Below are positions 1-64,000 of a DNA stretch of 64,000 nt, piece by piece. Every line of letters starts with the position of its first letter. Positions within the stretch are counted from its first letter, which is position 1. Both the position numbers and the translations under genes were made by a program. A model generated the notes under the pieces. That model ran no database searches and was not told where the DNA came from. It saw only the letters and a list, made by a program, of their open reading frames with translations. This stretch comes from Rebecca billardiae RCC1528 (lineage: Eukaryota; Protista; Haptophyta), in NCBI GenBank assembly GCA_965240325.2, contig OZ251223.1, positions 372,001 through 436,000 of the forward strand, in the 5' to 3' direction.

Positions 1-483
1 GCAGCCCGGACTGCGTGACGTCCGCGTCCGCCACCGCCACCGCCACCGCCTCCGCCACAGCCTTCGCCCGCCCCGCCCCCCAGCGCCGGTCTCACCACCC
101 AGGCGGCGCCCCGGGGCCGGCGCGCGCTGCGCCGCCCGCGCGTGCCGCCTCGAGCGACCAGCCGCCGCCGTCGCCGCCGTCGTCGGCGGCGATCGCGGCG
201 GTGAGCGGCGAGGGCGGCAGCCCGTCGGGCGGCGGCGGCGGCGCGCCACCGCCCTCCGCGCCGCCCTTCGACGCCGAAATCTCACGCCGCTGCCTCCGAC
301 CCGCCCCGCCGCGCCGCGCGGGCGAGCGCTCGCGGATGACAAACCCTGGCTGGGCGGCGGCGTGGGCGGCGAGGCGACGCTCCCTCCGCCGCCGACGGAG
401 GAGGTGACGGAGGGCGTGCGCGCGAGGTCGGCGGCAGTGTGCGCGGCGGCGCTGGGCGAGTGCGCCAGCCAGCCGCTCGGGCA

Positions 484-1212
484 TCACGTGCCCCGCCGCC
501 GCCCAGGCTCCCGCGCTCGATCGGCCGCGCGCCACGCCGCCGCGCGGTGCGAGCGCAGACAGAGGCCTGTTGACCGGTAGGTCAGATTAGCGATGCAGCC
601 TGCGGAGAGGGTGGCGCACGCGTCGGACTCGGCAGCGTCGAGCGCGCAGTGCGCGATCACCTCGAGCAGCAGCTGCGCCACCTCGTACGCGCGCAGCGTC
701 GGCGCGTCCGGCCGCATCACCTGGCACTGCCCACATGGCCCACAGCGAGCACAGCAGCACACTGCCAGCGTAGATACGCCGTTGGCGCGCGGCGCGGCGG
801 CGGCGGCCGAACCGGCGGCGGCGGCGCGCGGGCGGCCGCCGCCAGCGAAGGTGAGGACGGACATGCCGTCCGGCGCGCCTCCCTCGTCCGCGCCGCCACC
901 ACCGCCCTCGCTCCTTTCAGCCGCCGCCCCCGCCGCCTCCGCCTCCGCCTCCGCCGCGCATGCCGCCGCGCCTGCGCGCGCCGCTCGCGCGTGCGCAGCA
1001 ATGCCAATGGACGCCACAATGCCCTGCACCAGCGGCTCGAGCTCGAGCTGGCGGAGCGCGTCGAGGCCCTGGTTGGTGACGAAGGGCGAGGCGGCCGAAC
1101 CGCCGAGCGCCGCGCTCACCTGCGGTGACGCGCTACGCAACACCGCGGCCGCCCGGCCGCGCGAAAAAAATCGGATTGCGCCATCCGGGCCAAGCGGAAG
1201 CATTGTCAGCAA
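484..1212 (-). other. Possible gene fragment (Ala/Gly-rich), 5' part apparently interrupted by the foldback element at ~1207
   Basis: Coding-like stretches (SPFVTNQGLDALRQLELEPLVQGIVASI; TLRAYEVAQLLLEVIAHCALD) but no recognisable domain; exon structure could not be resolved. Confidence 0.25.
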
Positions 1213-1228
1213 GGGCCGCCCGCCCGGG

Positions 1229-2277
1229 TCAGGTCTCGCCGATCCAGCGGAGTCCGGCGCCGGAGCTTTTCCATGGCAGATTTTTGGAGCGGAGCGGCCG
1301 CGCGGGGCCGCTCGGGGCGTGCACGGCGTGGGCTCGTGCGGCCGCTGCTGCGCACGCCGAGCGATCTGGCGCGGTCTCGCGGCTTGTTGATGGCCTCGCG
1401 CGCCGCAGCGCCCCGCGCGCCTTGCCTAGCTTCACCTGTCTCGCGCCTCGGCCGCCATGCACGCATGCGCCGCCAAACCGCAAGCTCGGCGTGCCTCTCA
1501 GCCGAGCGTGCACGTGCCTTGCGCGACGCGACGCGGGCATTGCCGCCGGGCGATGTAGGCGTAGTGTGAACGCGCGCCGTGAAGCCTCGGCGCGGATCGA
1601 GAGTGTCTTCAACGTCTCGGTCAGCTGTCGACAACTGCTGACGGCACCAACCACCAATGGACATCACTGGCCTCCTTTGAACGAAGGGCTATCGCGACGT
1701 TGCAACTCGTGAAGACTAGTCGAGCGTTGTAGCCATGAAGACATACGCCATTATGACGCGCGTGCAGGCCTTGCGTGACGATGCGGCGTGACAATCGCCC
1801 CGGCAAGAGAGTCAGTCGTCAAGCTTTCAGCACTGCTCAACGCACAGACTGTCCACGCGCGCACGCGGCATCATTTCATTGCTCTCGATCCGTGCAGAGG
1901 CTTCACGGCGCACGCTCACACTACGCGTACATCGCCCGGCGGCAATGCCCGCGTCGCGTCGCGCAAGGCACGTGCGCGCTCGGCTGAGAGGTATGCCGAG
2001 CTTGCGGTTTGGCGGAGCATGCGTGCACGGCAGCCGATGCGCGAGAACGGCGAAGCCAGGCAAGGCACGCGGCGCGCTGCGGCGCGCGAGGCCATCAACA
2101 AGCCGCGAGCCCGCGCCAGATCGCCCGGCGTGCGCAGCAGCGGCCGCACGAGCCCACGCCGTGCACGCCCCGAGCGGCCCGCCACAGTGGCGGCGGCCCC
2201 GCGCGGCCGCTCCGCTCCAAAAATCTGCCATCATGGAAAAGCTCCGGCGCCGGACTCCGCTGGATCGGCGACCCTGA
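1229..2277. mobile_element. Foldback/MITE-like element with ~375-395 bp imperfect inverted arms
   Basis: ~1229-1603 is the reverse complement of ~1883-2277 (e.g. gatccagcggagtccggcgccggagcttttccatg vs catggaaaagctccggcgccggactccgctggatc), with scattered substitutions and indels and a ~280-bp spacer. An outer 11-bp inverted pair is also present (1207-1217 / 2298-2308). No clean TSD seen. Confidence 0.75.
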
Positions 2278-2794
2278 GCAACCACCCTTGGCACAAGGGC
2301 CCTTGCTGGTGAGCAGGGCATTGTGTTTTTTTTAAATTCCCCTTTATAACGGGCTCCGGGTGATCAGACTGGCGGCCGAAGCCTCCAGCCCTACCCTGGC
2401 CAGCCCCCTGTGTATCTTCAAATCTGGGAACCAGCGCGCACGACAGTATCTGGGTAGACCGAAATGTTCGCCCGAAGGTATCGCGAAACTGTGGGTTCAT
2501 GAATGAAGGTTCGGTTGGGTAGTCGAGATTCGACGCGTGGCCCAGGAACCCAGCGCTTTTGGTTTGTTGCCAACCATTCGAGGCTCCGTCGTGGGGTGTG
2601 AGTTACAAAAGAGGGTTTGGGTTCCTCAAGTGCACCATTTTGAGTGGCCTTCTGCGCTGGGTCACCAATTGCACGTTTTGGGGTGCAAAAGAGCCCGGGA
2701 ACTAAAGAGCACCCCGTTTGGGTACCAGATAGCACTCCATCTGTACCATCTGGGTAGGTGTATTGCGAACGACACTGCGGGCGTGCCGCGGGAT

Positions 2795-4102
2795 ATGGCC
2801 GAGGCGGTGCGTTTGTACCGGCTGGCGGCCAAGCAGGGCAATGCAGGTGCGCAGTACAGCCTGGGCTTGTGCTACGATCACGGTGAGGGCGTGCTGCAGG
2901 ACTGGGCCGAGGCAGTGCGCTGGTACCGGCTGGCGGCCAAGCAGGGCAATGCAGCAGCGCAGTACAATCTGGGGGTGAGCTACCAGAAGGCCGAGGGCGT
3001 GCCGCATGACTGGGACGAGGCGGCGCGCTGGTACCGGCTGGCGGCCGAGCAGGGCGACGCAAAGGCGCAGTACCAGCTGGGCCTGTGCTGCGCGCTCGGC
3101 AGGGGCATGACGGAGGACGAGGCGGAGGCGGTGCGCTGGTACCGGCTGGCGGCCGAGCAGGGCGAATCAAAGGCGCAGTTCCGCCTGGGCCTGTGCTGCG
3201 CACTCGGCGAGGGCGTGCAGCAGGACTGGGCCGAGGCGGCGCGCTGGTACCGGCTGGCGGCTGAGCAGGGCCACGCAGAGGCGCAGTACAATCTGGGCAT
3301 GTTCTGCAAAGGGGGCATTGGGGTGCCGCAGGACTGGGCGGAGGCGGCGCGCTGGTACCGAATGGCGGCTGAGCAGGGCCACGCAGAGGCGCAGCATCAT
3401 CTGGGCGTGTGCTGTGAGAACGGCGAGGGCGTGCCGCAGAATTGGGCGGAGGCGGCACGCTGGTACCGGCTGGCGGCTGAGCAGGGCCACGCAAAGGCGC
3501 AGCATCATCTGGGCGTGTGCTGCGCACAAGGCAATGGCGTGCCGCAGGATCGGGCAGAGGCGACGCGCTGGTACCGGCTGGCGGCCGAGCAGGGCCACAC
3601 AGGTGCGCAGTTCGCCCTGGGTGTCCGCTATGGACGAGGCGTGGGTGTGGCGCAGGACATTGGAGAGGCGACGCGCTGGTACCGGCTGGCAGCGGACGCA
3701 GGATGCGCAGAGGCTTCCCGCGATCTGGGGCGTCTGCTGCTGGCGGGTGCAGGCGGCGTGGAGCGTGGGTTGGGCGAGGGCGCTGGGCTGCTGTGCCAAG
3801 CCCACGAGCTCGACAGCTCTTTGGACCCAATGCTGGTACTCACCGAAATGGCTGGGGAGCGAGAGGTGGTGTCCCAGTGCTGCATGGTGTGCGCCAAGAC
3901 GGGTCGTGGTCTGAGGAAGTGCAACCGGTGCTATGTGGCGGTGTTCTGCTGCCGCGAGCATCTGCAGCGCGCGTGGAGGGTGCACAGGCCGTACTGCAGT
4001 GAGTGGTGCGCAGCAGAAGCGCCTGCCAGCACTATCTCATTGGATGACGGTGAGACGCCGCAAGGAGGTGCAGGACGCGGCGGTACCTCTCGGGTCGGAT
4101 GA
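2795..4102 (+). CDS. Sel1-like repeat protein with C-terminal MYND zinc finger (5' end uncertain)
   Basis: Nine 36-aa SLRs (AQYxLGxxYxxGxGVxQDxAEAxRWYRLAAEQG) at 108-bp period, then CMVC...KCNRCYVAVFCCREH...WRVHRPYC (MYND). First ATG at 2795; a degenerate repeat lies upstream in the same open frame; intronless. Confidence 0.85.
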   Translation: MAEAVRLYRLAAKQGNAGAQYSLGLCYDHGEGVLQDWAEAVRWYRLAAKQGNAAAQYNLGVSYQKAEGVPHDWDEAARWYRLAAEQGDAKAQYQLGLCCALGRGMTEDEAEAVRWYRLAAEQGESKAQFRLGLCCALGEGVQQDWAEAARWYRLAAEQGHAEAQYNLGMFCKGGIGVPQDWAEAARWYRMAAEQGHAEAQHHLGVCCENGEGVPQNWAEAARWYRLAAEQGHAKAQHHLGVCCAQGNGVPQDRAEATRWYRLAAEQGHTGAQFALGVRYGRGVGVAQDIGEATRWYRLAADAGCAEASRDLGRLLLAGAGGVERGLGEGAGLLCQAHELDSSLDPMLVLTEMAGEREVVSQCCMVCAKTGRGLRKCNRCYVAVFCCREHLQRAWRVHRPYCSEWCAAEAPASTISLDDGETPQGGAGRGGTSRVG

Positions 4103-4963
4103 GAGGGTGTCGAGCTTATTCGTCTGAGAGTAGGAAAGTAGAATTGCGCGGCACTGACTCCGAGATGATCACGATGATGAAAGTGAGTCATAAGTCATAC
4201 TATCGTACTACAGTATGTCGTCGGTAGCAAAGTGACGTCCTCTCATCTGATCGGATTAAAATTCATCGTCATCGTCTATATTGCTACATACTCTGATTGT
4301 CATCATCATCATCGTCGTCGTCATATACTAGTAATCTTATTATTATTATTCAGCAGACTTCATCCTCAGTGTCACGGGGCCTCGGACTGTGGCCAGTGCG
4401 GGCGGGCACGCTGCGTGCTCATCCGACAATCTTTGTCAGCGGCACCGTGACGCCACGACACCGTTCACACCGTGGCGCGGCACCGCGGTCGCCATCAGAG
4501 TCTCGGCAATGGCATCATCAGCACTACGTAGCAGCTGTATTACTACGAACGTCGTCAGCAGCTAGTTGTACTGTAGTAACTAACTAAGTCTAACTATTGG
4601 CCAGTTCGGTGATGTTACTTATGAGTGATGCTTAGTCGACTGACGCGTACCGCGCCGTAAATCGCTTATTGCTATGCATGTATCATAACGACTTGCTGAT
4701 GCCGATGCGCGCGCCACAGTATTAGCAGTGCCCGACTAGTACTCTAGTAGGCCGGCCGGACGGCAGAGTCAGAGTGTGCTGAGAGAGCCGTCGGGGCGTC
4801 GGAGGTAGCAGCGGACGCACGGAGTCAGCACTTCAGCGCGCTATCACATTCACTAGGGTCTAGCGCGCGCGGATTATCATATCAGTGCCATCGAGTCCTA
4901 ATATGCACGTACACGTAGTAATACTATATACGTGTCGACTCGTCACGACGCGAGATATTGGCA

Positions 4964-5953
4964 TCACTCAATGCTGATGCTGCGGACTACCGCGGCCGCC
5001 GTGCCGCTCCCGCTGCCGGCGTGTCCGTCAGTGTCACCGACCGCCGCCACCGCGCTCAATGTGCGCAGGTGCGCCGTCTCGCGCGCGAAGCGCTCAAAGC
5101 CCTTGCGCTCGAAGAGCACCACTGTGTCTAGAGGGCGGATGATGCCCTCCTCGACGAACCGGCCGGGCTCAACCAGCCGGCCGCGCTTGCGCCTGGGCCG
5201 GGCCGGGTCGTGCCGGACGCGCGGCGAGACAGAGACGCGTGGCGCCGCACCCGCGACGTCCTCAGCGTGCTCGGTCGGCGCAGGGCCAGCGCCCGGAGGT
5301 GCACCGCCGTCTGCCCCGCTGGGCAGCGCGCGCGTGGACTTTGGGCGGCGAACGTCCTTGGGCGGCACTCCGCCCAGTTTTTTGGAGTGCTCGGCGCAGC
5401 ACATGCGCAGCACGGGCTGGCCGTTGGAGAGCTCCTCGATGTACATCACGAGGCCGTCCGCACGAGCGCGCTCCTTGGCGCACATCGGGTGGAACGCCGT
5501 GCGGCACACGCCGCGCGGGCACACCACGCACGTGCCGCCCCTGCGCGGGCACAGCGAGCAGGTGAACTGTCGACGCTCCGGGAACAGCTTGGAGAGATTG
5601 GCGGCGGCGGCGTTTTTGCCCAGCTCGACGAAGAAGACCTCCTCGAGGGCCTGGCAGCACGCGGTGTGCGCCCACTGCCCGCACGTGGTCGGCTCGAGCG
5701 CGCCGCCGCTGCGCTCACAGATCGCGCAGGTGACGTCAACCCCTCTGGCCTGGCTCCGCGCGCCCGCTGCGCACGGTCGGCACAACCACTCACCCTCGGG
5801 CACGGTGGGGACGGAGTAGCACGACTGGCACACTGTAATGTCGCAGCCGTCGCAGAAGACGATCAAGTCGAACGGCTCCGACTCCTCGTTCCCGCAGATG
5901 ACGCAGGAGTCATCGATCTCGGGCCCGTCGTCGTCGTCGTCGGTCGCTCCCAT
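4964..5953 (-). CDS. PZP (PHD-Zn knuckle-ePHD) protein, BRPF/JADE/Nto1-like module
   Basis: CVICGNEES...IVFCDGCDITVCQSCYSVPTVPEGEWLCRPC; CAIC..SGGALEPT..GQWAHTAC; CSLC...GTCVVC...CRTAFHPMCA. Start chosen at MGATDDDD (5953). Confidence 0.85.
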   Translation of the reverse strand: MGATDDDDDGPEIDDSCVICGNEESEPFDLIVFCDGCDITVCQSCYSVPTVPEGEWLCRPCAAGARSQARGVDVTCAICERSGGALEPTTCGQWAHTACCQALEEVFFVELGKNAAAANLSKLFPERRQFTCSLCPRRGGTCVVCPRGVCRTAFHPMCAKERARADGLVMYIEELSNGQPVLRMCCAEHSKKLGGVPPKDVRRPKSTRALPSGADGGAPPGAGPAPTEHAEDVAGAAPRVSVSPRVRHDPARPRRKRGRLVEPGRFVEEGIIRPLDTVVLFERKGFERFARETAHLRTLSAVAAVGDTDGHAGSGSGTAAAVVRSISIE

Positions 5954-6312
5954 TGCTGATTTCGATCGATTTCGTCTCAACGGTTTCATCATGTCGAGGT
6001 CGGTCCAATCAAGGGGCTTACAATAAAATGGTATTTTGTATAAAAGCGCCCCTTGATAGAACCAAATGCGCCCGCAATCGTGGCGGCGGACATATGTCAC
6101 GACATGAAGCATCAGCATTGTTGCCACTGTCATCAGTCATGCAATGACTTGGCTACTTAGATCAAGGGGTTGAGATAATCGTCATTAAAGTACTTGTCAT
6201 AGTTGTACGTAGGCGAGACAGTGAGTGACAATGAGTCGCATGCTCACCGAGTCACGGAGCCGCGTGATGATGTCCGCAAGCTGCTCGTCATGATGCCAGC
6301 TCACGAGTCAAG

Positions 6313-8995
6313 TCAGCCCGGCACGCGTGTGACGATGCGCGCAGGCTGCGACACGCGCGGCACCGCTGGCTGGCTGTCGGCGCGCGCGCGGCCAGCCTGC
6401 GCGCCCACGGTCACTGACACCGGCGCGTGCCCGAGCGCCGTCGGCAGCGCCGGCTTGCGCGGCACCGGGATGCGGCTGGCCGGTGCGGCGGGCAGCGTGT
6501 TCGAGCGTCGCAGGGGCGGCTGGATGAGCACCGGCGGCGTCGGCCGGCTCGGCGCCGCGCGCGCGCCGCCCACGCTGCCGCGCGCGCCGCGCGCGCCGCC
6601 CATCGTCACGGGCAGCGGGATCGCCGTGCCCGCGCTCCCCGCCTTCGCGGACGGTACGTGCGGCATCGAGTTGAGACGCACCGGCCGAGCGCGCCGCTCG
6701 CCCAGCAGCTCGTCCGAGCGCTGGCGCGCCGCGAGCGGGCGCGAGTCGGCGCGCACTCCGGTGGAGGAGGCGTGGCGCGCGAGCGCGGCGGCGGCGCCGG
6801 GTCCGGCCAGGTCGGCGCTGTCTGTGGCGGAGCCCTCGCCGTCGCTCCCCGCCTCGAGCTGCTGCTGCGCCTGCTGCTTGATGAGCGTGCGCACGTGCGC
6901 GGCACACCAGCCCCGGATGGCTTCCAGCCGCAGCGGGGCGGCGGCAGAGCTGGGACCAGGAAGCCTGGTGCGGCGGTGGGCCAGGTGCGTGGCATGGGGG
7001 CACCCCCATGGGGGCATAGGGTGGCCAGCGCAGCGCTGGCTGGGGTCAGCGCGCCGCACGCGCGCGGGGGGCTGGACGCGGCGGGGCGGGCGGCAGTCGC
7101 AGCACGAGGCGAATGGCTGCACGCGCGGAGCCGCCGCACGGGCGACGCCCGCGCGCAGGCGCGCGCGAGATCAGATCTCGAGATCGCGCGAGATCAGATC
7201 TCGAGATCGCGCGAGATCGCGCAAGATCGCACCTCGAGATCGGGTTGCAGCCGCGCAGGTCCAACAGCGCATACGCGAGCGCGCGCCCGACCTCGCCCCA
7301 GGTGGCCGGCGTGTACTTGGGCGCGAGCGTGCCCGGCGGCACGGTGGGCGGGCTGAGCCTGCCGCCCCCGCTCCCGCCCGCGCCCTCGCCCAGCCGGTTC
7401 AGCGCGCGCCCGCTGTTGTAGTTGCACTCGAGCGTGTAGCAGTGCGGCACGCCGGTCGCCCGGTACAGCGCGACGCGCGACGAGCCCTCCTTCGAGAGGC
7501 CGTCGCGCCGGTCCTTGCGCACCATGTTCCGCTGCGAGAAGACGCACTGCCCGAACTCGAGGAACTGCGTGCGGGGCCGGCCCAGCCAGCACGGGCGCGA
7601 GGTGCGCGGGCACAGGCGCGGCGTGAGGGCACGCCGCCAGGGGGCGGCGCGTGTGCGCGCGCGCGCCGCGCGCGCGCAGGGGGTGGCGCTGGAGCGCACC
7701 TGCGAGTTGAGCGACACGAGCTTCGCGTACAGCACGACGGAGATCTGCTCGTCCAGGTTGGGCACGCTGTTGCCGAAGAGGAAGCAGCCGCGCTTCGTCG
7801 CGTGCCCGTGCAGGTCGACGTGGAAGCCGAACACGCCGCACGCGTGCAGCTGCTCAATCAGCGCGCGCAGCGCGTAGATGGAGGGCTGCTCGGCCGGGGA
7901 GGGCTGCACGTAGCAGCGGTTGAGGTTGACGCCGCGCGTGTCCGTGCGGTAGAACCCGTGGAACACGCCGTCCGGGTTGAGGCAAGGCACCACCTTGAAC
8001 ACGAAGCGGTCGCGCAGCGCGCGCGCGCGCGGGTCGGCGGGTCGCAGCAGGAGCTCGACGAACCCGTTGAGCACGTGCGACGCGGGCGTCTCGCCCGGGT
8101 GCACGCGCGCGCTGAGCACGAAGGTGGGCTTCCCGTCGAAGGCGTGCGGCCGCGGCCCGCCCTCCGGGAACAGCCCGTCGATCCCCGCCTCGCGCTCCTC
8201 GCGCCGGCCGCGGTGCGACGTGATCGTGAGCAGCTCGACGCGACGCCCCTCAAGCGAGGTCGTCAGCAGCTCGCGCGCAAAGTAGATGTCGGTGGCGGCG
8301 GGGCGGGAGGCACGCTCGGGCGCGGGAGGCTCGCGCCGGCCGGCCCCACCCGTCGCGGCGGCGCCCGCGCCCGCGCCGTGCGACGCTGTGGCCTGCGCGG
8401 GCGCGGGCGCGGGCGCAGGCGCGGCCGCAGCGGGGACGCTCGCGGCCGCCTCCTGGGCCGGCGCGTCCGCCTCCGCGTCCTCGGGCACGGCGGCGCCGTC
8501 GACGTGCGCGAGGCTCAGCCGGTCGAGCATCGACTGGCACTCCGCGTACGACCACGGGTACGCGAACGCAAAGTACACCGGCTCCGCCTCGTCCTCGCTC
8601 TCAAAGCGGTGGCGGAACGTGAGCCGAAAGTCGTCGTCCGCCTTGCTCGTGAGCTTGTATGAAGCGGGCGAGCGGATGCGCTGCCACGGGCCGGACGTGC
8701 CGTTGCGGTAGACGGGGCGGAAGTCGTTCTTGTACAGCCGCGTCTGCACGTTCATGTTGAACACCGTGAGCGTGAGCCATGAGCCCTTCACGCCGCCGGC
8801 CACGGAGAAATGGAACCACGTCTTCGAGGTTGCCTGGAAGGGCGTGCCCGAGCAGTCCGCCGCCGTCCACACGTTGAACTCGTCCGCAGAGCCCGCAACC
8901 GGCTCGACGCGCGCAAGGTTGCCCGAGTCGAAGTCCGCGTCGAACGTGTACCGCCCGAATGTCTGCCGCGAGACGCGGCGCGGGAGCAGCGCCAT
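6313..8995 (-). CDS. AGBL5: Cytosolic carboxypeptidase (M14D, CCP5/AGBL5-like tubulin deglutamylase)
   Basis: FDSGNL, WFHF, ARVHPGE, LNPDGV..G.YR, NLNR, VDLHGH, YTLE motifs. Exons 8995-7700, 7564-7233, 6964-6313 with GT-AG introns. Confidence 0.88.
7165..7241. repeat. GAGATC-rich tandem repeat in CCP intron 2
   Basis: gcgagatcagatctcgagatcgcgcgagatcagatctcgagatcgcgcgagatcgcgcaagatcgc. Confidence 0.75.
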
Positions 8996-9194
8996 CGCCG
9001 CTCCTGCACCAACCTGCACTTTGAAAACGGCCTGGTTTGAGAAAGGCATTTACGGTAATCCTTTTCTTGATTTCGTCTTTCCACTACATTTATATTGATG
9101 GCGGTCATCATTTTCAATTCGTCGCGGCGGCTGCAGACAACAAGCATGGCCAGTGACGTCAGGTACTGTGACTGTCAGTGGCCCAGCGCCGGCC

Positions 9195-10235
9195 TCAGGC
9201 GACGCGATCCGCACGCTCCCAGCCGGGCACCCGCGGCATGGTCACGTGCGCCAGCCCCAGCCGCAGCTCGGGGTCGTCGAGCAGCCGGCCGTCGGCATCG
9301 CGCTGCTCCGAGCTCACCTGCAGCCGTGCGGTCGCGAGCGCGTTGTTCTTAGGGTGGTGGTCGAGCGGCACGCCGTGCGAGAGGAACGAGCCGTGCGAGA
9401 TGACCGCGATGCGCACGAGCTGCCCCTCCCGCTGCCGCGCCTCGACGAGCGCCTGCACGCGCGGGTTGAGCCACAGCCAGCGCAGGAATCGCGCCATGCT
9501 CGGCGGCGAGCAGCCCGCGTTGTCGCCGCGCGGCCCGTCGACAAGATCCCACGCGAGCCTGAGCCGCGGGCCGTGCTTGGCGCGGAGGAAGGCGACCTGC
9601 TCCGCGCGCGGCCTCGGGATGTTCGACTGCCGCGGGATCCCCACCGTGTGCGTCGGGCTCTCCGAGATGAACGGCGCCACCTGGCAGCGCGTCGCCAGGT
9701 TGTTCTCGAGGAACATGTGGTGCGCGGTCTCCATCGCGCGCGTCATCGTCGAGCTGAGCAGCAGGTCGTACCGCCCGACGCCCTCGGCGCGCAGCCGCTT
9801 GCCCGCCTCGCGGCTCACCGTCACGCCCACGGGCGCGAGCTCGGGGTCCCGGTCCGCGACGCACGGGTTGCACAGCACGTAGCGCGCCTTGCGCAGGGCG
9901 CCGCCCTCCATCCGCGCGTTGTTGGTGGACTTGCCGTGCCGGACAAAGGTGATCTCGACGCAGGTCGTGGTCATGGGCAGCGGCTCTGGCGCAATCATCC
10001 GCTGCGAGCGCCAGCGCGCCACCGCGATCGCCACGCCGCCACACAACGCGAGCGCACATGCCGCCCCAATAGCAAGCTCGATCTCAACCGCTGGCGCCGG
10101 CGCGGCGACTGCGAGCGCGATGGCCACCACCACGAGGGCGAGGGCGAGGAGCGCGCCGATCATCGTGAGGAAGCCGATGGCAAAGTCGCTCGCGCCCTTT
10201 GCGAGCAGGCGCGAGCGCTCGTCATGCTCGCTCAT
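9195..10235 (-). CDS. Histidine phosphatase / phosphoglycerate mutase family protein with two N-terminal hydrophobic helices
   Basis: FVRHG, SSTMTRAMETA and VISHG motifs; start MSEHDERS at 10235. Confidence 0.8.
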   Translation of the reverse strand: MSEHDERSRLLAKGASDFAIGFLTMIGALLALALVVVAIALAVAAPAPAVEIELAIGAACALALCGGVAIAVARWRSQRMIAPEPLPMTTTCVEITFVRHGKSTNNARMEGGALRKARYVLCNPCVADRDPELAPVGVTVSREAGKRLRAEGVGRYDLLLSSTMTRAMETAHHMFLENNLATRCQVAPFISESPTHTVGIPRQSNIPRPRAEQVAFLRAKHGPRLRLAWDLVDGPRGDNAGCSPPSMARFLRWLWLNPRVQALVEARQREGQLVRIAVISHGSFLSHGVPLDHHPKNNALATARLQVSSEQRDADGRLLDDPELRLGLAHVTMPRVPGWERADRVA

Positions 10236-11109
10236 CCTCGCTCGGCGCCGCGCCGCGTGGCAGCTGAAATGCGAGCGGCGAGAGGCGCGAGGCGGTGCCG
10301 ATCGGCGCCCCCGATGCGCGCGCTTTTCGATTCCTTGCTGATTTGCTTTTCTGCACGGCGCCACGGCGGTGCTGATTTGAGATTGATCTGGATTGACGAT
10401 GCATGTACAGTTTATCTTGGCAGGTTGCCGCGCCATCCTTCATCGCACGCTCTCCGAAGAGAGACCTGTACCCTGTACATACAGTCTTAACCATGGCACT
10501 GCCTGTGGCGACGACGACGGCGGTTCATGATCAGCCCTGGCATTCGCTCAAGCAGGGGCCGGCATGCAGATCTATGACAGCTCTTTCGGCGGCGGACGAC
10601 GGCGATACACTCACTTATTAACACTGATCGGACGACAGAAGAGTGACTGCGAGACAATAGGAGCCCTGCGGCTGCGTCGTGCCGCATCAACTCGCATGCC
10701 ATACGTGGCCGTGGGTCAGCATCGGCCGGGCAGCCGCGGCCTCTCTGTGACTCGTGAGTCCGAGTCCGACGCTCTGCTCCGTGCTCGGCCGTCGGTGGCG
10801 CGGGGGCGCTCGCGGAGGATGAGCAGAGAGCGGTACATCGAAGGCATGCATCGTGCATTCTAAAGGCGCATCGGCGCGGGCGACGATCGAAGACGCGAGC
10901 TGGCAGCGCGTCTGGTATGTCACGGGCACCACACGAAGCCGCGCACCGGCGTGTGCGCCGCTGAGGGCGGCGCAGGCCGGGCAGCGTCAGTCAGCGAGCG
11001 CGCTGTGGGCCACGCGGAGATGGCGGCCGGCAAGCGCCTGCGGCGCCGCGCCGGTGCACGCCGCCGCGCGTGCGGCGGGGGCGCGAGACTGGAGTGCAGC
11101 GCAGCGCCG

Positions 11110-11127
11110 CTACTCGGCCGTCGTGGC

Positions 11128-11158
<31 letters not shown>

Positions 11159-11504
11159 GCGGGGCCTTGCTTCTTCACCGCCTTGAGCATGCCGTATCGC
11201 ATCAGCCCGGACGTGAAGGCGCGGTGCATGCGCTCGAGGGTGACGCCGTCGCGCAGCGTCTTCCACCACAGGTGCGGCTTGGCCACGACGATCCACGGGT
11301 CCCACACGCCCACCCAGATCGAGTGGCGCCAGGACGGGATCGTCTCCTGATGACGGCAACAAGCCATAGGGTCACAGGGCAGGGGCGAGAGGGCGCGGGC
11401 GCGCACGGCGGCGGTGGGCGCGGCGGACGCGGGGCGTGAGGCGCACTCGGCGGCGCGCAGGGCGGCGGGGCGGCACGCGCGCGCACGCTCCATTCCCACC
11501 CCCA

Positions 11505-11560
<56 letters not shown>

Positions 11561-12630
11561 CGTACGCACGCGCCCCGCCCGCCCTCGCGCGCGCGCGTGC
11601 GCACCTTCGCCCAGTCGTCCGAGTCCACGCGCTCCAGCAGCCCCGAGCCGTCCATCAGCCGCGTGTACTCCTCGATCGAGATGAAGTACGGGTGCGTCCA
11701 CTCGCCGTACAGGAAGTCGAGCGTGTCGCGCTCGGCGGGGGTGAAGTCGGGCGGCGTCTCGCGCTGGCACCACGTCGCGAAGACCAGCGTGCCGCCCGGC
11801 TTGAGCACGCGCGCCATCTCCTCGACGTACTTCTTCTTGTCCGGCATGTGCTCGCCCGACTCGCACGCCCAGACCATGTCGAACGAGTTGTCGGGGTAGT
11901 CCATCTTGAGCGCGTCCTTGAGCTCGAACTTGGCGTTGGGCACGCCCTGCTCGGCGGCGAGCTCGGTGGCGCGCCGCACCTGCACGTCGGAGATCGTGAT
12001 CCCCGTCACCTGCGCGCCCGGGTACTTCTTCGCCAGGTAGCGCGAGGTGCCGCCGATGCCGCAGCCGACGTCGAGCACCGTCTTGACGCTCGGCATGTCC
12101 GCGCCCGACCACTTGAGCATCTCGTCGATGAAGTCGTACTTGGCCTGGATGAAGTCCTTCTTCTTGTACCCGGCCGCGCGCTCCGCGTCGTTGTAGTAGC
12201 CCAGGTGGATGTGCTCGCCCCAGTAGTACTCGAGGATGCCCTCGGACGACCACGCGTTGTACTCCTCCTGCACCGAGTTGAAGTCCTCGCCCGACTTGTA
12301 TGTCCTCGCCGGCGTGGTGAGGCTGCGCACGAGCCAGGCGGCGAAGCCGAGCAGCGCGGCGGCGACCGAGACGGCCACGGCCGCCGCGCGCGGCGTCGCG
12401 AATGCGCTCGCCAGCATCGAGCTGAGCTGCGGCAGCACCATCACCGCGCTCGCTTGCCGGCCGCTCGCCGCCGCGCGCCGCCGCTGCACGCCCGCCAGCG
12501 GCGCTGCGCTCGGCGCGGCGGCGGTGTGAGATGCGCGCAGGCCGACTGGCCGTGCCACGCGCGGACCGCCGAAGGCGCTGGTCCCCGCCACCAGGCAGGC
12601 CGCGAGCGTGACGGCGAGAGCGCGTCGCAT
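11110..12630 (-). CDS. Plastid-targeted MPBQ/MSBQ methyltransferase, cyanobacterial type (tocopherol methyltransferase superfamily)
   Basis: EGILEYYWGEHIHLGYY, KDFIQAK, VLDVGCGIGGTSR, ESGEHMPDK. Signal peptide ending TSA|F plus transit peptide. Intron 11604-11347. Confidence 0.85.
11503..11570. repeat. (GCAC)n microsatellite in intron
   Basis: ~17 tetranucleotide units. Confidence 0.95.
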
Positions 12631-13042
12631 AATGACGACCGATCCGTCGGTGGTGGATCGGCGAGCTCGAGAGACGCTTCTCGATGAGGCCGCGAGCAAT
12701 AATTCATATCGGAAATGCCGCGCGCGCTGATGAAAATCCAACGGCGATTTATTCGCCAAGCAGGGATTTGTTTTTAACAGCCAATCGTCGTGCCTGTCGT
12801 TCGCGGAGGCGCACCTGCTACGGGTGTCGCCCTCAGCGGCGCGTGCAGCCTCCGAAGAGCCACCCTCGCGCCAGTTCGTATCCCCGCCAACGACGACAGT
12901 GCCACTTGCGAGCGGCCGCCCGCTCGCTGGGCCGCTCACTGGGCGCGCGCGCGCGCACGCAGGCGCAGGGCCGGCATGTTCGCCGTCGTCCGCCCTTCCA
13001 CCGCGCCGCCGCGCGACCGTCTGTCCGCGCTGGCTGCGCCGC

Positions 13043-14566
13043 TCACGAGGCGGCGCGCGGCTTGACGAACGGCCGCGGCTTCTCGTTGCGGATCCAGCGG
13101 CCGAGGAACTCGAGCGACGCGGCGGGCTTGTACTCGGGCACCATGTGCCCGGCGCCGCGGATCGTGAGGAAGGTGAGGCCCCCCTCGTACTCCATCACGT
13201 AGCCGCCCATGCGCTGCCGGCCGTCGAGTGTCCACGGCCGCCAGCGCGCGGACTCGCGCAGGCCGATCGCGCGGGTCCAGTTCTGCGCGGCGAGCGAGTT
13301 GATCGCCGGGTCGGTGTCGCCGTTGTACACGAGCACGCGCAGCCCGGTCTCCCGCGCCACGCGCGCGTAGAAGGGCAGCAGGCTGCGCTCGGTCGAAGTG
13401 TAGTCGAAGCCGTCCGCGTTGTCAAACGAGAAGAAGCGCGAGTCGAGCGGCACGTGCAGCGCGCGGCGCACGGCGGTCTGGTTGACCCAGACGTCCATCG
13501 CGGGGCCGCCGCCGCACGGGTAGTCGTTCAGCGCGCCGCGCGCCGCCGCGCCGAGCCGCGCGCGCTGCGCGTGCCGCGTCGAGAGCGCGCGCCCCGCGTC
13601 GCGCCACGACGCGCGCCGCGGCGGCTGCCGCTCGCGCCGCAGCAGGCCGTTCTGATAGGTGCAGTCGTCGTACAGCGCGTAGGCGAAGTAGCCGCCGGCC
13701 TCCTCGTCCATGCGGTCGAGCGCGCGCGCGCACGCCTCGTCGCGCACGCCGTCGCGCAGCTGCTCGCGCGGGCACACGCGCACGATCTCCTCCCACAGCG
13801 CCTCGGAGAACTGGCCGTGCCCGTGCAAGAATTCGACGAGAAAAAGCGGGCCGTGCGAGTCGCCGCAGAGCACGTCCGTGCCGACGCAGCCGTCGCCGAC
13901 GGCGAAGCCGGCGAGCTTGGGCCCGCGCGCGTGCGGGTGCTTGAGCAGCTCGCGCGCCAGCGTGGGCACGTAGATCCCCGCGTACGACTCGCCCGTCAGG
14001 AACATCTCGCGGCCGTCAAAGTCCGGGAACGCTTTGAAGAAGCTGCGCAGGAACGCGTGCGCCGAGAGCGCGGCGCGCGTGTCGTTCCACGGGCCGCAGC
14101 TGTACGCGTCGCCGGAGGGCCTGTCGCCGCAGTACGAGTAGCCGACGGGCGCCGGCGCGTTGTAGATCAGCACCGAGCCCAGCCGCGTCCACGCCCACGG
14201 GTTGCGGAAGAGCGTGGGCACGCCGCTCTCGTTGAACTCGCGCGTGTGCAGCGAGGCCTCGCTGAGGTAGAGCGGGCCGAGCTCGACGAGCAGGCCGAAC
14301 ATCGAGCTCGCGCCCGGCCCGCCGTTCGTCCAGACGATCAGCGGGTCCTTCTCCGGGTCGTTCTCGCTCTCGAGCAGCCAGTAGTGCGTGTGGATGGGCG
14401 TCTGCTCGCCCGGCGGCGTGCCGTCGAGGAAGCCAGACCAGCAGCGCGACGGCAGCGGGCCGGACCAGCCGGGGAGGGCTGTGACCTCGTCCGCGGACAT
14501 GTCAGGCGCGCGCGTGGCGCCCACTGGCGCGAGCGCTGCAAGCAGCGCCCCCGCGGCGAGGCGCAT
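13043..14566 (-). CDS. Secreted serine carboxypeptidase (S10)
   Basis: Signal peptide; WTNGGPGASS, GESYAGIYVP, YNGDTD, AGHMVP. Confidence 0.93.
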   Translation of the reverse strand: MRLAAGALLAALAPVGATRAPDMSADEVTALPGWSGPLPSRCWSGFLDGTPPGEQTPIHTHYWLLESENDPEKDPLIVWTNGGPGASSMFGLLVELGPLYLSEASLHTREFNESGVPTLFRNPWAWTRLGSVLIYNAPAPVGYSYCGDRPSGDAYSCGPWNDTRAALSAHAFLRSFFKAFPDFDGREMFLTGESYAGIYVPTLARELLKHPHARGPKLAGFAVGDGCVGTDVLCGDSHGPLFLVEFLHGHGQFSEALWEEIVRVCPREQLRDGVRDEACARALDRMDEEAGGYFAYALYDDCTYQNGLLRRERQPPRRASWRDAGRALSTRHAQRARLGAAARGALNDYPCGGGPAMDVWVNQTAVRRALHVPLDSRFFSFDNADGFDYTSTERSLLPFYARVARETGLRVLVYNGDTDPAINSLAAQNWTRAIGLRESARWRPWTLDGRQRMGGYVMEYEGGLTFLTIRGAGHMVPEYKPAASLEFLGRWIRNEKPRPFVKPRAAS

Positions 14567-14837
14567 GATCGATCGCCGGCAGTCGCCGAGGGCGGCACGG
14601 CAAGAACTGCGCCGGACCCTGCCCAGGCCGGACGAGCCGGAGCCCCTGCTCACCAGGACACACGCGGCCGGGCGTAACACAACGAAGCATTCGAGACGAT
14701 TCGCCCACGCAACGCAGCCAGCGCATCTCCGGGCGGGAGGCAACTGTCCGATGGCGGCTGGCGCCGACGGGGGTGGCGGGGCAATGTGCCCGCCCACCGC
14801 GCCCTCGCAGCAGCCAGAGACGCCCAAGGCGATAGCG

Positions 14838-16233
14838 ATGACCCGGTTCAACCGAGGAGTCCTCTTCGGCTCGCTCGCCGTCTTCACCCTCGTCAGCGGC
14901 TTCGCGTCCACATTCCCGTTCATGCATGCGCGCCGTGATGAGCTCGGCTGCACGGCCACGTGCATCGGCTTCACCACCTCGCTGTCGTCCCTGCTCCGGC
15001 TGGTGGGCGCGATGCTTGTCGGCCGGCTGAGCGACAGCGTCGGCAGACGACCCATGCTCTGGCTCGGCTTCCTCGGCTGCGCCCTCTCCCTCGCCATCTC
15101 GGCCGGGACCGACTCGATCGAGGGCCTTTACCTGAGCCTCGTGCCCTCGTCCCTCCTCAACCACACGGGCAGCGTGCTCAAGGCGCTGTTCGCCGACTAC
15201 GCGGCGGACGCGGGGGTGGACGAGGCCACGCGCGCCTCGGCGATGGGCAAGCTCGGCATGGCGCTCGGCGTCTCGCTGATGGTCGGGCCGGTGCTCGCGT
15301 CCGCGTTTGCGACGTCGTACAAAGAGGCCGTGGCGGTGAGCGCGACCACCACCAGCTTCGCCGCGGTGTTCCTCGCGCTGCTGCCGGCGCCGCGCACGAT
15401 CGTGCCCAGCGCGGACGCGAAGCCGGGGGGCAAGGGCGCCGCCGCCGCCGCCGGCGGCGGCCTCGCCTTCCTCCGCCGCTTCTTCGACCCGCGCACGGTG
15501 CAGAGCGGCGGCGCGCGCCTCATCCTCGCCATCCGCTTCTTTGCCGGGATGGCCTTTCACGTCTTCCAGGTCGTGTGGCCCGCGTCGCTCAAGAGCCGGT
15601 TCGACTTCGGGCCGAGCGACCACGGCGTCTTCATGGCCGTCGTCGGCTTCTCGTACGCGCTCTCCCAAGGCGTGATCGCCAAGATGCTCATCAAGCGCTT
15701 CGAAGGTGCGGCGCGCGCTCGCGCGCGCTCGCGAGCGCGCAGCGCGACCCGCGCCGGGCCGTCCGCGCCGGGCCGTCCGCGCGCGCATCGCCAGCTCACG
15801 CGCCCGCCCGCGCTGCGCGCACCGTGCAGCGCGGCCGGCCGGGTTGGTGATGAGCTGCATCCTCCTGCTGGGCCTGGGCCGGCCCATCGCGCTGTGGACC
15901 TCCGACGTGCGCGTGGTGTACTGCTGCTTCTGCGCAATGGTGGTCGCGCTGGGCGTGCTCAACACCCTCATCTCGTCTGCGTGCGCGCGGCTGGCGTCGG
16001 GCGACCTGCTCGGCGGGCTCTTCGGCATGGTGGACGCCGTGGAGAACTGCACGGGGATCATCGGCCCGGTCGTCGGCGGCATCGTCGCCAGGCACGGCGA
16101 GCACATGCCCATCTCCGTCGTCGTCGCCTGCTACATGCTCAACTTCCTGCTCGTGCTCGCGTTCTACAGGAAGCATGTGGTGCTCGCGCCGAGCGCGCAG
16201 ACGGCGTCGGACGCGGCGAAGAAGACCAACTAG
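14838..16233 (+). CDS. MFS transporter (DHA1/TetA-like)
   Basis: Motif A GRLSDSVGRR; ~12 hydrophobic segments; intron 15706-15829 joins the two ORFs. Confidence 0.88.
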
Positions 16234-16763
16234 GGCGCGAGGCTCAGAGCCGCGCTTCGGCTTCCGCGCCGCGCGCGTCATCACGAGCGGACTTCGCCGC
16301 TCATAGCAGTGTCCAGGCCTGGTGGCAGGCTTGCCGCCAGGGGTAGGTGAAGGCCGTCATCGCGGTCACAATGGCGTTGCCCGTGCCCGTGCCCTGGATG
16401 GCCGCCATGGGCATTATTCAATTATTGCGACGTCGGAATCGTCACAGCAGGCTACGACTGGTCATGATACAGTTTCAATGTACATTCAGGATGCGTGTAT
16501 CCCGGGGATGAACGTGATGCTGATTTGACAGTGACGATGCTGATTAGCTAGACTACCTTCTGAGCTTCGGCAGAGTACGAGGCGCGACACGCCACTCCAA
16601 CACTGCGCGGAGCCAGTGCCGCCGCGGGCGGTGCAGACGATGATTCATCGGTCACTGCGACGGGCCGCAGCGGCGAGACCATGGCAGCTGCAGCGTAAGG
16701 TCTGCACGTTGCCACGCGCCAGAACTCGCAATGCGTGCTGCTGGGCGGCGTGCAATCCGCAGT

Positions 16764-16807
16764 CTCCGACGGGCCGCATGCCACGCTCCGACGGGCCGCA
16801 TGCCACG
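16764..16807. repeat. 22-bp exact tandem duplication
   Basis: ctccgacgggccgcatgccacg x2. Confidence 0.9.
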
Positions 16808-16967
16808 CAGGAGAGCGCCGTCGGGATCTGACACTGAGGGTGTCACGCCTTGCCCCTCAGAAGCGCCACGATCGAATAGTCCGGGTGGCGCTCTGCCGCT
16901 TGCCCGGCGGCGCACATGGTCAAGCGGTATCGTTCGAGTGCGCCCGCATCGTGCGCGCCGTGTGACC

Positions 16968-17330
16968 CTACAATTGCGCTTTGAAGAAGGCCTGCTCTTT
17001 GAACCACATCGCCGAGAACTCGATGATGTCCTCAGCCGTCTTTGGCCGGGCTTTTCGGATCGCCTTTGTGTACTCGTTGAGCACCTCCGGGAGGGACGGC
17101 GGAATCATGGTCTGTAGCCTGGTGTCATTCGAGTCGGGGAACCTGTGTGTGTTCTTATGGATGCCCTGGCTGAACACGGTCTCGCCAAGCGCCAGCTTGG
17201 TGTCCATCGTGAGCCCGAAACTGACGACAGGTGTGGGGCCCCCCGCAAACACCCCGGCCCCGACCGACCCAAGCCTACGAAATAACGAAACCGGCCGTTC
17301 CGGATCGATTTCCGGCCTCTCATTCAGCAT
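16968..17330 (-). CDS. Small RIIa dimerization/docking-domain protein (ropporin/radial-spoke type); 5' structure uncertain
   Basis: IPPSLPEVLNEYTKAIRKARP..EDIIEFSAMWF fits the RIIa D/D pattern (core 16968-17108). Confidence 0.65.
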   Translation of the reverse strand: MLNERPEIDPERPVSLFRRLGSVGAGVFAGGPTPVVSFGLTMDTKLALGETVFSQGIHKNTHRFPDSNDTRLQTMIPPSLPEVLNEYTKAIRKARPKTAEDIIEFSAMWFKEQAFFKAQL

Positions 17331-17440
17331 GGCGGCGGGGTCCACGAGCTAGTGCTCGCGACTCCTCAGTGACCACCGAGCGACAATGCCAGATTCGTCC
17401 TCGCCGCGGGCATCGCGCGCCCACGGCAAGGGCGCGATCG

Positions 17441-20400
17441 TCACTGCGGCCAGCTGAGCATGCGCTGCAGGGCGCCGATGACCGCGCCGTCTGTTGCACG
17501 CGCGCGGCGCGTGCCCACCGCGGCGACCGCCGTCGCGCGCGCGTCATCCTCCGCGTCCTCAAAGTCGCCGCCGTCGACGCGCTGCCGCAGCAGGTGCGTC
17601 TCGCGCCGCGTGTCGTTCACCGCGATCAGTAGCGTGTCCACCCTGCGCCCCACGTTGTCCAGCTGGTTGCCGAGCGCGCGCACCGTCCGCATCACGGCAT
17701 CGAGCTGCGCGGCGTTCTCGGCCGCGATGCGCGCGCCCTCGGCGGCGGAGGCGAGCGCGGCGTGGTCGTGGTCGGCGCTCCCGCGGCGCGAGTTCGGGCT
17801 GCCCGCGTTGAGGTTGCGGTGGATGCTCTGCATCCGGCGCACAGTGCGCTGGAACCCGCAGTCCTGCTGCGTGCGCGCAAAGTCGCCGCGCCGGTCCTCG
17901 AAGCCGTACTTATCCATCAGCTTGCACACCGAGTCAAAGAGCAGCTCCCGGACTTGTAGCCGGTCGAGCTCGGTGGTCTCGCCGCGGCTGCAGCGCTTCT
18001 GCATCAGCCGGCACGCCTCGAGCTTCTCGTGCCGCTCCGACGTGTGCTGGTACAGGTACGTCACGGGCACGTACAGCGAGCGCCGGGACTTGACCATCAT
18101 GCAAGTCACGCACATGTCCAGCAGCTGCCGCGTGTCCACCACCTGGTCGCCGCGCCGGTCGAGCTCGATCAGCCGCCAGCGGATCATCGCGAGCAGCCCG
18201 ATGAGCACGAGGTCGTTCTCGCCCGAGCGGTACTCCTTGTGCCGCACCGCCGCGCGCGGCTGCACGCGCCCGCCGCGCACCACCCGGCAGGACACGCCAA
18301 ACGTCATCACGGCGTCGACACTCAAGACGATGCCTTCCGCTGCGCGCGGCGCGTGCGGGCGCGCGCGCGCCGCACGTGCGCGCGCGCCGGGCGGGCGCGC
18401 GCGGGCAGCGGCGCGAGAGGGGGCACGCGCGTGAGACGGCGGCTCGCGCGGGACCGCGCGGGACGCGCGGATGTGGCTGCGGCTGTGACGTGCGCCGCGC
18501 CGGGTGGTGTGCCGCGCGCGCGCGCACCCGGCAGCAGCAGCTGGTCCGCCTCCTTGAGATAGTACGTGACGTCTCGCGAGAGCGCGAGTCTCCGCACCTC
18601 CGTCTCGATCGTGAGCCCCGACGAGTTGCACCGCTTCAAGCCGGTGCCGCTCTGGTAGGTCTCGTCGCGGTCCTGGTCGGTCTCGGCGAAGCAGAAGACG
18701 GTGTCGTGCTGCCGCAGCTCGATCGGCTCCTGCACACCGCTCACGTGCAGCTTGTACATCCCGACTTCGACAACACGAGACCAGGTCCAGCCGCCCACCA
18801 CCGACGAGAGTGGCATGCCCTGCACGCCGCCGAGCGCGGCCGAGCCCTTGTGCGGCGAGGAGAAGCTGTGAAGCTGGTCGTAGTCGACGCCCTGCTGCTT
18901 CTTCTCGGCGACCTTCACCTCGATGTAGTACTCGTTCAGTATCGCTGCGCGCGCAGTGGGCGCGCGCGGCTCGGCTCAGCGCGCGCGGCTGCACCGTGCG
19001 CGCAGCCGCGGTCGCAGACCCGCGTGGCGCGGCCGCGGCGGTCGCGCGCGCACCGATGAAGACGTTGATGAGCACGAGCACGCCCGCGACGGCGTACGTG
19101 AGGAAGAAGAGCGGCGCGAGCACCGGGTTCGCGCGGCGCAGCTCCTCGTACTCGACGTCGCCCACCATGAAGCGCATGCAAGTTGAGATCGACTCCATCG
19201 GCGAGTGGAACGCGCCCATCATCGGCCCGAACGCAAAGTGGCCCACGATCGCGAAGGAGACGAGGAGGAGGACGAAGATGAGGAGGAAGGAGGCGAGGTC
19301 GCCGCTCGCCTTGCTCATCACGTCGAAGATCACCATCATCGCCGAGTCGAGCTTGAGGTACTTGAACATCTTGAAGACGCAGAGCAGCACCGTCCACGCC
19401 ATCGTCGTCATCAGCGAGTGGTAGGTGACGGGTACAGACGTGATGTCCTCGGTGCGCCACGTGTCCTCGGCCATCCCGCGGCGGTGGACGAGGAGGAAGC
19501 GGATGTACATCACGAGGAACGTGATCGTCGACGCCGAGATCAGCAGCTCGCACACGTTGAAGAAGTCCGTCACCCACGAGCGCCCGACGCGCATCCAGTC
19601 CTTGAGCATCTTGACCGTGTAATAGAAAATCATCGAATACACGAGCAGGTCGAGGATGACGTACGACCAGTCGCGCGGGTTGTCCATGTGGTACATGCGC
19701 GCCTTGACGGAGGAGATGAGCACCGAGTTCATCACGTTGCCCGTCATCGAGTACTCGAACATCACGCGCACCGTCGTGAGCAGGTTCGACCGGCGGTTGA
19801 GGATGTTGACCGTGAACGCAATCGCGACCGTGTTGCCGTCGACAAAGTCGGCCGTCTGCAGCTCGTCGACGATGTGGTCGAAGAGGGTGCGGTTGTTGGT
19901 GGGCAGCTTCTTGAGGTAGCCGCTGACGCCGTAGTCCGCGTACCCCAGCGGCTTCTGCCACGAGTTGCGCAGGAACGAGAACGTGTTCGCGTGGTGCTTG
20001 AAGCATGGCGAGGCGCCCGCCCACACGGGCCAGCCGGTCTCCGGATCGGTCGCCTCGCAGGCAGCCCAGCGCGCGCTGTCCTCGGCGGCCGTGCCGTTGG
20101 CCCAGCCGGCGGGGTAGTCGGACGTGTCGAAGTTGAAGTGGCCGGGCAGCGACGCGTGCCTGTGCACCGGCCGGTTGCGCAGCATCCGCAGCTGCAGGTC
20201 GCCCGGGTCGCCGACGTGTTCGTGCAGCCCGTACAACGCGTCGGCGTAGTCGTCGCGCAGCCACGCCCACATGTCCTCGACGGACTTGACCTCGTTGAAG
20301 TCGGAGTTGGCGTCGAGGCCGGCCTGCTCCAGGTCGAGCACCTCCTTCAGCACCTCGCTCGTCTCCCAGCACTCGTGGATCTCGGGCGAGTGCAGCAGCA

Positions 20401-20746
20401 GCAGCACGATCAGCCCCACCAGGAAGATCGTGAAGAGCGTGAGCTCGCGGTAGAAGATGAGGCGGCGCTGCGAGTGGACGAGCTGGATGGCGAAGCGGAT
20501 CGGCAGCACCGTCTTGCGCGACAGCGCGCGCTCGGCCTGCCGGTGCTTGCGCAGTCGCTGCAGGCACTTGGAGAGCTGCTTGCACGCACGCCACTCGGCC
20601 GGCGAAAGCGCGTTGCGCCGGCGCGCTGACGAGCCCCGCGGCGAGCTGAGCTCGGAGGGCAAGTACGTCGAGGGCAGCAGCTTGCGCACCTCTTGCCTCG
20701 CCGTGCCCACCGCTGGGAGATTCCGGCGGAGCGAGGCCGTCGACAT
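17441..20746 (-). CDS. PKD2: Polycystin-2 / TRPP-like cation channel
   Basis: S1, TOP domain (DMWAWL, YGVSGY, FVDGNT), FKMFKYL, FAIVGHFAFG, GDVEYEELRRANPVLAPLFF, LINVFIAILNEYY after splicing. Introns 19053-18945 and 18527-18340. Confidence 0.87.
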   Translation of the reverse strand: MSTASLRRNLPAVGTARQEVRKLLPSTYLPSELSSPRGSSARRRNALSPAEWRACKQLSKCLQRLRKHRQAERALSRKTVLPIRFAIQLVHSQRRLIFYRELTLFTIFLVGLIVLLLLHSPEIHECWETSEVLKEVLDLEQAGLDANSDFNEVKSVEDMWAWLRDDYADALYGLHEHVGDPGDLQLRMLRNRPVHRHASLPGHFNFDTSDYPAGWANGTAAEDSARWAACEATDPETGWPVWAGASPCFKHHANTFSFLRNSWQKPLGYADYGVSGYLKKLPTNNRTLFDHIVDELQTADFVDGNTVAIAFTVNILNRRSNLLTTVRVMFEYSMTGNVMNSVLISSVKARMYHMDNPRDWSYVILDLLVYSMIFYYTVKMLKDWMRVGRSWVTDFFNVCELLISASTITFLVMYIRFLLVHRRGMAEDTWRTEDITSVPVTYHSLMTTMAWTVLLCVFKMFKYLKLDSAMMVIFDVMSKASGDLASFLLIFVLLLVSFAIVGHFAFGPMMGAFHSPMESISTCMRFMVGDVEYEELRRANPVLAPLFFLTYAVAGVLVLINVFIGARATAAAAPRGSATAAARTVQPRALSRAARAHCARSDTERVLHRGEGRREEAAGRRLRPASQLLLAAQGLGRARRRAGHATLVGGGRLDLVSCCRSRDVQAARERCAGADRAAAARHRLLLRRDRPGPRRDLPERHRLEAVQLVGAHDRDGGAETRALARRHVLSQGGGPAAAAGCARARHTTRRGARHSRSHIRASRAVPREPPSHARAPSRAAARARPPGARARAARARPHAPRAAEGIVLSVDAVMTFGVSCRVVRGGRVQPRAAVRHKEYRSGENDLVLIGLLAMIRWRLIELDRRGDQVVDTRQLLDMCVTCMMVKSRRSLYVPVTYLYQHTSERHEKLEACRLMQKRCSRGETTELDRLQVRELLFDSVCKLMDKYGFEDRRGDFARTQQDCGFQRTVRRMQSIHRNLNAGSPNSRRGSADHDHAALASAAEGARIAAENAAQLDAVMRTVRALGNQLDNVGRRVDTLLIAVNDTRRETHLLRQRVDGGDFEDAEDDARATAVAAVGTRRARATDGAVIGALQRMLSWPQ

Positions 20747-20875
20747 CGGCCGCGTGCGCGCGCTCGCGTCGCGTCCGGGCAATGACAACCGAGGGCACCG
20801 GCCCGCGCGCGCCGCGCGGCGCGTGTGCGGCACTCGTCCGGCCCGGGCGGTGCATCAAAGAGGCGCAATGGCCGC

Positions 20876-22597
20876 ATGAGAGCGTCGGCCCGAGCTGGAC
20901 TAGTGGCCGCGACGCTCTGGCGGCTGACCGCGGGGCTGGCCGCGATGGCGGACGCGGGCGCGGCGCTTCGCATCGACCCGCACCTGCGCAGCGTGTGCTG
21001 CTCGGCCTGCGGCGGCTTGGGCATGCGCGCCGCGCGCTCGCGGAAAGCGCAACGCGCCGCAGCTGGCGGGAAGGTCCCGACCGCGCCGTGCAAGGCGTGC
21101 AACGGCGACGGCGTGGTGGAGAACGTGCATCGGGCCGCTCGGCTCGCCGACGCGCCTCGCGAGCAGGCTGAGCTGGCGGACGACCGTCCCCTCGTCGCCG
21201 TCATTGGCGGAGGGATCGCTGGCGCGGCCGCCGCGCTCGGCCTGCAGCAGCGGGGCGTGCGCGCGCTCGTGTTCGAGAAGGACGGGTGCTTCGACGAGCG
21301 CTCGCAGGGGTACGCGCTCACACTCCAGCAGGGCCACGCCGCCCTTCGCCGCTTCGGCATCTCGCTGGCGGACGAGGGCGTCGTGCCCGCCGCGCACATG
21401 TCGTTCAGCGCGGACGGCCGGCAGCTCGGCCGTTTCGGCGACGGCCGACGGCGCGCGGCGGCAGACGCGAGCGCGGCGGCAGGCGCGGCGTGCGCGCCGG
21501 CGTGCGCGCCGGCCGTCGCGGATGCCGACGCGGCCGCGCGCGCCGTCGCCGCCGCGCGCGTGCGCCGGGGCCGCAGCAACCTCATCATCCCGCGGCAGCG
21601 GCTGCGCGGCGCGCTGCTCGACGAGCTCGCGCCCGGCACCGTGCGTTGGGGGCACGCGCTTGCTGGGTGCGAGGAGCTGGCTGACGGCCGGGTGCGGCTG
21701 CGCTTCGCCCGGCGGGCTGAGGCGGGCGGTGGCGAGCTCGCCGTCCACGCCGCGCTCGCCGTCGGCGCCGACGGCATCTGGTCCGCCACGCGCGCCGCGC
21801 GCGCCGCGCCCGCGGGCGGCGGCCCGCAGCCCTTCCACTACTTGGGGCTATGTGTGGTACTGGGGCGCGCGCGCTGCTCGCACGCGCACGCGCGCGGGGA
21901 GCACATCTGGGAGGTGCTCGACGGGCGCGCGCGGCTGTACGCCATGCCGTTCGGCGCGGGCGGCGACGCCGCCGACGCCGGGCCGGTCACGATGTGGCAG
22001 CTCTCAGTGCCGATGCCGCTCGAGCGCGCGCGAGCGCTCGCGGCCGCGGGCCCGCGCGCGCTGCTCGCCGCGGCCATTGAGGTCTGTGCGGGGTGGTGCG
22101 CGCCCGCGCCCGAGCTCGTGCGCGCCACCTCGGCCGAGGACGTGACAGGGTACCCGGCGTTCGACCGGCCGCTCCCGCGCGCCGACGAGCTGCGCCCGCC
22201 CGGCTCGCGCGTCGCGCTCATCGGCGACGCCGTGCACCCGATGTCGCCCTTTAAGGGGCAGGGTGCGAACCAGGCTTTGCTCGACGGCCTCGGGCTGGCG
22301 CGCGCGATCGGGCGGTCGCGCGAGTTCGGCGCGCCGACGGCGTCGAGGCTGGCGCCCGCGGTCGAGCTCGAGGGCGCGCTGCGCGCGATGGAGGCGGAGA
22401 TGCTGCGCCGCGCCGAGCTCAAGGTGCGCGCGTCGGCGGAAGCGGCAGCGTTCCTCCATTCGCCCAGCGCGCTCGCCGCGGGCAACTTCACGCGCGCGCA
22501 CGTGGCGGCGACCGATGCGGCGGCCAAGCGGCCTGCCGCCGAGATCTCCGCCGCCGATGGCGCGGATGACTCGCAATCCGAGGATGCGGCGGACTGA
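20876..22597 (+). CDS. FAD-dependent monooxygenase with N-terminal CxxCxGxG zinc-finger pair
   Basis: CSACGGLG...CKACNGDG; VAVIGGGIAG, GADGIWS, IGDAVHPMSPFKGQGANQALLD. Confidence 0.87.
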   Translation: MRASARAGLVAATLWRLTAGLAAMADAGAALRIDPHLRSVCCSACGGLGMRAARSRKAQRAAAGGKVPTAPCKACNGDGVVENVHRAARLADAPREQAELADDRPLVAVIGGGIAGAAAALGLQQRGVRALVFEKDGCFDERSQGYALTLQQGHAALRRFGISLADEGVVPAAHMSFSADGRQLGRFGDGRRRAAADASAAAGAACAPACAPAVADADAAARAVAAARVRRGRSNLIIPRQRLRGALLDELAPGTVRWGHALAGCEELADGRVRLRFARRAEAGGGELAVHAALAVGADGIWSATRAARAAPAGGGPQPFHYLGLCVVLGRARCSHAHARGEHIWEVLDGRARLYAMPFGAGGDAADAGPVTMWQLSVPMPLERARALAAAGPRALLAAAIEVCAGWCAPAPELVRATSAEDVTGYPAFDRPLPRADELRPPGSRVALIGDAVHPMSPFKGQGANQALLDGLGLARAIGRSREFGAPTASRLAPAVELEGALRAMEAEMLRRAELKVRASAEAAAFLHSPSALAAGNFTRAHVAATDAAAKRPAAEISAADGADDSQSEDAAD

Positions 22598-22902
22598 CGC
22601 CGAGGTGCTTCGTGCGCAGCCGCATGATGGTCGTCGCGCTGACCCCGGCGGGCCCGCGGCGGGGCGGCACATCGTCAGGCGCCTCAGGCGGCGTGCGAGC
22701 TGCTCCTAAAATTTCAGACAACGAGCTGTGCTGAGCTCATGCACTGATATATGCTGAATTGCTGATGACTGACGACTACTCAGTAGGAGCGAGGCGGGAT
22801 TGAGGCGCGAGCGGCGAAGACTCCGCAGAGTCCGCCTCCGCCCGCTGCTGCCGCGCCGGACCGGCGCCGCCGGTGGCGCTCGCACAGCCCCGCTCGATGA
22901 GC

Positions 22903-25841
22903 TCACGCGCCCGCGGCGACCGCGCGCCGCTGCACGATCGCCTCGGCGCCGACGGCCGGGCTGTATGGCCGGAGCGCGGGGCGCACGTACGAGGCGTCCG
23001 CCGCGGCCGCGCCCAGCTCTGCGAACGCGTCCACCTGCACGATGGCGTCGCGCGCCGCCTCGACCGAGTCGAGGAAGGCGGACTCCTCAGCGGTCGGCTG
23101 CCGCTGCTCGCGCTTGAGCACGCGCCGCAGCGCGTCCGCCTCGACCGCGCGCGGCATCCAGTCGCGCAGCATCGTGATGCGCGCGCGCTCGTCCGCGGGG
23201 AAGAACGTGTCGTCGTGGAACAGCCGCCACACGCCCGTGTCGTGTGTGAGCAGCGACGAGGTCGCCTGCACCAGCTTGTCGTCGGGCGGCGCGTAGCTCG
23301 CGCCGAGCGCGCGCGCGGCGGTGAGTGCCATGAGCGGCCGGATCGGCGCGAGCGGGAAGTTGGTCCGGACCCCGTCGAGCGCGTCCTGGCACTCGGCGAG
23401 CAGCGAGCGCATCGAGTAGTGCATCGCCGTGCCCAGCCCGCCCACGCCCGCGCGCTCGGGGCGCGCACAGTACCACAGTGTCGCGTACCCCAGGAAGAGA
23501 GTTGACAGCGCGTCCGCGAGCCGGCCAGACACCATCTCCTCGCGCTTGAGGCCGCCGCCGAGCGACAGCGCGAGGTCGGTGGTCGCGGCGAAGGTGGCGG
23601 CGAGCCGGCGAAGCTGCGCCTCGTAGTGTGCAACGGCGGCCGAGTCGACCGTCGCCGTGTCGCCCGCGCTGCCGCGGCCAGTCTTGGGTGCGGGCGCGCT
23701 CAGCGCCGCCGCGCTCGAGCCGAGCGCGCGCACTGCCGCCGGGCGCGCGCGGCGCGAGCGAGGGAGCGGCGCGCGAGGGGCGCGCGGGTGTGAGCGCGCG
23801 GACGGCGCGCGGGCGCCACCAAGCCACTGCCCACTGACCGCCACGGGCGCGGCGCGCGCGCGCGTCGCGCGACGCAGCGCTCCCGCGGCGCGGCGCGCGG
23901 CGCGGCGCGGCGCGCGGCGCGCGGCGCGGCGCGGCGCGCGGCGCACCGACACTGGCGACGGACGAGGAGATGCCATGGCTGACCATGTTCGACAGCTCAC
24001 GGCGGAAGCCCGCCGCGTCGTCGCCCTTCTCGAGCGTGCGCATCAGCGAGTACAGGTGCGGGTGCGAGCGCGTCACGCCCTGCCCAAAGATGATGAGTGA
24101 GCGCGTGAGCGTGTTCGCGCCCTCGACCGTGATGCCTGTGAGTGGCGTGGCGCACGCGCGCGCGGTGTGGCGGGCGCAGGCGGAAGGGTGCGCGGCGCCC
24201 GGGCCGTGGCGGCGGCGCGAGGACGGGGTTGAGACAGCCGCGCGCGCCGGCCGCAGGCGGCAGCATCGGCGCGCTCACTCGCGCGCGTGCTCGACCCGCA
24301 CGCGCACGCGCACGCGCACGCGCACGCGCACGCGCACGCGCACGCGCACGCGCACAGAAGGCGCGGCGAACAGTCCAACAGCACCAGAAGCAGGCGTCAC
24401 CACCAACAACACATTGCAAGCACAGAACCCAGGGCGCGCTCCCGGACTTTCCGCCGGACTTTCCGCCGGACTTTCGTCCGGACTTCCCGCGAGGCGCGCG
24501 CGCACCGATGGGCGTCATGTTGTACCCGCCGACCAGCAGGTTGTTGGGGCCGCGCGAGATGGCGGCGCCGGCCATCACGTCCATCGCGTCGGTCACGACC
24601 TGCCGCCCGCGCTGCGTCGCCTGCTGCTTGAGCACCGCCGAGAGCACCGCGGGCGACTCGTGGTGGTCGACCATCGCCGCGACCAGGTCGGAGCCGGCCG
24701 TGCAGATGAGCGCGTTGCCGCAGATGCGCGCCACGTGCTCCTGCACGCCGCCCATCTCGGCGATGGGCACGCGGAACTGCGCGCGCAGCCGGGCGTACGC
24801 GCCGACGCTCACCGCGGCCATCGCCGAGCCCCCCGTCGCGCCCGCCGGCAGCGAGATCCCCCGCCCCTCCGAGAGCTGCTCCATTAGAAAGAGCCAGCCA
24901 TTGCCCGCCTGCGCCTGGCCGCCGAGCAGCGCCGACATCGGGATCACCACGTCGTCGCCCTCGACGGTGCCGTTCATGAAGGCGTTGCCCGCGGGGTCGT
25001 GCCGCGCGCCGATGCGCAGACCCGGGTGCGCGCGCTCGAGCAGCGCGATCGTGATCCCCTCCGCCCCCTGCCCGCCCAGCAGCCCGTCCGGATCCCGTAG
25101 GTGGAACGCCAGGCCGACGATCCCGGCGACGGGCGCGAGCGTGATGTAACGCTTCTTGAACGAGGCGAGGACCTCGAGGGCGCCGTCGGCGCGCTTGCGC
25201 ACGACGCCGTCGGCCTCGTGCATCGACGCCGCGTCCGACCCCGAGTGCGGCGCCGTCAGCGCGAAGCACGGGATCAGCTCGCCGTTCGCGAGCCGCGGCA
25301 GGTAGTTGGCGCGCTGCTCGTCTGTGCCGTACGCGATCAGCAGCTCGCCCGGGCCGAGCGAGTTGGGGACCGCGACGGTGGCGCCGGCGTTGGGCGAGGC
25401 GGACTGGACCTTGCGCAGGATCTTGGACACGGCGTACGCCGAGAACCCCTTCCCGCCCCACTCCTCGCCAATCTTGAGCGCGAAGAAGCCGTTCTGCCGG
25501 AGGTAATCCCAAACCGGCTTGGGCAGGTCGCGCGCCTCGGCGATGGCGTGGTCGTCGAGCATGGCGCACAGCGTGGCGACCTCGTGCTCCATGTACGCCT
25601 GCTCCCGCGCGCTGAGCTTCGGCTCGTACTTGCTCAGCGCCGAGAGCTGCGCGCCCCCCTCGAAGAGCGTCCGCTCGAATCCGACGCCGCCCGACTCGAG
25701 CGCCGCCTTCTCCGTGGCGGAGATCGGCGGCATCATCGACTTGGCGAGCTTGTACGCCGCGCCGAACACCGCCCGCCGCGGCTGCGCCGCGTGCAGCGCG
25801 CCGAGGCGGGCGAGCGCGCGCGCGGGCGTGCGGCGAAGCAT
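22903..25841 (-). CDS. fadE: FadE-type acyl-CoA dehydrogenase with mitochondrial-like presequence
   Basis: MPPISATEKAAL, VPNSLGPGELL, PCFALTAPHSGSDAAS, KRYITLAPVA, GRGISLP, GITVEGANTLTRSLIIFGQG. Introns 24505-24136 and 23946-23733. Confidence 0.88.
24297..24488. repeat. (GCGCAC)n hexamer run plus 12-bp (CGGACTTTCCGC) tandem in FadE intron 1
   Basis: ~9-10 hexamers at 24297-24355; ~4 dodecamers at 24442-24488. Confidence 0.85.
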
Positions 25842-26954
25842 CGGGGCGCGTGGACGGTCTTCGGCGGGGGGAGGAGCAGCTGCCCGACGACTCGGCAGCC
25901 CTTCGTCGGCGGTCCTGGACAGTTGGTCGGCTTTTCGTTCCTTTGTGTGTCCCAAACCCACGCCCAGTCGACGTCGACGTTGGTGCATTTCGTTTTTCGC
26001 ATTTTGCCAAGGCGCGCGAAGAAGCCTCGCGAGGACGGTTGAGGACGCGGCAGAAGCCGCGAGCGGGGGAAAAGACTGATGAAGACGCGGCGTTTTCAAA
26101 TCATTATTCAGGGTTTGATCAGACTCGCACCGTCACACTACGCCGATCAGAGGGGGCCGCCGTTGGTTGACGATGAGTGCCACGCGCTCCGGCCAGAATG
26201 GCTCCAGGCCGGCATCAGCGCAGTGCACGCGCAATTCGCGAACGGGACGTGCCCTTGTAGTGGCGCGGATGGCCTTGCACGCCGCGTGCACGTATGCTGA
26301 TGACCTTGGGATACCGCCTTGTCGGTGCTTGTCACTGGATGCACGTGCCTGATTGCGTGCATGCGGCCCAACGCCGGGTGCTCGGGAGTATGGACATGAC
26401 CCTCTCGAGATGACGCGCAAGGACCAATCCCCTCTTCAGCAAGATCTGAGTGGTAAGTGACCCCCCTCACCGACTACTGGCGTTTGCAGCTCCCGAGGTC
26501 GGGTTGCGTGCATGGCAGTAATCGTGCTGAACGATGCGGCCGACCCGTGTGCACCCGACAAGGAGCGTCAAGGAGTGGAGGCTGCGGGCAGCTTATGGTG
26601 ACTCAAGTCCCTCAGGAGACTGTACTCTCAGGCGTGTCCTGCGACCACACGTGCCACCCAATCGCATTGCTGGAGCGCCGATCGCTGGCGTGCGGCGCGC
26701 TTGCCTCACCTCGCACCGGCCAGAAAGCGAGCGATGGGTGTCGATTTTTACCCATGTCGTTCGGTGACAAGTACGGGTGATGAATATGCGGCCGGGCGGC
26801 CAAGCGCAAGCTTTCTATCGTGCAGTACTGGTAGACTATCTATAAGAGGATCTCGCACGATCTACTACTATTGTAACGAAAGCGGAGACGAAGGCGGCGC
26901 CATCTCGCCGCTTGAAACTGGGCGACCTTGGCACCGTCGCCCGTGACGAGAGCC

Positions 26955-29431
26955 ATGGCGCACTCTGCGGCCACGCTTGCCCTGGTCGTGCTCGCCTTCC
27001 TCGCGCAGCTTGCTAGCGCCGCCAAGCACAAGCATACTGCTCATAAGAATCCTCTCGAATCACAGGGCCAGGTCCAATTCTGCCTTTCGAATCCGAACAC
27101 GTGCACAGAACTGTGCGCGCTGCGCGCTGTCGAGGCTGCACGTGGGCTTGCGGGGAGCATGGCGCGCGAGCACGCTCGTGGTGCACGCGTGATGTCGGCA
27201 TACCCTCCAGGAAGCCGGCAGGACCACACCCACGCCCCCTTGCGATGCGCCGCCGCGCCCGACAATCACGGATATTCACCCGCGCCTCCCACCGCTCTGG
27301 CGCGCGCGCGGGCGCCTCGGCACGCAGGAATCTATTCGGAGAGTTCACTAGCACCATGCCGACCGAGGTGGGTCTAATGGCCGCCCTCACTAACATGTGC
27401 GTGCTGACGCCGCGCCGGCTGCGACCGGGCCTGTGCCGGCCACCTCCTGCGGACAGCAAGGGCCATCGCACGAGTCGTGATGGGAGGCGTGCAATGCGAC
27501 GAGATCCGTCATACGAGGCTCACGACCGCGTCTCCCCACCAAACCCTTCCGCCCCGCTGCCCCCGGGGTGCACCCAGTTACATGCTAGCGCCCAAGGTCA
27601 CCGGCACGATGCCGACCGAGGTCGGTCTACTCACGGCCCTCGCTACCATGTGAGCGCTCACGCCGGCATCGAAGGCTGGGCGGGATGCCGGGCGGCCCAC
27701 GCTGCCTGGCTCGCCTCGCTGCTCGGCGCATGCGCCCATGCGTCTCGATCAGGACGGCCGCGTGCACCCGATGGCGGCCATAGTCACCTCACAGGCGTGC
27801 AGTGTCGTTGTAGCTGACTGATCGCACCACGCACCCGCCCCACTGCACCACCATGGGGCAACGTGCGCGCGCGCGCATGGGCACACAGGGGGCTGGAAAT
27901 GACCGCGATGACTGGCTCGTTGCCGACCGAGGTGGGCATGCTGGCCGCCCTCAAGGACATGTGCGCGCTGGCGCTCGCGGCGCTTTCCACGCGCGAGCGC
28001 TGCGCCATCCGGCTGAGCGGGCGGCGTGCTTGCCGTGTGTCCCCGCTGCTAACGCTCGCCCAACTGCTCCGCGACGCACGCACACGCGGCCTTGCGAGCA
28101 AGGGCTGCTGTGCGCGCCGCGATCGCAATCGTCGCCTCGAGCGAGGCCCATCGCACGCCGCTGACAGCAGCGCGCGCCCATCCACTCGCACCCCCTGGCC
28201 GCGGTGGCGCGCGCGCGCGCACATGACTTCCTTTCGATCTCGTGCGCCACGCAGTAAGCTCAAGGACGACGGCTTCTCGGGCGCACTCCCGACCGAGCTG
28301 GGCAAGCTGGGCGCCAACCTCGCGCACATGTGCGTGCGCTGCGCACAGACGAACGGCCTGCCACGACCCGCGAGGCCGCACGCCCGCGCACGCGACGAGG
28401 CCCATCTCCTCGTGCGTGGCCGATGCCTCATGACAGCGCACGTGTCCCCACCCACGCCTCCGGCCGGGGCGTGCGCGCGCGGCGCGCAGTGACATGGGGC
28501 GGAACGCCCTTACTGGCACCGTGCCGACGGAGGTGGGGATGCTGACCAGCCTGACCTCAATGTGCGTGCTGCCCTGGCGGCATGCCGGGCGCGCGCCCGT
28601 GACGCTCGCCCGCCTTGCTTGCTCCGGCCGGCCGGCCATCCCAGATGCCACGATGATCACGAATCAATCAGCATGGCCGCCGAGCGCGCGCGCTCGGCGT
28701 GGCGAGAATCTTGCCGCGTGCGATGAGCCCCGTCATGCGACTGATGAGCGCGCGCACCCACCCGCCCGCCCGCACCTTGTCTGACCGGCTGGCGGCGCGC
28801 GCCGGTGCACCCGCTGCGTGCAGCTACATGGCCTTCAACTCGCTCAGTGGCATCGTGCCGTACGAGATCAGCAATCTGAAGCAGTTGCAAGTCAAGTGCG
28901 CGCTGCCGCGCTCAGCAGCCCGCGCGCCAAACCGCGGCCGGGCGAGCCGCTGGGTGCCCTTGGCATTCGCCCGGCATGCTGCTCCGCACCCATGCCCATC
29001 GCGCGCACGGGGCAGCCCCCCCACGCGCGCCGTGCGACGAGCATCGCGCCGTGCGATTGCCGCGGGGCCAGCCACGATGTGCAGCCGATGGTCAGCAGCG
29101 CGCACCCACTCATCCGCACCTGCGGGACCGGGTCTGGACTGGCGCGCGTGCGCGCGCGCGGGCGCGCAGGTGGCGGCCAGGGCGGCCAGTCAGCTTCCAG
29201 AACAAGAACAAGAACAAGAAGGACAAGGACGAGGGCGACGAGGACAGCCTTCGGTCGGAGGGCACGCCAGCTTCTGCGCATGCTCTCGCGCTTCTCAAGT
29301 CGGCGGGCCGCACGCCAGCGCTCGCAGCCATCGGCCTCATGCTGGTCGGCGTGGCCGTCGGCTTTGCGGCGGCGCGCTCGGTGGGGACTCGGCCTCGGGG
29401 GAGCCGCTCGCAGCCACCGCCGCTCGTCTGA
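26955..29431 (+). CDS. LRR receptor-like membrane protein, one LRR per exon (8 exons)
   Basis: Exons 26955-27112, 27328-27396, 27578-27649, 27889-27960, 28255-28329, 28490-28561, 28824-28895, 29170-29431; all introns GT-AG, phase 2. Signal peptide, six plant-type LRRs (..TG.(M/L/V)PTEVG.L..L), TM helix, short tail. Confidence 0.88.
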
Positions 29432-30018
29432 GCAGCGAGCTGCGGACCGCAGCCAGTGGAATGAGTTGCCGGCCTGGTACGCATTGTCAGTACACTTGCA
29501 GTACTGGCATGCCAACGGGCCGCTGACGACGGTCGTCCGAGCGCGCTACTTGAGTCGTCATCAGTGAGTGACAGTGACTATACTCATACGCTTAGGACTC
29601 CCGTCTGCCAGGCCCAGTGCCGCTGCCCCGTGGGCCGTGCGGCCCGCGCGGCCGAGCAGGCTCCTAAATAAATAAAGCGCGCGCGCATCATGGCGTCTGA
29701 CTGCGCGTACTCGAAACACGACTTATTACGACTCCGCCGATGTTGCCAGTGCCGTGGCATTGCGCGTCGTCATGATGGCCCGATGGGCGTGACGCACGCG
29801 CACTGTCATCAGCGTGCGTGGTGCCCATCCATCGGCGTCGGTGGCGCATCACGCAGGACGCTTGCTTGCAGCGCGCGCGGCATGGTGAGCAGTGAGCACC
29901 CCGCTGCCTAGTGCCTGCTGGGGGCATGGTGCGCTCCGCGGCCACGCTCGCGGTCCGGCCGAGCAGCGGCCACTCCGCGCGCGCGAACGGTCGCCCCCCG
30001 GGCGGCCACCGCCGCGCC

Positions 30019-31491
30019 TCAGCCCGCGATCGGCGGCCCCAGGTCGACCACCTTGCCGGGGTTGAGCAGGTTGTGCGGGTCGAGCGCGCGCTTGACCGCG
30101 CGCATCGCGGCGACGCCCTCGGCGCCGTGCTCCGCCTCGAGGTAGCCGAGCTTGCCCACGCCGATGCCGTGCTCCCCCGTGCACGTCCCGCCCACCGCGA
30201 GCGCGCGGCGCACCAGCCGCTCGTTCACCGCCTTCACCGCCGCCACGTACTCGGGCGGGTCGTCCTCCTTCACGCCGAGGATCACGTGGAAGTTGCCGTC
30301 GCCCGCGTGCCCAAACAGCGGCCCGCACACGTCGAAATCGGCGATGTCGCGCGCGGTCGCGCGCATCACCTCCGCGAGGCGCGAGATCGGCACGCACGCG
30401 TCAGTGACGATCCCCTTTGAGCCCGGCCGCAGCGCGAGCGACGCGTAGTACGTCGAGTGCCGCGCTGCCCACAGGTGCCGTCTCTCTGCCTCGCTAGTGG
30501 CCCATTTGAACTCGCCGCCGCCGTGCGCGCCGCAGCACTCGGCGGCGAGCTCGGCCTGCTCGGAGACCGACGCGTCGGAGATCCCCGTGAACTCGAGGAA
30601 GAGCGTGGGCACCGGCTCCAGGTCGGCCACCTCCTTCGGGTACGCGTTGAACGCCTCGATCGCCGTCGCGTCCAGCAGCTCGCACCGCGCGACCGGAATG
30701 CCGCATGCGAGGATGGATGTGACCGCGTTCGCCGCGCCGTCGAGCGTGTCGAAGGTGCACACGGCGGCGGAGCAGGCGGACGGGATGGGGTGCAGCCGCA
30801 CGCGCACCTCGGTGAGCACGGCCAGCGTCCCCTCCGAGCCCACGAGCAGCCGCGTCATGTCGTACCCCGCGCTCGACTTGCGCGCGCGCCCGCCGGTGCG
30901 CATCACCTCGCCGGACGCGAGGACGCTCGTCGTGCCCAGCACGTTCTCGCGCATCGTGCCGTACTTGACGGCGGCGGTGCCGCTCGCGCCGCACGCCGCC
31001 ATGCCGCCGATCGACGCGTCCGCGCCCGGGTCGATGGGGAAGTACAGCCCGGTGTGCCGCAGCTCCGCGTTGAGCGCGTTGCGCGTGACGCCTGCCTGCA
31101 CGAGCGCGTCAAAATCTTCCTCGTTCGCCTCGACGACCTGGTTCATCTCGGAGAGGTCGAGGCACACGCCGCCGTGGATCGCCTGGATGTGGCCCTCGAG
31201 GGACGTCCCCGTGCCGAACGGGATCACCGGCACGCGCGCCTCCGCGCACAGCCGGACGATCGCCGCCACCTCCTCTGTCGAGGTCGCGAACGCGACCGCC
31301 TGCGGCGGGATGGCGGCGTGGTGCGACTCGTCGTCGCCGTGGCGCTCGAGGATGGTGGGGTTGACGCTCACGCGGGTGCACGCCCCCTCCAGCCGGCCGA
31401 GCAGAGGCGCGCTGAGTGCGCTGTACGCCCTCGACCCCTTGGCTCGCCGCGCGGCAAGGATAGTGCGCGCCGTCCACGCCGCCGCCGGCAT
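30019..31491 (-). CDS. LDHD: D-lactate dehydrogenase (FAD-binding oxidoreductase type 4), mitochondrial
   Basis: PFGTGTSLEGH, FPIDPGADASIGGM, KSSAGYD, GSEGTL, GHAGDGNFH, GEHGIG, DP..LLNPGK. Confidence 0.92.
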   Translation of the reverse strand: MPAAAWTARTILAARRAKGSRAYSALSAPLLGRLEGACTRVSVNPTILERHGDDESHHAAIPPQAVAFATSTEEVAAIVRLCAEARVPVIPFGTGTSLEGHIQAIHGGVCLDLSEMNQVVEANEEDFDALVQAGVTRNALNAELRHTGLYFPIDPGADASIGGMAACGASGTAAVKYGTMRENVLGTTSVLASGEVMRTGGRARKSSAGYDMTRLLVGSEGTLAVLTEVRVRLHPIPSACSAAVCTFDTLDGAANAVTSILACGIPVARCELLDATAIEAFNAYPKEVADLEPVPTLFLEFTGISDASVSEQAELAAECCGAHGGGEFKWATSEAERRHLWAARHSTYYASLALRPGSKGIVTDACVPISRLAEVMRATARDIADFDVCGPLFGHAGDGNFHVILGVKEDDPPEYVAAVKAVNERLVRRALAVGGTCTGEHGIGVGKLGYLEAEHGAEGVAAMRAVKRALDPHNLLNPGKVVDLGPPIAG

Positions 31492-31540
31492 GCTGCGGGC
31501 CAAGAATGACGGCGCGCGCAGAAGAGTCACTACAAAAAGT

Positions 31541-33160
31541 CTCCGCCAGCGGAGCATCCGGGCAAGGGGCCCAGACCCTCCGCCGGCGGAGATTTTTGTG
31601 GCCACGAAAAATCCCCGCTGGCGGAGCATGGAATGCTCCGCTGGCGGAGCCTGGGCTTGCAGGAATGACACAACAAACGTACTAGTTATGGTATCAGAAG
31701 TCTGTCAACCACCGAACAGCAGTCACCTCCGCTGGCGGAGCTCGCTAATGAGCCATGCCTTTTGTAAACTAATACACTCGGCACTTGAACTGAGCTCCGC
31801 TGGCGGAGCTTCGGGGGCGCCGAATGCCATTCTTGATGACCCACCTGACTTGAACTGAGCTCCGCTGGCGGAGCGTCGGTGGTCAGCGCCGTGTGTCATA
31901 TCGGAGAAATAATGCTAAGCCTTTCAACGCATTCATACTCTGCTGTGCCACACATTCAACCTCCGCTGGCGGAGCTCACTGGCCTATTCGACTTGAACTG
32001 AGCTCCACTGGTGGAGCCTCGGCTGCGCCGAATGTCCTTAATCGATGACCCACTCTCGACTTGAGCTGAGCTCCCCTGGCGGAGCTTTGGTGGCGCCGCA
32101 TGTCATATTGGAGTAACGCGGAAGCGTCAACCGTAGTCATATCTATATTGAGACTCAACCTCCGCTGGCGGAGCTCGCGGACCTACTAGTATTCAACTTT
32201 AACTGAGCTCCGCTGGCGGAGCCTCGGCTGTGTCGAATGTCCTTATCGATGGCCGACGTCTTGACTTGAGCTGAGCTCCGCTGGCGGAGCTTTGGTGGCG
32301 CCGCATGCCATTTATGGGAATAATGTGAAGCCGTTAACCATAATCATATCCATATTGACACTCAACCTCCGCTGGCGGAGCTCACGGACCTATTCGACTT
32401 GAGCTGAGCTCCACTGGCGGAGCTTTGGTGGCGCCGCATATCATATTGGAGTAATGCGAAGCCGTCAACCGTAATCATACGTATCCATATTGATACTCAA
32501 CCTCCGCTGGCGGAGCTCACTGGCCTATTCGACTTGAACTGAGCTCCGCTGGCGGAGCCTCGGCTCCGCCGAATGTCCTTATCGATGGCCCACGTCTTGA
32601 CTTGAGCTGAGCTCCGCTGGCGGAGCTTTGGTGGCGCCGCATGTCATATTGGAGTAATGCAAAGCCATTAACTACCGTAATCATATCCATATTGACACTC
32701 AACCTCCGCTGGCGGAGCTCGCGGGCCTATTCAACTTGAACTGAGCTCCGCTGGCGGAGCCTCGGCTGCGCCGAATGTCCTTATCGATGGCCCACTTGAC
32801 TTGAGCCGAGCTCCGCTGGCGGAGCTTTGGTGGCGCCGCATGTCATATTGGAGTAATGCAAAGCCGTTAACTACCGTAATCATATCCATATTGACACTCA
32901 ACCTCCGCTGGCGGAGCTCGCGGGCCTATTCAACTTGAACTGAGCTCCGCTGGCGGAGCCTCGGCTGCGCCGAATGTCCTTATCGATGGCCCACGACTTG
33001 ACTTGAGCTGAGCTCCGCTGGCGGAGCTTTGGTGGCGCCGAATGTCATATTGGAGTAATGCGAAGTCGTTAACCGTAATACTATCCATATTGACACTCAA
33101 CCTCCGCTGGCGGAGCTCACGGACGTATTCAACTTGAACTGAGCTCCGCTGGCGGAGCCT
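31541..33160. repeat. Left subterminal array of the palindrome GAGCTCCGCTGGCGGAGCTC in ~200-bp higher-order units
   Basis: ~26 copies of ctccgctggcggag or variants; unit starts near 31958, 32157, 32364, 32499, 32701, 32901, 33099. Confidence 0.92.
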
Positions 33161-33789
33161 CTGCTTGTGGTTTGCTGCAATTGGGGCTGGGCAGCCTGGG
33201 CTCAGCATGGGGCAGCTGTTCACAGCCCAGGCGGGGCGTCACCGCCTGTGAGCCGTCGGTGGGCAGGGCCGACGGCGTCGCAGAGCTCATGCGTGGGAGC
33301 AGCGCGTCGAGGAAGCGATCAAGGTCGAGAAGGAAGGGGCAAGCAGCAGGGGCTGCCTGTACGTTTGTACATGCCTCCACACCGGTGCACATCACCCTTG
33401 CTCACTGCAGTCGTGAACAGTGCTGCCACTCATCTCATCATCGCTCACCATGCAGTGACGGCCGAGCTGCGGCGAACTCTCACAGGCACCGAACACGCAT
33501 CGGCTGTGCCCGCTGGTGCTGGTATGCGCTGTCCTCTACTTGCTGTCGGACAGCAAGGAGACGGCACAGCCGCATCTGCGAGCGGGCGAGGTGATGCTGT
33601 CCAGTGTCCTCTGCTCAGCGAGGCTGAGAGGCTGAGCACGGATCACGGATAGTGAGCCCTGGTATCTCAACGCATCCAGGAGAGCAGTTGGTGCATGCCT
33701 GTGCTCAGACGTGCAGGACCAACCATCCGGTGCTGATTCAAGCACCCGCGCCAACAGCGGCGGCACTCAACTCCACGCTGCTGATGCGG

Positions 33790-34700
33790 CCGCACAGCTG
33801 CAGGGATGGTACCACGGCGGGCGACGGCGGGCGCTGCAGCTGGCAGCTCGGTGGTGCCTGCCCGAGGGGCCTGGGCGCCGGGCGCACCGAGCGCGATGAC
33901 GCCTCTCGCATCGCCTAGCGCGCTGGAGCCGCTGTCATCCGATGCTGCTGTGCCCGCGCCCAGCTTGGGCTGCAGCAGCTGCGCTCGACTCCGCGCCGAG
34001 TGCGGCGGCAGCAGCGGGGATGGTGCCACCGCGGGCTGCGGCAGGCGCTGCGGCTGGCAGCTCGGTGGTGCGCGCCCGATGGGCCTGGGCGCTGGGCACA
34101 GCGAGCGCGGTGACGCTGCTCGCCTCGCCCAGCGCGCTGGAGCCGCTGCCATCGCGCGCTGCGCTGCCCGCGCCCAGCTTGGGCTGCCGCAGCTGCACTC
34201 AACTCCTCGCCGAGTGCGGCGGCAGCAGCAGGGATGGTACCACGCGGGCGGCGGCTATCACTTTGGCTGGCAGCTCGGTGGTGCCTGCCCGAGGGGCCTG
34301 GGCGGTGGACGCACCGAGCGCGATGACGTTGCTCGCCTCGCCCAGCGCGCTGGAGCCGCTGCCATCCGGCGCTGCGGTGTCCGCGGCTCCGCGCCCCGCC
34401 GGGGCAGCTAGCTGTCACAGCTGGCAGCTGCGCTCGACTCCGCGCCAGTGGGAGGGATGATGCCTCGGCGGGTGGTGGCGGTCGATGCAGCTGGCAGCTC
34501 GGTGGTGCGCGCCCGAGGGGCGTGACCGGCCTAGGCAGCAGCAGCTGCGCTGGACTCCGCGCCGATTGTGGCTGCAGCAGCAGGGAAGGCGCCACTGGCT
34601 GCGGCGGAGGTGGATGCAGCGATCAGCTCGGTTGTGTGCGCGCGAGGGGCCTGGGCGGCAGACGCGCCCAATGCGGTGACGCCGATGCACGCGTCCGATA
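33790..34700. repeat. ~214-bp GC-rich tandem units in the inner left arm (mirrored at ~35560-36430)
   Basis: ggcagctcggtggtgc recurs at 33842, 34056, 34269, 34493. Confidence 0.8.
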
Positions 34701-37061
34701 TGCTGGCCAGCAGCAGCCGTTGTGACACTTCTTCCGCCGGCTGACGGCAGCAGGCGGTACCATCGGTCACATTGGTGAATTCGAATCGGGGAGAACCCGG
34801 CAGGCCTCAGCCCCGGACACTGCTGCCTGCCAATGACCTGTGAGGGCCGCAGGCCTTCCGGGGCACGGGGGCCGCTGCGGTCAGCTCTTTGAGCTAGCCC
34901 GGCGCCGGGCGCGCGAACAAGTACGGCCCGGCGTCGGTGAGGCCGAGCAAGGCGCGCCGAAGTGCCGCGGCCCAGATCTCAGCGCACGCATCATCAGTAC
35001 TACGACATCACTGCGCCGCGGATATGCATCAGATAGCGCGACTGATGATGATGATGCGCCGCGCGCTCCCCGCTGACCGGAGCCCGACTACGAGTAGCAG
35101 GCGCGCATGATCTGAGCTGAGTACGTAAGTAGCCCGTGTCATCCAGTGGCGGTGTCACACTTATGTGACTCAGGAGTCGGAGGAGTCGTTATCGTCATAT
35201 CGTCATCATCATCATGAAGACGCGCAATAAAACGGTCATCAGGCGGACCTGCGCTACCATACGCCGTCAATGTAATGCTGAGGGCGAGGCCGGCAGCGTA
35301 GTCGTAACCTACTACTACTACGTACAGAAAAAAGTATAGCGCCATCATAAGAAGAGTAGCTGCGTGTGACTCGTCACCGCGTTCTCAAAACTCCTGCGCT
35401 GCTGATCGGGACTCGGACGTACGCCGTCTTAAGCCTATATACCGGCGTGCGGTCGCAAGTCAATTCACGCGGCCCCTGCGACTCAGCGGCTCACTCACCT
35501 GGCTCATACGCAGCAACCGAGCAGTCACGGAGATCTGAGCAGCAGCTGTTAATTACCAGCCTGCTGCTGCTGCTGCCTGCGGCCGCACGCGGCGTGGAGT
35601 CGAGCGCACAGTCCGCAGCTGCCCGAACGGTTCAGCAGCATCAAATGGCAGCGGCTCGAGCGTGATAGGGGAAGCGAGGGGCGTCAGCTCGCTCGGCGCG
35701 TCCGTCGCCCAGGCCCCTTGGGCAGGCACCGTCGAGCTACCAGCTGCAGCGACTGCCGCCGCTCGCCGTGGTACAATCCCTGCTGCTGCCGCCGCACGGG
35801 TGCGGAGTCGAGCGCACCTCGTGCTGCTCCGGCTGGGCGCGGACACCGCAGCGCCGGATGGCAAACGGCTCCAGCGCGCTGGGCGAGGCGAGCAACGTCA
35901 TCGCGCTCGGTGCGTCCACCGCCCAGGCCCCTCGGGCAGGCACCACCGAGCTGCCAGCCAAAGTGATAGCCGCCGCCCGACGTGGCAACATCCCTGCTGC
36001 CACCGCACTCGGCGCGGAGTCGAGCGCAGCTGCGGCAGCCCACGCTCGACGCGGGCACAGCAGCGCCCGGTGGCAGCGGCTCCAGCGCGCTGGGCGAGGC
36101 GAGCAACGTCACCGCGCTCGCTGCGCCCAGCGCCCAGGCCCCTCGGGCGCGCACCACCGAGCTGCCAGCTGCAGCGCCTGCCGCAGCCCGCGGTGGCACC
36201 ATCCCCGCTGCTGCCGCCGCACTCGGCGCGGAGTCGAGCGCAGCTGCTGCAGCCCAAGCTGGGCGCGGGCACAGCAGCGTCGGATGACAGCGGCTCCAGC
36301 GCGCTGGGCGATGCGAGAGGCGTCATCGCGCTCGGTGCGCCCGGCGCCCAGGCCCATCGGGCAGGCACCACCGAGCTGCCAGCTGCAGCGCCCGCCGTCG
36401 CCCGCCGTGGTACCATCCCTGCAGCTGTGCGGCCGCATCAGCAGCGTGGAGTTGAGTGCCGCCGCTGTTGGCGCGGGTGCTTGAATCAGCACCGGATGGT
36501 TGGTCCTGCACGTCTGAGCACAGGCATGCACCAACTGCTCTCCTGGATGCGTTGAGATACCAGGGCTCACTATCCGTGATCCGTGCTCAGCCTCTCAGCC
36601 TCGCTGAGCAGAGGACACTGGACAGCATCACCTCGCCCGCTCGCAGATGCGGCTGTGCCGTCTCCTTGCTGTCCGACAGCAAGTAGAGGACAGCGCATGC
36701 CAGCACCAGCGGGCACAGCCGATGCGTGTTCGGTGCCTGTGAGAGTTCGCCGCAGCTCGGCCGTCACTGCATGGTGAGCGATGATGAGATGAGTGGCAGC
36801 ACTGTTCACGACTGCAGTGAGCAAGGGTGATGTGCACCGGTGTGGAGGCATGTACAAACGTACAGGCAGCCCCTGCTGCTTGCCCCTTCCTTCTCGACCT
36901 TGATCGCTTCCTCGACGCGCTGCTCCCACGCATGAGCTCTGCGACGCCGTCGGCCCTGCCCACCGACGGCTCACAGGCGGTGACGCCCCGCCTGGGCTGT
37001 GAACAGCTGCCCCATGCTGAGCCCAGGCTGCCCAGCCCCAATTGCAGCAAACCACAAGCAG

Positions 37062-38483
37062 AGGCTCCGCCAGCGGAGCTCAGTTCAAGTTGAATACGTC
37101 CGTGAGCTCCGCCAGCGGAGGTTGAGTGTCAATATGGATAGTATTACGGTTAACGACTTCGCATTACTCCAATATGACATTCGGCGCCACCAAAGCTCCG
37201 CCAGCGGAGCTCAGCTCAAGTCAAGTCGTGGGCCAGATGTCGATAAGGACATTCGGCGCAGCCGAGGCTCCGCCAGCGGAGCTCAGTTCAAGTTGAATAG
37301 GCCCGCGAGCTCCGCCAGCGGAGGTTGAGTGTCAATATGGATATGATTACGGTAGTTAACGGCTTTGCATTACTCCAATATGACATGCGGCGCCACCAAA
37401 GCTCCGCCAGCGGAGCTCAGCTCAAGTCAAGACGTGGGCCATCGATAAGGACATTCGGCGGAGCCGAGGCTCCGCCAGCGGAGCTCAGTTCAAGTCGAAT
37501 AGGTCCGTGAGCTCCGCCAGCGGAGGTTGAGTATCAATATGGATATATGATTACGGTTGACGGCTTCGCATTACTCCAATATGATATGCGGCGCCACCAA
37601 AGCTCCGCCAGCGGAGCTCAGCTCAAGTCGAATAGGTCCGTGAGCTCCGCCAGCGGAGGTTGAGTGTCAATATGGATATGATTATGGTTAACGGCTTCAC
37701 ATTATTCCCATAAATGGCATGCTGCGCCACCAAAGCTCCGCCAGCGGAGCTCAGCTCAAGTCAAGACGTCGGCCATCGATAAGGACATTCGACACAGCCG
37801 AGGCTCCGCCAGCGGAGCTCAGTTAAAGTTGAATACTAGTAGGTCCGCGAGCTCCGCCAGCGGAGGTTGAGTCTCAATATAGATATGACTACGGTTGACG
37901 CTTCCGCGTTACTCCAATATGGCATGCGGCGCCACCAAAGCTCCGCCAGGGGAGCTCAGCTCAAGTCGAGAGTGGGTCATCGATTAAGGACATTAGGACA
38001 TTCGGCGCAGCCGAGGCTCCACCAGTGGAGCTCAGTTCAAGTCGAATAGGCCAGTGAGCTCCGCCAGCGGAGGTTGAATGTGTGGCACAGCGCAGAGTAT
38101 GAATGCGTTGAAAGGCTTAGCATTATTTCTCCAATATGACACACTGCGCTGACCACCGACGCTCCGCCAGCGGAGCTCAGTTCAAGTCAGGTGGGTCATC
38201 AAGAATGGCATTCGGCGCCCCCGAAGCTCCGCCAGCGGAGCTCAGTTCAAGTGCCGAGTGTATTAGTTTACAAAGGCATGGCTCATTAGCGAGCTCCACC
38301 AGCGGAGGTGACTGCTGTTCGGTGGTTGACAGACTTCTGGTATAACTAGTTTGTTGTGTCAATCCTGCAAGCCCAGGCTCCGCCAGCGGAGCATTCCATG
38401 CTCCGCCAGCGGGGATTTTTCGTGGCCACAAAAATCTCCGCCGGCGGAGGGTCTGGGTCTTGCCCGATGCTCCGCTGGCGGGG
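37062..38483. repeat. Right subterminal array (reverse orientation), one ~200-bp unit shorter than the left
   Basis: gagctccgccagcggaggttga near 37104, 37307, 37509, 37642, 37849, 38057 (6 copies vs 7 on the left). Confidence 0.9.
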
Positions 38484-38727
38484 ATTTTTTGTAGTGACTG
38501 CCCTGGCGCGCGCCAACTCGCCCAGTCCGCCACCGAACTTCCGGACCGCGCGCTGCGGCGAGTCTGATGAAACGCCGAGGCTCATCGGCGGCTTCGGCAA
38601 CGCGAACGCTGAGGCGAGGGCGCAAGCTCTTGACGAGGACAGCGCGCCGCCCGGCCACGACCCACCGCCCGGCCGCGTCGCCGCTGGACGGGTGGAGCAC
38701 ACTCGCGCCACGATTTTCTCCCCGGCC

Positions 38728-40158
38728 ATGGCGATCGCATGTCTGCTCGCGCGCTCCGCGCCAGGGAGCGTGCGCGGGGCGCTCCGCCCCCTCGCCACCC
38801 CGTTCAGGGCGTCGGTGGCGGCGGTGATGGCGAGCTCGACGGTCGCCAACGCGCGGCCGATGTCGACGTGGAACAACGTGCCGATGGGCCCGGCTGACCC
38901 GATCCTCGGGCTCACGGCGGCGTTCAACGAGGACACCGACCCGCGCAAGGTCAGCCTCGGCGTCGGCGCGTACCGCGACGGCGCGGGCAAGCCGATGGTG
39001 CTCGACAGCGTCCGCGCGGCCGAGCAGCAGATCGTGGCGGCCAAGATGAACAAGGAGTACCTCGGGATCGTGGGCCTGCCCGAGTTCATCACGCGCGCGG
39101 TGGAGCTCATGCTCGGCCCCGGCTCGCTGTCCGACGGCAACATCGCCGCCGTGCAGACGCTCTCGGGCACGGGCGGCTGCCGTCTCGTCGGCGACTTCTA
39201 TTCGCGCTTCCTCGGCGCCAGCACGCCCATCTACCTGCCCAACCCGACGTGGGCGAACCACAAGAACATCTTCCGCGACGCGGGGCTGGACGTGCGCGCG
39301 TACCGCTACTGGGACCCGGACACGCTCGGCCTCGACCTCGACGGCATGCTCGCCGACATCGAGGGCGCGCCCGAGGGCTCTGTCGTGTTGCTGCATGCGT
39401 GCGCGCACAACCCGACCGGCGTCGACCCGACGCCGGAGCAGTGGGCGCAGATCTCGGACGCGTGCGCGAAGAAGAACATGTACATCTTCTTCGACGCGGC
39501 GTACCAGGGCTTCGCCAGCGGCGACCCCGACCGCGACGCGCACGCCGTGCGCCTCTTCCTCGAGCGCGGGCACCGAATGGCTCTCTGCCAGTCGTTCGCG
39601 AAGAACTTTGGCCTTTATGGCGAGCGCGTCGGCGTCCTCTCGATGATCTGCGCGGACAAGGACGAGGCGAAGCGCGTCGAGAGCCAGCTGAAGATCCTGA
39701 TCCGGCCGATGTACTCCAACCCGCCCCTGCACGGCGCCCGGATCGTCAGCAAAATCCTCGGCGACAAGGTGCGCGCGCGCGTGCGCGCGCCCGAGCCCGC
39801 GCGCGCCGCCACGCGCTCACCGCGCGTGCCGCGTGCCGCGTGCCGCGCCGGCTGGCGCACCCCGCAGGCGCTCGATTCGCAGTGGCGGGGCGAGTGCAAG
39901 GGGATGGCCGAGCGCATCATCTCGATGCGCACCGCGCTGCGCACCGAGCTCGAGAGCCTCGGCTCGACGCGGCCGTGGAACCACGTGACGGACCAGATCG
40001 GCATGTTCTGCTACTCGGGCATGACGGAGGAGCAGGTGCTGCGGCTGCGCTCGGAGTTCCACGTGTACATCACCAACGACGGCCGGATCAGCATGGCGGG
40101 CGTGACGGCGGATAACGTGCGCTACCTCGCCGAGGCGATGCACGCGGTCACCAAGTGA
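38728..40158 (+). CDS. GOT2: Aspartate aminotransferase, mitochondrial
   Basis: [63 protein letters not shown]. Intron 39769-39867. Confidence 0.95.
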
Positions 40159-40953
40159 GCGCCCAGAGCTGCGTGCCGGACTCACGGACTCTGGTCTCTG
40201 GAGACTGGGCCACGCCCCACTGCGCCGCCGCCTGCGGAGTGCGCCCGATGGCCGATCGATGACGATCGAAAAATGAAATATTATTGTCAAATATGACTAA
40301 TGCGAGTATTCGGACCATCGGTTGATAAATACATATATCTGACGACCGCCGCGCTGGTGTACCATTCGGCGTTCACTGTTGATATATATGTCTTGACGAT
40401 GTAGTCCCGGCGTGACGCCCGCCGATGGCGTGACGCCGACCCGGGCCCGGCGGCCGGGCGACCGACCGGCGGCGGCGCCACCCTGACCCGGCCGGGCCGG
40501 TCGAACAGTCCCGGAGTCCGGACCCGCCGTGGGACCTTGCGGACAGGCGGCGGTGGCCCGTCGTGCATCATCCGCCGCCACCCACCTCGTGCCGCACTGC
40601 TTGCTTGGTGTTGATGGAGTCTGTAAGGCCCTCACGCCGTACGCCCACCGCCGACGAAGGGCCGGCCGTGCTCCACGCCTGCTGCTGCCTGCCGGGGCTC
40701 CGGTCCGGTCGGTACAGACTACAGTGGCTGCGCGCCCGCACACCCGACCTTGCCTGTCACCTCCTCTGCTCGGCGCGGAGCGAGCGGCTCGCAGAGCGTG
40801 AGGGAGAGAGGGGCGTGGCTCCGACTGGCCTCGGACTGCCGCCCCCACCGGAGCCTGCCGGGCGGCCCACCCGCCAACCGGCCGGGCCGGCCCCTGCCCC
40901 CAGCGGCCGTGGCCTACCGGGCAGCCAGTTCGCAGTAAGTAAGTAGTTGGGAA

Positions 40954-40978
40954 GTAGTAGTAGTAGTAGTACTAGTAG
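40954..40978. repeat. (TAG)n tract
   Basis: gtagtagtagtagtagtactagtag just beyond the stop of the Myb gene. Confidence 0.8.
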
Positions 40979-40982
40979 TTCA

Positions 40983-43900
40983 TTAGTGCGCGGGTGAGTC
41001 GGGGGTGCCCTTGGCGCCGTGTGCCGCGGCGCGGTACATTCGGCCGAGGGCCATCAGGCCGCTTGCCTCGAAGCGCTGCTGCGCGATCAGCGCCGCGCGC
41101 TGCGCCTCGTGCGAGAACTGCAGCGCGCTCGTCGCCGGCGCCTCGGGCGTGTTCTTCCCTGCGCGCGAGCGAGCGCGCGCGCGCGGCGGCGCGCACGCGG
41201 TGAGCGTTGGCGCGAGGGGGTCGTGGACGGGGGCGCAATGTGAGTACTACTCATGTGGGCAGTTCTCACGTCGGCCGGAGTGCTGCGCGGTCGCGGCGCG
41301 CGAGGCATCAGGGCCGCGGCGCAAAAGCGCGGCGCACACGCCGCGCGCACGCACATGTGGCCGCCGTGGCGTGCAGCTGCTTGAGCCGCTTGGCCGGCCG
41401 CTCGGCGAGCTGAGCGCACGCGCGGTCGAACGCGCTGATCTCGCCAGCGAGCCGCGCGCGCAGCGTGGCGTTCTCCTCCTTGTGCGCGAGCTCGAGGCGC
41501 GCCTGCTGCACGCGGCAGTACTCGGAGTGTGCGCGCAGCTCCGCGTGGAACGCGGTGCGCGCCGCGGAGGGCGAGAGCGACTGGAGCGGCGTCTGCGGCT
41601 GCGCGGCGGCGTGCGCGAGCGGCGCGGCGGCGGCGCGCGAGCCCGCGGCCGCGCCGATCGTCCGAGCTGTCGCCGACGGCGCCGCGGCCAAGGCTGGGGC
41701 GGAGAGCTGGCGCTTCTTGGGCGGGCATGCGCGAGTGCCTGCTGCGCGGTCGGTCGGTCGCACGCGGGAGCGCGGGCGCGGGAGGGCGGGTGTGGCTGAG
41801 GCAGTGGGCGTCCGCGCTCGCGCGCAACCGCACGCGCGACGCAACGCACGCCCGCCGCGCGCCGCGCGCCCTGCACGCGCCCGACCGCCCGACCGCCCGC
41901 CGCTCGCGATTAGCATGACAGGGGCGCGTGACCACCCCGGCTGGCCCCAGTGGAGGGATGGCCGTCGGCGGAGTCGTGTCGTCATCGCGGCAGGCGGCGC
42001 CCTCGCACGCCGCACGCGCGCGCTCCCGGACCCGCGAACGGCCCTCCCTCGCGAGGGCGCGGCCGGCCGCGCAGCGCGCGCGCGCGCACGCACCTTCGAC
42101 GCTCGTGGCTTCGACCGGCGCGGCGGCAAGCGCTGTGCTAGGCGGCGGGCGCGCGCTGGTGCCGTCGGCCGGCGCGGCGGACGCGGCGCGGAGGAGCGGC
42201 GGTGCGGCGGGTGTGACGGCGGCGGGCGTCGCCGCGCCCGCGGCCGCGCCGACCGGCTCGAGGCCTGGCGTGCGCGACACGGCCGCAGCGCTCTCGGCCA
42301 GTGGCGGCGCCGGCGGCGGGCGCGCCGCCGGCGCGGCCGCGGCCAAGACCAGCGGCGGCGCCGCTGCGCTCGGCTGCTGCTGCTGCTGCTTGGCCGTGAG
42401 TTGCTTGGCGGGTGGCGGGGGCTGGGGCGTGGCAGCCCCTGCGCCGGCGGCGCGCGCGGGCCCCGCAGCCGCCGACGGCGCGCCACCGCCGCGTTTCGGC
42501 TGCTTGGACTGTGGCTGCGCGGCGGCGGCGGCGGCAGCGGAAGCGGCGGGCGCGGCGGACGGCGGCGGAATCGGCTCCGCGCCTGCGGGCGGCGGCGGGA
42601 GCGCGGTCGACAGCGCGCGCGCCACCTCGCCCTCGCGGGCAGGCCGAGCGGGTCGCTGCGGCTGCTGCTGCTGCGGCGGCTGCCGCGAGCTGTGCTGCGC
42701 CGCCGCCGGCGCGGGCGGTGCGGCCAGCGGCGCGGGCGCAGGCGGCGGCGCAACCGCCGCCTGCGTTGCCTCGTCCGACGTCGACTGCGGCGCGGCTGCG
42801 CAGAGCGGGGCTGGACTTGGAGCCTCGTCGCCCGCGGCGGCGGCGGCGAGCGAGTTAGTGCGCGCGAAGCGCGAGGCAAGCGGCGCGTCGTCCGAGCCGT
42901 CGGAGGAGGACGGCGTGTTCGCCACCGCGCCTGCGGCCACCTTCCGCGCCGGCGTCGTCGTCAGCGCCTCAGCGCGCACGGTGGCGCGCTCGGGCGGCGC
43001 GGCGCGGTCGGCGCCGCTGGGCTGGGCGCCGTCACGCGCGCCGCCCTCCGGGGAGCAGGAGAAGACGGGCGGCGGGGGCGCGCGCGCGCGGGGCGGCGCG
43101 AGCTGCGTCGACGCCATCGCCGACGCGCCGCGGCCGGTCGCCAGCCCGGACGGCGGCGCGGCGCCAGGCGTGGCTGGCGGCACCTTGGAGGCGGCTCCGG
43201 CGGCGCGGGGCGCCGCGCGCGTCGTGAGCGCCGCGCTCGACGCCGCGGGCTGGGTGGCTGGGCGCAGCGGCGTGGCGGCAGGCGCGGTGGCGGCCGGGGG
43301 CGACGAGTCGAGCGCCGCGTGCGCCGCGGGCGGCCCCATCTCCGCCTCGGCCGCGGCAGTCGTCAGGTGCGCAGCACCGAAGGGCGAGGCCGGCGCGGGC
43401 TCGCGCGTGCGCGGCTCGTCGGTCTCAAAGTCGGCGGCGCGCGGCTCGTCGGGCTCGTCGTCGGAGGTGAGTGGCGCAGCAGACATCGCATCCGCCTCGC
43501 GCCCCTCGTCCTCCCCCTCCTCCTCGCCCTCGCGCTGCACGGACGTCGCGCCGCGCCGGTTGCGGCGCGCCGTGCTCGCGCGTGGCTGGTTGAACCGCCG
43601 CTCCGAGCCGAGCTTCTGCGCCTTGCCGAGGCTGTCGTAGAACGCGCGGCACTGCTGGCCGGTGCGCCCGCGGATGAACATCGAGAAGAGCCCCCACTTG
43701 CCCTCGTACGCGAAGCGGTGCTCGCCAAGCATCCGCAGGAAGTGAGCGCTCTCCTCGTCTGTCCACGGGCCGTCGCGCGCGCGCTCGCCCGGCGGCAAGA
43801 ACTTGAGGTAGAAGGCGTCAGGCGCCTCGGGCAGCGCGTCCCACGCGGCGCGCTTCTGCTTCGACCACGCCGCGTACTCCGCCGGCGTCCACCGCAGCCG

Positions 43901-44089
43901 GTCGCTCGGCGGCTGGTCGCACAGCGTCGCGGCCGGCGGCTGCGCCGGCGGCGCGCGCGCGCGCGCGCGCGCCGCTGCCAGCGGCGGCTCGAGCGACGCC
44001 TGCGCGCCGGCGCCCTCGGATCCGCCCGCACCCAGCGTCACGGCGGGAGGCGCGCGCGCGCGCGCCGCGGTTGGGCCCGTCGTGGTCAT
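40983..44089 (-). CDS. Myb/SANT-domain protein with long Ala/Pro linker and C-terminal helical region
   Basis: GPWTDEESAHF...KWGLFSMFIRGRTGQQCRAFY; PPKKR NLS-like. Inferred introns 42093-41742 (NAGNAG acceptor) and 41354-41159. Confidence 0.72.
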
Positions 44090-44514
44090 GCGTTTGGGTG
44101 AGTGTGCGTGCGATGCGCAATCCGCCGCGATCGTTCAACCCGTGCTCGAGCTCTGCCAACGGTCTTTTGACTCTTTCCGCCGGCCAGTCCGGCGCAAAAG
44201 GCCCCGGCGACTCTACGAGTCTACGAGCCCCGCGGCCGAGCCGGACAAATCACAAAGCCTGACGTTTCGCTCCACCGTTCATCGAGTTTTGGTACTCCGA
44301 TCATACAAGTTTCAAGTTTGGCACTTAAACCAATGATAAGCCCCAAGGACGCTCGCTGATTGGCTGAGCCTCGCCCGCGCCCTATTGCGGGGAACGGTAA
44401 AGCGACTTACCCACTGTGTAGCTGGGGCCGCATCAAGCCCATCATCGTCACGCTGGGCGGTGGCCACTTGAGGGCCAGGGGAGCGGGCGTTGGTGCTTCG
44501 GCGCACGGCCCCCG

Positions 44515-47500
44515 ATGACGGCTCGCGTGCTCGCGGGGCTGGTCGTGCTGTGCTCGGCGTGGCGCGTCCCAGCCGCGCGCCTGCACGCGTGGCGGCCCGT
44601 GCACGCGCTCCGGCTCAACGGCGAGGTCGCGCGCGCGAGTGGCGACAAGGCCGGCGGCGCGGCCGCGGCCGCGGTGCCCGATACGCTGCGCCTCGCGTTC
44701 CGCGCGGGCAACGCGTCGCACGAGCTGGAGCTCGAGCGGCGCGACGTCTTCAGCCCCAACGCGCGCGTGGTCGTCCACGATGGCGGGCGCACCACCACCT
44801 CCCCGCCGCCCGTTCTCGGAACGTATTCGAGCCCGCGGCGCGCGCAGCGTCCAGGCGCGCCGTGGGCGCGCGCGGTCGTGCTGCCCGACGGCACGGTGCG
44901 CGCGCTGCTGCGCGCGGAGGACGAGGAGACCCGGCGCTCCGAGCTCATGCTCCTCGAGCCCGCGCACATGCACGACCTCGGCCCGGGCGCGGCCGCGAAG
45001 CTCGGCGCGGGCGCGCACGTGTTGCACCGAGTCGCAGACCTGCCGCGCGAGGGCGGCACGTGCAGCCCGGGCGGGCACGAGGAGTACGAGCTCGCGATGG
45101 GCGCGACGCAGCGCGCCAAGCGCGAGCGCGAGCGCGAGCGCCGCTTCCCCAAGCAACCACCGCCGCACGCGCACGCGCACGCGCACGCGCACGCGCACGC
45201 GCGACCCGCCGCCGCGGGCGCCGCCGGTGACGGCGCCGCCGCCGAGCCTCGCGGCCACCAGCATGGCCGCCGCCTGAGCACGCTGGGCACGCTGCCCGCC
45301 GGCCCGCCGTACGGGCGGCTCTCGTCGTGCCCCGCCGAGCCCGTGCTGATGGAGGTGCAGGCGGGCATCGTCGTCGACGCCGGCTTCCGCGCGCAGGCGG
45401 GCAGCGTCGAGCTCGCCACCGCCGAGGTCGCTTCGATCGTGCTCAACACGAACGCGATCTACAACGACCAGGCGGGGCTGGAGGTGAAGATCGGCCACCT
45501 GATCATCGCGGACGACGGCTCGGCGTACGAGGACGTCGGGCCGAACTACAAGCCCTCCACGCCCGGCCTCAAGACCTGCCCCAGCCCCATCCAGGACGGG
45601 ACGGTGATCGAGGCGACTGACTTCTTTACGTTCGAGCCGATGAACGTGACGGTGAACGCGGCCGCGACGCTGCTGAACAAGTTCGCGGCGTGGGTGGGGA
45701 ACCACGGCGTGGGGCTGGCGCCGAGGATGGGGTTCTGGCACCTGCTCACCCACTGCCTCCCCGCGCCGGGCACCGTCGGCCTCGCCTCCCTCGCCGTCTC
45801 GTGCGACGCCGACGGCTCGACGAAACTCTACATCGGCGACTCGACGGTCCCGTGCACGGGCAGCTGCCTGTACAAGATTACTGACACGGGTAACATCGGC
45901 CAGGCGTACTCGTACTCGCCCGAGGCGGGCACGCCGTGCCCGGACGACTGGCCGCTCTGCGCCTCCAAGACCGCCGTCACCTCGTACAGCTCATCCACCT
46001 GGATCACCTTTGCACACGAGGGTGCGCGCGCGCGCGCGCGCCGGAGCGGCCGCGCCGCCGCGCGGTGGCGCGCCGCGCGGTGGCGCGCCGCGCGGCGGCG
46101 CGCCAGCGCGCGCGCCCGCCGCCGCCCGCCGCGCGGTCTGAGGCACACCCGGGCCCCGGCCGGCCGGCCGCCTCTCTCCCTCGCCCTCGCGCGCGCGCGC
46201 TGCCCCCGCCGTGCAGTCGGCCACAACTTCGCCGCGGAGCACACCTTTGGCAACGGCGGCATCATGGATTACAAGGACCCGCCTGACGAGCAGTTCTATG
46301 ACGACGGCCTGCTATGTGGGTACTTTGACGGCCTATTGGACGAGCTGCGGTACTCGAGCGCGCTCGACTGCCTGGTCGCGGCGGCGCCGGAGTGCGGGAA
46401 CGGCGTGCGCGAGGCGGGCGAGTACTGCGACGACGGCAACACGCTCAACCTCGACGGCTGCTCCGACGCGTGTGCCGAGGAGTGTGGCTGGCTGTGCTCG
46501 GAGCCGACACCGCTCGGCACTTCGACGTGCACGCCCCACTGCGGCAACGGGCTGATCGAGCCGGCGTACTTCGAGGAGTGCGACGACAACTCGACGTGCT
46601 GCGTCGGGTGCAAGCTCGCGCCCGGCGCGAGCTGCTCCCCCGGCAACGGCTCGCCCGACTGCTGCTCGGACGCGTGCGAGCTCCGCCCGGCCAACGCCAC
46701 CTGCAGCCTCTTCGGCTTCTGCGGCCCAGACGGCGCGTGCGCGGGCGAGGCGGCCGACACCTGCGAGACGTCGAGCACGCCCAACCTCTTCCTGGACACG
46801 ACGGGCGCGAACCCGGCGGCGGGCGCGGTCGCGTGCCCGATCGGCACGGGCAGCGCCGCGTGCACCCTCGCCTGCTACTCCTCCGACACGACGGGGTGCG
46901 TGCAGCAGCCGGGAGACTCGGCGCTACTCGACGGCGCGCCTTGCTTTGACGGCGGCGTGCTGGGCGTGTGCGAGAGCGGTGCGTGCGTCGCGGGCGTGTG
47001 CGGCAACGGCATCGTCGAGGGGCGGGAGGAGTGCGACGACGGCTCGATCTGCTGCGACCAGGCCACGTGCACGCTCACGCCCGACGCGATGTGCAGCCCC
47101 GCCGCCTCCGAGTGCTGCGGCGCGACCTGCGTCGCCGAGCCCGCGTCGACGGCGTGCAACGGCGGCGCGGGCGCGTGCCAGTCCGGACTTTGCGCGCCGC
47201 TGCCCGGCTGCTCGGGCGGGGGCAGGTCGACGAACACGGCGGACTGCCCGGTGCTGACGGGCGGCGACAACGGCTGCCGCGTGCGCTGCAAGAGCGGCTC
47301 GAACTGCGTCACGCTCTCCGCCTCCGCCGAGTTTCTGGCGGACGGCTCGCCGTGCGACGTCGGCGGAGGCGTGCTTGGCTCGTGTCTAGGCGGCGCGTGC
47401 GTCGAGGGTGTTGTGTGTGAGGTGGAGGGCCTCGTGCCGTCACCGCCGCCGTCGTCGCCGCCGAGCCCGCCGCCGAGCCCGCCGCCGAGCTTGCCGCCGC

Positions 47501-48035
47501 CCAGCCCGCCCAGCCCGCCGCCGCCCAGCGCGCCGCCGAGCCCGCCGCCCTCGCCTCCTTCGATCCCGCCGCTGCCGCCGCTGCCGCCGCCCGCGCCGCC
47601 CAGCCCTCCCTTCGTGGGCACCCGGTTCCGATCGACGATCCAGCTGTCGGACGACGCGAGCGCGTGGGACCAGGCGACGCTCGGCGGGCGCGAGCGGTGG
47701 GACGCGCTGCAGGACGCGATCTACACCGCGCTCGACCTCGACAACTCGACGCACACACTCCGCCTGCGCTCGGTCGCCGCGTCGAGCGGCGTCGTGATCA
47801 CGTTTGACGTACTGCAGGACATGTCCGACTCGCCGCCTGACGTGGACGACGTGATGCTGGCGAGGACCGCGCAGATGGCGTCGCAGGTGAGCACGCGCCT
47901 GCCGGGCACGACGGTCGTCACCGCCGCGAGCGTCGTCTCCGTCGCCGTCATCAACGTCAGCCCGCCGCCGCCGCCCGCGCCGCCGGCAGACGACGGCGGC
48001 GGCGGCGGCGGTTCGGCGAGCAGCAGCAGCAGCGG

Positions 48036-48066
<31 letters not shown>

Positions 48067-49374
48067 GGCGGCGGCGGCGGCGGGCGCAGCGTGCCCAAGA
48101 ACGCCAGCGAGGCCCGCGAGCTGCTCCTCGGCCTGCCGCCCTTCCAGTTCTACATCGTGATCGGCGTGGCCGCGCTCACCCTCCTGTGCGCCGCCTTCTG
48201 CGTGCTGCGGTGCATCTCGCGGCGCAACAAGCGCAAGGCTGAGGCGTACAAGGCGCAGAAGGCGCGCGAGGCGGAGCAGAAGGCGCAGCTCGCCTCGGCG
48301 CGCGCGCCGCGGCACTCGGACGTCGAGCTGACCAACGACGTGCTCGCCTTCATCGAGTCGCCCACGCCGCGCGGCGGGCCCACGCCGCGCGGCGGCGCGG
48401 ACGGGCGCGCCGCGCGCCAGTCGAGGCCGTCGCGGCCGCCCGAGAGCGGCCGGGGCCCGCGCAGGTCAGTGCCCGGCGGCGCGTCGCAGGGTCCGTACGA
48501 TCGCGAGCCCCGGCGCTCTGCGCCCGGGGGGCCTCACGAGATCTACGACCTGCGCTCGCCGGCGCAGGGCCACGCGGCGCACGGGCAGCGGCTGGCGCGC
48601 GAGAGCGCGTCGGGGCGCGGCGCCGCGCGCCCGCCGCCGCCCAAGCCGCCGGCGCTGGACGAGCATGAGCTGGCGAGGCAGCTCGCGCGGCAGGAGCAGA
48701 TGGAGGACGAGATCACGCTCGAGATTCTAGCGCACATCGACTCGCCCACGCCGCGCGGCCCCGCCGAGCCGGCGCAGCGGCGACAGCCCCGCCTGTCTGA
48801 CCGCAGCGCGGGCGGTCGCAGGCCCGAGCGACTGTCGGAGCCGCCGGCCGAAGGGCGCCGGCCCAAGCGCCCCACGCTCGAGATCCTGGATGCCATCGAC
48901 GCGCCGACGCCGCGCGAGCCTGCCGAGCAGGCGCGTCGCCAGCCGCGCCAGTCCGAGCGCAGTGGCGGCGGCCGGCGGCCCGAGCGGCCCTCGGACGCGC
49001 GGCGCGCCAGCCGGCCGTCCGACGCGCAGCGCCAGCACCGCACGTCGACGCCGCCGGGCGCCGACCGAGCGCGCTCCGGCTCGGGCGGCGGCGGCCGCCG
49101 GCCGTCCGACCCGCAGCGCCAGCACCGCGCCTCCACGCCGCCGGGCGCCGACCGAGCGCGCTCCGGCTCGGGCGGCGGCGGCCGCGGGCCGACACCGTCG
49201 GGCGGCCGCGGGCCGCCGCCGGGCAGCGGTGGGCGTGGCGGTGGGCGCGACGGCAGCGATCCGCGTGGGCGCCCGCCGCCGGGCGCGGCAAATGACCGCG
49301 CGCGCCCGCAGCCGCGGCAGCAGGCGCCCAACGGCCGGCCGCCGTCGAACGCGCGAGGACGGCTCGAGGCGTGA
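44515..49374 (+). CDS. ADAM-like membrane metalloprotease (M12B) with Cys-rich/disintegrin-like repeats, SPPP stalk, TM helix and long tail
   Basis: Signal peptide, prodomain, RRL site. HEVGHNFAAEH...GIMD is restored by removing intron 46022-46216. CGNG..E..E.CDD x3; TM FYIVIGVAALTLLCAAFCVL. Confidence 0.85.
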
Positions 49375-50748
49375 CCGCGCAGGCGGCGCGCGCTTCGGCC
49401 AGTGCAGTCCGGCGGCTCATCCGATCGGCGCAGTCGAGCCGGCCGGCTGTCATAGTCGGCCCGTGGCGCTCGCGCATCTGGCACGGCCGAGTGGCCGCCC
49501 GTTCTGCGTCCGTTCCGGCCGTCTGCACGGCGGCGCCCGTCCGCCGCGGTCTGACTCGGGCCGCTGACGACTGCCGGGACCGCGCGCCCTAAGCGGCTGG
49601 CGCAAGCACTTGGGCCGTGGCCGCGTTAGCAGCCGCACGCGGTCCGAGCCGCGCCCGCGCGGCCGGCGCGGCGCGGCCCGCACGGCGGTCCCGCTCAGTG
49701 AGTCAGTTCGGCACTAGGCTGCCACTTAGTACCCACTAGCTTAGCCTTCAGTAGCCGCGAGTCCGCGTGGTCCGAAGAGTGAGTTCGCGGGCGCGCCGCG
49801 GCCGCGGCGGCGCCCGCAGCGGCGACGGCAGCCGCCTGCGCGCGTCCGTGTAACTGTAAATGACTGTCGGCATTCTGCCTGAGAAGTCGGAGACTTTCGG
49901 AGCACGGGCTGCCATCCGATCAGTAGTTCAGTACGGCCCGAGCCGCCGGCCGTGGGCCGAGGCACTCGGGCCGTACAACCGCCGGGAGTGCCGCCCACGC
50001 TACCGAGACCCGCAAGCGGAGTGAGTGAGAGTCGGCCAAGCCCCCGCGCAGGCAGTTACAGACGGACGCGCACACAGCACGCGCATGATGATGACGATAC
50101 ATTCAAGTGCCTGAATCGGATTGAGTGAGTCGGCCGGTCGCCGGCCGCGGAGTCACCCGGCCGGCGAGCGGCGTCGGTCCCGAGCCGCCACCGGTTGCCT
50201 GATGGCTGATACCATGTGATGATGATTACAAGCGAGGACCGGCAGCTGAATGGCATGCACACTGCGCCGCCGGAGCCAAGGTTTGGCTCTGGATCCTTCC
50301 GACCACCATGCTGATTGTGAGCATCGTGGCTCGCGCGCGCCGCGCGTGCTCGTGTGCTTGATGCCGCGGTTTGGCGGTCGGGAGGCGGGAGCGGTCCCGG
50401 ACCCACGCCGACCGGGACGGGCCGTGCTCCGCCGCAGTTCACGCCGTTCGGAAGTTGGAAGAGGGGGTATCTCGTTTCGTACAAACTCGGGTTCCCCGCG
50501 CGCGCGCGGCTCTCCATTATTGGTCGGCACGAACCCGAAGCTTGTATGTGCGGGTATATGGCATATGTGTGCAAAATACCCGTCTATGTGTCGGAAGCGA
50601 TTGATCTATGGCGAAAAGCGGCGGCGAAACTTACAAACGCACGGGGCGCGTGTGCGCAGGCACCGGTCCTGCTCGAGCGACCGCGACGTCGTCGGCTTTT
50701 TGCCGCGCATGTTCTGCGGCTGCAAGCTCAAGTTGCTGCAGTGCCGAG

Positions 50749-53700
50749 ATGCAGCTTTCGATCGCGGCGCGCGCCGTGTTGCACGCCGCGGCGCTCGGCC
50801 TCGGCGGTGTGCTCGCGGTGCTCGCGGTGCTCGCGCTCGCGCTCGCGGTGTGGGCCCTCGTCCTCCGCCGCCGCAAGCCCGCGCCCCAGCTGCCCGCCGA
50901 CTACCATGAGCTGCAGCCGTCGACGTCGGTGTACATCTCGTCGGTTGCGTTCTACATCTTCCTCGTCGCGCGCGCGATCACGCTCGACCTGATCGACCGC
51001 GCGCTCGCCGCGCTGCCGTGGCGTCGGCGCGCGCCCGACGCCGCGCCCGAGCCCGTCCGCCGCGGCCCGCCGCTCAAGAGCGGGCTGCAGGACCTGTACG
51101 AGCGGCGCATGTACGGGCGGATTTCGGACACGTTCAATCGGCCGATCACCGGCGAGGCGGGCGCGGAGGTGACGGTGCTCGCGCGCGAGTGGAGCCGGAC
51201 GACGGGCGAGCTGGAGCTCACGGGCGAGCAGATCCGCTGCATCAACCTCGGCTCGTATAACTACCTCGGCTTTGGCGGCTGCGACGAGATCTGCACGCCC
51301 GAGGTGCTGCGCGTGGTGTCCGAGCACGGCACCGGCACCAACTCGACGCGCGCGGAGGTGGGCACGTCGGCGCTGCACGTCGAGTTCGAGCGGGAGATCG
51401 CGCGCTTCATCGGCAAGGAGGCCGCGATCACGCTGGGCATGGGCTTCGCCACCAACTCGACGATGATCCCGACGCTCGTCGACGCGGACGGCGACGGGCG
51501 CGGCGTGCTCGTCCTGTCTGACGCGCTCAACCACTCGTCCATCATCGAGGTGCGCGGCGCGAGCGGTGGGCGGGCGGGCGGCAGGGCGGGGTGACGGCGT
51601 CGGGTTCGGCGCGCGCCAGCCGCGCCGAAGGGAGGGCGCGCGGGAGCGCGGAGTGGGGCGCGCGCGCGCGCACAAACGCGCGCGCCTGACTTTGCCCGCG
51701 CGCGCCGCCGCGCCGCGCGCGCGCTCTCTCGCGCGCAGGGCGTGCGCGCGTCGGGCGCGTGCGTCATGCCCTTCGTGCACAACTCGATGATCGACCTCGA
51801 GGCCAAGCTGCGCGACGCGCGCGCGCGCGGCCAGCCGCGCTCGGGCGCGCCGTGGCGCAAGATCATCGTGATCGTCGAGGGCATCTACTCGATGGAGGGC
51901 GAGTTCTGCCGCCTGCGCGAGGTGGTCGCGCTCAAGGACGCGTACGGGGCGTTCCTGTACCTCGACGAGGCGCACTCGATCGGCGCGATCGGCCCGACGG
52001 GGCGCGGCGTCGCCGAGCTGTTCGGCGTGCCGCCGTCGCAGATCGACGTGATGATGGGCACCTTCACCAAGTCGTTTGGCTCGGTGGGAGGGTACATCGC
52101 CGCGTCGGCGGCGGTGATCGAGACGCTGCGCGCGCGCTCGCAGGGCGCGCTCTTCGCCAGCGCCATGTCGCTGCCCGCCGTGCAGCAGGTGCTCTCCTCC
52201 GTGCGCGTGATCTCGCAGGCCGACGGGCCGGGCACCAAGGCGGCGGCGCTCGGCCGCGCCAAGCTCGAGGCGCTGCGCGAGAACACGGCCTACTTCCGGC
52301 GCGCTCTTGTCGAGATGGGCTGCGAAGTGCTCGGCGACGACGGCTCGCCCGTCGTGCCCATCATGATCTACCACCCCGAGAAGATGGCCCTCTTCTCGCG
52401 GGAGATGCTCTCCCGCGGCATCGCCGTCGTCGTCGTCGGCTACCCGGCGACGCCGCTCCTGCTCTCGCGCGTCCGCTTCTGCATCTCCGCGGCGCACACG
52501 CGCGCGCAGCTCGATTATGCGCTCGGCGCGATCCGCGACGCGTGCCGCCGGCTGCGCATGTTCTACGCCGCCGACGCGAGCGCGTCGGCGGAGCAGGCGG
52601 CGCGCGCGGCCGAGCGCGCGGACCGGCTGCTGCACGCGCCGCTCGAGCTGCCCAACGCGGCCGAGATCGCCACCTCGCTGCCGGCGTGGGCGCCCGAGCC
52701 GCTCGCCGACTCGCGCCGCCGGTCAGGCTCGGCCGCGCCGCGCTCGCCGCCGCCGCCGCCGCCCGCGCTGCTGCCGCCGCCCGCGGCGGTGCCGCAGCAG
52801 CCGTCGATGCAGCTGCGCGCGCTCGCCGCGAGCGCCGCCGCGAGCGCCGCCGCCGCCGCCGCCGCCGCCGTCCCCTCGCCCACGTCGTCGGGCGCCTCGC
52901 CGCGCGGCTCGGCCGCGCCGTCGTCCGTGCTCGCCGCGCACGACCCGCTCGGCCTGCGCGCAGACCGGAGCCTGCGCGATGTCGCGACGCGCACCATCGA
53001 GCAGTACGGCGTGGGCACGTGCGGCCCGCGCGCGTTCTACGGCACGCTAGACCTGCACCTGCAGCTCGAGGCGGAGCTGGCGGCGTTCTGCCGCACCGAG
53101 AAGGCGATCGTGTACTCCAAGGGCGTCGCCACGTTCTCGTCGGTCCTCCCCGCCTTTGCCAAGCGCGCTGACTGCGTGTTCGTCGACTCGGCCGCGTATG
53201 CGGTGCCGCGCGTGCGCACGGGTATCGAGCTGTCGCGCGCGCGCGTGCGCGTGTACCCCACGGGCGACATGGGCGCGTTGCGCACGCTGCTCGAGCAGGT
53301 GGAGGCGGCGGACGCGCGCGCGCCGCCGGCCAAGGTGGGCCGTCGCTTCATCGTCACCGAGGGCGTGTGCTCCTCTTCCGGCGAGGTCGCGCCGCTGCCG
53401 CGGCTGAGCGCGCTGCGCGACCGGTACGGCTGTTACCTCTTCGTGGACGAGACACACTCGTTCGGCGTGCTCGGCGCGAAGGGGCGCGGGCTCGCCGAGC
53501 ACTGGGGGCTGCCCGCCTCGGCGGTGGACGCGGTGGTGGGCTCGCTCGAGCACGCGCTCGGCTCGGTCGGCGGCTTCTGCGCTGGCTCGCAGCAGATAGT
53601 GCGGCAGCAGCGGCTGTTCGCGACCGGCTACATCTTTTCTGCGTCGCTGCCAGCGTACTGCTGCGCGGTGGCGAGCGCGGCGCTGCGGATCCTCGACGCG

Positions 53701-56025
53701 CAGCCCGAGCGCGCGGCGGCGGCGCGCGCGCGCGCGCGAGTGCTGCGCACCGAGCTCGTCGGCAGCGGCGTCGTCGGCAGCCGCGCGCTCGAGCTCAGTG
53801 GCGGCGACGCGAATTGCGTGCACGTGCGCGCGCCCGCGGCGGGCTCTGACCCGGCGGAGCAGCGCGCGGCGCTGGAGCGCGTCGCGGCGCGCGCGGCGCG
53901 CGAGCACGGCCTGCAGCTCGTCGTCGCGCCGGTCTGCCCGCTCGCCGCCGCCGGCCCGCCGCCGCCGCCGCCGGGCGGCGGGCGGCCGCGCGCCGACTCG
54001 GCGACGGTGGCGCCGCCGCAGCCTCCACTGTCACCCGCGGCGAGCGCGCGCGCGCGCGCGGCGCCCGCGCCATCGCTCCGGCTGACGCCGACGGGCGCGC
54101 TCACCGACGCCGAGCTGAGCGCTGCCGTGCGCGCGCTCGCGAGCGCGCTCGCCGCCGAGCTGCGCGCGGCCCGGCCCGCGGCCGACGCCGAGGCGCGCCG
54201 CGCGCCGGAAGGCGTGAGCCTGCTCAAGCTGCCGGCCGCGGCGGCGGCGACGGCGGCGTTGCCGGGCGCGGCGGCGGGCGCCATCGCGGCGGCGCAGCGC
54301 ACGGCCGCTGAGGACGTGGACGCGGCGTCGGACGCGAGCGCCAACTCCGCCGGCTCGGACGCGGACGGCACGGGCGGCGCAGCGCCCAAGCGGGGCGGCG
54401 GTACCGCCGCCGCCCGCGCCGCCGCCGCCGCCGCCGCCGCGCGCCCATCAGATGTTGAGACGCCACTCAGTCTGGCGCTCGGGTTTGCACGGCGCGGCGC
54501 GCACGCGTACCTGCGCGGGCAGGCGGAGTGGGGCTCGCGCGCGCTGCTCCCGCGCATCCAGGCGTCGTGCGCCTCGCCGCTCGCCAAGCGGCTGTTTGGC
54601 GCAATGGCCGTGCTCGGCTCTGAAGCTTTCTACGTCGCGGCCTTCCCCGCACTTATCTGGGCGGAGGCGGAGGCGGGCACCTGTGCCGGCGCTGACGCCG
54701 GGTCGGCAGAGGTTGGGGCGGACGAGGGGAGGGCGGTGCACTCCGCGCTGGCGCGCACGCTCGTCCTCTTCTTCTCCGCGTCCGTCGTCGTCGGGAACGT
54801 GCTCAAGGTGTCGGTCGCGCTCCCGCGCCCGACGCACCCGCGCGCGGGCGGCGAGCCCGCCGCGGCCGAGGCGCTGCCGCCTGTTGACGAGGGCTGGAAC
54901 CGCGATTACGCTTGGCCCTCCATCTCGGCGATGAACTCGGTGCGCGCCAGGGGTAGGGGGTTCGGGGCTGGGGCGCCGCCGCCGCGCGTGTGCCGCCGCC
55001 GGGGAGCGCCGCGCTCCTTCCCGCGCGCGGCGGCGGCGCGGCCCGCTGAGCCCCACGCGCCCCCTTCCGACCGCCGCCGCCGCCGCCCCGCGCGGACCGC
55101 GCCGCGCCGCCCGCCCCTCGCCCGCCCGCCCGCCCGCCCTGCGCAGATCGCCCTTCCCTTCTTCGTCCTCCGCTTCCATTTCGGCTCCACGTACCTGTGG
55201 AACCAGACGTCGCCGCTCACGTCGGTGGCGCTCTACACCGCTGCGTTCATCTGGGCCGCGGGCATCTGCGGCTCGCGCCTCGTCGCCGGCGCGGCGACGC
55301 CCGCGGACGTCCAGGGAGGGATGATGATCGGCGCGTTTTTGGTGCGGCTCTCGTTGCCTCACCACGAAGCCCTGCTCAGCTGGCTGATGGCGCCGGACTC
55401 GACGATGCTCGGGGGGCTCAGCCTCGAGGCCGGGCTGCCGCTCGCCGCGGCCGCGCTGCTGATCGTCCACCCAGTCACGCCCGACGACCCGCGCGGCTCC
55501 TACTCCGTGATCAACTCCGCCAAGGTCCGAGCCGCGCCGAGCGCGTCCGAACACGCGCGCACGCCGTCTGCGCCGAGCGCCGAGCGGGCGCGCGCGCGCC
55601 GCGCAGCGTCTGGACGCGCGCTCACGCGCCGCCCGGTCTGCGATGCCCCTGCGCCACCCGCGCGGCGCGCTCGGTGCCGCCAGGCTCTCGGCTTCTCCAC
55701 CGCCTTCGCGCTGGGCACGCGCGCGCGCGCGCTGGCCGCGGCCACGAGCGTCGTCGCCGCCGCCGCGTCCGCCGCCACGCGCTCGGCCGGCGCGTGCCGA
55801 GCCGCCGCCGGCCTCGTCGCGATGGCGGCGACGCTGCGCGCGACGCACGGCGCGCGCCGTGCCATCACCAAGCGCGCGCACTCCGCGCTCGGCGTGCCGG
55901 GCAAGGCCATCGCCTGCGCGGTCGAGTACGCGCTGCTCGGCGCGCTCGTCTCCCTGTGGATCCCGCAGGCGCTCGAGCACGGCGCCAACGTGATGCGCGC
56001 CATCGACGTGCTGCCGTACGTCTGA
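50749..56025 (+). CDS. Single-chain serine palmitoyltransferase LCB2-LCB1 fused to a PAP2/sphingoid-phosphate-phosphatase-like domain
   Basis: LCB2: NLGSYNYLGF, DEAHSIGA, GTFTKSFG (PLP Lys). LCB1: YGVGTCGPRAFYGTLDLH, GSLEHALG, GYIFSASLP. PAP2: LKVSVALPRP, SRL..D. Introns 51550-51738, 54940-55146, 55525-55683. Confidence 0.9.
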
Positions 56026-56365
56026 GTCAGCGGCCTGGCCGCTTGTCGGAACTAGCTCATGTCCGAACTACGACTTTTGACGAAAGAGGCCGCGCGATGA
56101 CGCCACAGACGACATCACATCATAATCAGCAGCAGAGAGTCACGCGGTCTGCCCTCCGACTCCGTCAGTCCGTGAACTCCGTGATGACTGATGCCGATCG
56201 ATGGGCCGGAACGTCGGCGACAGATGTCACTTGTCAGATGTGAGATGCCCGTCTGCCGTCACATCTGATCATCACTGATGATGCCGTGGTCGGGCCGTAC
56301 TATACGTACGTAGGATGACTCGTCTAAATAAATAATACCCGCCATCAGTCCGCCGGGAGACATTT

Positions 56366-56682
56366 TCGCATATATATATGTACACAAGTGTCCGGAACGC
56401 CTCCCGGCCTGCATGCTGAAATCTGAGTAGCTAAGGGACGGGTCGTAATTACATTCGGCCGGTAAAATAAATAGAGTCTGAACCTATTGGGAGCGGTGGT
56501 CGGATGCCCGCCCATTACTTCTCGCGTTGAAGTCGTCATCACTATCGGGGGTCGGAACTCGGAAGGGACTCTGCTGCATGGTCCGCTTGGTTGACTTCGG
56601 CTCGGGGCCAAGACTCGTAAGTAACGGAGCCGTGGGGGGGGTGGACCGGCTGACGCCGGAGGCCCGAGCAAGGGCGTACTAG
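56366..56682 (+). mobile_element. Possible small non-autonomous Helitron
   Basis: AT-richer segment starting tcgcatatatatat and ending with hairpins ccggc-tgac-gccgg and gccc-gagcaa-gggc, then CTAG|T; 5' flank is not the canonical A. Confidence 0.3.
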
Positions 56683-57206
56683 TATCATAGAATGAGTATA
56701 TATACTATATAGTGTCTATCACGTAGTATGGGTCAAGAATATTGCCGCTTTTTGACGCGATATAGTGTGTCAACAGCAATATTGCCCCTCAAATACGTAT
56801 ACTGCGCTGGCGGTTTCAAAAAACCAATCGGACGAGCCGCCTTCGGCAGCGCGCGTGCCTCCGAGCGCGGGGCGGCCGCTTGCTGCAATGGCCGCCTCGA
56901 TGAGGTGCGGCAACGCGCCCCTCACCTGCCTGCGCCGGTCTGTTTTGTGGCGGTGTCTTTGTGCAGTGTTGGATGGCGTCAATCACGCCTTAACCAAGTG
57001 TGCACGTTAAAACATAGTAAACTGTAGTCTGTACACTGAATCGGCTATGAGCACGCGGACCGTCTACGGCCGCCACTGATTCGGTCTGCCTATGCGACGA
57101 CTGTGTCGTTCGGCGTCGCCGCCGACTACTTGCCGGGTGCCGTGTCTGCGTTGCGCAGCATCGTCATCGCGATCGTCATCATCCGCGCACTACTCATCTG
57201 TCAGTG

Positions 57207-58786
57207 TCAGAGCAGAGTTGCGGTAGTACCGGCCGCCGCCTGTGGCGCAGCGTCCTTGACCGTGGCCGTGGGCGTGTCACCTGCTGGCACGCTCCGCGTC
57301 GGGCCGCCAGCCCGGGGCCGCGGGCTGCTCGTACTGCGGCCGAAAAGGCCGAGCATCTTGGCGCCCGCAGAACCGGACCCCCGCTGGTCGCGCGTGAGCG
57401 TGAGCTTGTACCGAATGGTCTGCTTGTCCGCTTCGCCCTCCTTGTGCGCCTCGAGCTGCACGCCGGCGCGCGTGAACTCGGGCTCGTGCTTCGCCGCGAC
57501 CTCTGTCACATCCGCCAGCAGTGCCTCCATGGCGGAGAACTCGCCGCCGCCCCCTGGGATCAGGCTGCAGCAGGCGCAGCAGCAGACGAAGCCCACGCCG
57601 CCGCCCCACACGCCACCGACCGGTCCCAGGCCGATGTGCACCCAATACAGGATCGTCGTGAGCAAGGCGAGGACCCACGCGACCCCAGCGCCCACCAGCA
57701 GCGCCGCCACGCCCGCCTCGCAATACAACGACGACCTGGCGACGGCAGTCTGGTACTTGTCCGCCTTGGGCACGGCATCTGCCGTGAACGCGCGCCACGC
57801 GTCGATGGCTGTTGCGCGTCGCGTGTCGGCGGTGGGCGGTGGGATGTGTGCGCGCGGCGGCACGCAGGGTGCAGGGGCGCGCTGGTCAGCCGAGGTACGG
57901 GCGGCGCACGCGCTCGGCGGCCACTCGCTCGCTGGCTGGTCGGCTGGCTGGCTGAATCTGCGCGCCCGCATCCGGACCAGGCACACAAGGATGGAGCCGC
58001 GCGCGCGCCGATGCGGCCGTCTCTGCCTTCCTCTGTCGGCGCAGCGGCGCGCGCGCTCGATGCGCGAGCGCGGCGGCGCGCACAGATGAGGCCAATGAGC
58101 TGGCTGGGCAGGGGCGCGTACGAGGTGTCCTTCGCATCGATGTAGACCTCCTCGCCTGCCTTCGCGCCCCCGGACGCCGCCGGCCTCGCCGCGCCCTCAC
58201 CGCCCTCGAGCCTCACCTCCACCTCCGCCTCAGCGGTCGGCCCTCCCTTCAGCCCAGCGCACGCCGCCTGCAGCCGCGCGGTGCGCACGGCCAGGAAGTA
58301 GAGGCCGGCGGCGAGGAAGAACAGGCCGCCGCCAAGCGCGACATTGTAGCCGGTCCGATTGGAGATGCAGCTGATGGACCCCTCGGAGGCACCGTCGAAG
58401 AGGACGAGGGGAGTGCCAGGCGTCCGCAGGCAGGGGAAGCTGACGCCGGTGTCTACGAGCGCCGCCGCCATGGACTCTGCCGCGTCCTCGGAGTCGAGCT
58501 CGGCTGCGGCGGTCAGCGTCTCCCCATCGACGGCCACACGCTGCCAGACGCAGTAGGTATTTCCGTAGCGCCCATTGCGGCCGTGGAACGCGTTCGTGAT
58601 CGACGTGCACTGTGTCGCGACGGGCGGGTCATCGTAGCGTTCGAGGCTGGCGTGCCCGACGCCGTACATGGCGAGGCACGGCACGGCGACGAGGATAAGG
58701 GCGAGCGGCCTCCTGATGGCGATAGTGACCTCCGTCCAGTGCGCGAGGCGCGCGCGCAACCGCTCGGCTGTCGTTGTCTGCGCCAT
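57207..58786 (-). CDS. Uncharacterised multi-pass membrane protein
   Basis: Two coding-like ORFs joined by GT-AG intron 58083-57809; ~4 hydrophobic segments, Cys-containing loop, CCCACC cluster. Confidence 0.65.
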
Positions 58787-59045
58787 CGCGCGGACGGTGG
58801 CGTAAGCGCCGTGAACTTGCTTCGACGCCAACCAGGATACCGTTTTTCGGCGGGGTAACAGACTAACAGTCTGCTGCTCGTCATCGCTCCTCGCTCGTAC
58901 GCGGTAGGCGTAGCTACTAATACTAGTTACTAGCTACACACTGCGACGACTGAAGGTCTTGCGCGCACGAAGGCGGCGGCGAAAGCTCGCAGTCACAATA
59001 TGTCACAGCTGCGGCGCGGTGACTGAAAATCTCATGATGCCGATC

Positions 59046-60579
59046 TCACTTGGACTCCGCGGCAGCCATGCTCGCGCGCGCGAGCGTGCGCACCTGCGCC
59101 ATCACTGAGCGCCGATTTTCCATCGAGATGGGCAGACCCTGCCCGGCGGCCGGGCGCTTGGGCGACGCGCCGAAGCTGGCGGCGCTCGCGGCCCCCGAGT
59201 TCCAGCCCGCCAGGTGCTGCCGCCACATCAGGCCCTCGTCCACCTTGGAGAAGGACGCGCTGAGCGAGGCGCCCGCGCCGCTCAGTCGGCTGCTGCTTGG
59301 CGTGCGCTGCAGGCCGTCGTCGTCGCCGCCGCCGCCGCCGCCCGGCATGCTGTTGCTGAGGCGTTGGCTGCTGCTCAGCCGCTTGAAGCTGGACGAGGGC
59401 GAGGTGCCGACCGAGCTGCCGCCATCGGCCGGCGTGCCGGCCTGCCGCTCGTCGCCGCCCTCGTCCGCCCCCCGCAGCACCGCGCTCGCGCGCTGCGTGA
59501 GCGCAACGTTGAGCATTGACGAGTGCCGCCGCTGCACGACGGTCGCGAGCGCGCTCTTCATCTTCGAGCCGCCGCCGCCGGCGCCCTCGGCGGCGAGCTG
59601 CCACGCGGCGCTCTTCGAGGTGCTCAGCTTGGGGAACATGGCCGCTGACGTGCTCATCTTGGCGATGGCGAACTCCAGGTGCTTCTGGTCCGCGGCGTGC
59701 ACCGCGGTCCGGTCGGAGGCGACGTGCATCGCGCGCGCCTCGGCGAGCAGCTCGAGCAGGTTGGGCACCGCCGCGCACAGCTTCGGCGCGTGCTCCGCGT
59801 CCATGCGCAGCAGCCAGCTCGGCTCGCGCGAGACGACGCTCGCCGAGCGCGTGCGCTGCAGCCCGACCAGCGCCGTCTCACCGAGCACGGTCGCATGCCC
59901 GTCGCGCGTCTGTAGCGTTGCCACGTGCACGCCCTTGACGAAGCTGCCGTCGACGGACACGTCCACGCTGCCGCCCACGAGCACGTACAGCGCGTCCGAC
60001 ACCTCGCCCTGCGAGAACAGGGTCTCGTTCACGCCGAGCTTGACGACGTGGAAGAGCTGCGCGAGCGCGGCGCGCGCGGCCGCGCTACTCTCCAGAGCAG
60101 ACTCAAGCTCGCGCGTGCGCTTGAGTAAGCTCACCACAACCTCGCGCGCGCACGCGGTCGCCGCCGGCGGCGGCAGCGCGGAGCGCGGGATCAGCATGAG
60201 CGCGCAGCCGTCGGTGGCCGCGCGCGCCGTGGCGAGGCGCGGCATGACGCCGCAGCCCTCGAGGCCGAAGAGCGGTGCGGCGGCGCGCTGCTGCACACGC
60301 CGCTCGAGCACGTCCATCCGGCCGAGGTGGTCGCTCAGCTCGAGCCCGCCCGCGAGGAGCACGCCGACGGAGGTCGCCGCCACGCCCTCCCGGTACACGA
60401 CGTGGTGCCGCGCGTGCACGCTGAACCGCGCGGCGCCGCACAGCGCCTCGAGCTCAGCGCGGCCGAGCGAGGCGAAGACGGGCGTGGCGCGCAGCAGCGA
60501 CACAAAGCGCTCGAGCATCGCATGCTCGTCGGCCGCCGCGCCGTCGGCGTTGGCGCCGTCGTCGCCTGCGCCATCGGCG

Positions 60580-60622
<43 letters not shown>

Positions 60623-61667
60623 AGCCAGACTGCGCGCCGCCACCGCCCGAAAGCGGCGTGCTCGCCGCCGTTGCCGCGAGACTTCCGCTCGAGCTGTGCA
60701 GCATCGAAGACGCGCGCGAGAGCCTGCGTCCGCGGCTCCGCGGGCTGGTCGGCTCGTCCTCGGGGCGCAGCGCGTCCTCGAGCAGCGAGCCCCGGATCGA
60801 GTGCAGGTCGTAGTGCGACGAGATGGAGCGGCGGAGCGATGCGGCGCGCTTCAGGCCTGCCGGACGCCCCGAGGAGGGCTGGCTGCCCTCTCCGTGGACG
60901 GGCGGCTGCGAGCGCTGGCGCGGCAGCGGAGAGGTGGCGTCGCCGTCCTCGTCCTCCTCGGGGATCGTGACCGGCGGCGGCTGCACGCCCATGCCCAACG
61001 CCGGCTCGTCCGCCTCCTCGGCGCGCGAGTCGACCGCCTCCAGCTGCGCGTCGACCGCCTCCAGCTGCGCGTCCAGCGACGCCGCCGCGGCGCTGTCGCT
61101 CGGCTGCTCGTCAGCGTTGCGCAGCGCGAGCAGCGTCGCCGGCGAGGGGGCGGTGGGCAGCAGCGGCGGTATGGCCTCGGCGCCGCTCGAGAAGCTGTTC
61201 GACAGCGAGGATGAGCTCGACGATGAGGTCCCCGTGAGCTCGCTCTCCGCGCTCGTCTTCGAGCCCGCTTTCTCGCGACGCACGCTCTTCGAACAAACTG
61301 GGCTGGTGGATGGCGGCACGTCCAGCGCGCTCGGATGGCGCGGCCTGGGCAGGGCTCGGGAGCGGCGGCTGGCCGCGAGCTGCTTTGCGTGGTCGACATA
61401 CACGCTGCCCCGATCGAAGCTCGGCTGCGGGGCCGAGTGGCTCTTGCTCGCGAGCAGCGCGCCCGGCGAGCGCTGGCCGCCGAGCGGCTGCAGCTTGATG
61501 CCGGTCGCAGCTCGCGGCGTTGGCCGCAGCAGAGCGGCGATCGGTGTGATCGTGGCCGACTCGGGGGTGACGTCAGAAGTCGGGTCTGGCTGCCGGGCCG
61601 GCGGTGAGACCAGCGCCTCCGCGCTGCTGCCCGCCACCTGCAGGAAGGCGGCTCGCGACGTGGTCAT
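59046..61667 (-). CDS. Protein with two cyclic-nucleotide-binding domains
   Basis: PVFASL...VVYREG...PRLATARA and LFSQGEVSDALYVLVGGSVDV...GETAL...RSASVVS. Confidence 0.82.
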
Positions 61668-61998
61668 GGTTCGGGGGAGGCCGCGCGGGCGCGGGGGGGG
61701 GGCCTTTCCACACGAAATTTTGACCGGCATCAGTTGGCTTACACCGACCGAAATATTCAAAGGACTGCTGATGACTCCATTACCCAACCATGGGAAACGC
61801 GTCATCAAACGCCGGCCCGATATCTAATGCGGGTTGGTTTAAGTTCGAATGTGTTGATACGTGAGTGGACTTGAGTGCTTTTTACTCAGTGCTATCGCCC
61901 TTATCATTTCACCAGGTTGTCATCATCAGCCAATAAAAACGTCTCATCAGCTGTTAACCAAGTATTCACAGTTACCCGCGGGGTGCCTTACGACGACA

Positions 61999-63051
61999 GA
62001 GGCCGCTCGAGCGACTTCGTGTCTGGCGAGGCAGATCGCGCCAGTGCGTGGCGAGGCAGACGCTCGCCTGCCTCGCCGCTTGGCGAGGCAGCTAAGCTAG
62101 TAAAGCCGCGGCCGAACTTTACGAAAGCCAAATGTCTGCCGGTGCGCCGCCCGTCTTTTGCGCACGGTGACAAGGGCGCGCGAGGGCGCGTCCTCACGAT
62201 CCCGAAGAGCGCTGCGCGCGGCGTCGCGTTGGCGGCGGCAGCGGCGCTGGGGTGTATCTTGCCCATTCTGCGTGGCGGCGCGCTCTCATGACGCCTCGGC
62301 CGCCGCCACGCCATGCGCGACCGGGCGTGTCGCCTTCTTGACGGGCAGTGCACACGCCCTTGCAAGCGCACAGCCGTGAAGAGCCGAGAGCGTCCGTCGC
62401 GAGCACGCCGCCCACGCGGGATGCGTTGCCAGGGCTATTCGTATGACACTGGGTGCTCGCGCTCTGGCATGTGCGAGCCAGGATGACCATGGGTAGCAGC
62501 TACGATGAGCACTGCTAACCTGCATTCAGCCGATGACATCCTCTCGTTCAGCGATCTTGACTGCTCTGAACGCATGGCGAACTCGGCGAAGCGCATGCGC
62601 AAGGTGGCTTCGGTGACAACATAACGCATCCCGCGTGGGCGGCGTGCTCGCGACGGACGCTCTCGGCTCTTCACGGCTGTGCGCTTGCAAGGGCGTGTGC
62701 ACTGCCCGTCAAGAAGGCCACACGCCCGGTCGCGCATGGCGTGGCGGCGGCCGAGGCGTCATGAGAGCGCGCCGCCACGCAGAATGGGCAAGATACACCC
62801 CAGCGCCGCTGCCGCCGCCAACGCGACGCCGCGCGCAGCGCTCTTCGGGATCGTGAGGACGCGCCCTCGCGCGCCCTTGTCACCGTGCGCAAAAGACGGG
62901 CGGCGCACCGGCAGACATTTGGCTTTCGTAAAGTTCGGCCGCGGCTTTACTAGCTTAGCTGCCTCGCCAAGCGGCGAGGCGGGCGAGCGTCTGCCTCGCC
63001 ACGCACTGGCGCGATCTGCCTCGCCAGACACGAAGTCGCTCGAGCGGCCTC
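61999..63051. mobile_element. Young foldback/MITE element: 429-bp TIRs, 195-bp spacer, 5-bp TSD CGACA
   Basis: 61999-62427 is the reverse complement of 62623-63051 with about two mismatches seen; cgaca at 61994-61998 and 63052-63056. Confidence 0.9.
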
Positions 63052-63155
63052 CGACAGTTGTCGTCGTCGACCTCGTCAGGCCTCAAAGCACCAGGGAGAT
63101 GCATGGGTACCAAATCAAAGGCGAGTGAGCATGTTGGCGTCGGCAAGGCCGTCCC

Positions 63156-64000
63156 CTACTTGGACTCACGCGAACGAGTGGCGGTGCCCAATTCCGACGG
63201 ATCCCACGGCTGCCAGAACCCGGTGGTGCGCATCGTGCGGCAAGCCAGCGACGCCGCATCCCCGTGACCGTCGGTGCCCGCCGCCGCCGACGGCGGCTCG
63301 CCCGCATCTGGATCCGGGGAGTCCATCATGCGCCCCAGCTCGTCCAGACGCGCTCGCAGGGCTCGCGCGCGCGCGCCGCTGCCATCTCCGAACAGGTCGG
63401 TCGTCTCACGAGGGTCGGCGGCGAGGTCGAAGAGGCATGGCGCGCGCGCGCACGACGGCTCGCGCGGCGCGGGCACCACCGGCGTGCTCCCCGGGTAGCG
63501 TGCCGACCAGCCGTCGGCCTGGCGCGGCTGCGCGCCGAGGATCAGCTTCAGACTGCCGTTCACGAGCAGCGCGCCGCCGACGAGTGGCCTCGGCCGCTGA
63601 GCTGACGATGCTGGTGCCGACGACGCCGACGACAACAATGGCGATGATGCCCGCCAGGCGGAGGCTGGCAGTAGCGAGGGGTGGTGGTGGCCATACTGCC
63701 CATACTCCAGACCCAGCACAACCTCCCCCGCGCGAGGCCCGCCAGCGTGCGCCCACGCGGACGCGGGGCGCTGGCCGTGCGGCGCGCGGCAGCCCGCCAG
63801 CAGCATCGGCCACGCGTCCACGCCGTCCACCCGCGCGGCGCCGTACCCATCGTCCGCGCTCGCGCCGCCGAGTCCCAGCAGCGTCGGGTACCAGTCGGCA
63901 ATGTGGAGCGGCGCGGCGCAGCGAGTGCCGCGCGCGGCGCGCGGCAGCAGCGGCGAGGCGACGAGCGCCGTGCCACGCACACCGCCGTCAAAGTACGAGT
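63156..64000 (-). CDS. Arylsulfatase (ARSB/I/J-like), C-terminal part; continues beyond window
   Basis: FDGGVRG, HIADWYPTL, DGVDAWP, LFDLAADPRE, FWQPW. Confidence 0.85.
   Translation of the reverse strand, partial: SYFDGGVRGTALVASPLLPRAARGTRCAAPLHIADWYPTLLGLGGASADDGYGAARVDGVDAWPMLLAGCRAPHGQRPASAWAHAGGPRAGEVVLGLEYGQYGHHHPSLLPASAWRASSPLLSSASSAPASSAQRPRPLVGGALLVNGSLKLILGAQPRQADGWSARYPGSTPVVPAPREPSCARAPCLFDLAADPRETTDLFGDGSGARARALRARLDELGRMMDSPDPDAGEPPSAAAGTDGHGDAASLACRTMRTTGFWQPWDPSELGTATRSRESK

Follow-up and report, generated by a model that had tools for sequence, protein, structure and literature searches.

The layout in which each LRR occupies an exon of its own is already known, down to the position of the intron, and the gene described here is one more member. 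Rice LRR-kinase genes contain 72-nt exons bounded by phase-2 introns that interrupt xxLxLxx at its first Leu (PMC3050792), and the introns of our gene agree with these in both position and phase; LRR-RLK II/SERK genes are composed of a signal-peptide exon, a Cys-pair cap exon, LRR exons, and a membrane-helix exon (PMC7496461). The brown-algal ROCO genes with a 'type I LRR exon' also have one LRR per 72-nt exon and phase-2 introns (Zambounis et al., 2012, PMC3341825; PMC11378527); growth and shuffling by exon duplication have been proposed for them, and an immune role has been suggested (PMC3341825; PMC11378527). In Tetrahymena, LRR exons of 90 bp flanked by phase-2 introns number in the tens of thousands and are distributed over genes of differing age groups (PMC6564038). 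To the extent that they are covered in PMC11378527, where they are cited, the vertebrate glycoprotein-hormone (LH/FSH/TSH) receptor genes carry one LRR per small exon and have introns of phase 2 throughout. For haptophytes, we found no description of a one-LRR-exon layout in the open-access literature.

The window analyzed here, a stretch of 64,000 nt from the haptophyte Rebecca billardiae RCC1528, contains a predicted gene of eight exons at 26955-29431 on the forward strand, which we rebuilt by script from the window sequence (Table 1). The joined frame of 852 nt, or 283 codons, has no internal stop and terminates with TGA. The script reproduced the six consecutive exons (69/72/72/75/72/72 nt) of the original prediction, each holding one LRR and each placed between phase-2 introns. 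All seven introns have GT..CAG borders and are in phase 2, and five of the seven donors read AT|GT, as had been stated, the remaining two being CT|GT and AA|GT. The split codon specifies the first hydrophobic residue of xxLxLxx, i.e., the residue preceding x-L/M-x-x-N. Since the LRR exons lie in differing genomic frames and the lengths of six of the seven introns are not divisible by 3, the frame can be maintained only by splicing. The GC content is 51-70% in the exons and 71-77% in the introns. With a phase-2 intron on either side and a length divisible by 3, any of the six LRR exons could be skipped or copied and the frame would be preserved.

Table 1. Positions of the predicted LRR gene, its exons and introns, the neighboring genes, and two intronless arrays elsewhere in the genome
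Feature	Position	Strand	Length (nt)	Description
Exon 1	26955-27112	+	158	First ATG following an in-frame stop; hydrophobic core at residues 5-23, basic spacer, Cx6C pair preceding repeat 1; donor CT|GTGCGC
Intron 1	27113-27327	+	215	
Exon 2 (LRR 1)	27328-27396	+	69	Short by one residue; Asn to Glu, Gly to Ser; donor AT|GT
Intron 2	27397-27577	+	181	
Exon 3 (LRR 2)	27578-27649	+	72	Pro at the Asn position; donor AT|GTGAGC
Intron 3	27650-27888	+	239	
Exon 4 (LRR 3)	27889-27960	+	72	Thr at the Asn position
Intron 4	27961-28254	+	294	
Exon 5 (LRR 4)	28255-28329	+	75	Longer by one residue; Asp at the Asn position
Intron 5	28330-28489	+	160	
Exon 6 (LRR 5)	28490-28561	+	72	Canonical plant-type repeat; Asn retained
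Intron 6	28562-28823	+	262	
Exon 7 (LRR 6)	28824-28895	+	72	Beta-strand half canonical, 3' half divergent; donor AA|GT
Intron 7	28896-29169	+	274	
Exon 8	29170-29431	+	262	Lys/Asn/Asp-rich linker, predicted membrane helix at residues 50-68, 18-residue basic tail, stop TGA
FAD-binding monooxygenase-like frame	20825-22594	+		Neighboring gene
Acyl-CoA dehydrogenase	22906-26099	-		Upstream; Pfam N-terminal, middle, and C-terminal domains and ACDH_C; two abutting open frames
FAD-linked oxidase	30022-31671	-		Downstream; Pfam; single 550-codon frame
L010	G000:C10:1694000-1696500	-		Intronless array, 72-nt period
L011	G000:C20:968500-971000	+		Intronless array, 72-nt period

In GC-rich DNA, long open frames that are spurious are common on either strand, and the exons could in principle be such chance open stretches, with no gene present. 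We regard this as extremely improbable because the six units reach 32-42 bits each against the LRR profile, all lie on one strand, and have AG and GT exactly at the phase-2 positions. In addition, we counted five occurrences of the DNA motif encoding PTE[VL]G in the window, where 0.18 would be expected, and over 100 units at other places in the genome have an identical layout.

Some further sequence features were noted at the locus. Intron 4, whose length is a multiple of 3, has a read-through frame free of stops, and its retention would add 98 residues in frame. A TATA-like sequence (ctataagagg) at approximately 26839-26848, about 110 nt upstream of the start codon, may be a promoter signal, and a run of aaataaataaag at approximately 29667-29678, about 240 nt downstream of the stop codon, may be a polyadenylation signal.

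The original prediction described the product as a receptor-like protein with a signal peptide and a TM helix, and the hydropathy of exons 1 and 8 backs this description. The 19-residue mean has a maximum of 2.08 at residues 5-23 of exon 1, representing a signal-peptide-like core, and a maximum of 2.35 at residues 50-68 of exon 8, representing a predicted membrane helix; hydropathy was the sole criterion for both calls. The order in the predicted protein is signal peptide, six LRRs, charged linker, one membrane helix, and an 18-residue tail. A Cys-pair cap is present only at the N-terminus, as Cx6C in exon 1, and no Cys follows repeat 6. The predicted product has the architecture of a receptor-like protein (RLP) without a kinase, in which the membrane topology is deduced from hydropathy. 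It would be a small type I membrane protein that exposes a short extracellular solenoid of six repeats of the PS type (see below) and has no intracellular signaling domain. Such a protein would bind an extracellular partner, and other proteins would be needed to signal or anchor.

The genes adjoining the LRR gene encode enzymes in long open frames with few introns, which agrees with the earlier statement that the neighbors have few introns relative to this gene. The nearest downstream coding sequence lies 590 nt away on the opposite strand. Pfam searches of the flanking open frames returned acyl-CoA dehydrogenase and FAD-oxidase domains only, and no ROC-COR GTPase was found near the gene. As the flanks are occupied by unrelated enzyme genes, there is no room for a kinase or another signaling domain.

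The gene contains six tandem units of 23-25 residues, and alignment of the six exons gave the consensus xLxxxxxTGTxPTEVGxLxALxx. As originally described, the 3' half (TGxxPTEVGxL) is conserved, whereas the beta-strand half is variable and has lost the Asn in part: the GxxPTEVG core is retained in five of the six repeats, and the structural Asn in two, with a different residue in each of exons 2-5 (Table 1). Read with their split codons, exons 6 and 7 form full LxxLxxLxLxxNxLsGxIP units. When the six-exon profile was compared with all PDB sequences, it aligned in register with the ectodomains of plant LRR receptors, one repeat after another. The best matches were At4g26540 (7e-31) and FLS2 (1e-30), followed by GSO1, ERL1/2, MIK2, HSL1, BRI1, and SERK1, and then by Leptospira LIC proteins. 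Pfam gave no match to single exons of 22-24 residues even at E<=10. Pieces of this size are too short for such a test, and we therefore relied on the comparison of the exon profile with PDB and on Pfam analysis of an intronless paralogue with the TGTVPTEVG motif, which scored 91 bits for LRR_1 (cut-off 20.6) and 65 bits for LRR_8 (cut-off 27). By these sequence matches, the repeats belong to the plant-specific (PS) 24-residue LRR class, LxxLxLxxNxL(t/s)GxIPxxLGxLxx.

The window gene shares with land-plant LRR-RLK genes the PS class of repeats, the 72-nt one-repeat exons, and the phase-2 introns at the first-Leu position. With the exception of the kinase, the exon order of LRR-RLK II genes corresponds to that of the window gene point for point. 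Differences are the lack of a kinase domain and of a C-terminal Cys cap in the window gene, its split codon, which mostly encodes Ile or Met and not Leu, and its four degenerate repeats out of six. Furthermore, its host is a GC-rich alga, and the shared intron position could reflect either homology or convergence.

The parallel with brown-algal ROCO genes that had been drawn for this locus holds in the literature (PMC3341825; PMC11378527): like the window gene, these genes devote a 72-nt exon to each LRR and have introns of phase 2. The closest precedent for the predicted layout, though, is found in the land-plant LRR-kinase genes and not in ROCO. The ROCO exon runs GxxPxxL...LxLxxNxLx, which places its intron after NxLx and thus elsewhere in the repeat than in the window gene, where the intron interrupts the beta-strand codon. 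In addition, ROCO proteins are cytosolic and contain ROC-COR GTPase and kinase domains, whereas the window gene encodes a predicted signal peptide and membrane helix. Finally, orphan and reverse-strand LRR exons are found in Ectocarpus introns, and the window gene has none of them.

The LRR genes of Tetrahymena resemble our gene in an extreme bias toward phase 2 and in the clonal expansion of one exon-plus-intron unit. Their age groups range from young, near-identical to old, diverged arrays, and the window gene fits the 'old' class within its own family. However, the Tetrahymena exon has 90 bp and not 72 bp, the repeats belong to another LRR class, and thousands of genes are involved. The LH/FSH/TSH receptors differ in having animal-type LRRs that are fused to a seven-helix receptor.

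A search of the 72-Mb assembly with the six-exon profile returned 867 first-look candidates, of which 150 out of 150 scored at E<=6e-4. We fetched 15 loci from the genome for script analysis of the array layout. Thirteen of these are arrays like the window gene, with a 69- or 72-nt exon, an acceptor of the type ..GCAG, a donor AT|GTRYG, and phase 2 in the same split codon; the period in the sampled arrays is 200-300 nt, and the introns are near-identical in many of them. The other two loci (L010 and L011; Table 1) contain contiguous repeats of the same LRR type and are intronless, showing that the family exists in both intron-bearing and intron-free versions. These two arrays mostly carry ATG where the codon is split AT|G in the intron-bearing arrays, which indicates that the family has Met, and not Leu, at the first beta-strand position. 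A strict pattern, in which PTExG is tied to the donor by a fixed gap, occurs 106 times genome-wide on at least 17 contigs, compared to zero occurrences for the reversed control. The LRR family that had been postulated for this alga is borne out as a large one by the 867 candidates, the 13 like arrays, and the 106 pattern matches. Hence, one LRR per exon is the usual arrangement throughout a large family of genes in this alga and is not peculiar to the window gene.

Across 133 family units, hypervariability (3.3-3.9 bits) is seen at exon positions 1, 3, 4, 22, and 23, which correspond to the x residues on either side of the split codon and are predicted to lie on the face that binds the ligand. 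Hardly any variation is seen at positions 9-16 (GTLPTEIG), with less than 1 bit in the GxxPTExG core. The variable beta-strand half had been taken as a mark of diversification, but the same contrast is the normal profile across the 133 units. LRR proteins in general combine a variable beta-strand half with a fixed other half. Being normal for the family and for LRR proteins, the contrast does not by itself point to diversifying selection.

In the original prediction, the exons of the window gene were seen as cassettes that are exchanged, and a single copy of the gene was named beforehand as speaking against this idea. The gene is single-copy at the DNA level; elsewhere in the genome, we detected only exon matches of 43-73 nt. 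In blastn comparisons among its introns, there was no homology beyond short GC-rich runs of at most ~60 nt, and the best intron-to-intron match comprised 31 nt (E 3e-4). Nucleotide identity among its exons is 0.57, compared to 0.55 between unrelated loci, whereas within-locus exon identity reaches 0.62-0.82 in the other sampled arrays. In a nearest-neighbor analysis, one of the six exons had its nearest neighbor in the same gene, and no informative clustering was seen. Hidden, orphan, or reverse-strand LRR exons are absent from 26001-30500, where the profile hit only the six known units, all on the forward strand. The gene has thus undergone no recent duplication, traffic of cassettes is not borne out for it, and it lacks the recent paralogues and the orphan or inverted exons on which the case for shuffling in Ectocarpus is built. 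By sequence comparison, it is the oldest, most diverged, and least dynamic array among those sampled.

The explanation that we consider likely is that the window gene, old and intact, encodes an ordinary receptor-like LRR protein and that its exon structure is left over from expansion through the duplication of exons together with their introns. According to this explanation, the gene would have descended from tandem copying of one intron-plus-exon unit, the intron of which was in phase 2 within the codon of the first hydrophobic residue of xxLxLxx, and the same unit would have been amplified in many other genes of the genome. The copying would be old in the window gene, whose introns no longer resemble one another and whose repeats have drifted, with loss of the structural Asn in four. 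In young arrays elsewhere in the genome, the intron has been copied along with the exon. Copies of a mobile intron element were also considered as a source of the introns and rejected for the window gene, because its introns are unlike each other.

Alternatively, the gene might take an active part in a recognition or immune system that diversifies, in which symmetric exons are skipped, duplicated, or swapped through alternative splicing or recombination to provide many binding surfaces. Every LRR exon is indeed symmetric, such that a skip or copy keeps the frame, and intron 4 is in frame and stop-free. The family is large, its predicted ligand-facing positions vary far more than the GxxPTExG core, many of the sister arrays are young tandem exon-plus-intron copies, and comparable claims, including alternative splicing, have been made for brown-algal ROCO genes. 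However, the single copy, the lack of homology among the introns, and the absence of orphan or inverted LRR exons argue against such activity in the window gene, as does the fact that its exons are equidistant from everything sampled. Growth by exon duplication yields symmetric exons automatically, and plant receptors with developmental roles have such exons without diversifying. We therefore consider membership in an active diversifying system unlikely.

A different view of the same divergence is that the gene is the remnant of an LRR family member that is decaying or has lost its function, with the frame still open and the repeats drifting. This would explain the loss of the Asn and the irregular beta-strands in four of the six repeats; the Asn is kept in 97 of the 133 family units, compared to two of six here. 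The absence of the Asn from four repeats, with Pro in one of them, could indicate relaxed constraint instead of a working binding domain. The repeat lengths are likewise irregular, and the tail exon found no relatives at E<=0.01 among 210 candidates, which were proteins of 101-320 residues; the query was the stop-free frame 28880-29428, chosen to admit proteins of this size, and residues 98-183 alone were scored. This negative result carries little weight; nor did we find an orthologue of the gene. Against decay, the eight in-frame exons, the seven canonical splice-site pairs, the start, the signal-peptide-like core, the membrane helix, and the stop are all intact, five repeats have kept the GxxPTEVG core, and the GC contrast between exons and introns is maintained. 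Stop codons are rare at ~70% GC, so that an open frame is weaker evidence than usual, and the preserved splice sites and phases weigh more heavily. Decay of the gene thus appears quite improbable, and we favor the old but intact receptor-like protein.

As such, the window gene adds one more receptor-like LRR protein to the alga. Of broader relevance is the 72-nt phase-2 exon unit itself, as a large LRR family in a GC-rich microalga is made of the same unit that land plants use. A tentative and rather doubtful extension is that the haptophyte-type family and the land-plant LRR-kinase genes share, besides the PS class, the very same intron, in which case the exon-plus-intron unit would be a single ancient module, either inherited or transferred between lineages. 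In this alga, the module would still feed a large, partly very young surface repertoire with diversifying ligand-facing residues, and the window gene would be an old survivor. Two questions become testable, namely the origin of the 72-nt phase-2 unit and the receptor diversity that may arise from such arrays in phytoplankton, e.g., in relation to viruses or bacteria. For the latter, the younger arrays of the genome are better suited than the window gene.

The genome-wide search also revealed contiguous LRRs of the family in giant open frames, at G000:C10:2820252-2839596 (12452 codons) and G000:C13:1230663-1236422 (10598 codons), and further long LRR open frames of 9774, 6581, 5740, 5564, and 5161 codons; in DNA of 70% GC, these giant frames are to be regarded as candidate genes only. 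An array at the start of contig 4 (G000:C4:114-1419, reverse strand) repeats an array on contig 3 (G000:C3:1051946-1053682, forward strand) hit for hit and with equal scores, corresponding to a contig-end duplicate or an assembly overlap. At G000:C1:2692961-2707491, at least nine near-identical tandem copies of a multi-exon unit follow each other with a period of ~1417-1553 nt, and this unit contains LRR exons with the donor AT|GTGCG.

Follow-up and report, generated by a model that had tools for sequence, protein, structure and literature searches.

The 6,987-bp insertion between two divergent genes of the haptophyte Rebecca billardiae RCC1528 is very probably a non-autonomous cut-and-paste DNA transposon of the foldback type. 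The element is a foldback in the style of Galileo rather than a CACTA transposon; no relative from the P superfamily sharing its ends was found.

Architecture of the element

The true element occupies positions 31519-38505 of the window (the whole 64-kb stretch of DNA analysed), from CAGAAGAGT to ACTGCCCTG. Its parts, the target site duplication (TSD) and the flanking genes are as follows.

30022-31491, minus strand: LDHD-like gene, coding for a D-lactate dehydrogenase-like FAD-linked oxidase of 490 aa with PF01565 (FAD_binding_4) and PF02913 (FAD-oxidase_C)
31512-31518, unstranded: left TSD copy, GCGCGCG, the identical 7-mer standing directly outside both true ends
31519-31541, plus strand: true left terminus, CAGAAGAGT then CACTACAAAAA, the "AAG" end
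31519-33165, plus strand: left outer arm, a terminal hairpin-rich 260 bp, then about seven tandem units of 135-205 bp
33168-33748, plus strand: left unique segment, 581 bp
33755-34385, plus strand: left 214-bp GC-rich satellite array, 2.9 units
34386-35837, unstranded: centre, unpaired and non-coding, 1,452 bp
35838-36422, minus strand: right 214-bp satellite array (TRF: whole array 35645-36422, 3.7 units)
36474-37054, minus strand: right unique segment, mirror of 33168-33748
37057-38505, minus strand: right outer arm, about six tandem units, in which the 16-nt palindrome is read on the plus strand
38483-38505, minus strand: true right terminus, ...TTTTTTGTAGTG then ACTGCCCTG, the "GGC" end, which reads CAGGGCAGT on the opposite strand
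38506-38512, unstranded: right TSD copy, GCGCGCG
38728-40155, plus strand: class I/II aminotransferase (aspartate aminotransferase-like), PF00155

Two inverted arms of 2,867 bp (left) and 2,668 bp (right) surround the 1,452-bp centre and make up 79% of the element. These measurements bear out an earlier reading made from the letters of the window (the sequence-only reading), which had described inverted arms of ~2.7-2.9 kb, a palindrome covering ~80% of the element and only ~0.9-1.4 kb unpaired in the centre. The arms (31528-34385 against 35838-38496) align as two blocks, 97.3% and 96.1% identical, with a shift of one ~200-bp unit between the blocks, the right outer arm having one tandem unit fewer than the left. 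Each arm consists of three parts: ~200-bp tandem units carrying an oriented 16-nt palindrome, a unique 581-bp segment, and a 214-bp satellite. Units of the left outer arm hold two to three copies each of the palindrome GCTCCGCCAGCGGAGC, in a minus-strand reading. This motif has 70 matches in the window, all of them (70/70) inside the element, with 0.8 expected by chance. The terminal 150 nt of the left outer arm are predicted to fold at -49 kcal/mol (z = -7.0). The 214-bp satellite is present at many further loci of the genome, outside this foldback family, and the first 1,173 bp of the centre are confined to the 16 two-ended family copies described below.

The element is without coding capacity. 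None of its ten ORFs matches Pfam, in line with the earlier statement that it contains no transposase, and comparison with Rfam gave nothing above threshold. Being mostly arms, tandem-repetitive inside (units of 135-214 bp) and non-coding in the middle, it has the architecture of a foldback element, as had first been proposed. The sequence-only reading proposed that the element may supply outward promoters to both genes and could form long dsRNA or cruciforms; of these, cruciform extrusion across a 1.45-kb spacer is unlikely on general grounds.

Insertion site and flanking genes

The insertion sits in a short intergenic region between divergent genes, as first reported, their ATG-to-ATG spacer having measured 242 bp beforehand. 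The distances of 36 and 231 bp originally given to the two start codons are right when measured from the CACTA words; from the true ends, TSD counted, they become 27 bp for the LDHD-like gene (range 20-27 bp) and 222 bp for the aminotransferase gene. The 5' leader or promoter of the LDHD-like gene would necessarily have been changed by this insertion, since it landed so close upstream of the ATG within so small a spacer. The LDHD-like gene is apparently intronless, with a GC3 of 0.96, and a look-up of its protein in public assemblies returned no record. GC3 picked out six coding stretches in flanking DNA, five of which are directed away from the element.

Termini, target duplications and class assignment

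The tips of the element are CAG...CTG. On both sides, nine bases extend beyond the CACTA word, and they are common to 16/16 two-ended copies (CAGAAGAGT+CACTAC... and ...GTAGTG+ACTGCCCTG). The terminal sequence of the family is CAGRRSAGTCAC, and every copy combines one AAG-type end with one GGC-type end. Tips of this family resemble those of hAT and P elements (CAG...).

Directly beyond the true ends lies the 7-bp duplication, and six other copies are flanked likewise, each by a different 7-mer. Among the 15 readable copies, seven show a perfect 7-bp TSD (expected by chance at ~6e-5 per copy), one more shows it with one mismatch, three have 4-6 bp only, and four have no matching duplication. 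Inspection of these last four for swapped TSDs, as expected from inversions, revealed none. The target 7-mers of the family come in eight different versions and involve no small-RNA gene, and a logo of the eight sites displays no clear motif.

The element had initially been taken for a CACTA (EnSpm) derivative with CACTA termini, and two features recall that group: the literal word CACTACAAAAA near both ends and the subterminal repeat arrays. This assignment does not hold, however, because the family makes 7-bp duplications whereas CACTA/EnSpm makes 3-bp ones. The CACTA word, moreover, is not terminal, as it lies 9 bp inside the ends common to all 16 copies, and the three bases adjoining it (AGT / ACT) belong to the inverted repeat and form no direct repeat. 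A profile search for Transposase_21 (PF02992) in the 72-Mb genome, at E-values up to 10, gave no match, and control genomes were without match too. The Tnp2/Transposase_21 partner foreseen for a CACTA derivative thus failed to appear in a search that was equally empty in the controls. A foldback derivative of CACTA/EnSpm is accordingly very improbable.

The length of the duplication also bears on three other groups. Mutator is the group in which most of the foldback elements described so far have been placed (PMC4079207), and Drosophila FB and Tetris share with this family the foldback architecture, the tandem repeats in the arms, the non-coding middle domain, satellite-like units occurring beyond the element, and an autonomous copy that was not found (PMC4079207). 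Nevertheless, a Mutator-type foldback like FB, Tetris, or the nematode Tm1 is improbable, as Mutator-placed foldbacks make 8-10 bp duplications (PMC4079207) and every clean case here has 7 bp. The hAT superfamily was rejected, its 8-bp TSD and short TIRs contrasting with 7 bp and kilobase arms. Dada produces duplications of 6-7 bp (PMC3706591); it was set aside too, since Dada has no TIRs and inserts at fixed sites in small-RNA (tRNA or snRNA) genes, whereas kilobase inverted arms and varied targets are found here.

Family copies, age and arm homogenisation

The search of the 72-Mb assembly returned 34 exact end words, namely 16 pairs and two solo ends. All copies are palindromic, with arms of 2.7-3.7 kb, and several bear target duplications at different sites, as befits a mobile element; the other copies predicted by the sequence-only reading therefore exist. 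Seven of them, on five contigs, are 99.84-99.93% identical, and each of the 23 variable columns among these seven (23/23) is private to one copy. Near-identity combined with exclusively private differences indicates a very recent burst from one master copy. A scan of metagenomes for the 34-nt end pattern gave no match.

These copies also bear on whether the palindrome might be a mirror join of the assembly or a segmental duplication. The only grounds for suspecting either are the unusual symmetry and the lack of a second haplotype contig with an empty site; one was sought, and the left flank is unique in the assembly. An artefact would not, however, recur as seven near-identical copies on five contigs, with homology stopping sharply at the same bases and a different 7-bp TSD around each copy. 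Furthermore, the arm SNPs and the one-unit difference are fixed and recur in every copy, so the earlier argument against an assembly mirror stands, and the probability of an artefact is close to nil.

Within a copy, the unique segments of the left and right arms agree at 99.3-100%, and the lineages differ by about 4% in this segment. In the element itself, the left unique segment is 99.8% identical to its right-arm partner and 95.5-96.5% identical to its counterpart in the diverged subfamily. As arms are closer to each other within a copy than they are between lineages, sequence comparison indicates that they evolve in concert within each lineage.

Likeness to Galileo and the mobilising enzyme

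Galileo, a member of the P superfamily from Drosophila, makes 7-bp TSDs, has ~210 bp tandem repeats within long TIRs, their number being unequal between arms, and includes gene-less two-TIR ("2T") copies (PMC3573991, PMC3688188, PMC3698922). The present family resembles it in its 7-bp TSD, in its very long repetitive arms with ~200-210 bp tandem units and unequal unit numbers, and in its gene-less copies made of two arms and a spacer. Non-matching flanks at some copies and reiterated short motifs in the arms are further likenesses. It differs in the length of the arms (2.7-3.7 kb here, at most ~1.26 kb in Galileo), in showing no sequence similarity and residing in a haptophyte alga, in having no transposase-bearing family copy in this assembly, and in arms that carry a 214-bp satellite common to other families.

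In Galileo, arm motifs have been shown to bind the THAP domain of the transposase (PMC3573991, PMC3688188, PMC3698922). By analogy only, the GCTCCGCCAGCGGAGC palindromes may bind a protein; a transposase supplied in trans would then recognise these reiterated motifs, pair the AAG-type tip with the slightly different GGC-type tip, excise the element, and insert it elsewhere through a 7-bp staggered cut. The P superfamily would be the most likely class of enzyme, again by analogy, as 7 bp is the duplication length of both Galileo and 1360 (PMC3698922). The 7 bp of this family fall within the TSD length of that superfamily (7-8 bp).

No autonomous copy with these ends occurs in the assembly, and genome-wide searches with the terminal 13-mer and with the context of the first subterminal motif returned the known gene-less copies only. 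Longer relatives (L036-L045, 7.2-9.4 kb) were considered as autonomous copies and rejected, their extra length being more repeat units; in L038 it is a nested, unrelated 2.4-kb TIR element. Four one-end or fragment loci (L046-L049) were likewise discarded as transposase carriers, as they run on into host genes. Their adjoining ORFs are GNAT-like, short-chain dehydrogenase-like, pseudouridine-synthase-like, and methyltransferase-like, judging the translations by eye.

A genome search with the Pfam profile Tnp_P_element gave no match. Contig C21 carries, at 1532842-1536800, an intact transposase ORF of the P type, a class with an RNase H fold and a GTP-binding insertion. Its open frame of 1,322 aa scores 32.9 bits against PF21787, exceeding the cut-off, shows collinear weak matches to GBD and RNaseH_C, and has a single PDB match, 6P5A, the P transposase of Drosophila. 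The gene is single-copy, and the terminal 13-mer of the family is absent nearby; it may be a domesticated gene. Its product is a candidate enzyme for the family.

It is conceivable, though doubtful, that an enzyme from outside the P superfamily but with the same 7-bp duplication length mobilises the family, a RAG1-fold protein being the candidate, and that the likeness to Galileo is convergent. This would agree with the fact that a P-type element with matching ends was not found in the genome. On the other side, the Pfam RAG1 search of the genome is empty, and described Transib and CMC elements make target duplications of 2-5 bp. A broader proposal is less probable still: an enzyme outside the P superfamily (e.g. 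RAG1-fold), combined with arms re-copied from each other during transposition or repair, would constitute a new haptophyte foldback system, preferring gene 5' regions and perhaps rewiring promoters.

Significance

The class assignment is corrected by the 7-bp TSD and the CAG tips, from CACTA to a Galileo-style foldback element. Very recent activity of the family is thereby documented in a haptophyte; the transposons of haptophytes have received little description. Its seven near-identical copies provide ready presence/absence markers between strains, and the intact single P-type transposase gene offers a concrete candidate enzyme. With arms that are homogenised and tips that are yet asymmetric, the family constitutes a clean data set on the maintenance of giant inverted repeats. 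Finally, its proximity to a start codon (20-27 bp) makes this insertion a natural test of the effect of such an element on two divergent genes.

Ends, target site and insertion context

A search of the element's own genome (72 Mb, 41 contigs) with its first 233 bp matched many places, 19 of which were fetched with their flanks. All two-ended copies also have in common the nine bases beyond the CACTA that the sequence-only reading had taken as the terminus, with CAGAAGAGT preceding one CACTAC and CAGGGCAGT (read inward) preceding the other. Directly outside these tips, 7 of the 15 readable copies possess a perfect 7-bp direct repeat; one further copy, with an N at one flank, was left out of this count. 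The element therefore spans 31519-38505 (6,987 bp), and the AGT and ACT that a CACTA reading would take as duplication belong to the inverted repeat. The other eight readable copies comprise one with a single mismatch, three sharing 4-6 bases and four sharing none.

Features of the window copy and its surroundings
31491 (start), minus: FAD-linked oxidase, D-lactate dehydrogenase type
31492-31650, minus: outward ATG-bearing stretch
31512-31518 and 38506-38512: target duplication, GCGCGCG
38377-38727, plus: outward ATG-bearing stretch
38728 (start), plus: class I/II aminotransferase

Target duplications of the other copies with perfect repeats
L031: GTTCAGC
L032: CCCTCGC
L033: TGATGTA
L040: CGAATGC
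L041: AGCCACC
L044: GTCGGAA

The tips are asymmetric in all 16 two-ended copies and in both subfamilies. Each copy carries one AAG-type tip (the left end of the window copy) and one GGC-type tip (its right end), a pair kept even in the subfamily that is only about 88-90% identical, so the element is built with two different ends. One copy, L036 (contig C5:2479842-2487035), is irregular: CTG replaces CAG at one tip, its two flanks disagree, and the last 8 bases of the other tip recur, inverted, in the flank 3 bp beyond it. Either a footprint or a rearrangement may explain this.

The neighbouring genes are those named by the sequence-only reading. Their start codons were 242 bp apart before the insertion. 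Today the LDHD-like ATG is 27 bp from the element (20 bp plus the duplication) and the aminotransferase ATG 222 bp. Across the family, the 500 bp flanking each copy contain six stretches with a coding GC signature by codon position (GC3 at least 0.86), and five of the six point away from the element, which, in this small sample, is consistent with landing in the 5' regions of genes. ATGs within the element ends also read outward, stop-free and in frame, into both flanking start codons, an arrangement expected by chance in roughly 2% of cases.

Copies and recent mobility

Exact matches to the 13-mer AGTCACTACAAAA number 34 across the genome and form 16 pairs plus two solo ends; allowing one mismatch yields matches only at background level. 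Seven copies, distributed over five contigs, have lengths of 6,987 or 6,989 bp and share 99.84-99.93% identity with the window copy. In each of the 23 variable columns of their alignment just one copy deviates, and individual copies carry between 1 and 7 such changes, a star pattern from which it follows that one master sequence gave a burst of copies in the very recent past. Homology stops abruptly and the duplication differs from copy to copy, so the copies arose by transposition, and segmental duplication or an assembly mirror (the latter already doubted from the sequence) is ruled out. The assembly offers no empty allele, since the sequence to the left of the window copy occurs there only once. 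The element is real, well delimited and recently active.

Architecture of the arms

The giant inverted repeat described earlier is borne out by self-comparison of the window: 32599-34385 pairs with 35838-37629 (97.3% over 1.8 kb) and 31528-32966 with 37057-38496 (96.1% over 1.46 kb). These blocks are collinear and offset by ~200 bp, one tandem unit found only in the left arm, and the centre between the arms leaves 1,452 bases unpaired. GC content is ~72% in the flanks, drops to 54-58% across the outer arms and reaches 75% in an inner satellite of 214 bp, which is common to many other loci; the centre occurs only in this family. A 16-nt palindrome, GCTCCGCCAGCGGAGC, has 70 matches in the 64-kb window (at most two mismatches) against 0.8 expected by chance, all 70 inside the outer 1.65 kb of the arms and with opposite orientations in the left and right arms. 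The terminal 150 nt fold much more strongly than shuffles (z = -7.0), and no Rfam match in the element reaches threshold. Two more small hairpin-shaped repeats are present in the window, at 61990-63067 and 1229-2277; one has 429-nt arms, 100% complementary, and a 195-nt loop, the other 299-nt arms at 93%.

All 16 copies are palindromic. Their arms measure between 2.7 and about 3.7 kb, and the copies differ in length mainly by tandem-unit number. The 9.4-kb copy L038 (contig C27) also holds an unrelated nested 2.4-kb element in one arm (L038:1008-3413), bounded by perfect terminal inverted repeats of 36 bp and a 2-bp duplication (AT). Within a single copy, the two arms are 99.3-100% identical over a 581-bp unique segment, and in this segment the two main subfamilies differ by 3.5-4.5%. 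Free drift after a single palindrome formation could not leave arms less diverged than subfamilies, so the arms are being homogenised, by conversion or with one arm serving as the template for re-copying the other. This homogenisation spares the tips.

Relationship to known transposons

CACTA/EnSpm elements have 3-bp target duplications, and the CACTA assignment is excluded on all three defining features: tips, duplication length (7 instead of 3 bp) and partner enzyme. hAT elements differ as well, with duplications of 8 bp, as do the Mutator-type foldbacks FB and Tetris, with 8-10 bp (PMC4079207). The 6-7 bp duplications of Dada are compatible in length, but Dada lacks inverted ends and aims at small-RNA genes (PMC3706591). 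The closest described design is Galileo, of the P superfamily. Galileo has 7-bp duplications (PMC3698922), with non-matching 7-mers at some copies (PMC3573991), and long arms with ~210-bp tandem repeats, unequal in number between arms, as well as gene-less two-TIR copies (PMC3573991, PMC3688188, PMC3698922). The window family likewise combines 7-bp duplications, ~200-bp tandem units with one more in the left arm, gene-less two-armed copies, and some copies with non-matching flanks. In Galileo, the repeats contain transposase binding sites (PMC3688188).

A candidate transposase

None of ten ORFs taken from the arms and centre matches Pfam, in agreement with the earlier view that the element carries no transposase, and none was found in the longer relatives of the family. 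Four one-ended or fragmentary loci continue into host genes with no coding partner, and the context of the first subterminal motif matches the genome only in known copies. Pfam Transposase_21, the domain of the autonomous partner proposed earlier, has no match in the genome, nor do RAG1 and Tnp_P_element. Pfam TNP-like_RNaseH_N has one, at C21:1533970-1534365 (minus strand), within a single-copy gene.

P-type gene on contig C21
C21:1532842-1536800 (L050:373-3396), minus: P-element/THAP9-type transposase frame, uninterrupted, 1,322 codons

Over its readable 986 residues, this ORF scores above the family cut-off for PF21787 and has weak collinear matches to both the GTP-binding insertion and the C-terminal RNase H portion. 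The sole PDB match of these residues is the Drosophila P transposase (6P5A), in an alignment covering the PHLIK..RN and final ..E..FG..R motifs of 6P5A.

A very abundant ~190-bp repeat (973 first-look candidates in the genome), ending in a CAG-type tip (...TAGTAAACTG), adjoins this gene at L050:1-188. It is also found at L034:7619-7799, L040:8214-8272 and L048:9521-9624 and on both flanks of the L038 copy, which sits inside one. Of the 18 family copies whose flanks were fetched, 4 have this repeat no more than 500 bp from the element ends, and two more have it within about 1.1 kb.

By analogy, the element would work like Galileo, with the P superfamily as its candidate membership. The C21 protein is a lead as the candidate enzyme of the foldback family; its gene may serve the numerous CA...TG / 7-bp foldback families of this genome, or may instead be domesticated.
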